Shown in pieces: positions 1 through 64,000 of a stretch of 64,000 nt of DNA. The stretch's first letter is position 1, and each line of letters opens with the position of its first letter. The notes beneath the pieces were generated by a model. That model did no database searches, was not told the DNA's origin, and saw only the letters and a list, made by a program, of their open reading frames with translations. The translations under genes and the position numbers were made by a program. The stretch lies in NCBI GenBank assembly GCA_963718525.1, contig OY970355.1, positions 1,408,001 to 1,472,000 on the forward strand, written 5' to 3'. The stretch is from Candidatus Dormiibacterota bacterium (lineage in GTDB: Bacteria > Chloroflexota > Dormibacteria > Aeolococcales > Aeolococcaceae).

Positions 1-706
1 GATCCTCTTCGGGATGACGTACAACTCCCGCGATGTCGCCGGCCGCCTGGCTGCGAAGCTCGGTGTCCCGGTGATCGCCAACGGCATCGACGTGAGCGAT
101 TCGGACGGGATCTCGGTGCAGTCGTCCGTCTTCGGCGCCACCCAGAATGTGGCGACCCGTTTCGAGGGAGGTCCCCCGGCGATCGCGATCCTCCGGCCAA
201 AGTCGTTCGCGGCCGAGCCGACTGGAGGAGCTGCCGCTGCGGTAACGCCCGTGACCTCGCCCATCGCCGACAAGCACAAGACGGTCCGCGTGACTGACCG
301 TGTCGCCGATGTGGCCGCTGGTCCAAAGCTCGAGGAGGCGCCGATCGTGATCAGCGGTGGGCGCGGTCTCGGCGATCCAAAGAATTTCGAGCTCCTCGAC
401 CAGCTTGCGGCGGTGCTCGGAAATGCAGCGGTCGGCGCGAGCAGAGCAGTTGTCGACGCCGGATGGGTCCCCTATGCCATGCAGGTCGGGCAGACCGGCA
501 AGACAGTCAAGCCCGCCGTGTACCTCGCGTTCGGCATCAGCGGCGCGATGCAGCACACCGTCGGAATGAAGGGCGCGAAAGCAATTGTTGCGGTCAATCG
601 AGACGAGAACGCGCCGATCTTCAAGCTGGCCGACCTCGGAGTGGTGGGCGATGCCCTGAAGGTGCTCCCCGCACTCGTCGAAGAGTTGCAAAGGCGCCGG
701 TCGTGA
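1..706 (+). CDS. etfA: Electron transfer flavoprotein alpha subunit (5'-truncated by window edge)
   Basis: C-terminal FAD-binding motifs SGGRG, VGASRAVVDAGW, QVGQTGKTVKP, GISGAMQH. Confidence 0.95.
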   Translation, partial: ILFGMTYNSRDVAGRLAAKLGVPVIANGIDVSDSDGISVQSSVFGATQNVATRFEGGPPAIAILRPKSFAAEPTGGAAAAVTPVTSPIADKHKTVRVTDRVADVAAGPKLEEAPIVISGGRGLGDPKNFELLDQLAAVLGNAAVGASRAVVDAGWVPYAMQVGQTGKTVKPAVYLAFGISGAMQHTVGMKGAKAIVAVNRDENAPIFKLADLGVVGDALKVLPALVEELQRRRS

Positions 707-2433
707 GCACTGCGCTGGAGCGTTTGCAATTGGCCGACAGTCCGCTGGCGCCGAAATTCGCGGGTATACTCGGGTCTGCGATGGACGACAAGGTGATTGT
801 CGACCTTCTGGGCCAGGTCGGAAATCTTTTCACGTCGAGTCTGGAGCTGAAGGAGACGATCGACTTCATGCTCAAGGCCGCCGCCGATCTCGTCGACTGC
901 GACGCCGCCACAGTCTTCCTGCTTGAGGAGGACGGCCGCGCCCTGTCCGCGATCGCGACGTACCCATTCACCGACAACCTCGGTCAGGTTGCCCGGTTCG
1001 AGCTCGGTGAGGGCATCGTCGGATGGGCTGCGCAACGCCGCAAACTCGTCTCCGTCGCCGATGCCACCAAGGACCGGCGCTTCAAAACGCTCGGCCTCGC
1101 ATACGCCCCTCGCTCGTGCCTGGTGATGCCACTCGAGTCCCCACAGCGCCTCGTCGGGGCCCTGACACTGGCTCGGCGCGAGGTGCAGCCCTTCACCAGC
1201 ATCGAACAGGCATTGATGCGGATCATCGCGAGCCAGGCGGCAATCAGCATCGACAACGCGAGGCTGTACACGGCGCAGCGGGCACAGCTCGGCGAGATCG
1301 CCACCCAGAAGCGTGAGGTCGAGGTCGCCAATGCGCAGATCGCGGAGATCTCACGGCTGAAGAGCGAGTTCCTGGCCAACATGAGCCATGAGTTGCGCAC
1401 GCCGCTCAACGCCATCCTGGGGTTCAGCGAAATCCTCAAGGACAACCTGGTGGACCTGACGCCGCAGCAGCGTCAGGAGTGCCTCCAGAACATTCACGCA
1501 TCGGGAAAGCACCTGCTCGAGCTGGTCAACGACGTGCTCGATCTGAGCAAGATCGAGGCGGGTCGTATGGAGCTCGCCTACGATCGCTTCGGCGTGCAGG
1601 ATGCGGTCAAAGAGGTCCATAACGTCATTCGCTCCCTGAGCGAGCGGCGCGACATCGACCTCAGCATCGACGTGGTGCCGGCTCATCTCGAGATCCGCGC
1701 CGATAAGAGCAAGTTCAAGCAGGTGCTGTACAACCTGCTGAGCAACGCGATCAAGTTCACGCCGCAGGGCGGCAAGGTCTGGGTATCGGCACGAGCCGAC
1801 AGCGAGAACCTGATCGTCGATGTCGGCGACACCGGCGTCGGCATCCCGGCCGAGCACCACAAGCGGATCTTCGACGAGTTCTATCAGCTCGATCATGCGA
1901 CCACCCGGCAGGTCGAGGGCACCGGCCTCGGACTGTCATTGACCCGCCGGCTCGTGGAGCTCCATGGTGGCGACATCTCGCTCGAGAGTGATCCTGGCCG
2001 GGGCTCCGTCTTCACGTTCCGGCTACCTCTGGCAGGAATTGAGGTGCTCAACGGACACCAGCACAATCGGATCCTGCTCGTCGAGGACAACGCGAGCAAC
2101 CGGGACCTGGCCAAGATGGTGCTGCTCGGCAGTGGGTTCGAGGTCGACATCGCAGTCGATGGTGAGGAGGGGCTCCACAAGGTGCGGTCCAAGGTCTACG
2201 ATCTCGTGCTCATGGACGTGGAGTTGCCTGGCATGGACGGGTTGACTCTCACCCGCATGCTCAAGGCGGATCCCAAGACGTCAGGCGTCCCCGTCGTCGC
2301 ATTGACCGCGAATGCGATGAAGGGCAATGAACAGGAAGCTCTCGCAGCCGGTTGCTCCGGCTACATCACCAAACCAATTGAGGTGGCCAACTTCGTGAAG
2401 CGCATCTCCACATTCATCGAGGTGCCTGTCTGA
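703..2433 (+). CDS. Hybrid sensor histidine kinase (GAF-HisKA-HATPase-REC)
   Basis: GAF (GEGIVGWAA), H-box MSHELRTPLN, N/G boxes NAIKFT, DTGVGI, GTGLGL, C-terminal receiver (LVEDN, LMDVELPGMDG, KP). GTG at 703 overlaps the etfA stop (GTGA). Confidence 0.93.
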   Translation: MSTALERLQLADSPLAPKFAGILGSAMDDKVIVDLLGQVGNLFTSSLELKETIDFMLKAAADLVDCDAATVFLLEEDGRALSAIATYPFTDNLGQVARFELGEGIVGWAAQRRKLVSVADATKDRRFKTLGLAYAPRSCLVMPLESPQRLVGALTLARREVQPFTSIEQALMRIIASQAAISIDNARLYTAQRAQLGEIATQKREVEVANAQIAEISRLKSEFLANMSHELRTPLNAILGFSEILKDNLVDLTPQQRQECLQNIHASGKHLLELVNDVLDLSKIEAGRMELAYDRFGVQDAVKEVHNVIRSLSERRDIDLSIDVVPAHLEIRADKSKFKQVLYNLLSNAIKFTPQGGKVWVSARADSENLIVDVGDTGVGIPAEHHKRIFDEFYQLDHATTRQVEGTGLGLSLTRRLVELHGGDISLESDPGRGSVFTFRLPLAGIEVLNGHQHNRILLVEDNASNRDLAKMVLLGSGFEVDIAVDGEEGLHKVRSKVYDLVLMDVELPGMDGLTLTRMLKADPKTSGVPVVALTANAMKGNEQEALAAGCSGYITKPIEVANFVKRISTFIEVPV

Positions 2434-3131
2434 TGAGCGGGGCAGGGAAGACCATCCTTATCGTCGAGGACGACCCACCGAGTTGCGAGGTCGTGCGCCT
2501 TGCGACCAGCGCGCAGAACCACACGCTCATCGAAGCAGCAACCGGCGTTGAGGGACTCAACCTCGCGCGCGAGCAGAACCCGGACCTGATCATCCTCGAT
2601 GTCAACCTCCCCGGTATGAGCGGACTCGACGTGTGCCGGCGCCTTCGCGCCGAGGGTGCGCGCGTGCCGATCATCATGCTCACCGCGAAGAGCGACACGA
2701 TTGATGTGGTCGTCGGGCTCGAGCTCGGTGCGGACGATTACGTGACCAAGCCATTCGAAGTTCGCGAGCTCATGGCGCGCATCGGAGCGCATCTGCGCCG
2801 CAGCGAGATCTCCGCACAGGAGCAGCCGCGCGACCGCTTCGAATTCCCGGGCCTGACCATCGATCTCGGACGCCGCCAGGTCTTCCGCGATGGTGAGGAA
2901 GTGATGCTCACGCTGACCGAGTTCAACCTCCTCGCGCTGCTCGCGTCGCGTCCTGGTCAGGTCATGAGCCGTGGTGAGCTGCTGCGACGCGTCTGGGGCT
3001 ACGAGGTCGAGATCGAGACCCGCACCGTCGACGCGCACGTCTACCGTCTGCGTCGCAAAATCGAGCCCGACGCGGAGAAGCCGACGTACATCCACTCGGT
3101 GCCTGGGATCGGGTACCGGTTCTCCGGGTGA
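2433..3131 (+). CDS. OmpR/PhoB-family response regulator
   Basis: REC (IVEDD, ILDVNLPG, GADDYVTKPF) plus wHTH (LTLTEFNLL, RTVDAHVYRLRRKIE, GIGYRF). TGATG overlap with the kinase. Confidence 0.95.
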   Translation: MSGAGKTILIVEDDPPSCEVVRLATSAQNHTLIEAATGVEGLNLAREQNPDLIILDVNLPGMSGLDVCRRLRAEGARVPIIMLTAKSDTIDVVVGLELGADDYVTKPFEVRELMARIGAHLRRSEISAQEQPRDRFEFPGLTIDLGRRQVFRDGEEVMLTLTEFNLLALLASRPGQVMSRGELLRRVWGYEVEIETRTVDAHVYRLRRKIEPDAEKPTYIHSVPGIGYRFSG

Positions 3132-3158
3132 GGCTTCGCTGAGGACACCTCAGCGCGG

Positions 3159-3279
3159 AAGGAGGGGAGATCGTCCGGGCCGCTGCTCAGCTTGCCCGCT
3201 CGCTCGTTCGCGCAAGTAAATTTTCGCGCTCTCTCGCTCGCTCACAAATTCGCTGCGGCCCGGACGATCTCCCCTCCTT
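3159..3279 (-). repeat. Palindromic element copy 1 (perfect 25-bp terminal inverted repeat around a conserved core)
   Basis: 3159-3183 is the exact reverse complement of 3255-3279. The reverse complement of 3184-3255 matches 3983-4054 at 61/72 positions without gaps. Confidence 0.9.
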
Positions 3280-3324
3280 AGAGTGCGTTGTGCCGTCGCT
3301 CCGCGGCGTCGCTAGGATCTGGGT

Positions 3325-3840
3325 GTGCGGCAGGTCGAGAGCAAGTTTCGGTGGAGTGACCACGAGGTTGTGCTTGCGCGCGCCCTCGAAGCCGGAGCCA
3401 GCGACGAGGGTCTCCTCCTGCAGCATGACCAGTTCTACGGTGTGTCGACGGGTCGGCTGAAGCTTCGGACCATTGCGGGCGCAGGCGGGGAGTTGATTGC
3501 GTATGACCGCGAGGACATTGCTGCGGCCCGGGCGTCTGACTACGGACTGTTCTCAACCGGTGATGCTGAGCTGCTTGATGAGGTGCTCGGACGGGCACTC
3601 GTGAGAACGGGGTCGCTAGAGAAGACGCGTCACCTGCTCATCCTTCGCAACACGCGCATCCACCTCGACGACGTCGTCGGCTTCGGCCGTTTCGTCGAGC
3701 TGGAGACGGCGATTCATGATCAGTCAGAGACCGACGCAGCTACCGAACATGACGACGTGATCGCCTTGCTCGGCCTCCGTGACGCGGAGCCAATCGCGGT
3801 CGGGTACATAGACCTGGACAAGGTCAACCGGGCCTCCTAA
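3325..3840 (+). CDS. CYTH domain protein (class IV adenylate cyclase/triphosphate tunnel family)
   Basis: N-terminal (Q)VESK, QHDQFY, RLKLR, KTR, RIHLDDV, FVELE, C-terminal GYIDL. Confidence 0.85.
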   Translation: MRQVESKFRWSDHEVVLARALEAGASDEGLLLQHDQFYGVSTGRLKLRTIAGAGGELIAYDREDIAAARASDYGLFSTGDAELLDEVLGRALVRTGSLEKTRHLLILRNTRIHLDDVVGFGRFVELETAIHDQSETDAATEHDDVIALLGLRDAEPIAVGYIDLDKVNRAS

Positions 3841-3959
3841 GCCGCGCACCGACCGGGCAAGTCACTCCGCGGCCTCTAGCGTTGGACCTACTGCTCCGCA
3901 GCGTTGCTCGGCGGCGCTGCGCAGGATTCAGCACAGGGCAAATGGCGCAACAGGTGTAA

Positions 3960-4078
3960 GGCGGGAGGGGGCGGGCGGCGCCCAGCGAATTTGGCAGCTC
4001 CCGAGTGAGCGCGACAATGTGCTTGCGCGAACGAGGGAGCGGCCAAGCTGAGCACGGCGCCGCCCGCCCCCTCCCGCC
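3960..4078 (+). repeat. Palindromic element copy 2 (perfect 23-bp terminal inverted repeat around the same core)
   Basis: 3960-3982 is the exact reverse complement of 4056-4078. Core 3983-4054 is homologous to copy 1 in the opposite orientation. Confidence 0.9.
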
Positions 4079-4103
4079 AAACCACAAGCCGCCCGCTAAG
4101 CCC

Positions 4104-4985
4104 TCAGTAGATGAACCCAACAATGGCCGAGTCAGATGTCGAAATGGTGCGGTAGTCCACGCGCCCCCATCCTCCGCCGTCGGCGCGGTAGTTCATCTCG
4201 GAGATCTCGAAGGTGCCATCGAGATTCACGTGTTCCACGTAGGCGACGTGGCCGACCCAGCCGATGTTGAAGACGACGATGGCTCCCTCGACGGGGACGT
4301 GGCCCTCGGGGCGCTTGCCGCGCGCAGCCCGCCACCAGGCGATGGCATTACCGCTCCAGTTAACGGCGCGACGGGTGGCCACGTAGTACGTGCACTGACC
4401 GAAGGGAAAACCGTCGTGGAGGGGAATCTGCGGAGGAACCGACGGGACGCCGTTCTGCGCGTCCACGAAGTAGGAGGAGATCAGCGACCCCGATGGCGCT
4501 CGGGACAGCGGCACCTGGAGGTAGGAACCGCCCAGCATCGGTGAGTTGCTGCTCAATGCGTTGTAGTCGAGGATCACCGCTGGGTCGAGATGGAGACGGG
4601 CGGCGAACTCGGTGGGGGTCTCGCTGGGACGCACCTCGACCAGCGCACCAGGCCCCGGCGGGATCAGCAATGTGGACCCTGCCCTCGGCGCGACGTAGGG
4701 GGTGAGCTGGTTTCCCCACTGGATCGTCGAGGTGGGGACGTCATAGGCGGCCGAGAGGGTGGCGAGCGTCTGTCCTGACTGGACCACAACAGTCTTCACC
4801 GGCTCGACGGCCAGCGCGGTCACCGCTGTGGCGTTCTCGACCACCGCGTTGATCTGGATGGCGGCGAGGTTGCGAAGCATCGGGGCAGCCGGAACCTGAG
4901 CCGGCCGGGCCACGAGCACGACGAGCACCGCCGCTGTGGCGATGACCCAGAGGTGCCGTATTAACCGATGAACGTGGGTCGCGAT
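4104..4985 (-). CDS. Secreted LysM-CHAP peptidoglycan hydrolase
   Basis: LysM (VQSGQTLATLSAAYDV...NQL). CHAP motifs FPFGQCTYYV, GNAIAW, GHVAYVE, ISEMNY. Start uncertain: GTG 4928, or ATC 4985 after the SD-like GAGGGGAG. Confidence 0.85.
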   Translation of the reverse strand: MATHVHRLIRHLWVIATAAVLVVLVARPAQVPAAPMLRNLAAIQINAVVENATAVTALAVEPVKTVVVQSGQTLATLSAAYDVPTSTIQWGNQLTPYVAPRAGSTLLIPPGPGALVEVRPSETPTEFAARLHLDPAVILDYNALSSNSPMLGGSYLQVPLSRAPSGSLISSYFVDAQNGVPSVPPQIPLHDGFPFGQCTYYVATRRAVNWSGNAIAWWRAARGKRPEGHVPVEGAIVVFNIGWVGHVAYVEHVNLDGTFEISEMNYRADGGGWGRVDYRTISTSDSAIVGFIY

Positions 4986-5092
4986 CGCAACTCCCCTCGG
5001 TCGTTCAGTGATACAGGCGATGCCGGGGGTGAATGAGCCCCGCTTCCCCGGTGACCGCGGGACCGTACCAAAACCAGCTTGTCGGCGTCAAA

Positions 5093-6142
5093 GTGAGCGC
5101 GGTGAACGACCCGGCTCCTCCTGTGCTCGCGACGGCCTGGCGAGGAACCGTCGTCGAGGCTCGAATCCGGGGCCACGTAGCTGTGGTCGATGGCGCAGGT
5201 CGGGTGCTGAGCTCCCTCGGAGCGCCCGACGCCGAGACGACCCTGCGCAGCTGCGTCAAGCCGCTCCAGGCACTTCCATTCCTCCGTCTCGCGGCTGACC
5301 GACTGGAGGTGGGCGACGCTGAGATCGCGATTGCTTGTGCGTCGCACCAGGGCGAGGATGAGCACGTCGCGGCGGTCCGCGGCTTGCTCGTCAAAGCGCG
5401 CGTCCCCGAGGAAGCGCTGCGCTGCGGACCACAACTTCCTTCCGACGAGAGCTCGGCTCGCCGCCTGCTTGCCTCCGGTCAGACGCCCAGACGCATCCAC
5501 AACAACTGCTCGGGGAAGCACGCCGCGATGCTGGCGACGTGCTCGGTCATGGGATGGCCACTGGACGGCTACATGGATCCCTCCCACCCATGCCAGCAGG
5601 CGGTCAGCGCGGCGCTGGAGGAGATGCTCGGCGTTGCGCTGAATACGATCCCGCGTGGTATCGACGGGTGCGGCCTGACCACCTATGGACCAGCCCTCGC
5701 GTCCATAGCCCGGGGGTTTGCGGTCGCGAGATCCGACGCCGCCTTCAGACGAGCGCAGGATGCGATGGCGGCGCACCCGTTCCTGGTTGCGGGGACAGGG
5801 CGATTCGACACCGCGCTGCTCGAGGTGGCAGGCGCTCGGCTCACCGCCAAGATCGGTGGCGCGGGCGTATGGGCGGCGGTGGTGCGGCCCAACGGACCCG
5901 GCATCGCGATCAAGCTCGAAGCGGGCGCCGGCGAGGCGATACCGGTGGTCGCGACCGCGGTCCTCCAACGCCTGGAGGTGCTACCGCGCGACCTCCCAGA
6001 CAGGCTCCTTCCGTTCGGGAAAGTCAGGCTGCGTAATTGGGCTGGCCGCGACGTGGGGGAGATCCGGCCCGAGCTGCCTGCCATGCCATCAACTGGTTTT
6101 CACCGAGACTCGATGCCGGTGTATCGTTCGCTGCAGGAATAG
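5093..6142 (+). CDS. L-asparaginase II (Rhizobium etli-type) family protein
   Basis: Motifs RSCVKPLQ, CASHQGE, HNNCSGKH, DGCG, AKIG. Start uncertain (5033-5102). Confidence 0.88.
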   Translation: MSAVNDPAPPVLATAWRGTVVEARIRGHVAVVDGAGRVLSSLGAPDAETTLRSCVKPLQALPFLRLAADRLEVGDAEIAIACASHQGEDEHVAAVRGLLVKARVPEEALRCGPQLPSDESSARRLLASGQTPRRIHNNCSGKHAAMLATCSVMGWPLDGYMDPSHPCQQAVSAALEEMLGVALNTIPRGIDGCGLTTYGPALASIARGFAVARSDAAFRRAQDAMAAHPFLVAGTGRFDTALLEVAGARLTAKIGGAGVWAAVVRPNGPGIAIKLEAGAGEAIPVVATAVLQRLEVLPRDLPDRLLPFGKVRLRNWAGRDVGEIRPELPAMPSTGFHRDSMPVYRSLQE

Positions 6143-6158
6143 TTGATATGGATGTCAA
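6143..6158. promoter_or_regulatory. Palindromic putative operator TTGATA-N4-TGTCAA upstream of the MaoC/acyl-CoA dehydrogenase operon
   Basis: AT-rich near-perfect palindrome in a short intergenic gap of a GC-rich sequence. Confidence 0.4.
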
Positions 6159-6214
6159 TTTCCGGACGACCGGTACGTATGAGGCATTCGCCTCGCCGAG
6201 GAGCGTAGAGATCG

Positions 6215-6628
6215 GTGCCTGATCAGAGCCACGTCGGCCGGCGCTACTCCGCGCCCGGCCAGCGCATCGCCCCGGAAGCCGCGCGTGCGGTGGCCTCTGC
6301 GATCGCCGGCAGAGACCCGGTTCGCGAGGTCGAGGCCGTGCCCCCGACGTTCGCAGCCGTCTACTGTCTCGGGCCGGCGCTCGCGCAGCTGTTCAGCGAT
6401 GAGGAGGTCGGCATCGACCTTGCCGGGCTCATCCATGGCGAGCAGTCATTCGAATGGCCGGCGCAGGTGCATCCGGGCGATGTGGTTGACGCCACTGCCG
6501 AGATCACCGGTATCGATACCAAGCGGGGAATGACCTTCGTGCGCCTGGCGATGGAGGCAACCCGTCCCGCCGACGACACGGTGGTCTGCCGGGCGACCTC
6601 ACTCATGATCGTTCGAGCACCTGCGTGA
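6215..6628 (+). CDS. MaoC-like (FAS1/HadA-type) dehydratase subunit
   Basis: VPPTF and LIHGEQSFEW...PGD hot-dog motifs. Confidence 0.88.
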   Translation: MPDQSHVGRRYSAPGQRIAPEAARAVASAIAGRDPVREVEAVPPTFAAVYCLGPALAQLFSDEEVGIDLAGLIHGEQSFEWPAQVHPGDVVDATAEITGIDTKRGMTFVRLAMEATRPADDTVVCRATSLMIVRAPA

Positions 6629-7041
6629 CGGCGCCGGCGGCGTTCCAGGTCGCGGTCGGCGACGCGGTGACACCCTTCTCCAGGACGGTCACCCAGGAAC
6701 AGATCAACGCCTACGCGGACGCGTCAGGGGACCACAACCCGATCCACCTCGATGCCGATTTCGCTCGATCCGTCGGTCTGCCAGGGACGATCGCTCACGG
6801 TCTGCTCGAGATGGGCATCCTCGCCGACGCCATCGCGTCGTGGGCGGGCGGCAATGAGCACCTGCTCAGCCTTTCGTGCCGGTTCAGCAAGCCGTTGCTG
6901 CCCGGAGACACGATCATCTGCACCGGAACCGTCACCAGCGTCGACGATGCGGGTACCGCCACCCTTGAGGTGGGGGCCTCCTCGGATCGCGGCGACCGCG
7001 TATTGACCAACGGCCGGGCAACAGTCCGGTTCTCACGCTAA
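6625..7041 (+). CDS. MaoC family dehydratase (catalytic, HadB-type)
   Basis: Hydratase-2 motif YADASGDHNPIH, plus IAHG and RFSKP. Confidence 0.93.
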   Translation: MTAPAAFQVAVGDAVTPFSRTVTQEQINAYADASGDHNPIHLDADFARSVGLPGTIAHGLLEMGILADAIASWAGGNEHLLSLSCRFSKPLLPGDTIICTGTVTSVDDAGTATLEVGASSDRGDRVLTNGRATVRFSR

Positions 7042-7053
7042 GGGGGTACGAAC

Positions 7054-8295
7054 ATGGGACTCGACTTCTCGCTCACCCGCGAACAGGAGGAGATCCGCGC
7101 GCTCGCGCATGAGTTCGCCGAGAAGGAGATGCGCCCGGTCGCCGATCACTACGACGAGCTCGAGGAGACCCCGTGGGACGTGATGCGCAAGGCGCATGCG
7201 CTTGGGCTCGACGCGACGGCGAGCTTCCCGGAGCAGTACGGCGGCGGGGGCATCGACCTCGTCACCAACCTCATCCGCGAGGAAGAGCTGGCCTGGGGCG
7301 ACGCCGGGATCGCGACGTCGATCGGCGCCAGCGGCCTCGCCGGTACGGCAATCCTCGCAATGGGCACCGAGCAGCAGAGGCAGAAGTACATCAGCATCCT
7401 CACCGGACCCGAGCTGAAGATCGGCGCCATGGGCCTCACCGAGCCGAACAGCGGCTCGGACTCGCTCGCGCTCGAGACAACCGCAACCAAGGTGGACGGT
7501 GGCTACGTCCTCAACGGGACCAAGCAGTTCTGCACCAACGGCGGCATCGCCGACGTGCAGGTTGCCTTCGCCACCACGGACAAGTCACTCGGGGCAGGCG
7601 GCGTGGCCGGCTTTGTCATCGAGAAGGGCACCCCGGGCATGCGTCAGGGACGCAAGGAACGCAAGCTCGGCGTCCGTGCCTCGCACACCGCGCAGGTCAT
7701 CTTCGAGGACTGTTTCATCCCCGACGACCAGCACCTCGGCTACGACGAAAACGGCGAGGAGACCGGTCCGGGACGGGTCGGGGCCATGAAGATGCTCGAG
7801 GCGACGCGGCCCATGGTCGCGGCCGGCGCGCTCGGCATCGCCCGGGCCGCATTCGAGTTTGCCCGCGATTACTCGTTGCAGCGAGTGGCATTCGGCAAAG
7901 CGATTGCCAAGCACGAGGCGATCGCTTTCAAGCTCGCCGACATGGCCACCGAGATCGATGCCGCGCGGCTGCTGACGTGGCGCGCGGGATGGATGGTCAT
8001 GAACGGCATCCCGCTCTCCCGTGGCGAGGGCTCGATGGCGAAGTTGTTCGCCGGGGACATGGCGATGCGCGTCACGGTCGACGCCGTCCAGATCCTGGGT
8101 GGCTACGGCTACATCAAGGATTACCCCGTTGAGCGGTTCATGCGCGACGCGAAGATCTACCAGATCTGGGAAGGGACTGCGGAGATCCAACGTCTGGTGA
8201 TCAGTCGGTACGTACTGGGCGAGCGCACCGCCACGCCGGTGCGTCCCCGTGTGGTGACCGACACTCCCTCGGCTTCGGTCGCGGCCGCGAGCTGA
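7054..8295 (+). CDS. Acyl-CoA dehydrogenase
   Basis: LTEPNSGSD, NGTKQFCTNG, KLGVRAS, RVAFGK, QILGGYGY, RDAKIYQIWEGT. Confidence 0.96.
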   Translation: MGLDFSLTREQEEIRALAHEFAEKEMRPVADHYDELEETPWDVMRKAHALGLDATASFPEQYGGGGIDLVTNLIREEELAWGDAGIATSIGASGLAGTAILAMGTEQQRQKYISILTGPELKIGAMGLTEPNSGSDSLALETTATKVDGGYVLNGTKQFCTNGGIADVQVAFATTDKSLGAGGVAGFVIEKGTPGMRQGRKERKLGVRASHTAQVIFEDCFIPDDQHLGYDENGEETGPGRVGAMKMLEATRPMVAAGALGIARAAFEFARDYSLQRVAFGKAIAKHEAIAFKLADMATEIDAARLLTWRAGWMVMNGIPLSRGEGSMAKLFAGDMAMRVTVDAVQILGGYGYIKDYPVERFMRDAKIYQIWEGTAEIQRLVISRYVLGERTATPVRPRVVTDTPSASVAAAS

Positions 8296-8412
8296 CGCCT
8301 TCCTCGGTACGGCGGGCCTCGTGTATCCCGGTCACGGGACGTCAAGCCCGTCCCTCGGATCGAGCGCTAAGCTCTCCGATCGCCGTATCACCAGCCTCTC
8401 GAGGAGCGTCGC

Positions 8413-9246
8413 ATGTTCGATCTGACCGGGAAGGTCGCAGTCGTCACCGGAGGATCGCGCGGCCTAGGACGAGCGGACTCGCTGGCCCTCGCGCGTGCCG
8501 GTGCTGACGTCGTCGTGACCGACATCCTCATCGAGTCGGATCCGGCCCTCGAGCAGACCGCGGAGGACGCACACTCGGCGTTGGCGCAGCTCTTCACGTC
8601 GCAGCACGTCGTGTACGCGGAGAAGACGAGCGACGAGATCCGTCAGATGGGCCGTCGGTCAGCGGCGATCAAGATGGACGTGACCAATCGCGAGCAGATT
8701 CGCGAGGTGTTCGCCACGGTCAAGAAGGACTTCGGATCGATCGACATCCTGGTGAACAACGCGGGAACGCTCGACCACATCGCGCAGATCGAGCATCAGA
8801 GCGACGAGCTGTGGGACCGCGACCTCCGCGTCAACCTGTCTGGCGCGTTCAACTGCACCAAGGCCGCATGGCCCTACATGCGCGAACAGGGATGGGGCCG
8901 GATCATCTACATGGCATCGGTCGCGGGGACGCTCGGCGGATTCGGTCAGGCGTCATACGCGGCAACCAAGGCGTCGGTGATCGGGCTCGGCAAGTCGATG
9001 GCGCTCGAGGGTGCGCGCTTCGGCATCACCGCGAATGTCATCGCGCCCGGGATCATCGGCACCGAGGCGTGGAAGATGGGTGACGCGAAGATGAACGATC
9101 GCATGGTGCTGCGCACCGCGATGCGAAGCGCCGGCGAGCCCGAGGACATCGCCGCCACTGTCGTCTTCTTCGCGTCGCCGGAGGCGCGCTACATCACCGG
9201 TCAGGTCCTCACCGTTGCGGGAGGCATCGACCTCTTCGTCTACTGA
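8413..9246 (+). CDS. SDR oxidoreductase (3-oxoacyl-ACP/CoA reductase-like)
   Basis: TGGSRGLG, NNAG, catalytic YAATK, ITGQ. Confidence 0.93.
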   Translation: MFDLTGKVAVVTGGSRGLGRADSLALARAGADVVVTDILIESDPALEQTAEDAHSALAQLFTSQHVVYAEKTSDEIRQMGRRSAAIKMDVTNREQIREVFATVKKDFGSIDILVNNAGTLDHIAQIEHQSDELWDRDLRVNLSGAFNCTKAAWPYMREQGWGRIIYMASVAGTLGGFGQASYAATKASVIGLGKSMALEGARFGITANVIAPGIIGTEAWKMGDAKMNDRMVLRTAMRSAGEPEDIAATVVFFASPEARYITGQVLTVAGGIDLFVY

Positions 9247-10459
9247 CCCGAGCCCTCCGAACCTGACGCGTCAAGCCCTGGATGTCGGCGTGACGTACTG
9301 GTCGCGCGAGGTCGGTCCGTACGTGTGGCACGAGTACGACGACGCGCGCACCGTGGGAGAGCTGCGTGCGATCAAATCGGCGGGCCATCACACCGTGCGC
9401 ACGCACCTGCTCTGGGACGCATTCATGCCGACGCCGGCGCGTGTGGAACCGGCGCGCCTCCGCAACCTCGAGCACTTCCTGAACGTGGCCACTGAGCTGT
9501 CCCTGCAGGTTGTGCCGGTATTGTTCGTACAGGCGCTGGGTGGTTGCCTGATGCTCCCGTCCTACGCGATCGACGTCGGTGCGCGGAGGAACGACGTGCG
9601 CGTGGTGACCGACGCTGTGACGCAGCCCGGCGGCTCACGCTACGTCTACACCGACCAGATGATGCTCGAGGTATGTGTGCGCTGGATTGACGAGATCCTC
9701 AGCGCATTCGCGGGGCATCCTGCGATTGTCACGTGGGACCTTGGACACGATCCGGCGGGGGGCGTGCGGCCGCAGCGCATCGAGCACCTGCGCAGCTGGC
9801 TCGCGCTCATCAGCGAGCGCATCCACGAACGCGAACAGCGCTGCATGCTCTCGTTGAGCGCCGATGACCTGGTGATTGCACGTGCAGTGCGTCCTGCAGT
9901 CGTCAGGACTCTCGTTGACACTGTTGGGCTCGACCTCAGCGGCGCGGCGCTCGCGCAGGTCGGCGGCGAGCGCGACCCGGCCGCGGCGATCTTTCTCGCC
10001 CAACTCTGCGAATCGCTCAGCAACTCGGCACCGCTGATTGCGCACCTGCAACGGATCCGGCAGGAGGCAGGCACGAACACTGATGACACCGAAGAGGACG
10101 ACGACGCGCTCACGCGGAGGTTCGTCGGCGGCGCGTTCGATGGGCTGGTCGATTGCGGTTGTGTCGGGCTGATGGCGGCCATGTGGAGCAACCCAGGGCC
10201 GCGGGCCGCGCAGGTGCCACCATTCGACCGCCGGCTGTACATGCGGCACGCAGGCGTCGTGGATGCCTCCGGTGTCGAGACAGCATTCGGCAGTGTCTGG
10301 ACCGAGGCGGCGCGTCACGAGCGAGAGCGCTCGGTTCCGAGTCCGTGGCTCGAGCACATCGACGCCGACGACTACTACGCCAATCTTCCTGAGAGCCTGC
10401 TTGAGCTGCGCGCGGCCTGGGAACGCGGCTCAGGCGATCACCCTGCTATGCTGCGATGA
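9215..10459 (+). CDS. Glycoside hydrolase clan A (GH5 mannosidase-like) fold protein, catalytic residues apparently degenerate
   Basis: GVTYWSR, VRTHLLWDAFMP, HPAIVTWDLGHDP where W.LGNEP is expected. Start uncertain. Confidence 0.65.
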   Translation: MREASTSSSTDPSPPNLTRQALDVGVTYWSREVGPYVWHEYDDARTVGELRAIKSAGHHTVRTHLLWDAFMPTPARVEPARLRNLEHFLNVATELSLQVVPVLFVQALGGCLMLPSYAIDVGARRNDVRVVTDAVTQPGGSRYVYTDQMMLEVCVRWIDEILSAFAGHPAIVTWDLGHDPAGGVRPQRIEHLRSWLALISERIHEREQRCMLSLSADDLVIARAVRPAVVRTLVDTVGLDLSGAALAQVGGERDPAAAIFLAQLCESLSNSAPLIAHLQRIRQEAGTNTDDTEEDDDALTRRFVGGAFDGLVDCGCVGLMAAMWSNPGPRAAQVPPFDRRLYMRHAGVVDASGVETAFGSVWTEAARHERERSVPSPWLEHIDADDYYANLPESLLELRAAWERGSGDHPAMLR

Positions 10460-10601
10460 GCACCGGAACGGCGGGAAATCGTCATCCTTCGGTGCTTCCA
10501 TCGCGGTCTTTTGCGGGTTCCCGTTGCTGACAGGGGACGCTCCCATAGTGGTCGTGAACGCGGTGGGCGTCCGTGTCGGCGAGAGTCCTGGAGGACATGC
10601 T

Positions 10602-10802
10602 GTGACCGCTGGAAGAATCAAGAAGATTATTCCCGACCGTGGATTTGGTTTCGTCCGTGCAGACGATGGCAACGAGGTGTTCTTTCACCGCACCGAGCTG
10701 ACCACCGTTGACTTCGATGCCCTCCAGGAAGGCGAGCAGGTGACGTTCGACATCGTCAACTCGCCCAAGGGCCCGCGGGCACGCAACCTCCAGAAGGTCT
10801 GA
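10602..10802 (+). CDS. Cold-shock domain protein (66 aa)
   Basis: RNP motifs RGFGFV and EVFFH, C-terminal KGPRA. SD GGAGG before GTG 10602. Confidence 0.95.
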   Translation: MTAGRIKKIIPDRGFGFVRADDGNEVFFHRTELTTVDFDALQEGEQVTFDIVNSPKGPRARNLQKV

Positions 10803-10806
10803 TCGC

Positions 10807-10829
10807 AGCGGGGTAACCCGCTTCTTTCT
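10807..10829 (+). terminator. Intrinsic terminator after the cold-shock gene
   Basis: AGCGGG-GTAA-CCCGCT hairpin followed by TCTTTCT. Confidence 0.65.
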
Positions 10830-10832
10830 CTC

Positions 10833-11609
10833 CTAGCCGTCGCTGCGCAGGGAGCGCAGCCGGGCAACTGCTGCGTCCACGCGTTCGGCTTCGCGCCCGC
10901 GAAGGCGGATGACCAGCTCTCGCTGCTCGACCTGCGGATACGACCCCACGGTCACGTCGGGGAATTCCGCTTGGAGCACGAGCATGGGCTGCGACATCTC
11001 CAACTCAGGGACCGATCGGTAGCGCACCTCGCGCACGACCGGCGCGGTGCCGCCGCCGAAGTACCCGGGAATGAGCTCCTCCTCGACGATGGTGACGAAC
11101 TCTCGGGGGATGCCTGGGAGCACGAACAGCCAGCGGTCCTCACCGATGTCGATGGCCAGCGGCGGGGCCATGCCTCGCCGGTTGGCGAGTACCGTGGCGC
11201 CGACCGGCACCATGGCGCAGCGTCGGTTGGCCTCCGACACCTTGGGCTCGTCGATCCAGCCGGCTGCATGCATTCGGCGAGCCATCGCTTCGATGTTCCC
11301 GTAGGCGATCGGGTTCAGCTCGAGGGGCCGGCCCAGGGCGTCGGCGACGGCCTGGAACGTGCGGTCGTCCGGCGTGGGGCCGATCCCGCCGCAGACCGCG
11401 ATTCGCGAGATCTCCGGGTCGTCGATCGCGCGCCGGATTGCCGCGATGATGGCCTCGGGCTGGTCGCCGACGACCTCGATGTGGGTGACCGGGTGCCCCG
11501 CGGCGAACGCGAGACGCGCCAGCAGGCTCGAATTGGTGTCCTGCGTGTGCCCGCTGAGAATCTCGTCGCCGACCGTGACGATCGCGGTCAGCCCGGTGGC
11601 TTTCGGCAC
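10833..11609 (-). CDS. CinA N-terminal/molybdopterin-binding (COG1058) protein
   Basis: [39 protein letters not shown]. Confidence 0.9.
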
Positions 11610-11728
11610 CGACGCAGCATAGGCGTTGGTGTGTGGGAGGACCGGCCGGGTACAATGCGGCGGCCCCGGGGTGGCGTGGGTTACAGCCGCCCGGGCAATT
11701 ACTCACTTCCCTGAGGAGACCTGAGCGC

Positions 11729-13792
11729 ATGCCGACCCTCGACCGCGCCATCCTGCTGCCCATCGGCGCTGCGGGACTCCTGGCTCTTCTTTACGCCATC
11801 TATCTGATTTTCTGGGTCCTGCGTCAGCCGGAAGGCAACGACCGGATGAGGGAGATCGCCAAGGCGATCCAGGAAGGCGCTCAGGCATACCTGAACCGGC
11901 AGTACACCATCATCGCCGGGATCGGGGCAGTCATCTTCCTGTTCCTCACGTTCACGCTCGGGTGGAAGACCGGTGTGCTCTTCCTCATCGGCGCGGTGTT
12001 GAGCGGCGCGGCCGGCTACGTTGGGATGAACATCTCGGTGCGCTCCAACCTCCGGACCGCCGAGGCCGCGCGAGGCGGCATCAACCCCGCACTCCAGCTC
12101 GCGTTCCGGGGCGGCGCTGTCACGGGTTTCTTCGTCGTCGGCTTCGGGCTCATCGGCGTTGCTCTCGCCTACGGACTGTTCCAGGACTTCAACGCGCTCG
12201 TGGGCTTCGCGTTCGGGGCCTCGCTCATCTCGGTATTCGCCCGCCTCGGTGGCGGCATCTACACCAAGGCGGCCGATGTCGGCGCCGACCTCGTCGGCAA
12301 GCTTGAAGCCGGCATCCCGGAAGACGACCCGCGCAACCCGGCGGTCATCGCCGACAACGTCGGCGACAACGTCGGCGACTGCGCTGGCATGGCCGCGGAC
12401 CTCTTCGAGACGTACGCGGTCACCGCTGTCGCCACCATGCTGCTGGGCAGCCTGCTCTACAAGGTTGGCGGGAAACCCGATCTCGTGTTCGTGTTCTACC
12501 CGCTGATGCTCGGCGCCGTCAGCATCGTGGCGTCGATCATCGGCACCTGGTTCGTCCGGATGGGCCGCGGGACCTGGATCATGGGGGCGCTCTACCGAGG
12601 CCTCATCGTGTCAGCCGTCGTGGCGCTCGCCGGTTTCCTGGTGATCACGATCGTGCTGAACAACGGCGGGTATCTTTCCCACTTCGACCATCCGGTGTTC
12701 AACCTCTTCTGGTGCGCGGTCATCGGGATCGTCATCACGGTGCTGATCGTCGCGGTCACGGAGTTCTTCACCGGCGCCCAGTTCTGGCCGGTGCGCACCA
12801 TCGCCCGAGCATCGCAGACGGGTCACGCCACGAACATCATCGCGGGGCTCGCGATCGGCATGGAGGGGACGGCGATCCCGGTGCTGATCATCGCCATCGG
12901 AATCCTGGCGTCGGCAGCGCTCGGCGGCCTGTACGGCATCGGCATTGCCGCGACCGCGTTGCTGAGCATGACCGGGATTGTCGTCGCCATCGACTCGTAC
13001 GGCCCGATCACCGACAACGCCGGCGGCATCGCCGAGATGGCCGACCTCCCTGAGAGCGTGCGTCAGGTCACCGACCCCCTCGACGCGGTCGGGAACACGA
13101 CCAAAGCAGTCACCAAGGGGTACGCGATCGGCTCCGCCGGGCTCGCGGCGCTGGTGCTCTTCGCGAGCTACACCGACATCCTCAACAGCACGCTTCACGG
13201 AGCGGGCCTGGCCTCGATCTCGTTCGATCTCACCACTCCGCCGGTGATCGCCGGACTGCTGCTCGGCGGCATCATGCCGTTTCTCTTCGGTTCACTCGCA
13301 ATGCTGGCGGTCGGACGCGCAGCGGGCGAGGTGGTCATCGAGGTGCGCCGCCAGTTCCGCGAGATCCCAGGGATCATGGAGGGCACGGCCAAGCCGGAGT
13401 ACGGCAAATGCGTTGCCCTGGTGACTGCGGCCGCGCAGCGGGAGATGATCATCCCGGGCATCCTTCCCGTGGTCGCGCCGCTGGTCGTCGGTTTCGTGCT
13501 CGGCCCGCAGGCACTCGGGGCAATGCTCCTTGGCACGATTGTTGTCGGGTTGTTCGTGGCGCTCCAGATGACCACCGGTGGTGGTGCGTGGGACAACGCC
13601 AAGAAGTACATCGAGGAGGGAAACTTCGGCGGCAAGGGCTCGGACGCGCACGCTGCCGCGGTCACCGGTGACACCGTCGGCGACCCGTACAAGGACACCG
13701 CCGGCCCCGCGATCAACCCGATGATCAAGGTGATGAACATCATCGCGATCCTCGCCATCCCGACAATCGCCCTGCACCACCTCTTTTTCTAG
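11729..13792 (+). CDS. hppA: Membrane H+-translocating pyrophosphatase, K+-independent type
   Basis: [39 protein letters not shown] (Lys marks the K+-independent type), [19 protein letters not shown]. Confidence 0.96.
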
Positions 13793-13854
13793 CAGTTCGC
13801 CGAGCGGCGGGTGCCGGCGGCGCGATATCCCGGAACGTCGGCATACTGTTGCTC

Positions 13855-14616
13855 ATGGCACAGAGGGTTGCTCCGGTCGACGAGACGGGCGGCGTTCACC
13901 GTTTGCCACACGAGCGGTCCCACCACCGCGACCTCCAGGGTGGTGCGGCTCGAGCCGCGGTCTTCGGCATCAGCGACGGTCTGATAACGAATATCTCGCT
14001 GATCCTCGGGGTCGCCGGTGCGAATCCACTCCCTTCGGTGGTCCTGCTCGCCGGCCTGGCAGGGCTGGTCGCGGGCGCGTTCTCCATGGCTGCGGGCGAG
14101 TACGTCTCGATGGCCGCTCAGTCCGAACTGCTCCAGCGTGAGCTCGAGATCGAGCGTCGTGAGTTGGAGCGCCATCCCGAGGACGAGACGCGAGAGCTCG
14201 CGGCCACCTACCGCCTCCGCGGCGTGGAAGAAGCGGACGCGCGTCGCATCGCCGAGGCAATCATGCGCGACCCCGAGGTCGCACTCGAGGTCCACGCTCG
14301 CGAAGAGCTCGGGCTGCGTCCCGGCAAGACCGGCAATCCCTGGCAGGCAGCCGGGTCGTCGTTCGTCATGTTCGCGATCGGCGCCATCATCCCGCTGATC
14401 CCGTGGTTCATCACCAGTGGGACGCCGGCGGCGCTTGCGTCGATCGTGCTCGGAGCCGTCTCGGTGCTTGCGGTCGGGTGGACGGTTGCGATCTTCACCG
14501 GACGCTCGCGAGTCCGGTCCGCCCTCAGGCAGCTGGCCTTCGCCACCTGCGCGGCGGCGGTAGCATTCGGAGTCGGTCACCTGGTCGGCAATCTGGTGAA
14601 CGTGCGGACGGGCTGA
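13855..14616 (+). CDS. VIT1/CCC1 family Fe2+/Mn2+ transporter
   Basis: AVFGISDGL, SMAAGEYVS, Glu-rich cytosolic domain (E..EL, HAREELG), GAIIPLIP. Confidence 0.93.
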   Translation: MAQRVAPVDETGGVHRLPHERSHHRDLQGGAARAAVFGISDGLITNISLILGVAGANPLPSVVLLAGLAGLVAGAFSMAAGEYVSMAAQSELLQRELEIERRELERHPEDETRELAATYRLRGVEEADARRIAEAIMRDPEVALEVHAREELGLRPGKTGNPWQAAGSSFVMFAIGAIIPLIPWFITSGTPAALASIVLGAVSVLAVGWTVAIFTGRSRVRSALRQLAFATCAAAVAFGVGHLVGNLVNVRTG

Positions 14617-14725
14617 TCCAGTCCTGTCGCGTCAAACGGGGGAAACGGAAGGCGAGGCTAGAGTTGCAGCACCGCGAGTGACCCGGTCATGCGTGGCCTG
14701 ATCAGTCCTCTACACTCGAGAGAGG

Positions 14726-15073
14726 GTGGACGAGTATCAGCTGGAGATCCAGTCGTTGCGCCGGACGCTCGCACGGTTGCGTGACGAGGAGGCGGATTCG
14801 GCCCTGATCGAGGAGTACGAGACCGAGTACCGCAACCTCAGCTCGCTCTACAAGGCGGCGACAGACACCTTTGACGCCGATCAGAGCGAACCGCGGCTCT
14901 CCGACGCGCTTCGCTCACTCGGATTCGGCGATTGGACGCTGAGCAACGTGTACAGCTTCGTGTACGACGCATCGATGGAGCTCCCGGTCGACGACGGGCG
15001 CGAGCTCGCGCGACGCATTGACGAAACCGACTACGCGGCCTCGTTGCTCGCCGCGCTCGACGCCGTGGACTGA
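14726..15073 (+). CDS. Hypothetical acidic helical protein (115 aa)
   Basis: SD-like GAGAGG before GTG and strong GC3 bias. The 3' end overlaps the convergent oxidoreductase. Confidence 0.7.
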   Translation: MDEYQLEIQSLRRTLARLRDEEADSALIEEYETEYRNLSSLYKAATDTFDADQSEPRLSDALRSLGFGDWTLSNVYSFVYDASMELPVDDGRELARRIDETDYAASLLAALDAVD

Positions 15074-16455
15074 CGTTCGGGGATCTTCTTGCCGGGGTTG
15101 AGCACGCCGTTCGGGTCGAGGGCGGTCTTGATCCTGCGCATCAGCTCCACGGTTCCCGGTCCGAGCTGCCGCTCCACGTACTGGAGCTTGGCTGCCCCCA
15201 CCCCATGCTCACCGGACAGCGAACCGCCCATCGCGAGGACGGTCTCGAACAGCTCCCCGGCAGCGGCGTCGGCCCGGGAACGCTCACCTTCGATGCGCGG
15301 ATCTATCAGGAACGTGGCGTGAACATTCCCGTCACCGAGATGACCGAAGTTCACGACCGGAAGCTGGTGTTTCACGCCGAGCTCGCGGGTGTGTGCGACC
15401 AGCTCCGTGACGCGATCGCGAGGGACGACCACGTCCTCGTTCACCTTGCCGATCTGCACCTTGGCCACCGCGGCGCTGACGGCCTTGCGGGCGGCCCAGA
15501 GGCGCTGCGCCTGACCGGGCTCGGTCGCACGCTGGAGCTGTGATGCGCCGGCGCGGGTGATCGCAGTACACGCGGCCTCGGTGTCGCCCCCGACCGTTGG
15601 AGTGTCACCTTCGAGTTCGACGATCAGCAGCGCGCCTGCGTCGCCGCCGATGTTGCCGCCGCCGGCCCTGCGAACCGCGTCGAGCGCCCCGGCGTCCAGG
15701 AACTCGAGCGCAGCCGGCACGATGCCCGCCTCGCTGATCTCGGCGACGGCCGCCGCGGCGCGCTCCATGCCCGTGAACGTGGCAGCCAGCGTCGAGCGTG
15801 TTCTCGGAGCAGGGATCAGGCGCAGGAGCACTTCCGTGATCACCGCGAGGGTTCCCTCGGAGCCGACCAGCAGCGTGAGCAGCGCCGAAGCTGACATGTC
15901 ACCGCCCTCGCCGATGCGCACGATCTGTCCGTCCGACATGACAGCCGTGACGCCGGCGACGAAGTCGGCCGTGACCCCGTAACGGAGGGTATGCGGGCCG
16001 GCGGCGTTGCAGGCGACGTTGCCCCCGATGGTGCAGGTCGCCGATGAGCCAGGATCGGGTGGGTAGTACAGGCCGGCCGCCGTGGCGTGTGCGTGAATCC
16101 CCGCGGTGATGGCTCCGGCCTGGGCCTGCAGGCGCAGCGCATCGGATTCGACGCCGAGAACCCGGTTGAGACGGGCGAGGCTCAGGATCACCCCTCCGCA
16201 CGACGGCGATGCCCCCGCCGCGTAGCCCGTGCCGGCGCCTCGAGGCACGATCGGCACCCGGTGGACGGCACAGACGCTGACGACGCCCGCCACCTCCTGG
16301 GTCGAGGCCGGGAAGACCACGGCGTCCGGAAGGTGTCGCTCGCCGGACGCTCCCCAGGCGTCATAGGCGTACGCGGCGAGATCTGCGGGGCGTGTGTAGA
16401 CGTGTGAGGGCGAGACCTGACCCTCGAGATCGCGAATCACGCGGCGATCGAGCAT
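15031..16455 (-). CDS. FAD-linked oxidase (GlcD/D-lactate dehydrogenase family)
   Basis: PRGAGTG, YPPDPGS, TIGGNVACNAAG, GSEGTL, GHLGDGNVH, GEHGVG, DPNGVLNPGK. Confidence 0.93.
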   Translation of the reverse strand: MLDRRVIRDLEGQVSPSHVYTRPADLAAYAYDAWGASGERHLPDAVVFPASTQEVAGVVSVCAVHRVPIVPRGAGTGYAAGASPSCGGVILSLARLNRVLGVESDALRLQAQAGAITAGIHAHATAAGLYYPPDPGSSATCTIGGNVACNAAGPHTLRYGVTADFVAGVTAVMSDGQIVRIGEGGDMSASALLTLLVGSEGTLAVITEVLLRLIPAPRTRSTLAATFTGMERAAAAVAEISEAGIVPAALEFLDAGALDAVRRAGGGNIGGDAGALLIVELEGDTPTVGGDTEAACTAITRAGASQLQRATEPGQAQRLWAARKAVSAAVAKVQIGKVNEDVVVPRDRVTELVAHTRELGVKHQLPVVNFGHLGDGNVHATFLIDPRIEGERSRADAAAGELFETVLAMGGSLSGEHGVGAAKLQYVERQLGPGTVELMRRIKTALDPNGVLNPGKKIPERQSTASSAASNEAA

Positions 16456-16527
16456 GCCCGCCGCATTGTAGAGAGCGCATCAATTCCGGTGCACATGGCT
16501 GCCGCCGTCCGTGCGGGCGCCGGGACA

Positions 16528-17862
16528 ATGACGTTGAATAGGACGGTGAGACCACGTGCCGCCGCGTTGTCGCTCGGCTGTTTCGCGATCCTCTTTGCAA
16601 GCGCCTGCAGTTCGTCACCGCCGAACCGGCCGCAACCGAGCCCCACCGTTGCGCCGATACGAGCGCTCATCCCGCCGGCGGCAGTGGTCGCGCTCGCCAG
16701 CGCCTTTGAGGCGCAATTCACCACGAGCGCGTATGCGGCGCAATGGAACGAGCTGGCACCGCAGGCTCAGGCGCTGTGGCCGTCGGAGGGTGCGCGAACA
16801 GCGATGCTCGCCAGGAAATTCGCTCACGCGGCGGTGGCCGGCGTGACCATCGGTCAACCCGCGTTCGAATCCACCTGGACCGCGCCCGAGAACCCATCGG
16901 TCCACGTCGACGGTGTCTGGGATTTCCCGGTGAAGGTCTCGTTTGCCAGCCCGGCTGCCCTGCGTCCAGCCGGCGTCGCCGCGCTGTTCTCGATGACGTC
17001 CTTGCAGATCGTCGCGAACCCTGGATCAGGCACGGCCGCGGTCGTTGGGGAGGGACCGGAGTCGCTCGACGCGCCGATCATCCTGCCGGCGTCGATCGCG
17101 CCCGTCAGCCTCGACGTCCCGATCCTGATGTATCACCTGGTCGATCAGATCCCACCGCGCTCCATCGAGCCGTCGACATATGGATGGAAGCTGGAGGTCG
17201 GCCTCACCACGTTGCCGAGCGCCTTCGATACGCAGATGGCCTATCTCTCGGAAATCCACGCGACATCGATCTCGCTCCAGCATCTCGCCGATGCACTGCT
17301 CTACGGGCTTGCCTTGCCGCCACATCCATTTGTGATCACCTTCGACGATGGAAGGCTGAGCCAGTGGACGAATGCGGTCCCAGTGTTGCGCCAGTATGGA
17401 TTCACTGCGGTGTTCTTTCCCTGCACCGCGCTCATCGGTGGCAAGGTCGGACCACAGACGTACATGACCGCATCAGAGATCCAGAACCTCGCGACAACAG
17501 GGTTCTCGATCGAGGACCACACCGTCAACGATGACACCGACTTCTTCTCCGCGGGACCGCACGTACTTGATGTGCTCACCAATCGCACCAAGACCGTGCT
17601 CGAGAATCTGACCGGTGATCCCGTGCAATTCCTCGCGTATACAGGGCTCTGGCCGTGGCCGACGAGCACGCAGGGCGCGGTGCAGGAGGCATCGATGTTC
17701 GCGACACTCGCGAGCTACGGGTATATCGCGGGTGTCCAGGATCTGCGCATCGACAGCGCCACCGATACGAGCACCGCGCTGTGGCAGCTACCGAGAATCC
17801 GCATCGGCCTCGCAACAACGATGCCGTTCTTCAAACACTGGTTCAGCGCTCAACCTGCCTGA
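16528..17862 (+). CDS. Lipoprotein with C-terminal polysaccharide deacetylase (NodB/CE4) domain
   Basis: Lipobox-like FASAC, PILMYH, ITFDDG, LPRIRI. Start uncertain. Confidence 0.8.
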   Translation: MTLNRTVRPRAAALSLGCFAILFASACSSSPPNRPQPSPTVAPIRALIPPAAVVALASAFEAQFTTSAYAAQWNELAPQAQALWPSEGARTAMLARKFAHAAVAGVTIGQPAFESTWTAPENPSVHVDGVWDFPVKVSFASPAALRPAGVAALFSMTSLQIVANPGSGTAAVVGEGPESLDAPIILPASIAPVSLDVPILMYHLVDQIPPRSIEPSTYGWKLEVGLTTLPSAFDTQMAYLSEIHATSISLQHLADALLYGLALPPHPFVITFDDGRLSQWTNAVPVLRQYGFTAVFFPCTALIGGKVGPQTYMTASEIQNLATTGFSIEDHTVNDDTDFFSAGPHVLDVLTNRTKTVLENLTGDPVQFLAYTGLWPWPTSTQGAVQEASMFATLASYGYIAGVQDLRIDSATDTSTALWQLPRIRIGLATTMPFFKHWFSAQPA

Positions 17863-17899
17863 GCTTGGCCTGGAGGGCCGTGGGTATACTCAAAGCCAG

Positions 17900-19009
17900 A
17901 TGAGTGATCCCGGAACGCTCGACGCCCTCGAGCGGGCTCTCGCCACTGTCATCGATCCCGAGCTGCACAAGCCGATGCTCCAACTCGGGATGCTGCGTGA
18001 CCTCGCGATCGACGGCGGGGTCGCCTCGATCCGGGTCGTGCTCACAACGCCGGCCTGCCCGCTGAAAGATCGGATTCGCGATGACATCGATGCCGCGGTC
18101 CTGGGCGTCGTCCCCGGCATCACCAGGGTCGAGATCCGCTGGGACGCCGACGTGAGCACCACGCGAGGGTTGCCCGGACGCCAGGAGATCGCCGGGGTTC
18201 GCAATGCCATCGCCATCAGCGCCGGGAAGGGCGGTGTGGGCAAGACGACGGTTGCGGTCAACGTCGCGATAGCGCTGCGCCTCGCGGGTGCACGTGTTGG
18301 TCTGCTCGACGCCGACGTGTACGGGCCGAATGTCCCGATCATGCTTGGGATTCGTGAGCGCCCGCACGCCAGCCCTGACGGAAAGATGCAGCCGCTCGAG
18401 GCCCACGGGCTCAAGGTCGTGTCGTTCGGGACCATCCTCGATCCCGGCCAACCGGTGATCTGGCGCGGTCCGATGCTCGCCAAGGCGTTGCGCGAGTTCC
18501 TCTATGAGGTCTCCTGGGGTGAGCTCGACTATCTGGTCATCGATCTTCCGCCGGGAACGGGCGATGTCCAGCTCAGTCTCGCGCAGAGCATGCCCATGAC
18601 GGGCGCGGTCATCTGCACCACGCCGCAGGACGTGTCACTGGCGGACGTGAGCCGGGGCATCGAGATGTTCCGCAAGCTCAATGTCCCGGTCCTTGGTGTG
18701 GTCGAGAACATGAGCGGATTCATCTGCCCGCACTGCGATGAGCGCACGGATATCTTCGGCTCGGGAGGCGGGCGCGACCTTGCGGCTCGCTATGAACTGC
18801 CCTTCCTTGGGGCCATCCCGCTGGATCCGCGCATCCGCGGTGCGGACGGCGACGGCCGACCGATCATGGCCGCTGCTCCGTCGAGCCCGATCGGTGAAGT
18901 GTTCCGCGACGTTGCTTCGCACATCGCCGCGCAGGTCAGCCAGGAGAACTTCAGCGCCGCCGCGGGTCCGGTCATGCCGTCCGGTCCGCGCCTGCCCGTC
19001 GCGCCCTAG
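17900..19009 (+). CDS. mrp: Mrp/NBP35 (ApbC) Fe-S cluster carrier ATPase
   Basis: N-terminal DUF59 (DPEL, TTPACP), GKGGVGKT, DADVYGP, WRGPM, DLPPGTGD, ENMS..CPHC. Confidence 0.95.
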   Translation: MSDPGTLDALERALATVIDPELHKPMLQLGMLRDLAIDGGVASIRVVLTTPACPLKDRIRDDIDAAVLGVVPGITRVEIRWDADVSTTRGLPGRQEIAGVRNAIAISAGKGGVGKTTVAVNVAIALRLAGARVGLLDADVYGPNVPIMLGIRERPHASPDGKMQPLEAHGLKVVSFGTILDPGQPVIWRGPMLAKALREFLYEVSWGELDYLVIDLPPGTGDVQLSLAQSMPMTGAVICTTPQDVSLADVSRGIEMFRKLNVPVLGVVENMSGFICPHCDERTDIFGSGGGRDLAARYELPFLGAIPLDPRIRGADGDGRPIMAAAPSSPIGEVFRDVASHIAAQVSQENFSAAAGPVMPSGPRLPVAP

Positions 19010-19028
19010 GAACTCCTCCGGGGACGCG

Positions 19029-19514
19029 ATGCCTGCACGACCGCGACTCGTGGCCGTGTGCGGCGCCTCGCAGGCCGGCGACGACGATCGCAGCGACGCA
19101 GCGGCTGTGGGCCGGCTCCTGGCGGAGCGTGGATTTCTCGTTGTGTGTGGTGGTGGCACGGGTGTGGCGACCGCAGTCGCTGCCGCCGTGCACGCGTCCG
19201 GAGGCACTTGCATCGGTTTGCTTCCCGGCGACGCACCCGAGGACGCGGCGTCAGGCGTGACCATCCCGATCGCCACCGGTGTGGGCCACGTGCGCAACGC
19301 CTTGATCGCGCGATCGTGTGACGCGCTCATCGCCATCGGCGGGGGATACGGCACGCTCAGCGAGATTGCATTCGGGCTCATCCTGGGCAAGCCGGTGGTC
19401 GCGCTCAACAGCTGGCGCATCAGCCCGCCCGGCGAGCTCGAATCCGATGCCACGGTGCACCCTGCGTCCACGCCGGAGGAAGCGGTCGAGTGGGTCGAGC
19501 GGCGGCTCGCCTGA
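19029..19514 (+). CDS. TIGR00725/LOG-SLOG family protein
   Basis: VCGG.TGV, IGLLPG, TGVGHVRN, GGGYGTLSE. Confidence 0.88.
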   Translation: MPARPRLVAVCGASQAGDDDRSDAAAVGRLLAERGFLVVCGGGTGVATAVAAAVHASGGTCIGLLPGDAPEDAASGVTIPIATGVGHVRNALIARSCDALIAIGGGYGTLSEIAFGLILGKPVVALNSWRISPPGELESDATVHPASTPEEAVEWVERRLA

Positions 19515-20922
19515 TCAGCCGTCGATGACAGCCTTGACGGCGTCGCGGACGATCTGCAGCGCGGAGGCGTCGTCGGTGAAGACGCGAATCACCTGGTTGT
19601 GCTGGGGTAGGCGAGCCACCAGCTCCGCAGCTCGCGCGGCCTCGATGGTGTCATTGAGCGGGTCGTAGATCCTGACCATGCCGTCATCGGTCATCGGATT
19701 CTGCGGTGCGATGCGTGCGATGGCGACATCGACTTCGACCCGCGCGCCCAGCGCCTTGGACGCGAGCTGCTTGTTGAGCCGTTCCTGCAGCGAGGACGTG
19801 TCCATCCCCATGTGGACGACGCTTTCGTAGGCGAGGTGCCACGGCAGGTCGCGTGCGGCGATGCGTGCCCACGCCTCTGCGAGACGGCGGCGTTCGCTGC
19901 CCGGCGGGTCTCGCAGCCAGCGCTGCACGGCCACGAGCATCGACCAGTCGTTGAGCTGCTCGTACTCGTCGAGATGCTCGAGGGGATTGCCATGCAGGAG
20001 CTGCGCAATGGTGTCGGCGAAGACCTCGCGCATCGACAGGTCGAACCGGCGCCCGGTCCGGTGGTGATAGACCTGCAGGTACATGTAGAGACGCGACGCG
20101 AGGAACATCTCGAGCGCACCGGCCGCGTGCGCGTGCAGCACGATGCTGTCGCCGCTGACGAATGTGTAGTGGATGATGCGTTGCACCTCCACAGCGCCGA
20201 GGCTGATGCCGCACATGTATGCGTCGCGCGGGACGTAATCGAGGTTGTCCACCGTTGCGGGACCGCAGAGAATCGGTTTCAAGGCACGCAGCCATCCGGG
20301 AGGCGAGTAGCCGTCGATGTCAGCGTCGGCCATCACCCAGGCAACCCACATCGGGTCGATCTGCTCGCCGGCTGAGAATCGATCGGTGGGACTCTGCGCG
20401 GAGCGATGCGACGATGTCGGCAAGCTGGTGAGTCACCAGGTGGCGGCCGATCACCTCATGGTCGAGATGCCACTGCTCGAGGACCTCACGGTCGAAGAAA
20501 TGCCCGAACGGGCCATGGCCGACGTCGTGCAGCAGGCCGGCGATGCGGAGTGTCTCCTCCACCAGCGCGGGTGACGGAGCATCGGGGAACGCGACACGCA
20601 GCGAGGCGTCGACGCGTCGAGCGAACAGGCTCGCAAGGTGCATGGCGCCCAGGAGATGGGTGAATCGCGAATGCTCCGCGCTGGGGAACACCCACCATGC
20701 CGACTGGAGTTGGTGTACGCGGCGGAGGCGCTGCAACCAGACGGTGTCGAGGAGCTGACGCTCACTCGCCTCACCCGGCCGATCCTTGGTGATCTCTATG
20801 TAGCCATAGAGCGGATCGGCGATGAGGTTGACCTGACGGAAGCGCTCCGCCGCGCCGAGGGAGCTACTCGTCCTCGTCCTCGTCGTCGTCCTCTTCGTCA
20901 CCCTCTTCTTCGTCGTCGTCAT
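19515..20922 (-). CDS. HD-domain dNTP triphosphohydrolase-like protein (SAMHD1/YwfO-like), split by a frameshift near 20393
   Basis: 5' ORF has DPLYGYI, QRLRRVHQL, HSRFTH, LLHDVGHGPFGH. 3' ORF has DNLDYVPRD, R..MYLQVYHH. Removing one base joins them. Confidence 0.85.
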
Positions 20923-21137
20923 CGGCGAGCGATATGGGGTTCCAGCCGCGAAGGTCGGTCATCAAGGGTCTCCTGGAATGGCGATCTGCCGGAATCTCCG
21001 GTAGGGCAATTTTATACGCCATCGCCACTACGGGACGCCCCGACAGTGGTCAGGCGACCACATAGCAGATGTCACGAAGCGATGACCTCTGTCACAGCGG
21101 CGTGTCACGACGGGGATTCACTCCTACAATCGACCCG

Positions 21138-24100
21138 GTGCGCCGCACGTTCCTGTACTCGTCCGCATTGGTCGCCGCACTGACAGTTGTGTCGTCGGCG
21201 ACATCTGTGCTCGCAGCGTACGCACAACCTCACGCGCTCACAGCGACTTCACAGCACGTTCTTCGTCAAACGCACGCGCACACGCTCGCCGCGACCACGG
21301 TCGCTGCCGGGAGCGTCCCATCACAGTTGCAGAAGCAGGCGGGGCTCAGCGAGCTGGCTGCCATTGCTGCTGCAGGATCAGGCAATGCCGCCGTGACCAC
21401 TCCGGCCGACCCGAGCATCGCCGTCGGCCCGAACAACATTGTTGAGGCGGTGAACAGCGCGCTGCAGATCACCACCCGCGCCGGCGCCGCGCTGGGGGCT
21501 CCGATGAACATCAGCGCGATGATCAGGAACACGTCGACGTGGGACGTGCGCTACCCACGCGTGGTGTACGACCCGGTGTCGGGTCTGTTCATCCTGATGG
21601 TGCTGCAGTTCAATCCGTCGGGATGTGGCAGTCAGGTGGCGGTGATGGTGTCGCAGGCCAACCCCGCGCTGGCTTGGACGTCACACGGCACGATCAACCT
21701 CGATCCTGAGCTCGGCGGCGGCCTGCAACTCTCGAACGTCTCGCTCGCCCTCACTGCGAACCTCGTCGTCGAGTTCGAGTGACTACGCGAGCTGCTCCAC
21801 GGGACTTGCCATAGCGAGCCAGACCATGATCATTCAGCGATCGGATCTCGTCAGCGGCGCGCTCGGCGTCAACAGTTACGTCTTCATGGTCCCCGGCCCG
21901 ATCGGGTTGCTACCCGCGATGGGGGTGAACGCGCAATCCGTCGCGTACGAGGTTGCGAACGACGCGAACTGCACGACGGTTGCCTCAGGGAGTGTCGCCG
22001 TCTTCGCCATCACGGGAACGCCCGAGGCCAAGAACGTTGCGCACACGTGCGCTGCGGTGGCATCGGCGGTGACCAGCGTCCCGCCCCCCGCTGCGCAGAT
22101 GGGCACCGCCGCCACGCTGAGCACCGGGAACGATCGTTTCCTCACCGCGTTCTGGCAGAGCAACACGCTCTGGGTCGCGGGTAACACCGGATGCAACCCC
22201 GGGAGCGGCATCGTGTCATGCCTCAACGTGATGTCGATCGCCGCGTCGTCCACCGGGACGGTGGGATCGCCGACGCAATTCCCAGCGCAGGGCGTCAACG
22301 GTGCATATCTGTTTGATCCCGCAATTGCGCTCAACTCTTCAGGCGACGCGATCCTGACGTTTGACGAGTTGTCGAGCACGGCGTTCGAGGCGGTGATGGT
22401 CGCGGCGATCACCGGCGGCGTCTGGAGCACGTTCACCACCCTGCACCCGAGCACGACCTTCTACAGCCCCGGCGCATGCACGAGCTGCGCGTGGGGCGAT
22501 TACTCAGCGGCCGTCCAGGATCCGTCGCATCCCACCGATGTGTGGGTGCTCGCCGAGGAGACCGACGGCAACACCGGCACCAGCTGCGCGAGCGCGAACA
22601 CGTGCTGGAACACGTACATCGGCCGCTACACGTTTGCGGGTCCAACGATCTCGTCGCTCTCCCCGTCCGCCGGGCCGGCGACGGGCGGAGAGCTCGTGAC
22701 CGTCAGCGGCTCTGATTTCGCGGCGGATAGTACCCTCACCTTCAACGGCGCGCCGGTCACGCCGATCGGGTCGCTGACACCGGACTCATTCACGTTCACG
22801 ACGCCTCCAGGTTCGTCGGGCCTGGTGCAGGCGCAGGTCCACGACTCACTCGGCACCAGCCCAACTGGCGTCGGCTCGGGATACATCTACGTGGGCCTTG
22901 CGAACTACGTGGCCCTCAATCCGTTCCGGATTCTCGACACGCGAACCGGAACCTGCGTCCAGTGCACGGCCGATCCGACCTTCGGCCAGGGCGTGACCGA
23001 GAAGGTGCAGCTGACCGGCGTGACGATCGGGGGCGTTGCCGATCCGATTCCCACCAACGCGACAGCGGTGGTGCTCAACGTGACTGAGGTCCTCGGTACG
23101 GGCAACAGCCTGTTGACCGTCTGGCCGTACGGCACCGGCATGCCCAAGACGTCCAACCTGAATTTCGCGCCCGGCAAGGTCATCGCCAACCTGGTCACCG
23201 TCACGCTCGGCCAGGGTGGCGCGGTCAACTTCTTCAACTCCGTCGGAACGGTGAACGTCCTCGCTGACGTCGAGGGATACTTCGAGCCCCAGGCGTCGAC
23301 CGTGGTGACCGGCGAGTTCCACCCCATCGCCCCGGTTCGGGTGTGCGACACCCGGACCGGTTCACTGACGCCGGCCTGCAAGGCGCACGGCGCGCTCGGG
23401 CCGGGCGCCGCAATGCTCGTCAATGTGACCGGCATCGGGTCCAATCCAATTCCCGGGAACGGGACCGCGGCGGCGGCGGTGGTCAATCTGACCGGCGTGG
23501 TCGGCTCCGTCGGCACGTATCTGAGCCTCAGTCCGACCAATCCGAACGGACAGTGTCCCTACAGCGGTGCCAACGCACCGAAGTTCTCGACCATCAATCT
23601 CTCGGCCGGGTTGGTGGCGGCCAACCGGGTGATGGTTGCGCTCGGTCCGACCACGACAGGCGGGCCTGACACATCGCTCTGCGTCTACAACTCCGCCGGC
23701 GTCATCAACGTCCTCATCGACGCGGGTGGCTGGTTCGGGACCAACACGGCAGCCGCAGGTGCGCAATACCAGGGAATCCAGCCAACACGCATCTGCGACA
23801 CGCGGTCTGGAGGCTCGGTCTGTCCGGGCGCGCTGGGAGCGGGTGCCAAGGGCCTCATCGGGGTGGCGGGGCACGGCGGAGTGCCGGCGATCGGATCCGG
23901 GATCACCGCGGTGGCAGTCATCGCAAACCTCACGGCCATCAACCCGACCGTGGGTACGTATTTGATCGTGTACCCCGCAAATCTGACGACCCCCCCTGGC
24001 GCTTCGGACCTCAACGTGAATGCGGGGGAGGTGTTGCCCAACCTGACCGTGGTGCAACTCGACCCGGCCACCGGCGCCAATCAGGGGGACATCTACCTGT

Positions 24101-24156
24101 TCAACGCCGCGGGCAGCGTCAACGCAATCGTGGACATCGAGGGCTGGTTCCAGTAA
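21138..24156 (+). CDS. Large secreted protein with IPT/TIG domain and three C-terminal PxRxxDTR repeats, split by a frameshift near 21775
   Basis: Signal peptide, PADPSIAVGP and WGDYS motifs, IPT (PTISSLSPSAGPATGG..VTVSGSDF), three repeats starting P.R..DTR and ending D..G(W/Y)F. Frames join at GAG-T-TCG-AGT-GAC. Confidence 0.75.
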
Positions 24157-24254
24157 TCGCCTGAGTCCGGTGCCGCAGCGTCACCGACCGGCGAACTCGA
24201 TCGTTGCGACCCCGTGACGGCAACGTCAGAGGACGTCTGGCAGTCTGGGCCGGC

Positions 24255-26054
24255 ATGCATACGTCCTTCCATCGGCTCGCGCTTGCCGCGGTGCTCGCTG
24301 GATCCGCGAGCTTCGCTCCCCTCCTGGGCGTTGGAGCTGCGGCCCCGTTCACACCGGTACCAGCCGCACCTCTTGCCGCTGTGAGCAGCATCGGGGCAGT
24401 GGTCGCATTGACTGCCTCTGTGAGCGCCCCGGCACCGCCAACGCAACTCGGCAGCCCGCCTCCGGCGGCGCCGACGGTGACCCACGGCATGCTCGCTGCC
24501 GAGAACTCGGGCACCGGTAACTATGGCCAGCCGCTGATCAGCGGTTGCACCTGGGCAACCTGGGTGACCAACTGTCAGAACCTCACCGCATATGGCAACG
24601 GATCGTCGTTCGACGACGTGGGCTGTGGCACCCCGAACGGTTGCAAGTTCGGCTCCGAATTTCAGTGCTCCGAACTCGCACAGCGCTATGCGTACTACGC
24701 GTGGGGCGAGCCCGCGACCTGGAGTGGCGCGGCATACACCATGTGGGCGGCGGGACCGAATCTGCCGATCCCGCTCCAGCAGTTCGCCAACGGTGCGGGC
24801 GTGGCTCCGATGCAGGGCGACCTCATGATCTTCGGGCCCGGGTGGCTCGGCAACTACTGGGATGGGTCTGGTCACGTGGCCATCGTGCGAGACGTGGGGC
24901 CGGGCTATGTCGACGTTGTCGAGCAGAACGCAACCGCCTCCGGCACAGATCGCTTCGCGCTGAGCGGTTCCCTGGTCACCGCCAACGGGTACACGCCGAT
25001 CATCGGCTGGCTGCGCCAGACCGAGCAGGCGCCCGCCGAGCTGACGGTGACCAGTGTCGCCGGGACCCCGAAGAGCGTTTCAGATCAGCCCGGAGACATC
25101 GATGTCATCTGGCGCGGCACCGATGCGAAGCTCCATGACATCGCGTATCGCAGCGAAGCCTGGCAGTCGCAGTCGATGGCGGCGATCAGCGCAGCCAACG
25201 TCGCGTCGGACCCTGCGGTGGTCTCGCCGGTCGCAGGGCAGGTTGACGCGTTCTGGGCGGACGCATCAGGCAACCTCTGGCAGGTTCAGTCGCAGAGCGG
25301 CTTCTTCGGCTCAGAGACGTGGTCGCCACCCGTGGAGCTCCAGGCGGGCGCGCTTGCGCCGGGGTCGGCTCCAACTGCCGTGAGTCAGGCTCAGGGCGAC
25401 ATGCAGGTCATCTGGAAGGCGACAGACGGGCAGCTGTGGGTGGACACCTTCAACGGCACCTGGTCGGGCGCAGCGCCGCTCAACTCGGGCGCGGTCCTGG
25501 GAAATCCTGACGCGGTGGCCACCGCCAACGGCACCGTCGGAGTGGTGTGGCGCGATGCCGCAGGCAATCTCTGGAGTGATCTCGGCACGTCCTTTGGGTG
25601 GTTCGGCGCCCATCAGGTCGGCACTGGCGGACTGGCGAACGATCCCACCGTGGTCACCGCCGGCTCAGGCACTGTCGACGCCGTCTGGCGAACCGCAGCG
25701 GGCTCGGTCTGGGCCGCGGGAGTGACGGCTAATGGCGGACCCGCCCAGGTTGAGGTCAGTTCCGCGGTGAGCATGGGGCGGCCGGCAGCGGCGGGAACAG
25801 CGGCGAGTGCGGTCACCGTGGTGATGCAGCGCGCCAACGGGAGCCTCGCCGCCGCCATCTACGACCCGATCAACGGATGGGTCGGACCGGAGCAGCTCAA
25901 CCAGGTCACCGCGAGCTCGATGCTCTCGGCGGTGAGCTGGTATGGGAACGCCGTCGCAGCCTTCTGGCAGGGAACCGGCGGCAGCCTCTGGTGGTCGCCC
26001 GCGTGTGACGGCTGCGCCGCGCACCCGCCGCCGGTCTATAACCCGGCCGCTTAG
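24255..26054 (+). CDS. Secreted CHAP amidase with C-terminal Trp-rich beta-propeller (PLL/fucose-lectin-like) repeats
   Basis: Signal peptide. CHAP motifs FQCSELAQRY, GHVAIV, VVEQN. About 7 repeats of P..V....G..D..W...G.LW. Confidence 0.78.
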   Translation: MHTSFHRLALAAVLAGSASFAPLLGVGAAAPFTPVPAAPLAAVSSIGAVVALTASVSAPAPPTQLGSPPPAAPTVTHGMLAAENSGTGNYGQPLISGCTWATWVTNCQNLTAYGNGSSFDDVGCGTPNGCKFGSEFQCSELAQRYAYYAWGEPATWSGAAYTMWAAGPNLPIPLQQFANGAGVAPMQGDLMIFGPGWLGNYWDGSGHVAIVRDVGPGYVDVVEQNATASGTDRFALSGSLVTANGYTPIIGWLRQTEQAPAELTVTSVAGTPKSVSDQPGDIDVIWRGTDAKLHDIAYRSEAWQSQSMAAISAANVASDPAVVSPVAGQVDAFWADASGNLWQVQSQSGFFGSETWSPPVELQAGALAPGSAPTAVSQAQGDMQVIWKATDGQLWVDTFNGTWSGAAPLNSGAVLGNPDAVATANGTVGVVWRDAAGNLWSDLGTSFGWFGAHQVGTGGLANDPTVVTAGSGTVDAVWRTAAGSVWAAGVTANGGPAQVEVSSAVSMGRPAAAGTAASAVTVVMQRANGSLAAAIYDPINGWVGPEQLNQVTASSMLSAVSWYGNAVAAFWQGTGGSLWWSPACDGCAAHPPPVYNPAA

Positions 26055-26109
26055 CGCTCACCACAGGGCCGCGCAGCGGCGGCTGGTCGGCGGAGGCGAT
26101 GATCCCCGG

Positions 26110-27775
26110 GTGACCACGCTGTCTGAACTGGCAACCACCGGCGACGCCATCGCCGGGACATCGTCGAAGTCCGAGAAGGTGCGCCTGCTTGGTCAGTTCC
26201 TGGCCACGACCGATGCGGACGAGCTGGCGCATGCGGTGCGGTACTTCGGGGGGAGCATCTTTCCTGCGGGCGACCAGCGCACCCTCCAGGTGGGCGGGGC
26301 GGCGTTCTCGACGGTGCTCCGCCACGTGAGTGGAGCAGACGATGCGGCCATCCGAGCGGCGTGGCGGCGCCATTCCGACGCGGGCGATGTCACCGGCGAC
26401 CTGCTGTCACGCATCGAGGGCCGCGAGGTCAAGCAGATTTCGCTCCGCGAGCTCGACGCGGCGTTCGCGGAGATTGCGAGTGCGCGCGTGGCACGCAACC
26501 GCACCGCCCTGCTCAGCGCGCTGCTCGGACGTGTGAGCCCGGATGAAGCCCGCTACATCGCCAAGCTGATCACCGGCGAGTTGCGCGTCGGCCTCCGTGA
26601 AGGGCTCGTCGAGGAGGCGATCGCCATCGCATTCGGCGCGCCGCCCGCCGCGGTGGGCCGTGCCATCATGCTCACCGGTGATCTCGGAGAAGCGGCGCGT
26701 CTCGCCAGAGAAGGACGTCTCGACGACGCCGCGCCGCGCTGGTTCGTTCCACTCCGGTCGATGCTTGCGACGCCGGTCGCCGACGCCGCTGAGGCTGTGG
26801 CTCGAACTCGGTGAGGACGTCTGGGTTGAAGACAAGTATGACGGAATCAGGTGCCAGCTCCATCGTCGCGGCGCCCAGGTGGCGCTGTACAGCCGCGACC
26901 TGAAGAATATCTCGGCACAGTTCCCGGAGATCACCGATGCTGCCGTGCGGCTCCACGCTGACGTGATGCTGGATGGCGAGATCCTCGCGTTTCACGACGG
27001 GCGGGTGATGCCGTTCCACGCGCTCCAGACACGGCTCGGTCGAGTCTCGCCCGACGCCGAGGTGATGGCCGCGGTCCCGGTGATCTACGTGGCGTGGGAC
27101 GTGCTGGTGGTGAATGACCACGTCTTGATCGATCTCCCGCTGCGCGAACGGCGCTCCCGGCTCGAGGCGCTCGCGGTGCTGCATCCCCTCGCGCTCGCCC
27201 ACCTCGAGCGCGTCCACGGCGAAGCCGAGATCGACCGCCGCTTTGCCGATGCGCGCGCCCGGTTGAACGAGGGGCTGCTCCTGAAGCAACCCGAGTCGCC
27301 GTACACCCCCGGGCGTCGTGGATTGAACTGGCTCAAGCTCAAGCGACCGCTCGACACACTCGACGTGGTGGTCGTCGGCGCGGAATGGGGGCACGGCAAG
27401 CGGCGTGGCGTGCTCAGTGACGTCACCTTCGCGGTGCGTGTCGACGGCAGCGATGACCTCGCGACCATCGGCAAGGCGTACACCGGGCTCACCGACACCG
27501 AGATCGCGGAGATGACGGCATTGCTGCTCGACATCACGGTTGCGGATCACGGCCACTACCGCACCGTGCAGCCGCGCATCGTTCTCGAGATTGCGTTCGA
27601 CGCGGTGCAATCGTCGTCACGGCACAGGTCAGGCTTCGCTTTGCGCTTTCCCCGCATCGCGCGCTGGCGTCACGACAAGGCTCCTGCCGATATCGACACG
27701 CTGTCGCGGGTCCGCGACCTTGCCATGGCGATCGAGCACGAGCGCGTCCAGCTCGTCGACCAGACCGGCGCCTGA
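26110..27775 (+). CDS. ligB: ATP-dependent DNA ligase (LigB type), split by a frameshift near 26805
   Basis: N-terminal domain with LRVGL..GLVEEA. Catalytic motifs EDKYDGIR, LDGE, EGLLLK, WLKLK, ALRFPR. One extra A in GCTCGAACTCGGT. Confidence 0.9.
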
Positions 27776-28321
27776 TCAGCTTCCCTTGAGAAACGCTCCA
27801 AAGAGCTCCGGCGTGTCCACGGCGGGGTCACCGACCTGAGCGAAGGCGTCGAATCGTGCGCGCAGTGCCGCGTACTGCTGCACCAACGCCCTGTCGTCAT
27901 ACGCCTCCATGGGATCCCAGGGATGGAGGTAGTGCACCTCGCTGATCCCCGCCTGCAACATCTCCTTGAGGCAGCCGAAGCATGGTTGGGTGGTGGTGGT
28001 CATCGACGCACCCAGCGTCTGCTGCCCGAATCGGGCCGCGGTGAGCAGCGCGTTCTGCTCGGCGTGCACGCAGATGCAGATGTCATACGCCCCGCCACGA
28101 AGTCCGTCGTCATCGCGCCGGGAGCATCGGTGGCAGCCGCCGTCAGAACAGTTCGGCATGCCGAAGGGCGTGCCGTTGTACCCGGTGCTGAGGACTCGAG
28201 CGTCACGGGTGATCACGGCGCCGACTCTGCGTCCCAGGCAATCGGCACGCGTGCGGGCGGCGAGTGCGATCAGCAGGAAGTACTGATCCTTGCTCGGGCG
28301 GTGCGGCGCTGGGGCGCTCAT
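27776..28321 (-). CDS. dCMP deaminase (ComEB family)
   Basis: TGYNG, HAEQNA and PCFGC zinc motifs. Confidence 0.93.
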   Translation of the reverse strand: MSAPAPHRPSKDQYFLLIALAARTRADCLGRRVGAVITRDARVLSTGYNGTPFGMPNCSDGGCHRCSRRDDDGLRGGAYDICICVHAEQNALLTAARFGQQTLGASMTTTTQPCFGCLKEMLQAGISEVHYLHPWDPMEAYDDRALVQQYAALRARFDAFAQVGDPAVDTPELFGAFLKGS

Positions 28322-28386
28322 ATCCCTATGGTGGCCGAGAGCGTCAGGTTCGTGCCGTGTGCCATCCGCGGGATAGAGTCGGGCCA

Positions 28387-28460
28387 GGGCGGGTAGCTCA
28401 GCCGGTTAGAGCAGGGGGCTCATAACCCCACGGTCCCAGGTTCGAATCCTGGCCCGCCCA
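28387..28460 (+). tRNA. tRNA with CAT anticodon, most likely tRNA-Ile2 (lysidine); elongator Met not excluded
   Basis: Acceptor GGGCGGG/CCCGCCC with A73, D-arm GCTC/GAGC, anticodon loop CTCATAA, T-arm CCAGG-TTCGAAT-CCTGG. CCA not encoded. G1-C72 pair excludes initiator. Confidence 0.92.
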
Positions 28461-28477
28461 CCCTCGCGCCCGGGACG

Positions 28478-28507
28478 AGAGCGGGACGCCGGACGCGCCC
28501 CGCTCTC
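28478..28507. terminator. Hairpin between the tRNA and the convergent phosphoesterase gene
   Basis: GAGAGCGGG ... CCCGCTCTC inverted repeat, no strong U-tract. Confidence 0.4.
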
Positions 28508-28526
28508 GAGGAGGATGAGGGTCGGA

Positions 28527-30056
28527 TCAGGCGACCGGCTCTCCCGTCGCCGGGTTGAGGATCAGACGGGCATCGATTGGATGGTTGAAGTTGAACATAC
28601 CGTCGATGCTGCCGGCCAGTGCATCGAATGAACCGCCACCGATGCGCGGCAGCGACCAGTTGTCTTCGATGAACCGCAGGATCGATGTCGTGTCGGTGAT
28701 CGCGTTGTCCACGGAATTGCTTCTTGCATATGGCGAGATCACGAGCAATGGAAGCCGCTGTCCGTAGCCGCAGCGATTCTCGAAACCGCCAAGCGGCGTC
28801 CCGTGACCGCAGTGGCCGGCGCCGCTGAGCGCATCCTCGGTGGAGGTTGACGAGTTGACGATCGGCGGCATCACCTGGTCATACCAGCCGTCTGAATCGT
28901 CGTAGGCGATGACGATCGCGGTGGACTTCCAGAACGGCGAATGCTCGATCGCATTGATTGTCTTGACGAGGTACGTCTGCTCGTCGAGCGGATCCGAGTA
29001 CCCGGCGTGCCCGTCCTGGTACCGCGGCGCCTTGACGAAGCTCACCGCGGGCAGGTTGCCGTCGGTGAGGCTCTTGTAGAAGTAGCTGAGGTCGTACTGG
29101 TGGTTCGCCTGTCCGTTGTGACCGACCTCGGCCTCATTCTTGGGCGGGAGGTGCGCTGGATTCGCGGTGCTCGCGTAGTACTGGAATGGATTGTGATGTG
29201 CGCTGTAGTCGGTCACCGCGGCACCGCCGACGTTGTTGTGGCTCGCGCCGCATACGGCCAACCCGCCGGAGGTCCCGGTGGGAGTGAAGCCGCCCTGGAA
29301 CCATCCCCACGTGACATGCCGGGCGTTGAGCTCGCTACCGATGTTGGTGCCGGACATCGCGACCGTCGTTCCGGCCGAGCACTGGTCGTACGTCGGATCG
29401 GCATCGCCGTAGATGGTCCCGTTGTCGGTGACGCCGGAGAGCACCGCGGGCGTCGCGCCATTGGTCTGGCCTGAGACGAGGTTGAGAACGCCCGGCGTCG
29501 AGGGTCCGAACGTCGTGTCGAAGTTGTTGTCGCTCATGGCGAAACGCTGCGCGTAGTTCCAGAGCGCGGTGACGGTGTTGCCGTCGTAATAGTCCATGAC
29601 CAGTCCCGGAGGTGCTGTGTCAGGTGCCGAGCATGTCTCGACCTGGGTGTACTGCGGGAACTTGTCCATGAGCCCGCCGTCCAGGGCCTGCTGCTCGGGC
29701 ATGTAGTCGTGATTCTGGTCGCACGTCAGGATATTGGCCGCACCGAGGCGGCTGGGGTTGACACCGTTCGGATTGGCGGTCAGCAGTTCCGCGGTCAGGC
29801 CATTGACCGCCGGAGTCCCGGGCTTGGCCTTGAAGCGCTGCCCGTCCGTGTTGGTCGCGTTCGGGTACGTGCCGAAGTAGTGGTCGAAGGAGACGTTCTC
29901 CTGAAAGAGCACGACGAGGTGTTTGATGGGCGACGTCGTCGTGGTGCCGCTTTGAACCGTCGGTGCGGCGTTCACAGATGACGCCGTGGCGAGCGTTGCG
30001 CTGGCAATCGTGGCCGAGCCCACCAGCGCCAGGGTGATCAATGGTCGTCTGGTCAT
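28527..30056 (-). CDS. Secreted phosphoesterase (phospholipase C/AcpA acid phosphatase family)
   Basis: Signal peptide, IKHLVVLFQENVSFDHYFG, GPSTPG, LPAVSFVK, YDDSDGWYD, G.RLPLLVISPY. Confidence 0.92.
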   Translation of the reverse strand: MTRRPLITLALVGSATIASATLATASSVNAAPTVQSGTTTTSPIKHLVVLFQENVSFDHYFGTYPNATNTDGQRFKAKPGTPAVNGLTAELLTANPNGVNPSRLGAANILTCDQNHDYMPEQQALDGGLMDKFPQYTQVETCSAPDTAPPGLVMDYYDGNTVTALWNYAQRFAMSDNNFDTTFGPSTPGVLNLVSGQTNGATPAVLSGVTDNGTIYGDADPTYDQCSAGTTVAMSGTNIGSELNARHVTWGWFQGGFTPTGTSGGLAVCGASHNNVGGAAVTDYSAHHNPFQYYASTANPAHLPPKNEAEVGHNGQANHQYDLSYFYKSLTDGNLPAVSFVKAPRYQDGHAGYSDPLDEQTYLVKTINAIEHSPFWKSTAIVIAYDDSDGWYDQVMPPIVNSSTSTEDALSGAGHCGHGTPLGGFENRCGYGQRLPLLVISPYARSNSVDNAITDTTSILRFIEDNWSLPRIGGGSFDALAGSIDGMFNFNHPIDARLILNPATGEPVA

Positions 30057-30230
30057 GTCTCCTCCTCGACGAACCCGGGGTCGTCTTCCTGACGGCCCAA
30101 GATGATCGGCTCGCAGTTAAGGACGTTCTGTGCAAGCGTTACGGAGTGGTAAATCCCGGCTAAGGACTGACGAACGCGGACCTGACGACGGTTGGTTGCA
30201 TCCGAGTGACGCTTTAGCTACGATTGGCCG

Positions 30231-30671
30231 ATGACAGGGGGAGTGGTCAGTTCCATTGACGTTCAGGTCGAAGCTGACCGCCCCACTCGCGTGGCGAGGT
30301 TCTTTTCGAGGCAGATGACCATCGCTGCGTTCGTTGCTGTGATCGCGCTGATCTTCCACGTGACCGGATCGACAGGACCCGAGTCGGCGACCGCGAACAT
30401 GTCGGTCTTCGTCCTCGCGATCCTCATCGCGCAGGTCGCCATGCCGCACCGGCACCTTCGCCAGCTAATGACCTCACCGTCGCATACAACTCGGTCGGCC
30501 GCCAACGCCGAGCTCGCCACCACCTGGCAGCGGCGGCGAGATGACCCTCAGAGAGTGCGCTTCTGGGGATACACGGTCTCTCCCCTGGCGAGCATTGCCA
30601 CGAACTGGTTGATCCGTCGCGCGCGGGTTGCAGGCTGCTTGGCGTCGCTGATACGAAAGAGGATCGCGTAG
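30231..30671 (+). CDS. Possible small membrane protein (two hydrophobic segments)
   Basis: Segments IAAFVAVIALIF and VFVLAILIAQV. The 3' end overlaps the convergent gene by about 120 nt. Confidence 0.35.
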   Translation: MTGGVVSSIDVQVEADRPTRVARFFSRQMTIAAFVAVIALIFHVTGSTGPESATANMSVFVLAILIAQVAMPHRHLRQLMTSPSHTTRSAANAELATTWQRRRDDPQRVRFWGYTVSPLASIATNWLIRRARVAGCLASLIRKRIA

Positions 30672-31141
30672 CGGTTCTGACTGGTCAGGATCTCGAACAT
30701 CGCCCGCGCTCCGGGTTCCGCGTTGAGTGCCGCGGCGAGGTCGGGCGGCACCTCGCTGGACGCGGGGCCGGCATAGGCGGCATCCCAGCGTCCGTCGTGC
30801 TGGGCCCGGTGGACTTCCGCCTCGCCCGCGGGATGCATCCGCCCTTCCGAGCGAAGCCGACCGATGATCCCCACATTGCGTGATGACCACCGGCTCCGTG
30901 CCCGCCGCGGCGTGAATCGCTGCCGGTAGGTCGCCTGGTCGCCAGGCGCCGTCTGACCATCGATCCAGCCGTGACCGAGCGCCTCGTCGAGGGCCTGCGC
31001 GTAGGTGAGGCTCGTTGGTTGGGTGGTGCCCTTCTTGGCCAGCACGAGCCAGACGCCGGCGGGACTGGCGTGATGCTCGCCCAGCCAGCGCCGCCACGCT
31101 GCGGCATCGGGGACGATCAGCTCCGGGATGTCGTCTGCCAT
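30548..31141 (-). CDS. YdeI/OmpD-associated family protein
   Basis: WRRWL..HH, EAL.HGWIDG, FTPRRARSRWS..N, VPPDL, RARRI. Confidence 0.9.
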   Translation of the reverse strand: MADDIPELIVPDAAAWRRWLGEHHASPAGVWLVLAKKGTTQPTSLTYAQALDEALGHGWIDGQTAPGDQATYRQRFTPRRARSRWSSRNVGIIGRLRSEGRMHPAGEAEVHRAQHDGRWDAAYAGPASSEVPPDLAAALNAEPGARAMFEILTSQNRYAILFRISDAKQPATRARRINQFVAMLARGETVYPQKRTL

Positions 31142-31225
31142 CGGTCCAGCGTCGCAGATGGCGCGGGGAACAGCGCACCGGCGGACGGTACGATGGCCGC
31201 TCTGATGAACCGGTGCCGGTAGCAG

Positions 31226-32089
31226 ATGTCCCGCGACTGGCTGTTCGTTGACGGGTCCAGCCTCATCTTTCGCGCGTTCTACGGGGTTCCGAAGACGGTG
31301 AGGTCGCCCGACGGGCGTCTGATCAACGCCGCGCGAGGCTTCCTCGAGACGCTGACGCGGCTTATCGGCACCAGGCATCCGCGACGGCTTGCCGTCGCGA
31401 GCGACGCCGACTGGCGCCCGGACTGGCGGGTCGCACTGATCCCGGGATACAAGGCGCAACGCGTCGCGGAACCCATTCCACCCGCGCTCATCCCGCAGAT
31501 GCCGGTCATCGACGCGTTCCTCGCCGCCATCGGCATCGACGCCCTCGGGGTCACTGACTACGAGGCGGAGGACGTGATCGCAACCTGGACGGCGAAGACA
31601 ACCGGCACCGTCGAGATCGTCAGCGGCGACCGCGATCTCTTTGCGCTGATCGAGGATCCACGAGTCATCGTGCTCTATCCAGAAAAGGGTGCCTGGGCCG
31701 TGATCGACGAAGGCGAGGTCACGCGCCGATACGGGATTCCCGGGCGTCACTACGCGGACTTCGCGATGCTCCGAGGCGACCCGTCGGACGGGTTGCCGGG
31801 ATTGAAGGGCGTCGGCGCGATCGCCGCGGCATCGATGATTCGCCAGCACGGTGGGGTGCCGGCGATACTCGAGGCGCGGAGGCTCAACGAGCACGACCAG
31901 GAGTACCTGACCCGCGCGCTGCGCGTGGTTCCCCCGGTCGCGGACCTGGACATCGAGCTCCCTGCGGGCAACCGGGATCATTACCCCGCCGACCCGGCTG
32001 CGCTCAATGTGCTGATGTCCGAGCACGGACTGCAGGCGGCATCGAGCCGGCTCGTTGAAGCACTCAACGAACAGGTGAGCGAGCCCTGA
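31226..32089 (+). CDS. Stand-alone 5'-3' exonuclease/flap endonuclease
   Basis: VDGSSLIFRAFY, YKAQR, YEAEDVIAT, SGDRDL, GDPSDGLPG..GVG. Confidence 0.93.
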   Translation: MSRDWLFVDGSSLIFRAFYGVPKTVRSPDGRLINAARGFLETLTRLIGTRHPRRLAVASDADWRPDWRVALIPGYKAQRVAEPIPPALIPQMPVIDAFLAAIGIDALGVTDYEAEDVIATWTAKTTGTVEIVSGDRDLFALIEDPRVIVLYPEKGAWAVIDEGEVTRRYGIPGRHYADFAMLRGDPSDGLPGLKGVGAIAAASMIRQHGGVPAILEARRLNEHDQEYLTRALRVVPPVADLDIELPAGNRDHYPADPAALNVLMSEHGLQAASSRLVEALNEQVSEP

Positions 32090-32090
32090 G

Positions 32091-33296
32091 ATGACTCGCC
32101 TCCGCACCGACCGGGTGCTCCTCATCGGCATCGTCGTCGCGGTGGTCAGTCCGCCGATCCTGACCCTGGTGCTGGCGCGATTGCCGTCTTCCGAGGCCCG
32201 CGCATACGTCTTTCTCTATCTCGGCATCGTCGTGTCGCTGGGTCTGCTCACCGGACTCGTCCCGGCGATCGTTGCGGCCGCGATCTCGTCGGTGCTCGCC
32301 GACTACTTCTTCCTTCCGCCCGTCGACAGCCTGAGCCTCGCCAATCCGAGCGATGTGCTCTACCTGCTCATTTTCTTCGTGACTGGCGCCGCCGTCGGTG
32401 GTGTCGCGGCACTTCGGCGCCGGGCGATCGACGAGGCGCGCGAGCTGTCGCGAACGCTCGGCGCCGCCAACGCTGAACTCGAGCGGCTATATCGCGAGCA
32501 GGCGGCGTCAGCGCGCACCGCCATTCGGCTCGCCCAGACGCAGCAGCAGGTCTCAGCGCTTCGCGACGCCGACCGCATCCGACGCGAGCTCCTGCAGAAC
32601 GTCAGCCACGAGCTGCGCACCCCGCTGGCGAGCGTCCTGACAGGTGCGACGGTGCTCCTCGGACGGTCCGACCTCACCGAGGCTGTCCGCGGGGGCCTGA
32701 CCGGCATCGTCACGCAGTCACGGAGGCTCGATCGCCTGGTGGGTGACATGCTCGACCTGGCCCGCATCGAGGGTCACGCGCTCGAGCTGCACCTCGAACC
32801 AGTCGATGTCGTTGCCGCAGCCGAGGCCGCCGCTGCCCGCCTGATACAGACGCGTCCATCGCGGGGCGTCCGTGTGGTCGGGGAGCGGGGATCCCTGGAG
32901 GCGCTGGCCGACTGGGAGCGGCTCGGACAGGTGCTGGACAACCTGCTCGTCAACGCTGACCGCTATGCGCCGGTGACCTCGCCGATCGAGATTCGGGTCG
33001 CTCCCGGTGCCCGGGGAACCGTCCTGACCCGAGTGATCGACCACGGTCCCGGCGTCCCCGCGAACATGAGGGAGCGCATCTTCGAGCGCTTCGTCCGCGA
33101 TGAGGACGCCAGTGCCGAGGGCACGGGCCTTGGCCTTGCGATCGTGCGCGGGATCATCGAGGCGCACGCCGGTCGCGTCTGGCTGGACGACCCGGAGAGC
33201 GCCGGCGGCGCTGTGTTCGCCTTCACTCTGCCAGCCGCCCCGGTCGAGCAGGCACAGCCCGAGACCGCCGTCACCGGACCCGCAGTCGCGTCCTAA
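32091..33296 (+). CDS. Membrane histidine kinase with KdpD-type 4TM (DUF4118) domain
   Basis: Four TM segments with DYFFLPP..SL, H-box VSHELRTPL, NLLVNA, DHGPGV, GTGLGL. No KdpD N-terminal or Usp domain. Confidence 0.9.
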   Translation: MTRLRTDRVLLIGIVVAVVSPPILTLVLARLPSSEARAYVFLYLGIVVSLGLLTGLVPAIVAAAISSVLADYFFLPPVDSLSLANPSDVLYLLIFFVTGAAVGGVAALRRRAIDEARELSRTLGAANAELERLYREQAASARTAIRLAQTQQQVSALRDADRIRRELLQNVSHELRTPLASVLTGATVLLGRSDLTEAVRGGLTGIVTQSRRLDRLVGDMLDLARIEGHALELHLEPVDVVAAAEAAAARLIQTRPSRGVRVVGERGSLEALADWERLGQVLDNLLVNADRYAPVTSPIEIRVAPGARGTVLTRVIDHGPGVPANMRERIFERFVRDEDASAEGTGLGLAIVRGIIEAHAGRVWLDDPESAGGAVFAFTLPAAPVEQAQPETAVTGPAVAS

Positions 33297-35509
33297 ACGG
33301 CCGCGCTCTCGTGGGGGTTTGGGAGCACGTGAACGTCCACGTCGGTGAGCAGCTCGATGAGCTTGCGCAGCGTCCCGCGACGTCCGCGGCCGCGCGTGAC
33401 CACGATCTCGGTGGCCAGAATCTTGCGCGCGTAGTGCGTGAGGGCGCTCGCCGGGTCCCGCTCGTAGAGGGTCACGAACGTCCCGTCTGCCTGGTGGGTG
33501 AGAGCGGCATAGGCACCGAGGAGTTGCATCTCCTGCTCAGAGCGCTTGCGGTCACGAACCGTGACGGCGGTCATCTTGCCGTCCAGCCGGGCAGCGAGCG
33601 CGGCGGTGCTGGCAATGACGTCCTCCATGCCGGGACGAGGCGGCACGCACAGCATGACCCGCGGCTTCACCTCCCAAGGCGTCTCGATCCCGCGGTCGCG
33701 CATGTACGCGACCAGGCGGCGATCCGTGTGCTCGGCGAGGATGCGGAAGGCGAGCTCGCGGAGGGACGCGAGGATCTCGGGTCGGAAGGCGAGGGAGCGA
33801 GCCTGCGCGGCCTCGCTCGCCGGAACGATCTCACCGCGGCGGAGGCGTTCATCAAGGAGGGACGGCGTGATGTCGACGATCTCGAGCTCCGTCACCTGGT
33901 CGAGGAACGCGTCATCGACAACGTGCTCTGGGCGCGCCCCGAGCATCGCGCCCATGCCCTCAACCGTGCTGCGGAGATCGGTGAGATGCAGCGTCGCGAT
34001 CAGCATCATCCCCGCCCGCAGCAGACGTGGCACCGCCTCGGTGATCGGCCGCCCCTGCGTGTCAACTCCCGCCAGATCGTCGAGGCATGCGACCTCCGGG
34101 TTGCGGCGGAGCAGCGCTTCAACGTCGACAATCCCGTCGCGAGCGGGCGAGCTCCGGCCGCCGAGCATCTCGAGGTCGCCGAGCGCAAGCTCGCAGCGGT
34201 TGCGCCCATCCGTCTTCACCGCGGCAACGACGACATCCGTGCCGCGCTGCTGGCGACGATTCGCCTCATCGAGCATCGCCACCGTTGTGCCGCAGCCGCG
34301 GGCATATCCGAGGTAGACGCGCAGCCCGGAGCGGCTCGCGCTGGCGTGCAGCGCGCGGAGGAGCATGTCCGAGTCGGGGCGCTGGTCGCTGGCGAATGGA
34401 ACGTCGCGGCTGACCGGAGCAGGACGGGCAACGACGTGCACGCTCACGTCCGGCAGCTCGGCGATCAACCGGTCCACGAGCCCGCGTCGGAGACGGCCGC
34501 GCACTCCGGCATGGGCCGCCTCACCGACAACGACGTGCTGTACGGCGAGCTCCTGCGCGACGCCGATCACAGCATCGGCGACCTTGCCCTCGCGCTCGAG
34601 GAACCCGCACTGCAGGAGTTCGGCCAGCTCCCTTGCCTTGGTTCGGCCGCGCTCCGTCTCCTCATCGTGCCGCCCCGACACGACGAGCACCGTGCAGAAT
34701 CCGCCGAAGCGCCGCGCGAGGCGGCTGGCACGCCGGATCAGCGGGCCGCTGCTCTGACGGCCGCTGACGGCGACGAGCACGGATTGCGGAGCTGGGCGGA
34801 CGGCGCCCCGCGCGCGACCGACGGTCTGCGCCACCAGTCGAAGCGCGATCTCGCGGAGCGCTGCGAGATTTCCCGGCCGGAAGAAATTCGCGAGCGCCGT
34901 GTCGATCTTCTCCGGTGCGTAGATGTTGCCGTGACGCATGCGCTTTCGCAGCGCCTCGGGGGAGATGTCGATGAACTGGATCTCGTCAGCATTGTCGAGA
35001 ACCTGGTCGGGCAGGGTCTCGCGAACCGGTATGCCGGTGATCCGCTCGGCGAGGTCCTTGACGGACTCGAGGTGCTGCACGTTGACGGTGGTGACCACGT
35101 CGATCCCGGCGTCGAGAATCTCCTCGACGTCCTCGTAGCGCTTGGCGTGGCGAACGCCGGGCACGTTGGTGTGAGCGAGCTCATCGATGAGCACGACCTG
35201 GGGGCGGCGCGCGAGGATCGCGTCAAGGTCCATCTCCTCCATGAGCTTCCCGTGGTACTCGGCCTTGAGCCGCGGGACGACCTCGAGGCTGCCGATGGCC
35301 TGCTCGGTGAGCTTGCGCCCGTGGGTTTCCACGTATCCCACGACGACGTCCTCACCCTGGGAGCGGCGGTCGTGAGCTTCACGGAGCATCGCGAAGGTCT
35401 TGCCGCTCCCTGGCGTGGCCCCGAGGAACACGCGCAGATGGCCGCGCCCCGTCTTTGCCGGGGCCGCCATGGTATCGGTCGCGAGCGTGCCGGTCATCTG
35501 ACTAATCAT
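33293..35509 (-). CDS. kdpD: Cytoplasmic KdpD-like sensor without kinase domain: tandem (KdpD N-terminal domain + Usp) x2
   Basis: Repeat 1: RGHLRVFLGATPGSGKT, ETHGR, DELAHTN, NVQHLES, ALRE, then Usp. Repeat 2: LRVYLGYARGCGTT, DDLAG, SLRELA, then Usp. Confidence 0.88.
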   Translation of the reverse strand: MISQMTGTLATDTMAAPAKTGRGHLRVFLGATPGSGKTFAMLREAHDRRSQGEDVVVGYVETHGRKLTEQAIGSLEVVPRLKAEYHGKLMEEMDLDAILARRPQVVLIDELAHTNVPGVRHAKRYEDVEEILDAGIDVVTTVNVQHLESVKDLAERITGIPVRETLPDQVLDNADEIQFIDISPEALRKRMRHGNIYAPEKIDTALANFFRPGNLAALREIALRLVAQTVGRARGAVRPAPQSVLVAVSGRQSSGPLIRRASRLARRFGGFCTVLVVSGRHDEETERGRTKARELAELLQCGFLEREGKVADAVIGVAQELAVQHVVVGEAAHAGVRGRLRRGLVDRLIAELPDVSVHVVARPAPVSRDVPFASDQRPDSDMLLRALHASASRSGLRVYLGYARGCGTTVAMLDEANRRQQRGTDVVVAAVKTDGRNRCELALGDLEMLGGRSSPARDGIVDVEALLRRNPEVACLDDLAGVDTQGRPITEAVPRLLRAGMMLIATLHLTDLRSTVEGMGAMLGARPEHVVDDAFLDQVTELEIVDITPSLLDERLRRGEIVPASEAAQARSLAFRPEILASLRELAFRILAEHTDRRLVAYMRDRGIETPWEVKPRVMLCVPPRPGMEDVIASTAALAARLDGKMTAVTVRDRKRSEQEMQLLGAYAALTHQADGTFVTLYERDPASALTHYARKILATEIVVTRGRGRRGTLRKLIELLTDVDVHVLPNPHESAAV

Positions 35510-35536
35510 GCGCGCGCCGGCAGCCCCCTAAACGCG

Positions 35537-36184
35537 TTACCCGCTCAGACTGGCCTGCTGGGCGTCGAGCGCGAGGTTGAGCTTGAGGACGTTGACCACC
35601 GGTTCGCCGAAGATCCAGAGGATGCGGCCTTGCAGCTGCGATTCAACGAGCGCCTGGACCTTGGTGGCGCTGAGGCCACGGGCACCTGCCACCATGTTCA
35701 CCTGGGCGAGCGCGGCGGCCTCACTGATGTCAGGGTCGAAGCCCGTGAAATCGGAGGTGACGAGGTCGATCGGGATGGGGGTGGAGACGCCGGCCGCGGT
35801 GTAGGCGGCGACGGCCGCCTTCGTGTTCTCCAGCAACAGAGAGTTGGACGCCCCGTAGTTGCTACCCGTGGAGTTCGCCGCGTTGCAGGGCTGCAGGACG
35901 CCGGTGCTGGCGTTGGTCGTGTACGAGAGGCGTCCCTGGAAGTACTTGGTGTTGATAGTGATCTTCAAGCTCCCGTCCTTGGCAAGGGTCTCCTGCGGGC
36001 AACTCTGTCCGATCATCGTGGACCCGACGACCTTGCCGTTGACCGTGATCAGGCTGCCGTTGGCATTGCTGTTGAACGCGACCTGCGAGATGCCGGTGAT
36101 CACGAACGTGTATACCAGCGCGAGCGCGGCGACGAAGACGGTGAGCCGGAGGCCGATCAGGAGTTGCTTGGGAAGGTTGCGCAT
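35537..36184 (-). CDS. kdpC: K+-transporting ATPase subunit C
   Basis: N-terminal TM, ANGSLI, IGQ, YFQGR, SNYG, DLVT, DPDIS, GEPVVNVLKLNLALD. Confidence 0.95.
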   Translation of the reverse strand: MRNLPKQLLIGLRLTVFVAALALVYTFVITGISQVAFNSNANGSLITVNGKVVGSTMIGQSCPQETLAKDGSLKITINTKYFQGRLSYTTNASTGVLQPCNAANSTGSNYGASNSLLLENTKAAVAAYTAAGVSTPIPIDLVTSDFTGFDPDISEAAALAQVNMVAGARGLSATKVQALVESQLQGRILWIFGEPVVNVLKLNLALDAQQASLSG

Positions 36185-36194
36185 GGTGTGTCGC

Positions 36195-38255
36195 CTAGAC
36201 CAGGTGAGCTGCGGTGATGATCAGGTCGATGATCTTGATGCCGATGAAGGGCGCGATGATGCCGCCCAGACCGTAGATGAGCAGGTTGCGGCGCAGCAGC
36301 GCCGCAGCGCCGACGGCGCGGAAACGCACGCCGCGAAGCGCGAGCGGGACGAGCGCGATGATGATGAGCGCGTTGAAGATGACGGCGCTGAGAATCGCGC
36401 TGTGCGCCGAATGCAAACCCATGACGTTGAGCACCGACAATGGCTTGAGTGCCGCGTACGCAGTGAACATGGCCGGGATGATCGCGAAGTATTTGGCGAC
36501 GTCGTTGGCGATGCTGAAGGTTGTGAGCGCGCCGCGTGTGATCAGCATCTGCTTGCCGGTCTCAACGATCTCGATGAGCTTGGTCGGATCACTGTCGAGA
36601 TCGACGAGGTTGCCAGCCTCCTTGGCGGCTTGGGTGCCACTGTTCATGGCGACGCCGACGTCAGCCTGCGCCAGCGCCGGAGCGTCGTTGGTGCCGTCAC
36701 CGGTCATGGCGACGAGCTTGCCGCCGGCCTGCTCCTGACGGATGAGGTCGAGCTTGTTCTCCGGGGTCGCCTGCGCAAGGAAGTCGTCGACGCCTGCTTC
36801 GGCGGCGATGGCCGCCGCGGTCAGGGGGTTGTCCCCGGTGATCATCACGGTGCGAAGTCCCATGCGACGCAGCTCCGCGAACCGTTCGGCGATGCCCGGC
36901 TTGACGATGTCCTTCAGGTGGATCGTCCCCAGAACGACGCGGTTCTCGGCGACGAGCAGCGGTGTCCCACCACTGCGGGCAATCACCTCGACCTGGGCGT
37001 TGACCTCGGTCGACACCGCGTTGCCGCCGGCCCATTTGTCGATGGAGTCACCGGCACCCTTGCGGATGCTGTCGCTCGCCCGGTCAACGCCGCTCATCCG
37101 GGTTTCTGCCGTGAACGGCACGAACGTCCAGGGATCACCGGCGGCCTCTTCCGGGGCGCCGAAGCGCCGTGCCAGCGCGACGATCGAGCGGCCTTCGGGG
37201 GTCTCGTCGGCGCGGCTGGCCAGGTCGGCCGCCTGCACGAGCCGCTCCATCTTGATGCCGGGCGCAGGCAGGAACTCCGTCGCCTGACGGTTGCCGAGGG
37301 TGATGGTGCCGGTCTTGTCGAGCAGCAGGGTGTCGACGTCGCCTGCGGCCTCGACGGCGCGTCCCGACATGGCGAGGACGTTCTTCTGCAGCAGGCGGTC
37401 GATACCCGCGATGCCGATGGCGCTCAGCAGCCCACCGATCGTGGTGGGAATCAGGCAGACGAGCAGGGCGATCAGGACCGTCACTTCGATCGAAGCGCCG
37501 GAGTAGATGGCGTACGGCTGGAGGGTCACCACCGCGATGAGGAAGATGAGAGTCAAGCTGGCGAGCAGGATGTTGAGGGCGATCTCGTTGGGCGTCTTCT
37601 GACGTGAGGCGCTCTCGACCAGCGAGATCATGCGATCGAGGAACGTCTCTCCCGGGTTCTGCGTGATCTCGATGACGATGCGATCGCTCAGGACGCGCGT
37701 GCCACCCGTGACGGCACTCCGGTCGCCGCCGGCCTCGCGAATGACTGGTGCGGATTCACCTGTGATCGCCGACTCATCGACGCTGGCGATGCCATCGACG
37801 ATCGTGCCGTCGCTCGGGATCACGTCGCCCGCCTCGCACACGACGATGTCACCCTTGCGCAGCTCGATCGCGGGCACGGGAGTCTCCGTTCCGCCGATAC
37901 CACCCTGCAGCTTGCGGGCGATCGTCTCCGTCCGCGTGCGGCGCAGCGCCTGCGCCTGCGCCTTGCCGCGGCCCTCAGCGATGGCTTCGGCGAAGTTCGC
38001 GAAGAGCACGGTGAACCAGAGCCAGAGTGCGATTTGCCCGACGAAGCTTGTGTCGGTCGCACCTCCGAAGATGTCCGCGATGAACACATACGTCGTCATC
38101 ACGGCGCCGATCTCCACGATGAACATCACGGGGTTGCGCACCATCACGCGCGGATTGAGCTTGACGAAGCTCTGACCGATGGCTGGGAGGAGCAGCTCTG
38201 GATCAGTGACGCTGCTGCGCCGGCGCTTGGGGTTGCGTACCGCTGCGAGAGCCAT
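36195..38255 (-). CDS. kdpB: K+-transporting ATPase subunit B
   Basis: [32 protein letters not shown]. Confidence 0.98.
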
Positions 38256-38257
38256 GG

Positions 38258-39982
38258 TCAGTGCACCGTGATGAGCTTGAAGTGCTCGAGAATCGGCCCG
38301 AGCGAGACAGCCGGGAAGAAGGTGAGGGCGGCGACGATGATGATCGTCCCGATCAGCAATGCGACGAAGAGCGGACCGTCAGTTGGGAAGGTACCCGCGC
38401 TTGCCGGCACGATCTTCTTCTTGACGAGGCTGCCGGCCAGCGCCATCACGGGGATCAAGAACAGGAACCGCCCCGTCCACATCGCGCCGGCGAGCATCAG
38501 GTTGTAGAAGACGGTGTTGCCCGAAAGACCGGCAAACGCGCTGCCGTTGTTGCCGGTCGTGGATGCGAACGCATAGAGGATCTCCGTCAGCATGTGCGGC
38601 GTTCCCTGCGTTGCGATCGGTCCAGCCTGACCTCCCGCGGTGAGCACGGCGATCGCCGAGAAACCGAGGATCGACGCCGGCAGGATCAGAAGCGCCAGGG
38701 CCGCGAACTTGACGTCGCGCCCCTCGATCTTCTTGCCGATGTATTCGGGCGTCCGGCCGACCATCAAACCGGCGATGAACACCGCGACAATCGCGAAGAC
38801 GACCATGCCGTAGAGGCCCGAGCCGACGTCCCCCGGAGTGATCTCTCCGAGCTTGATGAGCACGAGTGGCACCAAGCCTCCGATGGGCGTGAGGCTGTCC
38901 TGCGACGCGTCGACCGACCCAGTGCTGGTACCGGTCGTGGCCGTGTTGTACAGCGCCGACTGGACCGGTCCGTTGCGGACTTCCTTGCCCTCCATGTTCC
39001 CGCCCTCGGACTGGCTCGTGGCGAGTTGCGTGGCGCCCGTGCCAACAAGCGCCGGGTTGCCCTGCTGCTCCTGCCAAGCGACCACCCCGAATCCCGCGAT
39101 GAGGATGATCCCCATGACCGCGCCGAGCGCGATCCCTTGCTTGACCTTGCCCACCCACTTCCCGAAGGTGATGGCCAATCCGAAGGGGATCAGCAGGCAG
39201 ATGAAGATCTCCAGCGAGTTCGTGAAGCCGTTGGGATTCTCGAACGGATGGGCGGCATTCGCGTTGAAGTAACCTCCGCCGTTGGTGCCGAGGTCCTTGA
39301 TCGCCTCCATCGACGCCACCGGCCCCTGTGCGATCGTCTGCAGGCCGTTGGTGAGCGTGTGCACCACCGAGTAGTTGCTGAAGTTCTGGATCGCGCCGTT
39401 TGCGACCAGCACGAGTGCCAGAACCACGCTGATCGGGAGCAGGATGTACAGGATCCCACGCACCATGTCCGCCCAGAAGTTGCCGAGCGTACTCATGGTT
39501 CGCCGGGCGATCGCGCGGATGATCACGATCGCCACCGCCATGCCCATCGCCGCACTGAGGAACTGGTGGAGCACAAGACCGACGATCTGCGAGAAGTAAC
39601 TCATGGTCGCTTCGCCGGCGTAGTTCTGCCAGTTGGTGTTGGTGGCGAAGCTCATCGCGGTGTTGAACGCGAGTGTTGGTGCAACGCCGGGGAGGTTCGC
39701 CGGATTGAACGGCAGGTGGTCCTGGAAACGGAGCACCAGATACGTGAAGCCGATGCTCATGAAGGTCACGGCCATGATCGATACGAGATACGCGACCCAG
39801 CCCTGTTCGTGGCTCTCGTCAACGCCGATGAGGCGGTAGGTAACACGTTCAACCGGGCGGATGAGCGGGCTCAGCCAGACGCGCTCACCCTTGTACACCT
39901 TGACCATGTAGCCGCCGATGAACCACGCGCCGACGCCGACCGCGGCGTACGTGACCACCGCGGCAATGATGTCGAGGACCAT
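38258..39982 (-). CDS. kdpA: K+-transporting ATPase subunit A
   Basis: [34 protein letters not shown]. Confidence 0.98.
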
Positions 39983-40071
39983 CAGAAGCGCTCAGGAGCG
40001 ATGAGCGCGACGAGGAGGTAGATCCCCGCAATCAACGCAATGATCGCGGACACGATGTACCCAGTGAGCAC
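39982..40071 (-). CDS. kdpF: KdpF peptide (29 aa, MLTGYIVSAIIALIAGIYLLVALIAPERF)
   Basis: Hand translation. YL..AL..PERF signature. TGATG overlap with kdpA. SD GGAGG upstream. Confidence 0.9.
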   Translation of the reverse strand: MLTGYIVSAIIALIAGIYLLVALIAPERF

Positions 40072-40072
40072 G

Positions 40073-40159
40073 TCAGATCCTCCCCAGCCCGGCGGCCAGA
40101 AGATACGCCGCGACGAGCATCCCGGCGAAACAGAGCACAACCAGCAGGTCGAGTGGCAC
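40073..40159 (-). CDS. Second small hydrophobic kdp peptide (28 aa, MPLDLLVVLCFAGMLVAAYLLAAGLGRI)
   Basis: Hand translation. Single TM. Its stop lies 1 nt before the kdpF start. Confidence 0.7.
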   Translation of the reverse strand: MPLDLLVVLCFAGMLVAAYLLAAGLGRI

Positions 40160-40180
40160 GGGACGAGTATCGAATCGGCT

Positions 40181-40210
40181 GCGTCAACGCTGCGTCAACG
40201 AAGGGTCAAC
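40181..40210 (-). promoter_or_regulatory. Putative KdpE binding site: three GTTGAC direct repeats at 11-bp spacing
   Basis: GTCAAC at 40183, 40194 and 40205 on the plus strand. A -10-like GATACT lies 6 nt before GTG 40159. Confidence 0.65.
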
Positions 40211-40251
40211 CTGGTCCCGCCGCCCGCTACCGAGTTCGCACCCTGTGCGAC

Positions 40252-41085
40252 TCAGCGATGCGCCAGCCTCACGCGCGGTGCACCGGCGCCAAGCGCCGCA
40301 CCGGCCTGGTCGGCGAGTGTGACAGCGGCGAGCAGCTGATCGCGTCGCACCTTCGTACCCGGCTCGGCGACCAGCACGTAACGGCCGAGGCGTCGCTGGT
40401 CGTGCTCCACGTCGATCGTGATCTCCTTGCCGGGGAGGCCGAGCGTGTCAACTCCCCACCAGATGCGCCCCCAGCTCACGTTGCCGTTTCGATCGATGGT
40501 CGGACCCGGGCGCTCCGGACGCGATGTGTCGAACCAACAGTCGCGCAGCCCGAGCAGGCTGCGCAACTCCCTGGCAACCGCGTCGACAACCTCGTCCGCT
40601 TCGGCTCCGGCGGCCATCAACTCGGCAACGGCCTGGATATGCGCGAGGTCGTCGCTCTGTCGCACCGCGAGTCCACGGTTTCTGCGATTCCGCGCGGAAA
40701 GCTGGCCGACGATCAGCCCTCCGATGAGCAGCAACGCCGTGGTCTCGATGTCCTGCGGATGAGAGATCGAAAGGGATCCATAGGGCTGCGTGAAGCCGAT
40801 GTCGTAGCAGAGTGCCGCGGATACGGCAGCGATCAGTGCGGTGAATCGCGTCCCGATCGATGCGAGCAACGCGACCAGGACGGCGAAACCGAGAGCTACA
40901 GACGCAGCCGATGCCTGGCCACGAAACGGCAGGAGCGCGAAGGCGAGCGCGATAGGCGCGACCACCGCGGCTATAAGCACCGCCATCGGCACGATCCTGG
41001 GCGCGATCGCGCGCACCCGAGTCCACCAGCCCCTTCGGGGGCTGTCCGGCTCGGACGGCGTCGCGCTCGGGAGCATTGTCACCAC
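40252..41085 (-). CDS. KdpD-type 4TM (DUF4118) protein with GAF-like domain, no kinase
   Basis: Four TM segments with YDIGFTQPYGSL and GQLS, then a soluble domain ending LADQAGAAL. Confidence 0.8.
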   Translation of the reverse strand: MVTMLPSATPSEPDSPRRGWWTRVRAIAPRIVPMAVLIAAVVAPIALAFALLPFRGQASAASVALGFAVLVALLASIGTRFTALIAAVSAALCYDIGFTQPYGSLSISHPQDIETTALLLIGGLIVGQLSARNRRNRGLAVRQSDDLAHIQAVAELMAAGAEADEVVDAVARELRSLLGLRDCWFDTSRPERPGPTIDRNGNVSWGRIWWGVDTLGLPGKEITIDVEHDQRRLGRYVLVAEPGTKVRRDQLLAAVTLADQAGAALGAGAPRVRLAHR

Positions 41086-41091
41086 GCCCGG

Positions 41092-41238
41092 CTAGATGCC
41101 ACCTCCGGTCGGCCACTCGACGACCGCCGCCTCCCGAGCGTTGAGATCGTCGCACGCGAGGACGAGGTCGCCATGCGCCCCCGGGGTAACGTTCTCCGTC
41201 CCTGACGCCACAACGACGTACTCATCCTCACGCATCAT
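41092..41238 (-). CDS. Small acidic protein (48 aa) between kdpE and the DUF4118 gene
   Basis: Hand translation MMREDEYVVVASGTENVTPGAHGDLVLACDDLNAREAAVVEWPTGGGI. SD-like AGGGA upstream. Stop 6 nt before the next start. Confidence 0.5.
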   Translation of the reverse strand: MMREDEYVVVASGTENVTPGAHGDLVLACDDLNAREAAVVEWPTGGGI

Positions 41239-41310
41239 CTCGATCCCTATTGTTCACCTTCATCGTCGTCGTGCACCACGTAGGATCTCAGCGCGGCCGT
41301 CAACGGTGCA

Positions 41311-42012
41311 TCAACGGGGCGGTCCGAAACGGTATCCCTGACGTCCCACGGTCACCACGATCTCGGGGTGCGGCGGGTCCTTCTCGAGCTTGACTCGGAG
41401 GCGCTGCGCGAACGTCCGGAGGTAGTTCCGCTCGTCCGCGTACTGCGGCCCCCAGACGCGCTGGAGCAGCGTGCGATGGTCGATCGTGGCCCCCGCGTTG
41501 CGCGCCAGCTCGGCGAGCAGCAGCCACTCGGTTGGCGAGAGCCGGACCTCCACGCCGTCTCGCGTGACCGAACGTGCGCCGAGATCGACGCGAACATCGC
41601 CCTGCACAACGATGCCCCCGGCGCCGTCGGGCGGGCTGATGCGGCGCAGCACCGCTCGCACCCTGGCGAGCAGCTCGTCTGCGCCGAAGGGCTTCGCCAG
41701 GTAGTCGTCCGCCCCGAGGTCGAGGGCGCGGACCTTGTCACTCTCCTCGCCGCGAGCGCTGATCACGATGACGGCCGGTCGCTGGCGGTTCTCCATCTGT
41801 TCGAGGATCTGCCAGCCGTCGATGAAGGGCAGACCGATGTCGAGCAGAACGATGTCGCTCGTGTTGGCGTCGCGAAGCATCTGCGAGGCGGTGATGCCGT
41901 GGGTCGCGACCGACGTGACATAGCCGGCGGCGGTGAGTGCGCTCGCGAGCAGTTCGCGAAGCGCCGTGTCGTCCTCAACCACGAGGATGTGCGTGCGGCG
42001 CTCGTCCGTCAA
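41311..42012 (-). CDS. kdpE: KdpE-like response regulator
   Basis: ILVVEDD, LLDIGLP, ISAR.EESDKVRALDLGADDY, LSPTEW, NYLR, LRVKLE.DP. TTG 42012 overlaps the upstream stop. Confidence 0.88.
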   Translation of the reverse strand: MTDERRTHILVVEDDTALRELLASALTAAGYVTSVATHGITASQMLRDANTSDIVLLDIGLPFIDGWQILEQMENRQRPAVIVISARGEESDKVRALDLGADDYLAKPFGADELLARVRAVLRRISPPDGAGGIVVQGDVRVDLGARSVTRDGVEVRLSPTEWLLLAELARNAGATIDHRTLLQRVWGPQYADERNYLRTFAQRLRVKLEKDPPHPEIVVTVGRQGYRFGPPR

Positions 42013-42524
42013 CAGGAACCCGGACCCGGTGGGGTGGCGCCCGGGACGACCGTGACCGTCTCGGTGAAGGTCGCGGGCGGAGCGAACGCCTGGTGGCTTG
42101 GCGACACGAGCTCGACCTCGATGGCGTGCCGGCCAGAGGACAGGTCCTGCGGGATCTGCCAGGTATCGACGGTGGGCCCTTGAACACCGTCGACGATGAC
42201 GGCGAGGTAGTACTGCGCCGACGTTGCAGGGACCAGATGCCCAGGCGACGGTACTCCGCATACCGTGAGCGTGAGTGGCGCGCCGACTGTGGACCCGGGT
42301 GCGGGCGACACGATGCGCACAGGGTACGGTGCCGACACGATCAGGGCGGGGCTGAACACCCAGCTCGCCAGCAGGGCGGCGGCGCCACCGGCGGCGGCGA
42401 CACCGCCCGCGACGCGCAACGCGCTTCTACGAACTGCGAAGACCAGCAGTCCGCCGCCGAAGATCAACAGCGCCAGGCCCCACTGCAGGGGAAGCGGAAG
42501 CCCGCTGACGATGTGTGCGATCAC
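42009..42524 (-). CDS. Hypothetical membrane-anchored protein with Ig-like extracellular domain
   Basis: Two TM segments, then VRIVSPAPGSTV...GRHAIEVELV...H..F.P. Confidence 0.7.
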   Translation of the reverse strand: MIAHIVSGLPLPLQWGLALLIFGGGLLVFAVRRSALRVAGGVAAAGGAAALLASWVFSPALIVSAPYPVRIVSPAPGSTVGAPLTLTVCGVPSPGHLVPATSAQYYLAVIVDGVQGPTVDTWQIPQDLSSGRHAIEVELVSPSHQAFAPPATFTETVTVVPGATPPGPGSC

Positions 42525-42536
42525 TGGTGCTCGCGG

Positions 42537-43001
42537 TCAGCGGGCGACGGTGAAGAAGATCGTCGGCGTCACGTCGCGAGGGGAGAAGGGGAAGTGGTCC
42601 TGCGCGACGAACTCGGCATACATCGAGTATTCGAGCCCCGGTTTCACGGTGATTGGCTGCGAGAGCGTGTACTGCATGTAGATCAACTGGTTGTTGAGGT
42701 ACAGGTGGACGTGGCCTTTGGTAGGGGTGATGTCACTCGTGGTCACCGTTGTCACGACTCCGCCTGTGATCGATACCCTGACGACAAGCGTGGTGCCGTG
42801 GACGACCTCACCGCTGGTGGGGGCGATCAGCGTGATTTTCACCGGTGACGACGGCCGGTGACCAAGGCCACCCGACGGGGTGGGATAAGGCGTGGCCGCC
42901 GGCGTTCCCGAGGCGGAAGGTCCGCCACCGGCAGCGGCCGAGCTGCACGCCGTGACGCACAGCACCAGCGCGGTCAGGAGGACGAGCAATGGGCGTCGCA
43001 T
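42537..43001 (-). CDS. Hypothetical lipoprotein with Ig-like domain and GHVHLY motif
   Basis: Lipobox VTAC, ITLIAPTSGEVV, KGHVHLYLN, DHFPFSP. Resembles the extracellular domain of the downstream gene. Confidence 0.75.
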   Translation of the reverse strand: MRRPLLVLLTALVLCVTACSSAAAGGGPSASGTPAATPYPTPSGGLGHRPSSPVKITLIAPTSGEVVHGTTLVVRVSITGGVVTTVTTSDITPTKGHVHLYLNNQLIYMQYTLSQPITVKPGLEYSMYAEFVAQDHFPFSPRDVTPTIFFTVAR

Positions 43002-43085
43002 CGTTTCAGTTCCCTGCCCACGCCATTATGAGGAGCGGTGGTGCCGCGGGCCCCTATACCGATGCCGCCGTCCTAGCCGGGCCGG

Positions 43086-43712
43086 CTAACGCAGCCGGTA
43101 GGTGGCCGGCCGCTCGTCCGTGACGGAGACCTTCGGCGCGTTACGCTCGAGGATGCGCCGTACTTGCTGAGGCGTGAACGTTGCGCCAAGGCGTTTCCGG
43201 ATCGCCGCAACTGCCAGGGGCCGGGTCGATTCCTTGAGGATCGCCAGCACCTTGTCGTCAGGTGTGCTCCGCGTGGCCGTGTGCTTGCCGTTGGACGCCA
43301 CCGCAGGCGCGCGTTTCGGCTCGGGAGCGCTCTCCGGGACATGCATCGGCTGCTCGACGGCAACTGGCACCGGTGTCGCCGCCGGATGCGGGGCTTCGCT
43401 CCGTCCCGGGAGATCGATCCGAGCAGGCCGCGAGGAGCCCTCGCCGTGCAGGCGAGCCCACATCGCGGGAAGGTCGTCGAGGACCTGGCGGACGAACGCT
43501 GCCGAACCGCTCACCTCGATCTCACGGTCGCCATCGCGCAGCCGCAGCGAGTGCGACATCGGCGCGGCCGGCACCTCCACTCGGGGCGCCGGGCGAAAGG
43601 GCGGCCGGGAATCGTTGTTGAAATTGGGTCGCGGGCCCGAGAACTGTCGGGGGCCGGAGAACGAGGGACGGTCCGAAGAGGGGCGTCCCTGATAGGGGCG
43701 GTCGTCAGGCAT
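43086..43712 (-). CDS. Hypothetical protein: low-complexity N-terminus, EIEVSGS..FV domain, C-terminal winged-helix-like domain
   Basis: SD AGGAG before ATG 43712. C-terminus DKVLAILKES.RPL....IRKRLG....QQVRRIL. Confidence 0.7.
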   Translation of the reverse strand: MPDDRPYQGRPSSDRPSFSGPRQFSGPRPNFNNDSRPPFRPAPRVEVPAAPMSHSLRLRDGDREIEVSGSAAFVRQVLDDLPAMWARLHGEGSSRPARIDLPGRSEAPHPAATPVPVAVEQPMHVPESAPEPKRAPAVASNGKHTATRSTPDDKVLAILKESTRPLAVAAIRKRLGATFTPQQVRRILERNAPKVSVTDERPATYRLR

Positions 43713-44328
43713 TGGTCTCCTGGTTGGCTGTGGGTTCGTCGTGGTTGTGTCCCTGGCTCCGAGCGGCCCTCGGCGCCGACTCCGCGACCACCGGGCTGCC
43801 GACAACATCGGCGTCCGGGTCGGCCTCAGCCTTCGATTCCTTGGTCAGGTCGGTGATCTGGACATGGCGATCATCGTCGGGCAGGGTGATCTGGGGGAGA
43901 TCGTCATCATCCGACGGCGCCGGTCCGAAGAGACGCTCCTGGATCTTGGCGCGCAGCGGCGACTGGATCAGCGCGAACACCCCACCGACGACCGCGGCGC
44001 CGATCAGCAGGTTGCGCACGCGGTGCGTCTTCTTCTTGGGCCGGATTGCGCTGCTCAGCTTCCCCGACGCGTCGGCAATGCGCTCCCGTGCGGCATTGCT
44101 CGCGGCCGTGACCCGGCCGTCTGCCGCAATCTGCTCGGCGGTCTCCGCCAATGTCCCGGCGGCGCTCTGCAGCACCTGGCTCAGACTTTCCGCGCCGCGC
44201 TGCACGGTGGGGAGTGCAGCGCTACCCGCACCGCGCGCGAGCGTCACCGCATGATCCGCTAGATCACCGATCGCATCGGCCGCGCGAGCGCGGTCAAGCA
44301 CGGCAGCTCTGGAACGTCGACTCCGCAT
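43705..44328 (-). CDS. Hypothetical Ala-rich protein with one TM segment
   Basis: SD GGAGG before ATG 44328. TM LLIGAAVVGGVFALI. Confidence 0.65.
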   Translation of the reverse strand: MRSRRSRAAVLDRARAADAIGDLADHAVTLARGAGSAALPTVQRGAESLSQVLQSAAGTLAETAEQIAADGRVTAASNAARERIADASGKLSSAIRPKKKTHRVRNLLIGAAVVGGVFALIQSPLRAKIQERLFGPAPSDDDDLPQITLPDDDRHVQITDLTKESKAEADPDADVVGSPVVAESAPRAARSQGHNHDEPTANQETNA

Positions 44329-44448
44329 GATGCAATGACCTCCGTTCTCACCTGCCATCTATGGCGCCAACTAATTGAAGTGGCGCGAACAGACTGATTC
44401 TACGTTGGTTGCACGGTTCAACGCTCCGTACGCGGCGGGCTGTGACGC

Positions 44449-44763
44449 TCAGGCGGCGGAGGAAAGCGCCGGGGCAATGTCGCGGAGACTGATCGGCGAG
44501 GCTTCGCGAGCAAGCGCTGTGTCCAGCGGCGCGTCGAGAAACCACCTGATGCGCGCCGCAGCGACCGGTCCGACGAGCTTGGCAAGCTCTGGCTCCGAAG
44601 CGCTGTAGATCGATCGCAGTGACGGGTAGGATCGGATCAGCTTCACGAAGGCGGCAGGCTCGAGACCGTCGACCCCGGCGAGGTGGCTCACCCGGCGCCG
44701 GGCGAGGGAACCGGCCTCATCGGCATCGAGAGGGAGCTGAAGCTCGATCGTGCGGATGGGCAT
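44449..44763 (-). CDS. Small helix-hairpin-helix protein (UvrC/ERCC C-terminal-like)
   Basis: LAGVDGL....FVKLIRSYPSLRSIYSASEPELAKLVGPVAAARI. Confidence 0.7.
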   Translation of the reverse strand: MPIRTIELQLPLDADEAGSLARRRVSHLAGVDGLEPAAFVKLIRSYPSLRSIYSASEPELAKLVGPVAAARIRWFLDAPLDTALAREASPISLRDIAPALSSAA

Positions 44764-44829
44764 GCGTCGAGTGTAACGAACGGATGTTCGACTTGTCAAA
44801 TCGGCTCGATCGTGAGTACCCTTGCCTCG

Positions 44830-45057
44830 ATGCCTCTATACGAATACCGCTGCAACGACTGCTCGGCCGTGTTCGAGCTGCTGCGTCCCATGGCCGATCG
44901 CGAGGTTGCCGCCGTCTGCCCGGGCTGCGAGAGCCGGGCCAGCATGCCGCTCATCAGCCGGGTGGCCGTCCACGCCGGCACGGGGTCGGACGCGTCGCCG
45001 TCGATGACCGGTGGCGGTGGCGGGTGCTGTGGCGGCAGTTGCGGCTGCGCGAACTGA
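44830..45057 (+). CDS. FmdB-family zinc ribbon protein
   Basis: MPLYEYRCNDC...CPGC, C-terminal GGCCGGSCGC. Confidence 0.92.
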   Translation: MPLYEYRCNDCSAVFELLRPMADREVAAVCPGCESRASMPLISRVAVHAGTGSDASPSMTGGGGGCCGGSCGCAN

Positions 45058-45064
45058 CCGACGT

Positions 45065-45742
45065 TCAGCCGGCAGTGACGGCGGGGATCGCGACAGCTCG
45101 CTGAGCGAGGCTCCCCGTCAGGTCGAGCTCCGTCTGCAGGACTGAGGCGAGAAAGACCCGCCGATGGGCCGGGTGGGGCCCGTACTCGCGGATTGCGGCA
45201 CGGTGCTCGGGGGCGCCATACCCCTTGTTGCTCGCCCAGTTGTAGTGTGGAGCCTCGTCGTGCATGCGGGTCATCAGGGCGTCGCGATGCACCTTGGCGA
45301 TGATCGAGGCGGCTGAGACCGCCGGCACCTTGCGGTCACCGGCCACGAGCGAATGGAGGGGGCGGGACACCGGGATCCGGAGGTTGCCGTCGCAGCAGTA
45401 GCCGTCGGCGTCGACGGCGGCGACGAGCCGGCAGAAGATCTCCACGTTCGCCCACCCGAGCCCCCGTGTGTTGATCTCGTCCACGCTCACCTCGGCAACC
45501 GCCCAGGCCACTGCCCGCTCCCGCAGCACAGCACCGACGAGCTCACGCTGTTTGGCCGTCAGCAGCTTGCTGTCGCGGAGCAACGGGTGGCGGAAGCGCT
45601 GCGGCAGCACCACGGCGGCGGCAACCAGCGGGCCCGCATACGCACCGCGACCGACCTCGTCCATGCCGCACAGGCGGAAAGCGCGCCAATCGCTGACCGC
45701 GAAGGTGGTTCGGATGTAGTCGGGAACGCGGAACCGCGGCAT
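45065..45742 (-). CDS. rnhB: Ribonuclease HII
   Basis: GMDEVGRG..AGP, DSKLL, DGN, GD...PAVSAASIIAKV.RD, NKGYG, HR. Confidence 0.95.
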   Translation of the reverse strand: MPRFRVPDYIRTTFAVSDWRAFRLCGMDEVGRGAYAGPLVAAAVVLPQRFRHPLLRDSKLLTAKQRELVGAVLRERAVAWAVAEVSVDEINTRGLGWANVEIFCRLVAAVDADGYCCDGNLRIPVSRPLHSLVAGDRKVPAVSAASIIAKVHRDALMTRMHDEAPHYNWASNKGYGAPEHRAAIREYGPHPAHRRVFLASVLQTELDLTGSLAQRAVAIPAVTAG

Positions 45743-45815
45743 CGGCTGGCGCAGAGTGTAGCCCTCGGGTTTGCTACGGTGACGGGACTACGTCCACTCC
45801 TGGGAGGCAGATCGC

Positions 45816-46742
45816 TTGAACGACGTGCTCTGGACCGACGTCTCTCCACGCGATGGGCTCCAGAACATCGCCGATTCGATCAGCACCGAGGCGAAGATCG
45901 CCCTGGTCCGCGGGCTGCTCGATGCCGGCGTGCCGCGTGTCGAGGCAACGTCGTTCGTCTCCCCGAGCTGGGTGCCGCAGCTGGCGGACGCGCCCGCGGT
46001 ACTGGCCGGATTGCAGAACGAGCTCGGGCGGTTGCGCGTGTTGATCCCAAATCTTCGCGGCCTCGAGCTCGCGCTCGCGCACGGTATTCGCAACGTGCTC
46101 GTGACCATCGCCGCGACGGACTCCTTCAACCGTCGCAACGTCAATCGCACGGTGGAGGAGTCGCTCGATGAGATCTCGCACATCGTCGAGCTCGCCGGCG
46201 AACGCGCGTGCACGGTCGACGCCGCTGTCTCCGTGAGCTTCGGCTGTCCGTTCGAAGGGGTCGTTGCGCCGGCGCGGGTCGTCGAGCTCTGCGGCGAACT
46301 GGTTACCCGTGGCGTCTCGGAGGTGGGCGTTGCCGACACAATCGGCGTGGCGACCCCCGCAGACGTGACAGCGATGTGCGCGCTCGCATCCGCCGCTGTG
46401 CCGATCGATCGTCTGTCGCTGCACGTGCATGACACGCGCGGGCTCGGTGTTGCCAATGTCATCGCGGCGTTCACCGCCGGCGTTCGCCGCTTCGATGGGT
46501 CGGTGGGTGGTGTCGGTGGTTGCCCGTTCGCTCCGCGCTCGACTGGCAACGTCTGCACCGAGGACGCGTTGCAGGCGCTGCATTCTCTGGGCGCGGTGAG
46601 CGGCATCGATCTCGGTGCAATGTGTGCGGTCGCCGAGGCTCTGGCGTCCGAGTTGCGCCGCGATCTTCCCGGCAAGCTGTATCGAGCAGGCATCTGGAGC
46701 AGGGCTCCGCAGGAAGCGGTCGCAGAGACGAGCGTTGGCTGA
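45816..46742 (+). CDS. Hydroxymethylglutaryl-CoA lyase
   Basis: PRDGLQN, SFVSP.WVPQ, FGCPFEG, ADTIG, HVHDTRG, GGCPFAP. Confidence 0.93.
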   Translation: MNDVLWTDVSPRDGLQNIADSISTEAKIALVRGLLDAGVPRVEATSFVSPSWVPQLADAPAVLAGLQNELGRLRVLIPNLRGLELALAHGIRNVLVTIAATDSFNRRNVNRTVEESLDEISHIVELAGERACTVDAAVSVSFGCPFEGVVAPARVVELCGELVTRGVSEVGVADTIGVATPADVTAMCALASAAVPIDRLSLHVHDTRGLGVANVIAAFTAGVRRFDGSVGGVGGCPFAPRSTGNVCTEDALQALHSLGAVSGIDLGAMCAVAEALASELRRDLPGKLYRAGIWSRAPQEAVAETSVG

Positions 46743-48261
46743 AGGCGTTTCCAAGCGGCTCGAACGCGCGCGCGCCGGGGGTCCGCAGCGCCATCGGGAG
46801 AAACTCGCCGCCCAGGCCAAACTGATGCCCCGCGACAGGATCGCGCGATTGTTCGATCCCGGCACCTGGTTCGTCGAGGACGGCCTGCTTGCCGGCACCG
46901 AGGACCCCGAGCTTGCCGCCGAAGGGGTGATCACCGGTATCGGCGTCATGCACGGTAGAACGTGCGCGGTGATGGCGAACGACCCGACGGTCAAAGCCGG
47001 GTCATGGGGCCCGCGCACCGTTGAGAAGATCATCCGCATTCAGGAGACAGCGGAACGCCTGCAGATTCCGCTCGTGTACCTGGTGGATTCCGCAGGCGCG
47101 CGCATCACCGAACAGGTGGCGATGTTTCCGGGCCGACGCCACGCCGGCCATATCTTCCAGATGCAGGTGCGGCTTTCGGGTCAGGTGCCGCAGGTGTGCG
47201 TGCTCTTCGGACCGAGCGCCGCAGGTGGCGCATACATCCCGGCGTTCTGCGACGTCGTGATCATGGTGGAGGGCAACGCGTCGATGTACCTGGGCTCGCC
47301 ACGCATGGCTGAGGTCGTGGTCGGCGAGAAGGTGACCCTCGAGGAGATGGGCGGCGCGCGCATGCACTGCACGGTGAGCGGCTGCGGTGACGTGCTCGTC
47401 GCCGACGAGGAAGCAGCCATCGTGTCCGCACGTCGCTATCTCGAGTATCTGCCCCAGTCGTGGCACGACACACCGCCGGTTGCGGCGTCACGCGATGTCG
47501 ATGAAGGATACGAGGACATCAGCGGCGTGATCCCTCCGGAAGCAGCTAAGGGGTACGACGTGATGGCATTCGTTCGGGGCATCATCGACGCCGGTTCCTT
47601 TTTTGAGATCAAGCGACTCTTCGCTCGCGAGATCGTGTGCGGCTTAGCACGCATCGATGGCCACGCTGTCGGAATCCTCGCCTCGCAGCCTCGTTTCAAG
47701 GGAGGCGTTCTCTTTGTGGATTCGGCGGACAAGGCGACACGCTTCATCACCTGCTGCGACGCGTTCAACGTTCCGCTGCTGTTTCTCGCCGATGTCCCCG
47801 GGTTCATGATCGGCACAGCCGTCGAGCGTCAGGGGATCATCCGCCATGGCGCAAAGATGATCGCGGCGATTGCGCAGGCACAGGTCCCGCGCATCTGCGT
47901 GATCCTGCGCAAGGCATACGGTGCGGGGCTGTATGCGATGAGCGGACCCGCGTTCGACCCCGATTGCACACTCGCACTGCCCACCGCGCAGATCGCGGTG
48001 ATGGGGCCGGAGGCTGCGATCAATGCCGTGTACTACAACAAGATCCAGGACACTCCGGAAGAGGATCGCGCTGCGTTCGTCAAGGACCTTCAGGATGACT
48101 ATCGAGCTGACATCGACATCTCTCGGCTGGCGTCCGAGCTGATCGTCGACGCGGTCGTGCAACCGGCGGAGCTGCGCGCGGAGTTGGTTCGCCGCTTTCA
48201 CGCATACCGGTCGAGGCGCCGTGCGGATGTCCTGCGCCACCACCCGGTTTCGCCTGTCTGA
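46735..48261 (+). CDS. Acyl-CoA carboxylase beta subunit (methylcrotonyl-CoA carboxylase-like)
   Basis: ANDPTVKAG, DSAGAR, AGGAYIP, EEMGGA, DVPGFMIG, RKAYGAG. Confidence 0.94.
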   Translation: MAEGVSKRLERARAGGPQRHREKLAAQAKLMPRDRIARLFDPGTWFVEDGLLAGTEDPELAAEGVITGIGVMHGRTCAVMANDPTVKAGSWGPRTVEKIIRIQETAERLQIPLVYLVDSAGARITEQVAMFPGRRHAGHIFQMQVRLSGQVPQVCVLFGPSAAGGAYIPAFCDVVIMVEGNASMYLGSPRMAEVVVGEKVTLEEMGGARMHCTVSGCGDVLVADEEAAIVSARRYLEYLPQSWHDTPPVAASRDVDEGYEDISGVIPPEAAKGYDVMAFVRGIIDAGSFFEIKRLFAREIVCGLARIDGHAVGILASQPRFKGGVLFVDSADKATRFITCCDAFNVPLLFLADVPGFMIGTAVERQGIIRHGAKMIAAIAQAQVPRICVILRKAYGAGLYAMSGPAFDPDCTLALPTAQIAVMGPEAAINAVYYNKIQDTPEEDRAAFVKDLQDDYRADIDISRLASELIVDAVVQPAELRAELVRRFHAYRSRRRADVLRHHPVSPV

Positions 48262-48281
48262 GCCGAGGTCGGTAGGGAGAG

Positions 48282-48926
48282 ATGGCCAACGCAGGGCTGA
48301 ATGGTTGGCTGCAGAGCATCGGCTACCTGGCCGTCGCACTGTTCGTCGGCATCGAGAGCCTCGGGGTGCCGCTTCCGGGCGAGACGATGCTGATCACCGC
48401 CGCGGTGTTTGCGGCCACGACGCATCAGCTGTCCATCGTCGGGATCATCGCGGCGGCGATCATCGGCGCGGTGATCGGCGACAACATCGGCTTCGGCATC
48501 GGATGGTTCGGCGGCTATCCGATCCTCAGGCGCTTCGGCAGGTACGTTCGCCTCGACGAGGCCAAGCTCAAGGTCGGCCGATACATCTTCATGCGCCACG
48601 GTTCCAAGGTCGTCTTCTTTGGCCGGTTCGTCTCCGTGCTGCGAACCTACGCAGCCTTCCTTGCCGGGACCAACCGGATGCACTGGTCGCGGTTTCTCGT
48701 CGCGAACGCGGCGGGTGGCATCGTCTGGGCGACGCTGTATGGCGTTGGAGCGTATTCGGCCAGCAGTGTGATCGCGACGCTGAACACGCCAGTCGAAATC
48801 GGATTCGCGGCGCTTGCCGTCGTGGTGATCGTGGCGAGCGCCATCTTCATCCGCAGGAACATCAAACGGCTCGAGGCCGTCGCCGAGGAGGCCCTTCCCG
48901 GCCCTCTCGAGGGATTCTCCACGTAG
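48282..48926 (+). CDS. DedA family membrane protein
   Basis: ES.GVPLPGE, GDNIGF, FFGRFV..LR, AG...M. Confidence 0.93.
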   Translation: MANAGLNGWLQSIGYLAVALFVGIESLGVPLPGETMLITAAVFAATTHQLSIVGIIAAAIIGAVIGDNIGFGIGWFGGYPILRRFGRYVRLDEAKLKVGRYIFMRHGSKVVFFGRFVSVLRTYAAFLAGTNRMHWSRFLVANAAGGIVWATLYGVGAYSASSVIATLNTPVEIGFAALAVVVIVASAIFIRRNIKRLEAVAEEALPGPLEGFST

Positions 48927-48951
48927 TCTGTCGGGGCCGGGCGGACGGAGT

Positions 48952-49662
48952 TCAGAACGCCGGGTTGGCCACCGACCCGCCCGTCGAACCGGGCGAGCTG
49001 GGCGCAGGAGCCGAGATCAGCTCGGCGCGCCACACGAATCGGTTGTAGTCCTGCCACCACGGGTCACAGGTGATCATCGTGAGTTCGTGTCCCGATGTCG
49101 GGGCCAGCTGGGTCACCCGGCTGGGGGCGATATCCCACTTGGCGGTGACCCTGTAGACATAGGTATGGCAGGTGCGGTTCTGGATCGTGATCGTGTCGCC
49201 GACGTTGAGCTCGTTGATGTACTGGAAATCCGGCTCACGGTGGAAGGCGATGATCACGTTCCCCTGCTGGCCGGGGTCCGGTGTTCCCGCGTAGTGGACC
49301 ATCGATCGCGAGTCCAGCAGCGCCCACGTGCCGTTGCCGGCAACTGCGGCGTAGTGATACTGCGCCGGAGCCCCGAAATCCACGAGGGCGTAATCAGTCG
49401 CAGAGCTCGTCCCACAGGTTGGCGACTTCGATGCCACCGGGGCCGGGACGACCGGGTGGGTGGTGCCACCGTTCCAGTGCTTGAGCGCCGTGGAGTCCGT
49501 CGCGCCGCGTTGGAACACGCCGATGATCGGCCCGGCGATCAGGGCGCCGCCTGCGAGGATCGCCGCGACCCCGAGCGCGAGCAAGACCATCCAGAGGCGG
49601 ACCTTCCTGCGTCCGGGACGCCGCGACTGCTCAGCGACACCGGCTGTGAGATGAGAAGCCAT
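48952..49662 (-). CDS. Sortase (class D/E-like)
   Basis: N-terminal TM, PGQQGNVIIAFHR, LTMITC, downstream Arg. Confidence 0.88.
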   Translation of the reverse strand: MASHLTAGVAEQSRRPGRRKVRLWMVLLALGVAAILAGGALIAGPIIGVFQRGATDSTALKHWNGGTTHPVVPAPVASKSPTCGTSSATDYALVDFGAPAQYHYAAVAGNGTWALLDSRSMVHYAGTPDPGQQGNVIIAFHREPDFQYINELNVGDTITIQNRTCHTYVYRVTAKWDIAPSRVTQLAPTSGHELTMITCDPWWQDYNRFVWRAELISAPAPSSPGSTGGSVANPAF

Positions 49663-49743
49663 CACTCACAGAATAGCCAGCATCCCTCGGTCACGCGGTG
49701 ACGCGAGCGCCACGGCCCGTTTGAGCTGAAGTGGTGGTCCTGG

Positions 49744-50013
49744 CTAGCGGTTACGTGGATTCCGCGGCCGTTTGCGGCCGTAGGCGACGCCTTCCGCGAC
49801 CGGATCGAAGGCGGCCCCCGGCCCGGTGGCCGGGGTGATGCCTTCGCCCTGCACAAACACTTTGCGAGAGCCGACGTCGATCAGGTACGCGAGCGACTTC
49901 CCGCCCGACTGGTCCGGGATCATCGACACGTCAGCGACTGTCCCGGTACGGCGGCTGCCGCCGTATGGAAAGCTGACCCTCGTCCCTACCGCGATTGGGC
50001 CGCCGTCACTCAC
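49744..50013 (-). CDS. Small hypothetical protein, possibly SH3/KOW-like, with basic tail
   Basis: GTGA overlap with the upstream zinc-ribbon gene. Beta-rich VGTRVSF....RTGTV. Confidence 0.6.
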   Translation of the reverse strand: MSDGGPIAVGTRVSFPYGGSRRTGTVADVSMIPDQSGGKSLAYLIDVGSRKVFVQGEGITPATGPGAAFDPVAEGVAYGRKRPRNPRNR

Positions 50014-50345
50014 CGAGGCGCTGCGCGGAAGCAGTCGCTGCAGTAAACGGGCTTGTCGCCACGCGGCTGGAACGGAACGCGCGCAACGCCCCCGCAGCCG
50101 GCGCAAGGCACTTCGTACATCTGGCGAGGGCCATTGCTGCGGTATCCGCCGCCGCCACCGCCACTACCGCCAAAGCCGCCGCCGCCACCACCGCCGCCGC
50201 CACTCTGACGACGCGCCGCTCTGCAGCTGGGGCAGCGAGAAGGGGGGTTTGTGAGGCCACGAGAGGCAAAAAAGTCCTGCTCGCCCTCAGTCCAAATGAA
50301 GTCGACGCCGCAATCGCGGCAACGTAGAGTCTGGTCTACCGACAC
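50010..50345 (-). CDS. Double zinc-ribbon protein (zf-trcl + CxxC-x17-CxxC) with Gly-rich linker
   Basis: CRDC..F..TEGEQDFF...P.RCPSC and CAGCG...VPFQP...KPVYCSDCF. Confidence 0.92.
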   Translation of the reverse strand: MSVDQTLRCRDCGVDFIWTEGEQDFFASRGLTNPPSRCPSCRAARRQSGGGGGGGGGFGGSGGGGGGYRSNGPRQMYEVPCAGCGGVARVPFQPRGDKPVYCSDCFRAAPR

Positions 50346-50565
50346 GCGCCTTGTTCCTCCGTCCGGCGCGTTGTGATACGGCGACCGGGTTGGTGATAGT
50401 TACGGGGTAACAGTACACGGTCGAGAGGGTCCTCGCAAAGGGATAACTGCGTGACAACCCAGCCTTTCCATTGCGCTGTTACGATCTTGCGATCCCTGGA
50501 CAGGAGCAGGCCGGAGACGCACAGGGCGCCTCGGTGGCTGCCGGTAGGGGTGGAGGGCAGCTCCA

Positions 50566-51750
50566 ATGCCACCAGCGCGCCATCGCCTCTTCACGTCCGA
50601 GTCGGTCACCGAGGGACACCCCGACAAGGTCGCGGACCAGATCAGTGATGCCGTCCTTGACGCGGTCCTGAGCAAGGATCCACTCGGCCGGGTCGCCTGT
50701 GAGACCGCGCTGAGCACCGGAACGGTCCTGGTCTTCGGGGAGATCACCACCGAGGCCTATGTGGACATTGCCGGACTCGTCCGCCAGACAATCAAGGAGA
50801 TCGGCTACACCCGCGCGAAGTACGGCATCGACTGGGAGACCTGCGGCGTCCTGGTCGGGATCGACGAGCAGTCTCCGGACATCTCTCAGGGCGTCAATCA
50901 TGGCGGTGCCGGCGACCAGGGAATGATGTTCGGGTACGCCTGTGACGAGACTCCCGAGCTGATGCCGGCGCCGATTCAAATGGCCCACCAGCTCGCTCGC
51001 CGGCTCGCGGTTCTGCGCCGCGACGGCACGCTGCGCTGGGCTCGGCCGGATGGCAAGACGCAGGTGACCATCGAATACGACAACGAAGGGCGCCCGCGCC
51101 GCGTCGACACGGTGCTTGTCAGCGTGCAGCACGGCGAAGAGGTGACCCAGGAGCAGATCTTCGAGGACGTCCAGCACCACGTCGTCGAGAAGGTGATCCC
51201 CGCCGATTGGCTGGATGCGGGCACCAAGCGGTACGTGAACCCGACCGGTCGCTTCGTCATCGGCGGCCCGATGGCCGACGCCGGGCTCACCGGTCGCAAG
51301 ATCATCGTCGACACGTACGGCGGATATGCCCGCCACGGCGGGGGCGCCTTCAGCGGCAAGGATCCCTCCAAGGTCGATCGCAGCGCGGCGTACGGGGCGC
51401 GCTGGGCTGCCAAGAACGCCGTCGCCGCGGGGCTCGCGACCAAATGTGAGATCCAGGTCGCGTACGCCATCGGCGTTGCCAAGCCCGTCTCGGTCCTGGT
51501 GGAGACGTTCGGCACCGAGAAGGTGCCGGCCGACATGATCGCCTCGCTCATCGACGAGTACATCGATCTGTCGCCCTTCGGGATCATGAGCGCCCTCGAG
51601 CTGCGCCGCCCCATCTACCGCCAGGTCGCGGCCTATGGCCACTTCGGCCGCAGCGATCTGGACCTGCCGTGGGAGCGCACCACGCTCGCCGAGCAGTGGG
51701 CCGAGGACGCCGGCACCGAGCCTCTTCTCGTCGCGGCAGCCACGGCGTAG
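50566..51750 (+). CDS. metK: S-adenosylmethionine synthetase
   Basis: [46 protein letters not shown]. Confidence 0.98.
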
Positions 51751-51773
51751 TCGCGGGCTCCGGAGGACAGCGC

Positions 51774-52913
51774 GTGGGTCTGCACATCCTCGTGCTTGCT
51801 GGCGGCAGCGGCACCCGGCTGTGGCCGCTGAGCCGGCGGTCGACGCCCAAGCATCTGCTCCCCCTGGCTCGGGGGGGCCAGACGTTGCTGCGGGCGACGC
51901 TTGACCGCGTGGTCGGGCTGGGCGACAGCGTCCGGATCGTCACGGCGGGCGATCAGATCGAAGGCTGCCGTGAAGCCCTCGCAGAGCTGTCGCTCCCCGA
52001 TAGCGCGTACATCGCGGAACCGCTCGCTCGTGGGACTGGCCCGGCTCTCGGCCTGGCGGTCGGCCTCATCGCGCGCGAGGATCCGGATGCGCTGATCGCG
52101 AGCGTCCACGCCGACCATCGGGTCAGCGACGCGGCGGCGTATCGCGCGGCAGTGCTCGCTTCAGCCGGGTGGGCCAAGGCAACCGACGGTCTCGCGACCG
52201 TCGGTCTGGTACCCGTCGCACCGGTCACCGGGTTCGGCTACATCGAGCTGGGCGAGCCTCGACGCCCCGAGGATTGGAGCGCGCCCGAGGGGAGTCCGAC
52301 GCACGCGGCGGCAGCGGCGGGGCTGCTGCCAGCCTTCGAGTCGGCGGGATTCACCGAGAAGCCGTCAGCCGAGATGGCCCAGGCCTACGTGAGGGGTGGG
52401 CGGCATCTCTGGAACCTCGGCCTCTTCGCGTGGACGGCGCGTCGGTTCCTCGACGAGCTGCGCGCCGACGACCCGGAGCTCAGCTCCGCCCTGGAGAGGG
52501 TGGTGGACGCCCGCGTCCGAGGCGACGACCAGGAGGCCACCAGAATCTACGGGGCTCAGCGGGCCCAGGCGGTCGAGCCGCTCGTGCTGGAACGCACCTC
52601 CCGCCTCACCGTCGTGGAGGCGACCTTTGGCTGGTCCGACCTCGGGTCGTGGACGGATGTTCACGATGCACGGGTGGCGGAAGGCGACGTCGACGGCGAT
52701 GGGAACGTTCTCGAAGGCAGCGCGTTCGTCACCGCGGCCCGCGGATGCACCGTCGTCTCGCGCTCCGGCAGGATCGTCGCCGTCGCCGGCATCGATGGTG
52801 TTGTGGTGGTCGACACCCCGGACGCCGTGCTGGTGGTTCCCGCGCTGCAGTCGCAGCTCCTCAAGGAGGTCGTCGACCAGCTTCGCTCGGCCGGCCGCGA
52901 TGAGGTCCTCTGA
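51774..52913 (+). CDS. manC: Mannose-1-phosphate guanylyltransferase
   Basis: LAGGSGTRLWPLSR...PK, EP..RGT, ADH, FTEKP, WN.G, WSDLGSW. Confidence 0.92.
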   Translation: MGLHILVLAGGSGTRLWPLSRRSTPKHLLPLARGGQTLLRATLDRVVGLGDSVRIVTAGDQIEGCREALAELSLPDSAYIAEPLARGTGPALGLAVGLIAREDPDALIASVHADHRVSDAAAYRAAVLASAGWAKATDGLATVGLVPVAPVTGFGYIELGEPRRPEDWSAPEGSPTHAAAAAGLLPAFESAGFTEKPSAEMAQAYVRGGRHLWNLGLFAWTARRFLDELRADDPELSSALERVVDARVRGDDQEATRIYGAQRAQAVEPLVLERTSRLTVVEATFGWSDLGSWTDVHDARVAEGDVDGDGNVLEGSAFVTAARGCTVVSRSGRIVAVAGIDGVVVVDTPDAVLVVPALQSQLLKEVVDQLRSAGRDEVL

Positions 52914-52960
52914 TCCGCAGCCCTGGGAAGCCGCGGATGCGTGCGATTAGAATGGGGCAG

Positions 52961-54418
52961 ATGATGCCGAGCCCGATCCGGTTCGGGACCGACGGATGGC
53001 GGGCCGTGGTCGCGGATGACTTCACGTACGCGAACGTTCGCTGCGTTGCCCAGGGTGTCGCGTCGTATCTCGCGGCTGACCCCCGCGCCGTCGTCGTGGG
53101 ACACGACTCGCGTTTCTGTGCCGAGTTGTTCGCGCGCGAGGTCGCGCAGGTGCTCGTCGCCAACGGGCGTCGCGTCATCCTGCTCGACCGCGTGACCCCG
53201 ACCCCGGCGGTCTCCTGGGCGATCACCCGGCACCAGGCTGCCGGTGGGATCGTCGTCACCGCAAGCCACAACTCCGCGGAGTTCAACGGCATCAAGTACA
53301 AACCGGACTTCGGTGGATCGGCCCCGCCCGAGGTCGTCACCGAGATCGAGCGCCACACCGCGGCGGCAATCGAGTCGGGTGTCACCACGATGACCTACAA
53401 GGAGGCGGTCGCGACCGGACGCCTCGACTTTGTCGATCCCCTCCCGGACTTCTTCGAACAACTCGGCAAGATGGTTGACCTCGACGCGCTCCGCAATCAC
53501 GGTCTGCGTGTGCTCCACGAAGCCATGTACGGTGCCGGAGCGGGACTCATTGCCCGAGCGCTCCAGGGTGGATCGACGACCGTCGAGGAGCTGCACGGCG
53601 AGCGGAACCCGGGATTTGGCGGGATGCACCCGGAGCCCATCGATCGCTACATGCCCGAGGCGATGGAGCGCATGCGGTCGGGGCACTTCGACCTCGGGAT
53701 CGCCAACGACGGCGACGCCGATCGCGTCGGCATCATCGACGAGACCGGTCGCTACATCAATCAACTGCAGGTGATGGCCCTCTTCGCGATGTACCTGCTC
53801 GAGAAGCGCGGGCTGCGCGGCGACATCGTGCGTTCGATCACGACCTCGGGGATGATCGACGCCCTGGGTGAACGCTTCGGAGTCACGGTGCACGAGATGC
53901 CCGTCGGCTTCAAGTACATCGGCGGGAAGATGATGGAAACCGACGCACTTCTCGGCGGTGAGGAATCCGGCGGCTACGCGTTCCGTGGCCACATCCCCGA
54001 GCGCGACGGCATCCTGTCCGGACTGATGATGGCCGCGATGATCGTCGACTACGGGCTGCCCCTTTCTGGGATCCTCGCCCACCTCGAAGACCTCGTCGGA
54101 CCGCACGCCTACGACCGCCACGACATTCGGTTTCCCCGCGACGGTTACGAAGAGCGCAAGGAGCAGATCTACGCGCGCATGCAGCAGAACGAGCCGGACA
54201 CCCTTGCCGGGAGCAGGGTCGCGCGCACCCGCACCGATGATGGTTACAAGTTCTACATGGACGACGGATCCTGGGTGCTGATGCGCATGAGCGGGACCGA
54301 GCCGCTCATGCGGGTCTATGCCGAGGCAACCACAAAGGAGCGGGTGGAGCAGCTCATCGGCGCCCTTGAGAACCAGAGCGGTGTCTCCGAGCGCATCGCC
54401 GTGGGCGCGAGCGAATGA
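52961..54418 (+). CDS. manB: Phosphoglucomutase/phosphomannomutase
   Basis: FGTDGWR, TASHN, DGDADR, GGEESGG, R.SGTEP. Confidence 0.93.
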   Translation: MMPSPIRFGTDGWRAVVADDFTYANVRCVAQGVASYLAADPRAVVVGHDSRFCAELFAREVAQVLVANGRRVILLDRVTPTPAVSWAITRHQAAGGIVVTASHNSAEFNGIKYKPDFGGSAPPEVVTEIERHTAAAIESGVTTMTYKEAVATGRLDFVDPLPDFFEQLGKMVDLDALRNHGLRVLHEAMYGAGAGLIARALQGGSTTVEELHGERNPGFGGMHPEPIDRYMPEAMERMRSGHFDLGIANDGDADRVGIIDETGRYINQLQVMALFAMYLLEKRGLRGDIVRSITTSGMIDALGERFGVTVHEMPVGFKYIGGKMMETDALLGGEESGGYAFRGHIPERDGILSGLMMAAMIVDYGLPLSGILAHLEDLVGPHAYDRHDIRFPRDGYEERKEQIYARMQQNEPDTLAGSRVARTRTDDGYKFYMDDGSWVLMRMSGTEPLMRVYAEATTKERVEQLIGALENQSGVSERIAVGASE

Positions 54419-54816
54419 AAGACATCGCAGAGGCGTCCGAATCCATCCACGCGTCCGGTTCGAGACGCGTCGAGAAACCCTGGGGCTACGAGCTCCGCTG
54501 GGCCATTACCGAACGCTACCTGGGAAAGTTGATCCACATCAACCAGGGCCACTCGCTGAGCCTGCAGTACCACGTGCAGAAGGACGAGTGGATCTACCTC
54601 CAGTCCGGAGCCCTGGACCTCCAGCTGGAGGACGGCAACGGCGAGATGGAGACCCACAGGCTGGCTCCGGGCATGAGCGCCCACGTGCGTGCGGGTCGCC
54701 GCCATCGTTTCGTCGCCGTCGAGGACAGCGACGTCTTCGAGGTGTCGTCGCCGGAGATCGACGATGTGGTGCGCCTCGAGGACAGTTACGGACGGGCTGG
54801 GACCTCGGCTCCGTGA
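54415..54816 (+). CDS. Cupin protein, mannose-6-phosphate isomerase type II C-terminal-like
   Basis: VEKPWG, SLQYH..KDE, HRF, EVS, DDVVRLEDSYGR. Confidence 0.85.
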   Translation: MKDIAEASESIHASGSRRVEKPWGYELRWAITERYLGKLIHINQGHSLSLQYHVQKDEWIYLQSGALDLQLEDGNGEMETHRLAPGMSAHVRAGRRHRFVAVEDSDVFEVSSPEIDDVVRLEDSYGRAGTSAP

Positions 54817-54856
54817 GCTGAGCCCGCCGAGTTCTCCACTGTTTCCACAGGCCGAC

Positions 54857-55717
54857 GTGGATAATCGAACAGGTTTTCGCCGTCGGGGCCATGGCTACCT
54901 GGCGGACCAGGCGCGCAATGCCCTGGGGATCTCCGGCGAGGTCCGGGTGCTCGCCGAGATCCCGCTTCCCATGGTGCACACCGCGTTCGGCCTCGCAGTG
55001 GCGGCGGCCGAGGTACTCCTCCGGCCCGAGGCCGTCGGGCTCGACAGGAGTGCCGCCGCCGATGCCGGCCTGGCCATTCTCACCGGTCTGATCCTGGTCG
55101 CATACGACTTCTTGATCTATCCGTCCGATTCGAGGCCGGGGCCGGTGGGCACGGCGCTGCCCATGGCCGCCGTGCTGTCGTTCGGAACGCTGCTAGCCAT
55201 CGCGGTGCTGCCCCTCTCGATCCGGATCGCCGGTGGCGCGATCGCTGCCGTGGTGATCGGAGGGGTGCCTCAGCTCGCCGGTCGCCGGGCGCTCGGGAAG
55301 GAGGGGTGGTTCACCCGGCTGATCAGGGACGTCTCGGGGATCGCCGTCCTGGCACCCGTGCTCATCGGGGCCTTCGCACCCACGCTACCGGTCCGCCTCC
55401 GGCTCGCAGCCGTGTTCCTCGTGGTGTTCCTGGTGAGCCTCGACAGCCTGCGCACCGAGCGCCTCTCCATTCCTCTTACGATCCTGTGCGCTCTCCTGGT
55501 CGGCGGCGTCGTCGTCGGGGGCGCCGCGCTGATAGGGGCGAGCAACGCTCACACGGGGCTGCGAGCCGCGATCCTGCTCGTGCTCTGGTACGGCGCCCGA
55601 GGCGTCGCCGGCGCATTCGGCGGCCCGTCAGGGCGCCGCTGGGTCATCGCGGAATATGCCCTTTTCGTGATCGCAGCGATTGCCGGCGCGATCTGGGCGC
55701 ACCTCGCCCCCTTCTGA
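54857..55717 (+). CDS. Hypothetical polytopic membrane protein
   Basis: About 8 hydrophobic segments. Start uncertain. Confidence 0.65.
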   Translation: MDNRTGFRRRGHGYLADQARNALGISGEVRVLAEIPLPMVHTAFGLAVAAAEVLLRPEAVGLDRSAAADAGLAILTGLILVAYDFLIYPSDSRPGPVGTALPMAAVLSFGTLLAIAVLPLSIRIAGGAIAAVVIGGVPQLAGRRALGKEGWFTRLIRDVSGIAVLAPVLIGAFAPTLPVRLRLAAVFLVVFLVSLDSLRTERLSIPLTILCALLVGGVVVGGAALIGASNAHTGLRAAILLVLWYGARGVAGAFGGPSGRRWVIAEYALFVIAAIAGAIWAHLAPF

Positions 55718-55727
55718 GCCGAGAGGC

Positions 55728-56930
55728 TCAGAAGAGACGCAGGCCCTGCCCCGCGGCGATCCGTGGCGGGGTCGCATCTGCGGAGTGGAGGCGCTCCACC
55801 TGCGCTTGTGACTTCTCGACCTGCTCAGAGAGGTCGTGGACGGTGATCTTCATCGCCTCGAGTGCCCGGAGCTTGTACGTGTCGATCTGGTCGAGGGCGG
55901 CGAAGACGTTGTCCCACGCGCGCTGGAGCGAGCCCATGTCGATGCCCGGGCTGGCTGCCTGGCTCTCCACGGTGGCCGTCTGCTCACGCAGCACCGAGGA
56001 GGTGCTCTCGATCATCGAGCTCGTGGTCTCGTTCACCGCCTTGACCTGCTCACTCACGAGCTTCTGGTTGGTGAGCGCTTGCGCGACCATGACCGCGGTT
56101 CGCAGCGCGGCAACCGTCGTGGTGGTGGCGGTGCGAACAGCGCGGACGAGCTCGCGGTTGTTGACCTCCACGACGCGGAGCGCCGCGTAGCCCTGGACGG
56201 CGACGGCGAGCTGCGTGAGGATCTCCTGACGCCGGCGCCTGACCGGATAGAGGATGTCCTCCTGGAGCACCCTGGCGCGCTCGGGATCGCCGATCGCCAC
56301 GTGATTGATCTGGGCTTCCAGGCCGGTGTCGAGCTTCTCTGCCATGTAGGTGTACTGGCGGAGGGTCTCCATCTGCGACCAGAGCGCTTTCTGCTCCTGA
56401 CCGATCGCCGCGTTGTCCTTCTCGAGCTCGGCACCACCTTCGCGCAGGGCACCGACGATGCCCTCGATGTGGCTCTGCGACCGCTGATATTTCGCGAAGT
56501 ACGCGCGCACCCGGTCGCCGAACGGCACGACTCCCAGAAGCTTCCGGGGACCACCCTGGGTCAGATCATGCTTCGCAGGATTGAGCTCCTCGACCGAACG
56601 GCGCAGCTCCAGCAGGCTCTTGGCGATCGGAGCGTCGCCCTGACCGAGGCCGCTCATCGCGCGAGTCGGACGGTCGAGCAGTCGGTTGCTCATGTCGGAC
56701 GTGGACCTGATCTCGCGATCGGCGAGGCTGTCGATGTCGTCGACGCGCCTGCGGTAGTCATCGCCGTGGACGTCGATCGACCGGAGGCCGCCGACGAACG
56801 TTGCAACCATGCCGTCGATCCGCTTCGCAGCCTCGGGGTCGATGGTCACCTCGCGCTCTGCCTCGGCCGGGCCCACCGTTGTGGCCGCTGCCGGCGCTGA
56901 GAGGGAGAGCTCGGGAAGGTCTGCTGTCAC
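55728..56930 (-). CDS. telA: Toxic anion resistance protein (TelA family)
   Basis: YFAKYQRSQSHI, LEKDNA, NNRELVRAV..A.TTTV.AL, helical coiled-coil character. Confidence 0.88.
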   Translation of the reverse strand: MTADLPELSLSAPAAATTVGPAEAEREVTIDPEAAKRIDGMVATFVGGLRSIDVHGDDYRRRVDDIDSLADREIRSTSDMSNRLLDRPTRAMSGLGQGDAPIAKSLLELRRSVEELNPAKHDLTQGGPRKLLGVVPFGDRVRAYFAKYQRSQSHIEGIVGALREGGAELEKDNAAIGQEQKALWSQMETLRQYTYMAEKLDTGLEAQINHVAIGDPERARVLQEDILYPVRRRRQEILTQLAVAVQGYAALRVVEVNNRELVRAVRTATTTTVAALRTAVMVAQALTNQKLVSEQVKAVNETTSSMIESTSSVLREQTATVESQAASPGIDMGSLQRAWDNVFAALDQIDTYKLRALEAMKITVHDLSEQVEKSQAQVERLHSADATPPRIAAGQGLRLF

Positions 56931-58501
56931 TGAGTCACGTGCTCCTCGCTGGCGTCCGTCCCGGCGGAGGCCGGGTCCGTGATCGTGACAGGAGTTTGCC
57001 GCTTGCGCCGCCCGTTTCGGTCACCGTTCTCATACGACGTGCCGTTGCGGGCGCCGTTGAGATGCTGCGTTTCCGGCTGTGAGGACGCCGCCCTCGTGAT
57101 GGCGGGCAGCAATGACTGACGGGCCAGGCCGGTGAGCGCACCTGCCTGCTGGATGATCTCCGCGAGCGCACCAGTCACGCCCTGGGCGCCGTTGAGCACG
57201 GTGAACTGGTCGACATGCTCGAACGGGGCTGCAGCGGCAGCCACGATCTCGGGCAGCTTCTCGGCGATCTGCTGGGCGATGACCGCCTCCTGGTTCTGGC
57301 TCATCGCCGCGGCCCGGCGCTCGATACCAGATGCCTCCGCCTCCATGCGGGCGCGGATGGCGTCAGCTTCGGCGAGGCCCTTGGCCTTGATGGCATCGGC
57401 TTCCGCCTGCCCGGTGATCCGGGTGGCGTCGGCCTGGGCGGTCGCCTGCATCTTGAGAGCGGCAGCCTGTGCTTCCGCCTGCACCTTGGTCTGCGCTGCC
57501 ACCGCCTCGGCGCGAAGACGAACCTCCTGCGCCTCCGCCTCTGCCTGACGGATGCGCACGTCGCGTCCAGCGGCCGCGAGCGTGGTCTGCCGGTACGCCT
57601 CGGCGTCAGCCGGCCGGCGCACGTCGACCTGGAGCTGCTGTTCCTTCTGTTGCGCCTGCAACTCCGCCACCCGCGTCTGCTCGGTGACGACTGCCTGGTG
57701 GGCCTTTGCCTCGGACAGCGGTCCCTGCTGCGCCGCGAGCTGAGTGGCCGTGTCGGTCTCGGCCTGGTAGCCCGCCTTCTTGATGTTGGTATCGCGGGCT
57801 GACTCGGCCATGAGGGCCTGCGCGACCTGCTCCTGACTCACCGCGGTGCGCTCGGCGTTGGCGCGCGCGATGCGAGCGTTCTGCTCGACCTCGGCCTGGT
57901 GTGGCGCGGCGAGGTTCTCGATGTAGTTCGAGGGACTCGTGATCGATTGAATCTGGAAGCTGTCGATCACCAGCCCGAACGACTCCATCTCCTGCGAGCA
58001 GCGATCGCGCACCTGCTGCGCGAACTTGTCCTGGTCGCTGATCATGTCCTCAACGGTCATCGAGCCCGCGATGGCCCGCAGGTGACCGACGAACACGTTC
58101 TGGACCTTGGTCTCGAGCTCCTGGGCCGGCCGGTCCAGAAAGCGCCGAGCCGCGTTGGCGATCGAGCGGTAGTCGTCGCCCACCTTGTAGACGATCACAC
58201 CGCGCAGGTCGACGCGGATCTTCTGCTGCGAGACGCAGGGCACCCCGATCTCACTCTCGTGCGCTTCGAGGGAGAGGCGGCGAACCCGGGTGATGCCGGG
58301 AGCGACCAGGCATCCGCGTCCGGTGACGATGCGGAAGCCCATGCTCTCGCCCACGCCGTCGGGACGCTGGTTGGTCCGGAAACCGCTGATGATCAGCGCC
58401 TCGTCCGGCTCGGCGACGCGCCACGCTGCCCGAAACAGCAGTACCAGCATCAGCAGCCCGCCGATGATGATTCCCAAGATCACGTAGGCCAGCGTTGTCA
58501 T
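56927..58501 (-). CDS. Flotillin/SPFH domain protein
   Basis: N-terminal TM, PDEALIISG, AARRFL, GHLRAIAGSMTVE, GLVIDSFQIQ, AEA-rich coiled coil. Confidence 0.93.
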   Translation of the reverse strand: MTTLAYVILGIIIGGLLMLVLLFRAAWRVAEPDEALIISGFRTNQRPDGVGESMGFRIVTGRGCLVAPGITRVRRLSLEAHESEIGVPCVSQQKIRVDLRGVIVYKVGDDYRSIANAARRFLDRPAQELETKVQNVFVGHLRAIAGSMTVEDMISDQDKFAQQVRDRCSQEMESFGLVIDSFQIQSITSPSNYIENLAAPHQAEVEQNARIARANAERTAVSQEQVAQALMAESARDTNIKKAGYQAETDTATQLAAQQGPLSEAKAHQAVVTEQTRVAELQAQQKEQQLQVDVRRPADAEAYRQTTLAAAGRDVRIRQAEAEAQEVRLRAEAVAAQTKVQAEAQAAALKMQATAQADATRITGQAEADAIKAKGLAEADAIRARMEAEASGIERRAAAMSQNQEAVIAQQIAEKLPEIVAAAAAPFEHVDQFTVLNGAQGVTGALAEIIQQAGALTGLARQSLLPAITRAASSQPETQHLNGARNGTSYENGDRNGRRKRQTPVTITDPASAGTDASEEHVTQ

Positions 58502-58725
58502 CGTGGCAACCTCATGGTGTCTGTCGGCGCCACCTCAACGGTGCGACCGCCCAGGCTACCCACCACAAGGACCTGGGAGTGTTTGGTGATGGTTGCGGCC
58601 TTGTCCGAGGCGCATGCGAGGAAGCGCTCGGTGCCCGCCCGAACCTCGATGAGCACCTCACCGAGGTGTCCCGGGGTGATGTCGGCGGTCACTCTCGCCA
58701 GCTTGCCGACCACGTCGATGGCCAT
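58498..58725 (-). CDS. Small NfeD-like C-terminal OB-fold protein
   Basis: VGKLARVTADI.PG..GEV.......E...A, typical flotillin partner. SD AAGGAG. ATGA overlap with the flotillin start. Confidence 0.8.
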   Translation of the reverse strand: MAIDVVGKLARVTADITPGHLGEVLIEVRAGTERFLACASDKAATITKHSQVLVVGSLGGRTVEVAPTDTMRLPR

Positions 58726-58827
58726 TCGTCGAAGCTCCTTACCAGACACACGATACCCGCGGTTTTGGGCCTCAAATCCTGAACCTGACGCTACTCGGCT
58801 TTCGGCTCAGACGGCATGCCCCGCGCC

Positions 58828-59586
58828 CTACTGTCCGAGTTTGCGCCGTTCCTCGTAGAGGGCTGCGTCGGCCCTCGCGATCACCGCTTCGGCGGTGTCC
58901 GCGTCGCCGACGGTGGTCATCCCGACGCTCACCGAATGACCCGTGCTCGCGGCGTACTGGCGACGGATGTCCGCGAGCGTGCGCTCGGCGTCTTCGGGCG
59001 CAACGTCGACGAGGGCGCAGAGGAACTCGTCCCCGCCATACCGGATGACCAGGTCGTACGAGCGGACACGTTTGCGGATTGCCTCGACGACCTCGACGAG
59101 GACGCGGTCACCGGCGGCATGACCCTGGGTGTCGTTAACGTGCTTGAGGCTGTCGACGTCGAGAAAAATGACCGCGATCCCCTTGCCGCCGACCCGGCGG
59201 GACCTGTCGATCTCGCGTTGCAGGGCGGCCAGGCCGGCACTTCGACGCAGTGCCCCGGTGAGGTCGTCTGTGGCCGCGACTTCGATCAGCTTGTGCGTGT
59301 ATGACGCCATGGCGCGTAAGCGGTCGAGCGCAGCACGAAGCTGTGCGGGATCAAGTGGCGCCAGCGCCTCGGGCTTGAGCCCCAGCGCGGTCGCCAGCAC
59401 CTTGCGCGTGACTTCGACCGAGAGACGCCGGCTGTTCCTGAGCTCCGGTTGCTGGGTCCATCCCACGAAATCGCGGGTCGGGGTCTCGGGAATGACGGCC
59501 TCCGTCCGGGCCGCGAGCGCGGGAACAGGTGCCTTCGAGAATGGACGCTCGGAGGCTGGAGCCGTCTCCCCGATCTGTGCCATCAC
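58828..59586 (-). CDS. Diguanylate cyclase (GGDEF)
   Basis: TDDLTG, DVDSLK.VND..GH..GD, I-site RSYD, RYGGDEF, ADAALY. Confidence 0.93.
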   Translation of the reverse strand: MMAQIGETAPASERPFSKAPVPALAARTEAVIPETPTRDFVGWTQQPELRNSRRLSVEVTRKVLATALGLKPEALAPLDPAQLRAALDRLRAMASYTHKLIEVAATDDLTGALRRSAGLAALQREIDRSRRVGGKGIAVIFLDVDSLKHVNDTQGHAAGDRVLVEVVEAIRKRVRSYDLVIRYGGDEFLCALVDVAPEDAERTLADIRRQYAASTGHSVSVGMTTVGDADTAEAVIARADAALYEERRKLGQ

Positions 59587-59631
59587 TTCCCTAACGGATC
59601 GGATACGCCGGTGGGTTCCGTCACTGCCAGA

Positions 59632-60384
59632 TTACATACCCAGATATGCCCTCTGGATATCGGGGGATGCGATCAGGTCGCCCGACGGCCCTGAGAGTGC
59701 GACCGAACCGGTTTCCAGCACGTAGCCGCGCACGGCCGTCTTGAGCGCGAGGAGCGCGTTCTGCTCTATCAGCAGGATGGTCGTTCCTTTGGAGTTGATC
59801 TCCCGAATGACGTCGAAGATCGCATCGACGAGGATGGGTGCGAGGCCGAGCGAAGGCTCGTCGAGCATCAGCACCTTCGGATTGCTCATCAGCGCGCGAC
59901 CGATCGCCACCATCTGCTGCTCGCCGCCGCTCAGGCTGCCGGCGAGCTGTGCGGCGCGCTCACGAAGTCTGGGAAACAGTGTGAAGACGCGCTCGAGGTC
60001 GGTCCGCATGCCCGCCCGATCGCTGCGAGTGTACGCGCCCATGTCGAGGTTTTCGCGAACCGTCATGCGCGGGAAGAGCCGCCGTCCCTCCGGCGCATGT
60101 CCCACGCCGAGACGCGCGATCTTCTCGGCTCCGAGACCACGAGTTGGTTTGCCGAACAGGCGCACCTCGCCACTCCTCGGTCCGATGAGGCCACTGATCG
60201 TGCGCAGTGTGGTCGTCTTGCCCGCGCCGTTACTGCCGATGAGTGCGACGATCTCGCCTTCGCGAACCTCCATCGAGACCTTGCGCAACGCGTTGACGCG
60301 ACCGTAAAAGACGTCGATCTCGCGCAGTTCGATGACCAACGTCCCCGCGGCGGCCGCCGGCCCTGCCGTGCCGAGCTGACTCAC
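59632..60384 (-). CDS. livF: Branched-chain amino acid ABC transporter ATPase
   Basis: GSNGAGKTT, PEGRRLF, LSGGEQQM, LDEPSLGLAP, EQN. Confidence 0.95.
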   Translation of the reverse strand: MSQLGTAGPAAAAGTLVIELREIDVFYGRVNALRKVSMEVREGEIVALIGSNGAGKTTTLRTISGLIGPRSGEVRLFGKPTRGLGAEKIARLGVGHAPEGRRLFPRMTVRENLDMGAYTRSDRAGMRTDLERVFTLFPRLRERAAQLAGSLSGGEQQMVAIGRALMSNPKVLMLDEPSLGLAPILVDAIFDVIREINSKGTTILLIEQNALLALKTAVRGYVLETGSVALSGPSGDLIASPDIQRAYLGM

Positions 60385-61163
60385 GCTGTGCGCATCTCGT
60401 CGTTCGCACCGGTGCCAAGGTACGCCTCGATGACGCGAGGGTCCTTCCGGACGTCCGCGGGACTGCCCTCGGCGATCTTCTCGCCGTGATCCAGGACGAC
60501 GATGCGATCGCTCACCTCCATGACGAGGCGCATATCGTGCTCGATGAGAAATATCGTGAGACCCTCGTCGCGAAGCCGGGAGATGAGTTGCATCAACTCC
60601 CGCTTCTCCTGCGTGTTGAGACCGGCAGCCGGCTCGTCGAGCAGCAGCAGACGCGGCTGGGTGGCCAACGCGCGGGCGATCTCCAGGCGACGTTGCAATC
60701 CGTATGGCATCTCCCGGGCGTAGGAACCGGCGTACCGTGCGAGACCGAGAAGGTCCAGGAGGTGAAGCGCCCGCTCTTCGACGGATCGCTCCTCCCGGCG
60801 GGCGCGGCGCGTTTTGAAGGCACCATCCCACACGCGCTCTTTCATCCACCAGTGCGCACCGACCATCACATTGTCCACCGCGGTCATGAACGCGAAGAGC
60901 CGGATGTTCTGAAATGTTCTCGCGATTCCCATTTTCGTTATCCGATGGGGTGGGAGACCGGCAATCGAGGCACCGTCCAGCGTGATCGATCCTGAGGTGA
61001 TCGGGAAGAGCCCGGTCACGCAGTTGAAGGCAGTCGTCTTGCCCGCACCGTTGGGACCGATCATCGAGAGGATCTCGCCCTTGTCGAGGCTGAAGCTGAC
61101 GCTCGAGACGGCAAGAAGACCGCCGAATCGCTTGGTCACGGTGTCGAGTTCGAGCAGTGGCAC
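60381..61163 (-). CDS. livG: Branched-chain amino acid ABC transporter ATPase
   Basis: GPNGAGKTT, RTFQNIRLF, YGLQRRLEIAR, LDEPAAG, EHDM, AYLG. Confidence 0.95.
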   Translation of the reverse strand: MPLLELDTVTKRFGGLLAVSSVSFSLDKGEILSMIGPNGAGKTTAFNCVTGLFPITSGSITLDGASIAGLPPHRITKMGIARTFQNIRLFAFMTAVDNVMVGAHWWMKERVWDGAFKTRRARREERSVEERALHLLDLLGLARYAGSYAREMPYGLQRRLEIARALATQPRLLLLDEPAAGLNTQEKRELMQLISRLRDEGLTIFLIEHDMRLVMEVSDRIVVLDHGEKIAEGSPADVRKDPRVIEAYLGTGANDEMRTA

Positions 61164-61164
61164 T

Positions 61165-62733
61165 TCAGGCGATTCCCTGCACGGCGGCGAGTGATTCGGT
61201 TTCCCCCGAACTCTCCAGCTCGATGCGGCGCGCGCGGCTGGGGAGCAGACCTCCCGGGCGTAACAACATCATCAGGATGAGCGCGATTCCGTAGAGCGGG
61301 AATGTGAACGAGCTGAAATCGATGCTCGCCAGTGCCGGAACGTGCACCGTCTGACTGACGGTCGTTGCCCATGCATTCATGTCCGGCAGCACCCAGAAGA
61401 TGACGAAGGTCAGGATGAAGCTGCCGAGGATGACTCCGGTGATGTTGCCGATGCCGCCGAGCACAATGATGCTGAGGACGGCGATGGACACCGAGAAGCT
61501 GAAGTCGTCCGGCGATACGATGCTGACCAGCGAGCCGTAAAAGGCTCCGGCGAGACCACTCACGGAGGCGCCGATCGCGAAGGCCAGCAGCTTGGTGGTC
61601 GTCGTGTTGATTCCGGTGGCGGCGGCGGCGACCTCGTCCTCACGTAACGCGACCCACGCTCGTCCGACCCGTGAGTGTTCGATGTTGCGCAAGAGCACAA
61701 CGACGATGAGGACCACCAGAAGGATGGCCCAGTAATACCAGCGCGGACTTTCGCTGAAATTGAAGGGGCCGAAGTGCGGCTGGTCGATTCCCGATATCCC
61801 GTTCGCGCCCCCCGTGAGATTGAAGGCGTTATTGGTCGCGAGGTCGGGAACGATCTCTCCGAAGCCGAGGGTCACGATCGCGAGATAGTCGCCGCGGAGT
61901 CGTAGTGTCGGCGCTCCGAGGACGGCGCCGAACAGTGACGCGATCCCGGCGCCAAGGAAGATGAGCACCCACAGTGGCAGGTGGATGCCGTGAAAGGGCG
62001 ATGCGAACGACGCGCAGGCGTAGGCGCCGATTGCGAAAAAGGCCGCATAGCCGAGGTCGAGCAGCCCGGCGAAGCCGACCACGACGTTGAGTCCGAGCGC
62101 CAGCAGCATGTATACGGCCAGTGATCCCGCAGCCCAGAGCAGGAAATCAGGGGCCTGGTGAAACATGAGGGGCAGGAAGAGCCCGAAGGGCAACGCCGCA
62201 ACCGCGAATGCCAGCGTCTGACGTCCGACGACCCAGCGACGCGCTCCGTAGACAAGGGCTCCCAACGCGAATCCGTACATGGTCAGCCACACCGCGGAGT
62301 CGGTGTATGTGCCGGGAGTGAAGGATCCGAACAACGGCTCCTCCTGAACGACGCTGTAGAGGAACCACACCACGGTGGTGAGGGCCAGTCCCAGGAGGCC
62401 GGCAACAAGTCGAATCCGGTCCGCCCGGCGGCCGAGGCTCGTTCCTCTGAGGCGAGCGGCCACTTCCGCCAGCGGCGAGAGCAGCAAGATCAGCATGCAG
62501 ACGCCGAGGATGTACATGAGGAAGGTGCCGATCCCGGTCGGAGGCGATACGACCGCGTCCTGTGCGCTGAATCCCACGCCCGCAGAGAAGGGGCCGACGA
62601 ACCACGGCAACAGCCAGCCCATGAGGAGCAGGCCTGAGGCGGTCGAGGCGAGGATCCAGAACACGGTGGTGCCCTGATTCCGCTGCCCGGTGCCGGGATC
62701 GGACCGGAAGAAGGACCTGAGACGATCAAGCAC
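61165..62733 (-). CDS. livM: Branched-chain amino acid ABC transporter permease with N-terminal extension
   Basis: GLNVVVGFAGLLDLGYAAF, LRGDYLAIVTLGFGEI, REDE.AA, LGG.G, RPGG. Confidence 0.93.
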   Translation of the reverse strand: MLDRLRSFFRSDPGTGQRNQGTTVFWILASTASGLLLMGWLLPWFVGPFSAGVGFSAQDAVVSPPTGIGTFLMYILGVCMLILLLSPLAEVAARLRGTSLGRRADRIRLVAGLLGLALTTVVWFLYSVVQEEPLFGSFTPGTYTDSAVWLTMYGFALGALVYGARRWVVGRQTLAFAVAALPFGLFLPLMFHQAPDFLLWAAGSLAVYMLLALGLNVVVGFAGLLDLGYAAFFAIGAYACASFASPFHGIHLPLWVLIFLGAGIASLFGAVLGAPTLRLRGDYLAIVTLGFGEIVPDLATNNAFNLTGGANGISGIDQPHFGPFNFSESPRWYYWAILLVVLIVVVLLRNIEHSRVGRAWVALREDEVAAAATGINTTTTKLLAFAIGASVSGLAGAFYGSLVSIVSPDDFSFSVSIAVLSIIVLGGIGNITGVILGSFILTFVIFWVLPDMNAWATTVSQTVHVPALASIDFSSFTFPLYGIALILMMLLRPGGLLPSRARRIELESSGETESLAAVQGIA

Positions 62734-63898
62734 GAGTGGTCACCTCGACCCCGAAGAGCCCCACAGGGCGGAAGGTGAGGATGAGGACCAGGATCGCGAA
62801 GATCAGTGCTTCACTCCATTCTCCGCCGAGGAGCGACCCGCCGAAGACGTAGATGATGCCGATGAGGAAACCGCCGATGCCGGCGCCGACGATGTTGCCG
62901 ATGCCACCGAGCACCGCCGCGGTGAACGCGATGATGCCGAGGTGAAAGCCGACGTTCCATTTGAGATCGCCGTACTCGATGCTGTAGATCACCGCGGCAG
63001 CCGCAGCAAGCGCGGAGCCGATGAAGAAAGTCGCCGAGATGGTGCGATTGATGTTGATGCCGCAGAGCAAAGCAGCCGTGCGGTCCTGCGCGGTGGAGCG
63101 CATCGCCTTCCCGAGTCGTGTGCGCCGCACGAAGGCGCCGAGGGCGAACATGAGCAGCAGCGCTGAGCCCACCACAAAGATATCCGTGTAGCCGACACTC
63201 ACCCCACCGATCGCGAATGCCTGACCATTGATCCACGACGCCATCTTTGTGGGGACATTGTCCGGGCCTTCGCGGACCAGCATGACGCCCTCGATCAGGA
63301 ACGAGACGCCGATGGCCGTGATCAACGGAGCAAGCCTGGGAGCGTCACGAAGCCGCCGGTAGGCCACGAACTCGATCGCCACCCCGGTCAATCCGGCCGC
63401 GAGCATGGACAGCGGAAAGATGATGGCCAGAGCCAGCAGGAGACCCCCAAAGTTATGGGTCGCCAGCGAATCGAGGTGCAACCTGTCGGCGATGAAGATC
63501 GCGTAGAACCCGGAGACCGTGAACACGTCGCCGTGAGCGAAGTTGATCAGCTCGATGATGCCGTACACCATGGTGTAACCGACAGCGACGAGCGCGTAGA
63601 TCGCTCCCAGGACGAGCGCGTTGTCGATCTGGTGACCCATGAGCGTTGCGCCGCCCTGGAAATACGTTCCCACGATCGACGCCACGATCACGAGCAGCAG
63701 CAGAAGCGCGAAATTGTGGGAGATCCATGCATAGGCGATGCGGAACGACGGCCCGATTGCCCGTGCGATATTGCCCGCTTCGAGCGAACGCGGTGCCAGT
63801 CCCGCCTGATCCACAAGCGTGGAGGTCAGAGGTTGCCCGGTGGCACCACGTGCCGTTGGCGTCAGACGTGCGTCAGGTGTCCCGCTTGGGTCGCTCAT
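62726..63898 (-). CDS. livH: Branched-chain amino acid ABC transporter permease
   Basis: YALVAVGYTMVYGIIELINFAHG, GKAMRS, AAVLGGIG, RPVGLFG. Confidence 0.94.
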   Translation of the reverse strand: MSDPSGTPDARLTPTARGATGQPLTSTLVDQAGLAPRSLEAGNIARAIGPSFRIAYAWISHNFALLLLLVIVASIVGTYFQGGATLMGHQIDNALVLGAIYALVAVGYTMVYGIIELINFAHGDVFTVSGFYAIFIADRLHLDSLATHNFGGLLLALAIIFPLSMLAAGLTGVAIEFVAYRRLRDAPRLAPLITAIGVSFLIEGVMLVREGPDNVPTKMASWINGQAFAIGGVSVGYTDIFVVGSALLLMFALGAFVRRTRLGKAMRSTAQDRTAALLCGININRTISATFFIGSALAAAAAVIYSIEYGDLKWNVGFHLGIIAFTAAVLGGIGNIVGAGIGGFLIGIIYVFGGSLLGGEWSEALIFAILVLILTFRPVGLFGVEVTTRA

Positions 63899-63923
63899 CT
63901 TTGTCCCCCGGCACGAAAACACG

Positions 63924-63955
63924 AAAAGGGGGAGAGCGCTCGGCGCTCTCCCCCT
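63924..63955 (-). terminator. Hairpin with U-tract upstream of livH (terminator or stabiliser after the presumed livK)
   Basis: Minus strand GGGGGAGAGCGC-CGA-GCGCTCTCCCCC followed by TTTT. Confidence 0.7.
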
Positions 63956-64000
63956 GATCGTTACATGTCGTCGATCAGCTCTTCAAGGTGACGTTGCCGC

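Follow-up and report, generated by a model that had tools for sequence, protein, structure and literature searches.

Copies of an undescribed palindromic repeat frame a variable gene islet in a soil Dormibacterota genome

Results

Two inverted hairpins between a response-regulator gene and a CHAP gene

The window, a stretch of 64,000 nucleotides from a Candidatus Dormiibacterota bacterium (contig OY970355.1), contains a response-regulator gene (positions 2433..3131, plus strand) with the Pfam domains Response_reg and Trans_reg_C and, converging on it, a gene encoding a LysM-CHAP peptidoglycan hydrolase (4104..4928, minus strand; Pfam). These genes form the fixed left and right borders of an islet whose present content is a gene for a 171-aa protein with a CYTH domain (3325..3840, plus strand; PF01928, E-value 3.7e-10). 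One hairpin lies behind each of the two converging genes, and the long 5' sides of the two repeat units are face to face. Copy 1 (3159..3279, minus strand), assigned to subfamily 'c', has a perfect outer stem of 25 bp and a 71-nt core, and copy 2 (3960..4078, plus strand), assigned to subfamily 'a', has a perfect outer stem of 23 bp and a 73-nt core.

Read on the G.A strand, the 3' flank of copy 1 (3132..3158, minus strand) fills the space between the stop codon of the regulator gene and the stem, and its 5' flank (3280..3306, minus strand; ...GGCACAACGCACTCTA) constitutes the inner end of the unit. From the sequence and the family alignment, copy 2 is preceded by a 5' flank at 3938..3959 (plus strand; GCAAATGGCGCAACAGGTGTAA) and followed by a 3' flank at 4079..4103 (plus strand; AAACCACAAGCC...), which reaches the stop codon of the CHAP gene. 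A locus-specific spacer of about 100 nt (3845..3937, plus strand), delimited by sequence comparison across species, adjoins copy 2.

The Watson-Crick stems of 25 and 23 bp, which had been reported in a preliminary description of this DNA, were reproduced by a script run on the window sequence. An inverted-repeat search returned 3159-3186/3252-3279 for copy 1 (28 nt, 96%) and 3960-3982/4056-4078 for copy 2 (23 nt, 100%), as well as an inverted match of 79 nt (82%) between the two cores. The ungapped core identity, previously given as 61/72, was found to be 60/71 with slightly different limits of the core, and the structure-preserving differences between the copies are present in the sequence, as is the CAAC-N5/6-TAAGG word, which belongs to the conserved 5' flank of the family. 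Each outer stem is indeed self-complementary; the two are not unrelated sequences, as their strong divergence had suggested, but faster-evolving parts of homologous subfamilies. All four strand/copy combinations folded better than shuffled sequences (z from -6.8 to -10.2), and none of 200 shuffles equaled them. With R1, a covariance model of the repeat, copy 1 scored 129.6 bits on the minus strand versus 43.7 on the plus strand, and copy 2 scored 146.2 bits on the plus strand versus 65.2 on the minus strand. Folding energy was also tried as a way of choosing the working strand and was abandoned, the G.A strand having no clear advantage; for copy 3, for instance, the nearest-neighbor energies were -94.7 on the G.A strand and -96.6 on the opposite strand.

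A conserved asymmetric core and arms that drift but remain paired

Across the family, the repeat unit measures about 155-190 nt and is made of a hairpin of 119-121 nt preceded by a 5' flank of at least about 22 nt and followed by a 3' flank of about 13-30 nt, of which about 13 nt are conserved. The 72-nt core is about 90% conserved and contains three tandem G.A sites and two G.U pairs, while the arms, which are together with the outer flanks the least conserved parts of the unit, drift yet stay paired. In the hairpin alignment, 90.8% of cells pair, versus 38-49% when the partners are slid, and double changes were found in 26 of the 43 pairs; none of 500 shuffles did as well. Covariation was strong in the outer stem and was also present in the inner helices. 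The pairing of the hairpin is thus strongly maintained by compensatory change, and the structure-preserving variation first noticed between the two copies extends to the family as a whole.

In 11 of 33 copies, a tandem G.A takes the place of two Watson-Crick pairs. A U-tract after the stem is absent in most subfamilies; one subfamily has TTAC there, on the complementary strand. A shorter relative present in the window's genome retains only the GCGAAU...GCUGAGCA motif.

The family is restricted to one genus

To our knowledge, Dormibacterota are abundant in soil, have never been cultured, and almost nothing is known of the dynamics of their genomes. A search with the core, of the kind proposed when the two hairpins were first described, detected further copies in all 36 congeners (from one to at least 19 each), and the window's genome contains three. 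The same search found no match in 24 genomes of the sister family, and model R1 found none in 150 other genomes of the phylum. When 185,579 species were scanned with the core pattern, 115 stretches were recovered, and 79 of the 80 that were listed are Dormibacterota MAGs. No Rfam family matched the element at its gathering score, the best matches being generic long-hairpin miRNA models with at most 45 bits against thresholds of 60-268; the sole gathering-score match in the whole window was one tRNA. Plasmid and phage collections contained no match to the element, and, judging by titles and abstracts, none of the listed publications on Dormibacterota repeats deals with such elements. We conclude that the two hairpins belong to an interspersed palindromic repeat of soil Dormibacterota that is non-coding, confined to one genus, and previously undescribed, in line with the initial proposal of a multi-copy hairpin family without a name.

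A mobility enzyme was also sought. The Y1 HUH transposase domain (PF01797) had no match in the window's genome (G000) or in five copy-rich congeners (G006, G003, G001, G022, and G026), genomes that are 72-91% complete by marker count, and was matched in six of 14 reference genomes used as controls. Pfam and NCBIfam scans of cargo genes and neighbors revealed no mobility enzyme, none of 75 neighboring gene families being a transposase or integrase, and none of the copies examined contains or adjoins a recombinase or transposase gene. The repeat is not a REP/RAYT system, and the link to REP/RAYT or IS200/605 elements suggested in the preliminary description was not supported.

The unit has spread into gaps behind gene ends

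All copies examined are intergenic and lie behind gene ends. Among 87 elements, 32 are located directly between convergent genes and none between divergent genes, and the median distance from an element to the converging stop codon is 25-29 nt. The unit enters gaps of just 2-4 nt between stop-stop or stop-start neighbors, and at orthologous sites that are empty in relatives the genes are separated by 2-22 nt. In G001, G003, and G006, paralogues share common stems and flanks of about 30 nt at unrelated loci. A nested copy (L060), tandem copies (L053 and L054), and truncated and flipped copies also occur, and at the lpdA locus, a 167-aa locus, and L021/L024 one and the same site carries the unit in either orientation depending on the species. 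These observations show that the unit has spread into many gene-end gaps. Filled and empty sites were compared at three loci; at two of them some 10 nt from the end of the upstream gene recur as a degenerate duplication, and no clear duplication was seen at the third. The joined outer flank words were considered as a target or excision scar; they gave only chance-level matches in the window's genome, and this reading was rejected.

A rule that the element is antisense to its neighboring gene fitted the first loci, but 80 further loci show only convergence on both sides, with 25 of 30 genes converging on the element on its 3' side and 21 of 23 on its 5' side. Likewise, the stop codon was nearer on the 3' side in 28 of 32 cases; this was rejected as an independent rule because the unit has a short 3' flank and a long 5' flank. 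Extra DNA was always found on the 5' side of the unit. At five of five independent loci with hairpin pairs the arrangement was (-,+), and no (+,-) pair was observed.

The hairpins at the regulator/CHAP locus enclose different genes in different species

Orthologues of copy 1 occupy an identical position in many congeners, and the response-regulator protein is 99-100% identical across the loci of the genus. Both hairpins have been kept in the regulator/CHAP gap since before the genus diversified. Between one and the same hairpin pair, about 10 different contents were found across species, including CYTH, CYTH with other genes, a PMT_2 glycosyltransferase gene, genes of no known kind, or nothing. 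Sister taxa on the CHAP tree hold different contents. The DNA between the hairpins is a hypervariable islet, in which accessory genes are gained, lost, and replaced between species. Among the species compared at this locus, as had been advised earlier, are some in which the islet is empty and the hairpin pair is kept.

On the regulator side, the variants all cease to be homologous where the unit has its inner end, within the 5' flank of copy 1 (3280..3306). On the CHAP side, the spacer at 3845..3937 is common to islets with CYTH, with PMT_2, with a 337-aa gene, with a wHTH gene plus a 219-aa gene, and to empty ones, and in one group of species some 100 nt separate the hairpin from the cargo junction; exchange therefore does not always occur at the edge of the element. 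Where content was lost, the deletions are imprecise and have their ends in or at the hairpins. One contig that joins position 3129 to position 4155 has undetermined letters in between.

Of the 42 genomes of the genus, 17 have the CYTH gene, and it is present on both deep branches of the single-gene CHAP tree. In G015 and G029 it lies beside only one hairpin, and in four genomes a CYTH homologue is found at another locus without hairpins. CYTH is probably the ancestral content of the islet, later repeatedly deleted, extended, or replaced. It had earlier been suggested that the hairpins possibly form a non-autonomous cassette carrying CYTH. The part of this proposal that stands is that the pair brackets a stretch whose gene content varies by species. 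With both hairpins fixed at the locus throughout the genus and about 10 contents between them, the pair is not a carrier of CYTH, and we infer that it did not transpose this gene.

Discussion

Comparison with known repeats

By its properties, the repeat falls in the known class of gene-end palindromic repeats and is set apart from ERIC and SPRITE elements by their descriptions. REPIN-RAYT systems were described by Bertels and Rainey in 2011 (PMC3337134). As outlined there, REP/BIME and REPIN-RAYT repeats are, like the present one, extragenic, GC-rich, hairpin-forming, non-coding, and lineage-specific, with pairing kept as the sequence drifts. REPs are also said to be biased to the space between convergent genes (PMC3184786), a bias that recurs here in the 32 of 87 elements so placed. 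In the same outline (PMC3337134), however, it is the ends of a REPIN (the REPs) that are conserved and the spacer that varies, whereas the Dormibacterota repeat has a conserved centre and variable arms; REPINs have a cognate single-copy RAYT that they flank, whereas no Y1 transposase was found in the six genomes searched; and they reach tens to hundreds of copies, against 1 to about 20 for a unit that is about twice the REPIN length.

SPRITE-type terminator-like repeats share the position at gene 3' ends. They have a U-tract directly after a GC-rich hairpin, which is missing here in most subfamilies, and a consensus scan for terminators did not call our elements. The conserved, asymmetric core with tandem G.A sites is also unlike SPRITE as described, and we found no report of SPRITE pairs framing variable islets. 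The ERIC/IRU elements of Enterobacteriaceae, a group whose phylum is unrelated to Dormibacterota, are by description imperfect palindromes of about 127 bp, similar in size, lying in intergenic transcribed regions, in either orientation, with a copy number varying between relatives, and in Xenorhabdus a plastic region of the genome has been found to contain ERIC copies (PMC3184786). ERIC-type MITEs are there given terminal inverted repeats and TA target duplications (PMC3184786), whereas the present unit has poorly conserved termini and an uncertain duplication. Correia elements (CREE) of Neisseria are likewise about 100-150 nt long, with inverted ends, are found at gene borders, and can carry promoters; the 26-bp conserved terminal repeats and TA duplications attributed to them in that source (PMC3184786) were not seen here. 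MITEs in general have conserved terminal inverted repeats that match those of a parent IS, whereas the arms are the least conserved part of the present unit and the 75 neighboring gene families include no transposase.

The attC sites of integrons are strand-asymmetric imperfect palindromes that border exchangeable cargo on one defined side. They have a conserved base (R''-L''/L'-R') and a variable centre and lie in direct orientation in arrays beside the IntI gene. Our repeat resembles them in its strand-asymmetric palindrome and in having exchangeable cargo on one defined side, but differs in its conserved centre and variable arms, in its inverted pairs at five of five loci, and in the lack of an adjacent integrase. 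A conserved asymmetric centre, drifting paired arms, and no cognate transposase found are an unusual combination for a bacterial palindromic repeat.

Interpretation of the repeat and of the islet

Taken as a whole, the data are best explained, with a probability that we put at roughly 60%, by a dispersed gene-end palindromic repeat, a pair of which frames an old variable islet. The element would be a selfish or weakly domesticated repeat, moved either in trans by a putative enzyme or through recombination or template switching during replication. It would fold as a single strand, in read-through RNA or transient single-stranded DNA, giving a hairpin at the gene end. Paired hairpins may render the intervening gap permissive as well as unstable: they may insulate the flanking genes, act as break-prone palindromes, and offer portable homology for exchange, which together would explain the turnover of cargo. 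The hairpins may cause the variability of the islet, turnover being known here from element-bearing loci. Neither a transposition event nor a clean target duplication was seen. Copy numbers are low (three in this genome), and orthologues have been kept for long, with compensated stems and a core conserved at about 90%; a host function under selection, whether of an RNA or of a protein-binding site, would explain this no less well than selfishness. The exclusive (-,+) arrangement is not accounted for by independent insertions.

The unit may alternatively be a structured RNA under selection rather than a mobile repeat, with the G.A strand transcribed or the hairpin included in the 3' UTRs of its neighbors, and the core serving as a protein-binding platform for 3'-end stability, termination, or antisense control of the adjoining genes. 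The covariation of the outer stem and inner helices, the copies with tandem G.A together with non-canonical oppositions that are all of a kind tolerated on one strand, the persistence of orthologous copies across the genus, the location of every examined copy after gene ends and of none between divergent genes, and the motif retained by the shorter relative are all consistent with such an RNA. We nevertheless consider it a rather doubtful explanation, since copy number ranges from 1 to at least 19 among congeners, many of the copies being nested, tandem, truncated, or flipped, relatives have empty orthologous sites, either orientation is tolerated at one site, folding energies give no clear preference to the G.A strand, and most subfamilies have no U-tract after the stem. 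Less probable still is that the pairs are sites of a natural cassette-exchange system, in which a putative genus-specific enzyme would recognize the folded core with its G.A sites. Since two inverted sites flank the cargo, such an enzyme could exchange or flip the intervening segment without excising it, as in engineered recombinase-mediated cassette exchange or, more loosely, at integron attC sites, which would turn each pair into a docking bay for accessory genes. The uniform orientation of the five pairs, the replacement of contents within one site pair between sister species, the regulator-side homology of every variant ending at the inner edge of the unit, and the extra DNA always on its 5' side point in this direction. 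They are offset by the lack of a recombinase inside or beside any pair, by losses that are imprecise and not site-specific, by a CHAP-side junction that in one species group is about 100 nt away from the site, by the failure to find one and the same cargo at two different pair loci, and by the CYTH homologue present elsewhere without hairpins.

A composite transposon or MITE pair carrying CYTH, moved by a transposase of the HUH/RAYT type or another, is largely refuted and retains a very low probability. The hairpins are inverted, like terminal inverted repeats, and MITE pairs straddling and mobilizing cargo have been described, for example as integron mobilization units (PMC3184786), but the pair is at one locus in all species examined with differing cargo, CYTH was found inside such a pair only at this locus and elsewhere without hairpins, or in G015 and G029 with a single one, no Y1 transposase was found in the six genomes searched, and the arms, the ends that a transposase would bind, show the least conservation. 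It is just as hard to believe that the core holds an outward-firing promoter, with a -35 element in AATTTGNNN and a -10 element, GACAAT, in the apical loop, from which antisense transcription would enter the 3' end of the adjoining gene. This promoter would explain both the strand asymmetry and the outward-facing pairs, and a consensus scan of copy 2 found a sigma-70-like TTGGCA-16-GACAAT at 3991-4018, where 0.1 sites were expected in shuffles. The spacing is fixed, all 33 copies carry A as the second and T as the sixth letter of the hexamer, CAAT is kept in 78-82 of a second set of 82 copies, and the Correia elements, as summarized in PMC3184786, are a precedent for promoter-carrying repeats. 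However, the first hexamer position is G in every element copy, whereas the -10-like boxes upstream of this genome's tRNA genes follow TAnnnT, T being first in 24 of the 25 best matches (the scoring itself favors T there), with no TTGACA-like -35; this comparison weakens the promoter reading. The shorter relative in the window's genome does not have the motif. A transcript starting in the core would moreover span only half of the hairpin and so leave the covariation unexplained.

Returning to the dispersed gene-end repeat, its back-to-back pairs are found where accessory genes turn over in small hot spots between conserved genes. Should the hairpins drive this turnover, they would be a simple, enzyme-poor way to build gene-exchange sites; a dedicated enzyme, if there is one, would define a new recombination system. 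The family also serves as a clear marker of one genus and can be annotated with model R1, and its copies account for contig breaks and mis-assemblies in these MAGs.

Two homologous hairpins and their relatives

The two hairpins on either side of the CYTH gene, copy 1 at 3159-3279 (-) next to the response regulator and copy 2 at 3960-4078 (+) next to the LysM-CHAP gene, were recovered by a repeat finder with arms of 28 nt (96%) and 23 nt (100%), respectively, and with an inverted match of 79 nt (82%) between their cores. Perfect Watson-Crick stems of 25 bp in copy 1 and 23 bp in copy 2, 60 of 71 identical positions between the ungapped cores (both by script), and the folding of all four strand/copy combinations, which far surpassed 200 shuffles (z from -6.8 to -10.2), confirmed that the elements are homologous, self-complementary, and inverted. 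The outer stems are perfectly paired, as first described, but are not unrelated among copies: they are homologous, evolve faster, and group in subfamilies.

A third full copy was found at C1:1272796-1272914 of the same genome, G000 (3.34 Mb, 66% G+C, single contig), in which the window spans C1:1408001-1472000. A weak fourth match outside the window, at G000:C1:1202501-1202601 (1501-1601 of locus L040), is a hairpin of 101 nt whose stem has 28 bp; it scored 43.9 bits with R1, the covariance model of the family, which was built from 33 copies. It retains only the lower GCGAAU...GCUGAGCA motif, lacks the apical part, and may represent a related, shorter hairpin family.

The 73-nt core was present in all 36 congeners searched (1 to 19 matches apiece) and in none of 24 sister-family genomes, and R1, with stricter filters, gave no match among 150 further genomes from the phylum, including five from four other genera of the same family. 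A degenerate core pattern matched 115 stretches among 185,579 species (one genome each); among the 80 stretches listed, 79 were titled Candidatus Dormibacter(ae)ota or Dormibacteria MAGs. The remaining one (L145), an element copy on a 2.2-kb contig binned as Solirubrobacteraceae in the same MAG series as Dormibacterota bins, probably reflects misbinning and not a transfer. Plasmid and phage collections gave no match. No Rfam family matched the hairpins at gathering score; the matches obtained were all to generic long-hairpin miRNA models, far below threshold. These results, with the further copies in the genome and its congeners, support the earlier proposal of an unnamed multi-copy family, and, to judge from titles or abstracts, such elements are not the subject of any of the papers listed that name both Dormibacterota and repeats. 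The sole Rfam match at gathering score in the 64-kb window was a tRNA gene at 28387-28460 (+).

Anatomy and covariation

The hairpin (119-121 nt) is only part of a larger unit seen across the family. Conserved flanks extend ~22 nt upstream and ~13 nt downstream in 133 distinct copies, and same-genome paralogues have ~30 nt in common per side (5' ...AAGGACTACGGCACAACG..TGTAA; 3' CAGCACCACA.AGCGATGTGACTGCGGAGCG). The unit is thus ~155-190 nt long and asymmetric, with a longer and more variable 5' flank.

In a pairing test on a structure given by hand (43 pairs, 33 copies), 90.8% of cells paired, versus 38-49% when the partners were slid. Double changes were observed in 26 of the 43 pairs, with 211 compensated cells, and none of 500 shuffles reached any pairing or covariation measure; the structure-preserving variation noticed between the copies was thus borne out. 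The 72-nt core is ~90% conserved, and one of its strands has three tandem G.A/A.G sites along with two conserved G.U pairs, two Watson-Crick pairs being replaced by an additional tandem G.A in 11 of the 33 copies. R1 favours the G.A strand by ~80 bits, a difference that reflects sequence orientation. The mismatch types give no more than a hint of the folding strand, as nearest-neighbour energies (-94.7 versus -96.6 kcal/mol in copy 3) do not clearly favour either strand.

Gene-end gaps as insertion sites

Contexts were mapped for 87 elements in loci with at least 1.5 kb of flank, with a simple codon-usage gene caller that was trained on the G000 genome and recovers the window's obvious genes. 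All 87 were intergenic, 32 lay directly between convergent genes, and none lay between divergent genes. At the lpdA/137-aa locus, the converging stops are 2-22 nt apart in the four species with empty sites and 149-452 nt apart in other species, where one or two units lie between them. Likewise, a stop-to-next-start distance of 4 nt in G026 corresponds to a 200-nt insertion in G006, and stops 2-3 nt apart in G011 and G022 are separated by 250-330 nt at the same site in G006, G026, and G001. A degenerate ~10-nt duplication of the end of the upstream gene was visible at two of the three filled/empty sites compared, so target duplication upon insertion is at most a possibility.

The unit occurs in either orientation at the same site in different species (lpdA locus, 167-aa DUF6812 locus, L021/L024). 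Tandem (L053, L054) and truncated copies were also found, as was a whole unit nested in a second copy's apical loop (L060, G006:C1:128800-133900), with a superoxide dismutase gene on one side and parB-parA on the other. In 28 of 32 cases, the converging stop was closer on the 3' side of the element than on the 5' side (median distances, 25 and 108 nt), owing to the asymmetry of the unit itself. An "antisense to the neighbour" rule failed in a second set of 80 loci. Converging genes that end just 2-3 nt apart, at lpdA/137-aa in G017 (L061, 1495-1498) and at another pair in G022 and G011 (L216, L217), leave no room for a terminator.

Paired elements and the CYTH islet

Among the 150 congener core matches listed, pairs closer than 3 kb were oriented (-,+), left and right member respectively, 14 times, (-,-) twice, and never (+,-). 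Together with two pairs found later, they reduce to five independent loci, namely regulator/CHAP, lpdA/137-aa, DUF6812/~500-aa, L044, and L219, the last enclosing AzlC, AzlD, glyoxalase, and CDF transporter genes. All five are (-,+), so the long variable 5' sides always face each other. The lpdA locus exists as an empty site, with a single element in either orientation, with an empty pair, and with a pair enclosing a 244-aa gene.

The borders of the locus in the window are fixed genus-wide: a histidine kinase and response regulator flank one side, a LysM-CHAP hydrolase and asparaginase the opposite one. Between the hairpins, the islet holds CYTH alone in G000, G008, G034, G025, and G014; CYTH with a 155/162-aa gene in G004 and G033, with a DinB/MST-like gene in G019, with both a 152-aa gene and a DinB/MST-like gene in G027, and with an ankyrin-repeat gene in G215. 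Elsewhere it contains the same PMT_2 glycosyltransferase gene, 92-93% identical (G026, G006, G001), an unknown 337-aa gene (G003), a winged-helix regulator and an unknown 219-aa gene (G020), 138-aa and 113-aa genes (G035), ~600 nt in which no gene was called (G005, G022), or nothing (34-166 nt; G011, G012, G009). In G015, CYTH is accompanied by just the regulator-side hairpin, and in G029 by just the CHAP-side one.

CYTH was found in 17 of 42 genus genomes. In four of these (G211, G001, G007, G036; L197, L201, L204, L205), a homologue 62-67% identical adjoins a ~483-aa gene at another locus, with no hairpins beside it. The two locations were mutually exclusive among the genomes searched, which suggests that the gene relocated. 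In a single-gene tree built by maximum likelihood from the CHAP protein (27 rows), both deep branches include islets with CYTH, and CYTH is probably the ancestral content. Sister taxa differ (CYTH in G000 versus a deletion in G021; G034 versus G032); the PMT_2 clade likewise has the 337-aa islet as its sister.

Islet losses are imprecise deletions: that of G021 runs from the mid-core of the regulator-side hairpin to the end of the CHAP-side hairpin, and G024 and G036 retain a single chimeric element made of one copy and the 3' end of the other. Towards the regulator, all islet variants cease to be homologous at the inner (5') end of the unit; towards the CHAP gene, a further ~100-nt spacer is common to one species group, and other groups have different flanks. 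The preliminary description had seen a possible cassette carrying CYTH. Gene content between the hairpins does vary by species and empty islets do exist, but both hairpins have same-position orthologues in most species. Rather than a CYTH-carrying transposon, the pair is a set of long-standing gene-end hairpins that frame a hypervariable islet.

Nature of the element

The best supported reading is that the family is a non-coding, interspersed palindromic repeat, specific to the genus, which spreads into gaps at gene ends. Set against the defining features of known repeat classes, as outlined in PMC3337134 and PMC3184786, the element falls into the same broad category as REP/BIME, ERIC, Correia, and SPRITE elements, but differs from them, in our comparison, by its low copy number and in that no RAYT was found with it. 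Its conserved centre and variable arms are the reverse of REPINs and MITEs. The hairpins might promote islet turnover by being palindromes prone to breakage, by providing portable homology, or by acting as insulators and so rendering the gap permissive.

A selected RNA element seems unlikely, if worth keeping in mind. We consider a dedicated cassette-exchange site for a putative enzyme rather improbable. Among 75 protein families encoded near elements (within ~1.3 kb) or inside pairs, scans that included NCBIfam found no transposase, integrase, or HUH enzyme, and PF01797 (Y1 transposases of IS200/605 and RAYTs) was not found in G000 or five copy-rich congeners, while control genomes responded; the suggested link to REP/RAYT or IS200/605 systems thus found no support.

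An outward promoter in the core is very improbable. A scan did detect a sigma-70-like TTGGCA-16-GACAAT at 3991-4018 (+), inside the conserved core and with its -10 in the apical loop, and the key positions of this match are invariant in all copies; however, native tRNA promoters read TAnnnT, whereas every element copy has G first. Upstream of 47 tRNA genes of G000, no TTGACA-like -35 was seen, and the best -10-like boxes were TAnnnT, most of which stop 6-14 nt short of the 5' end of the mature tRNA; this offers a useful hint on promoter architecture in this phylum.
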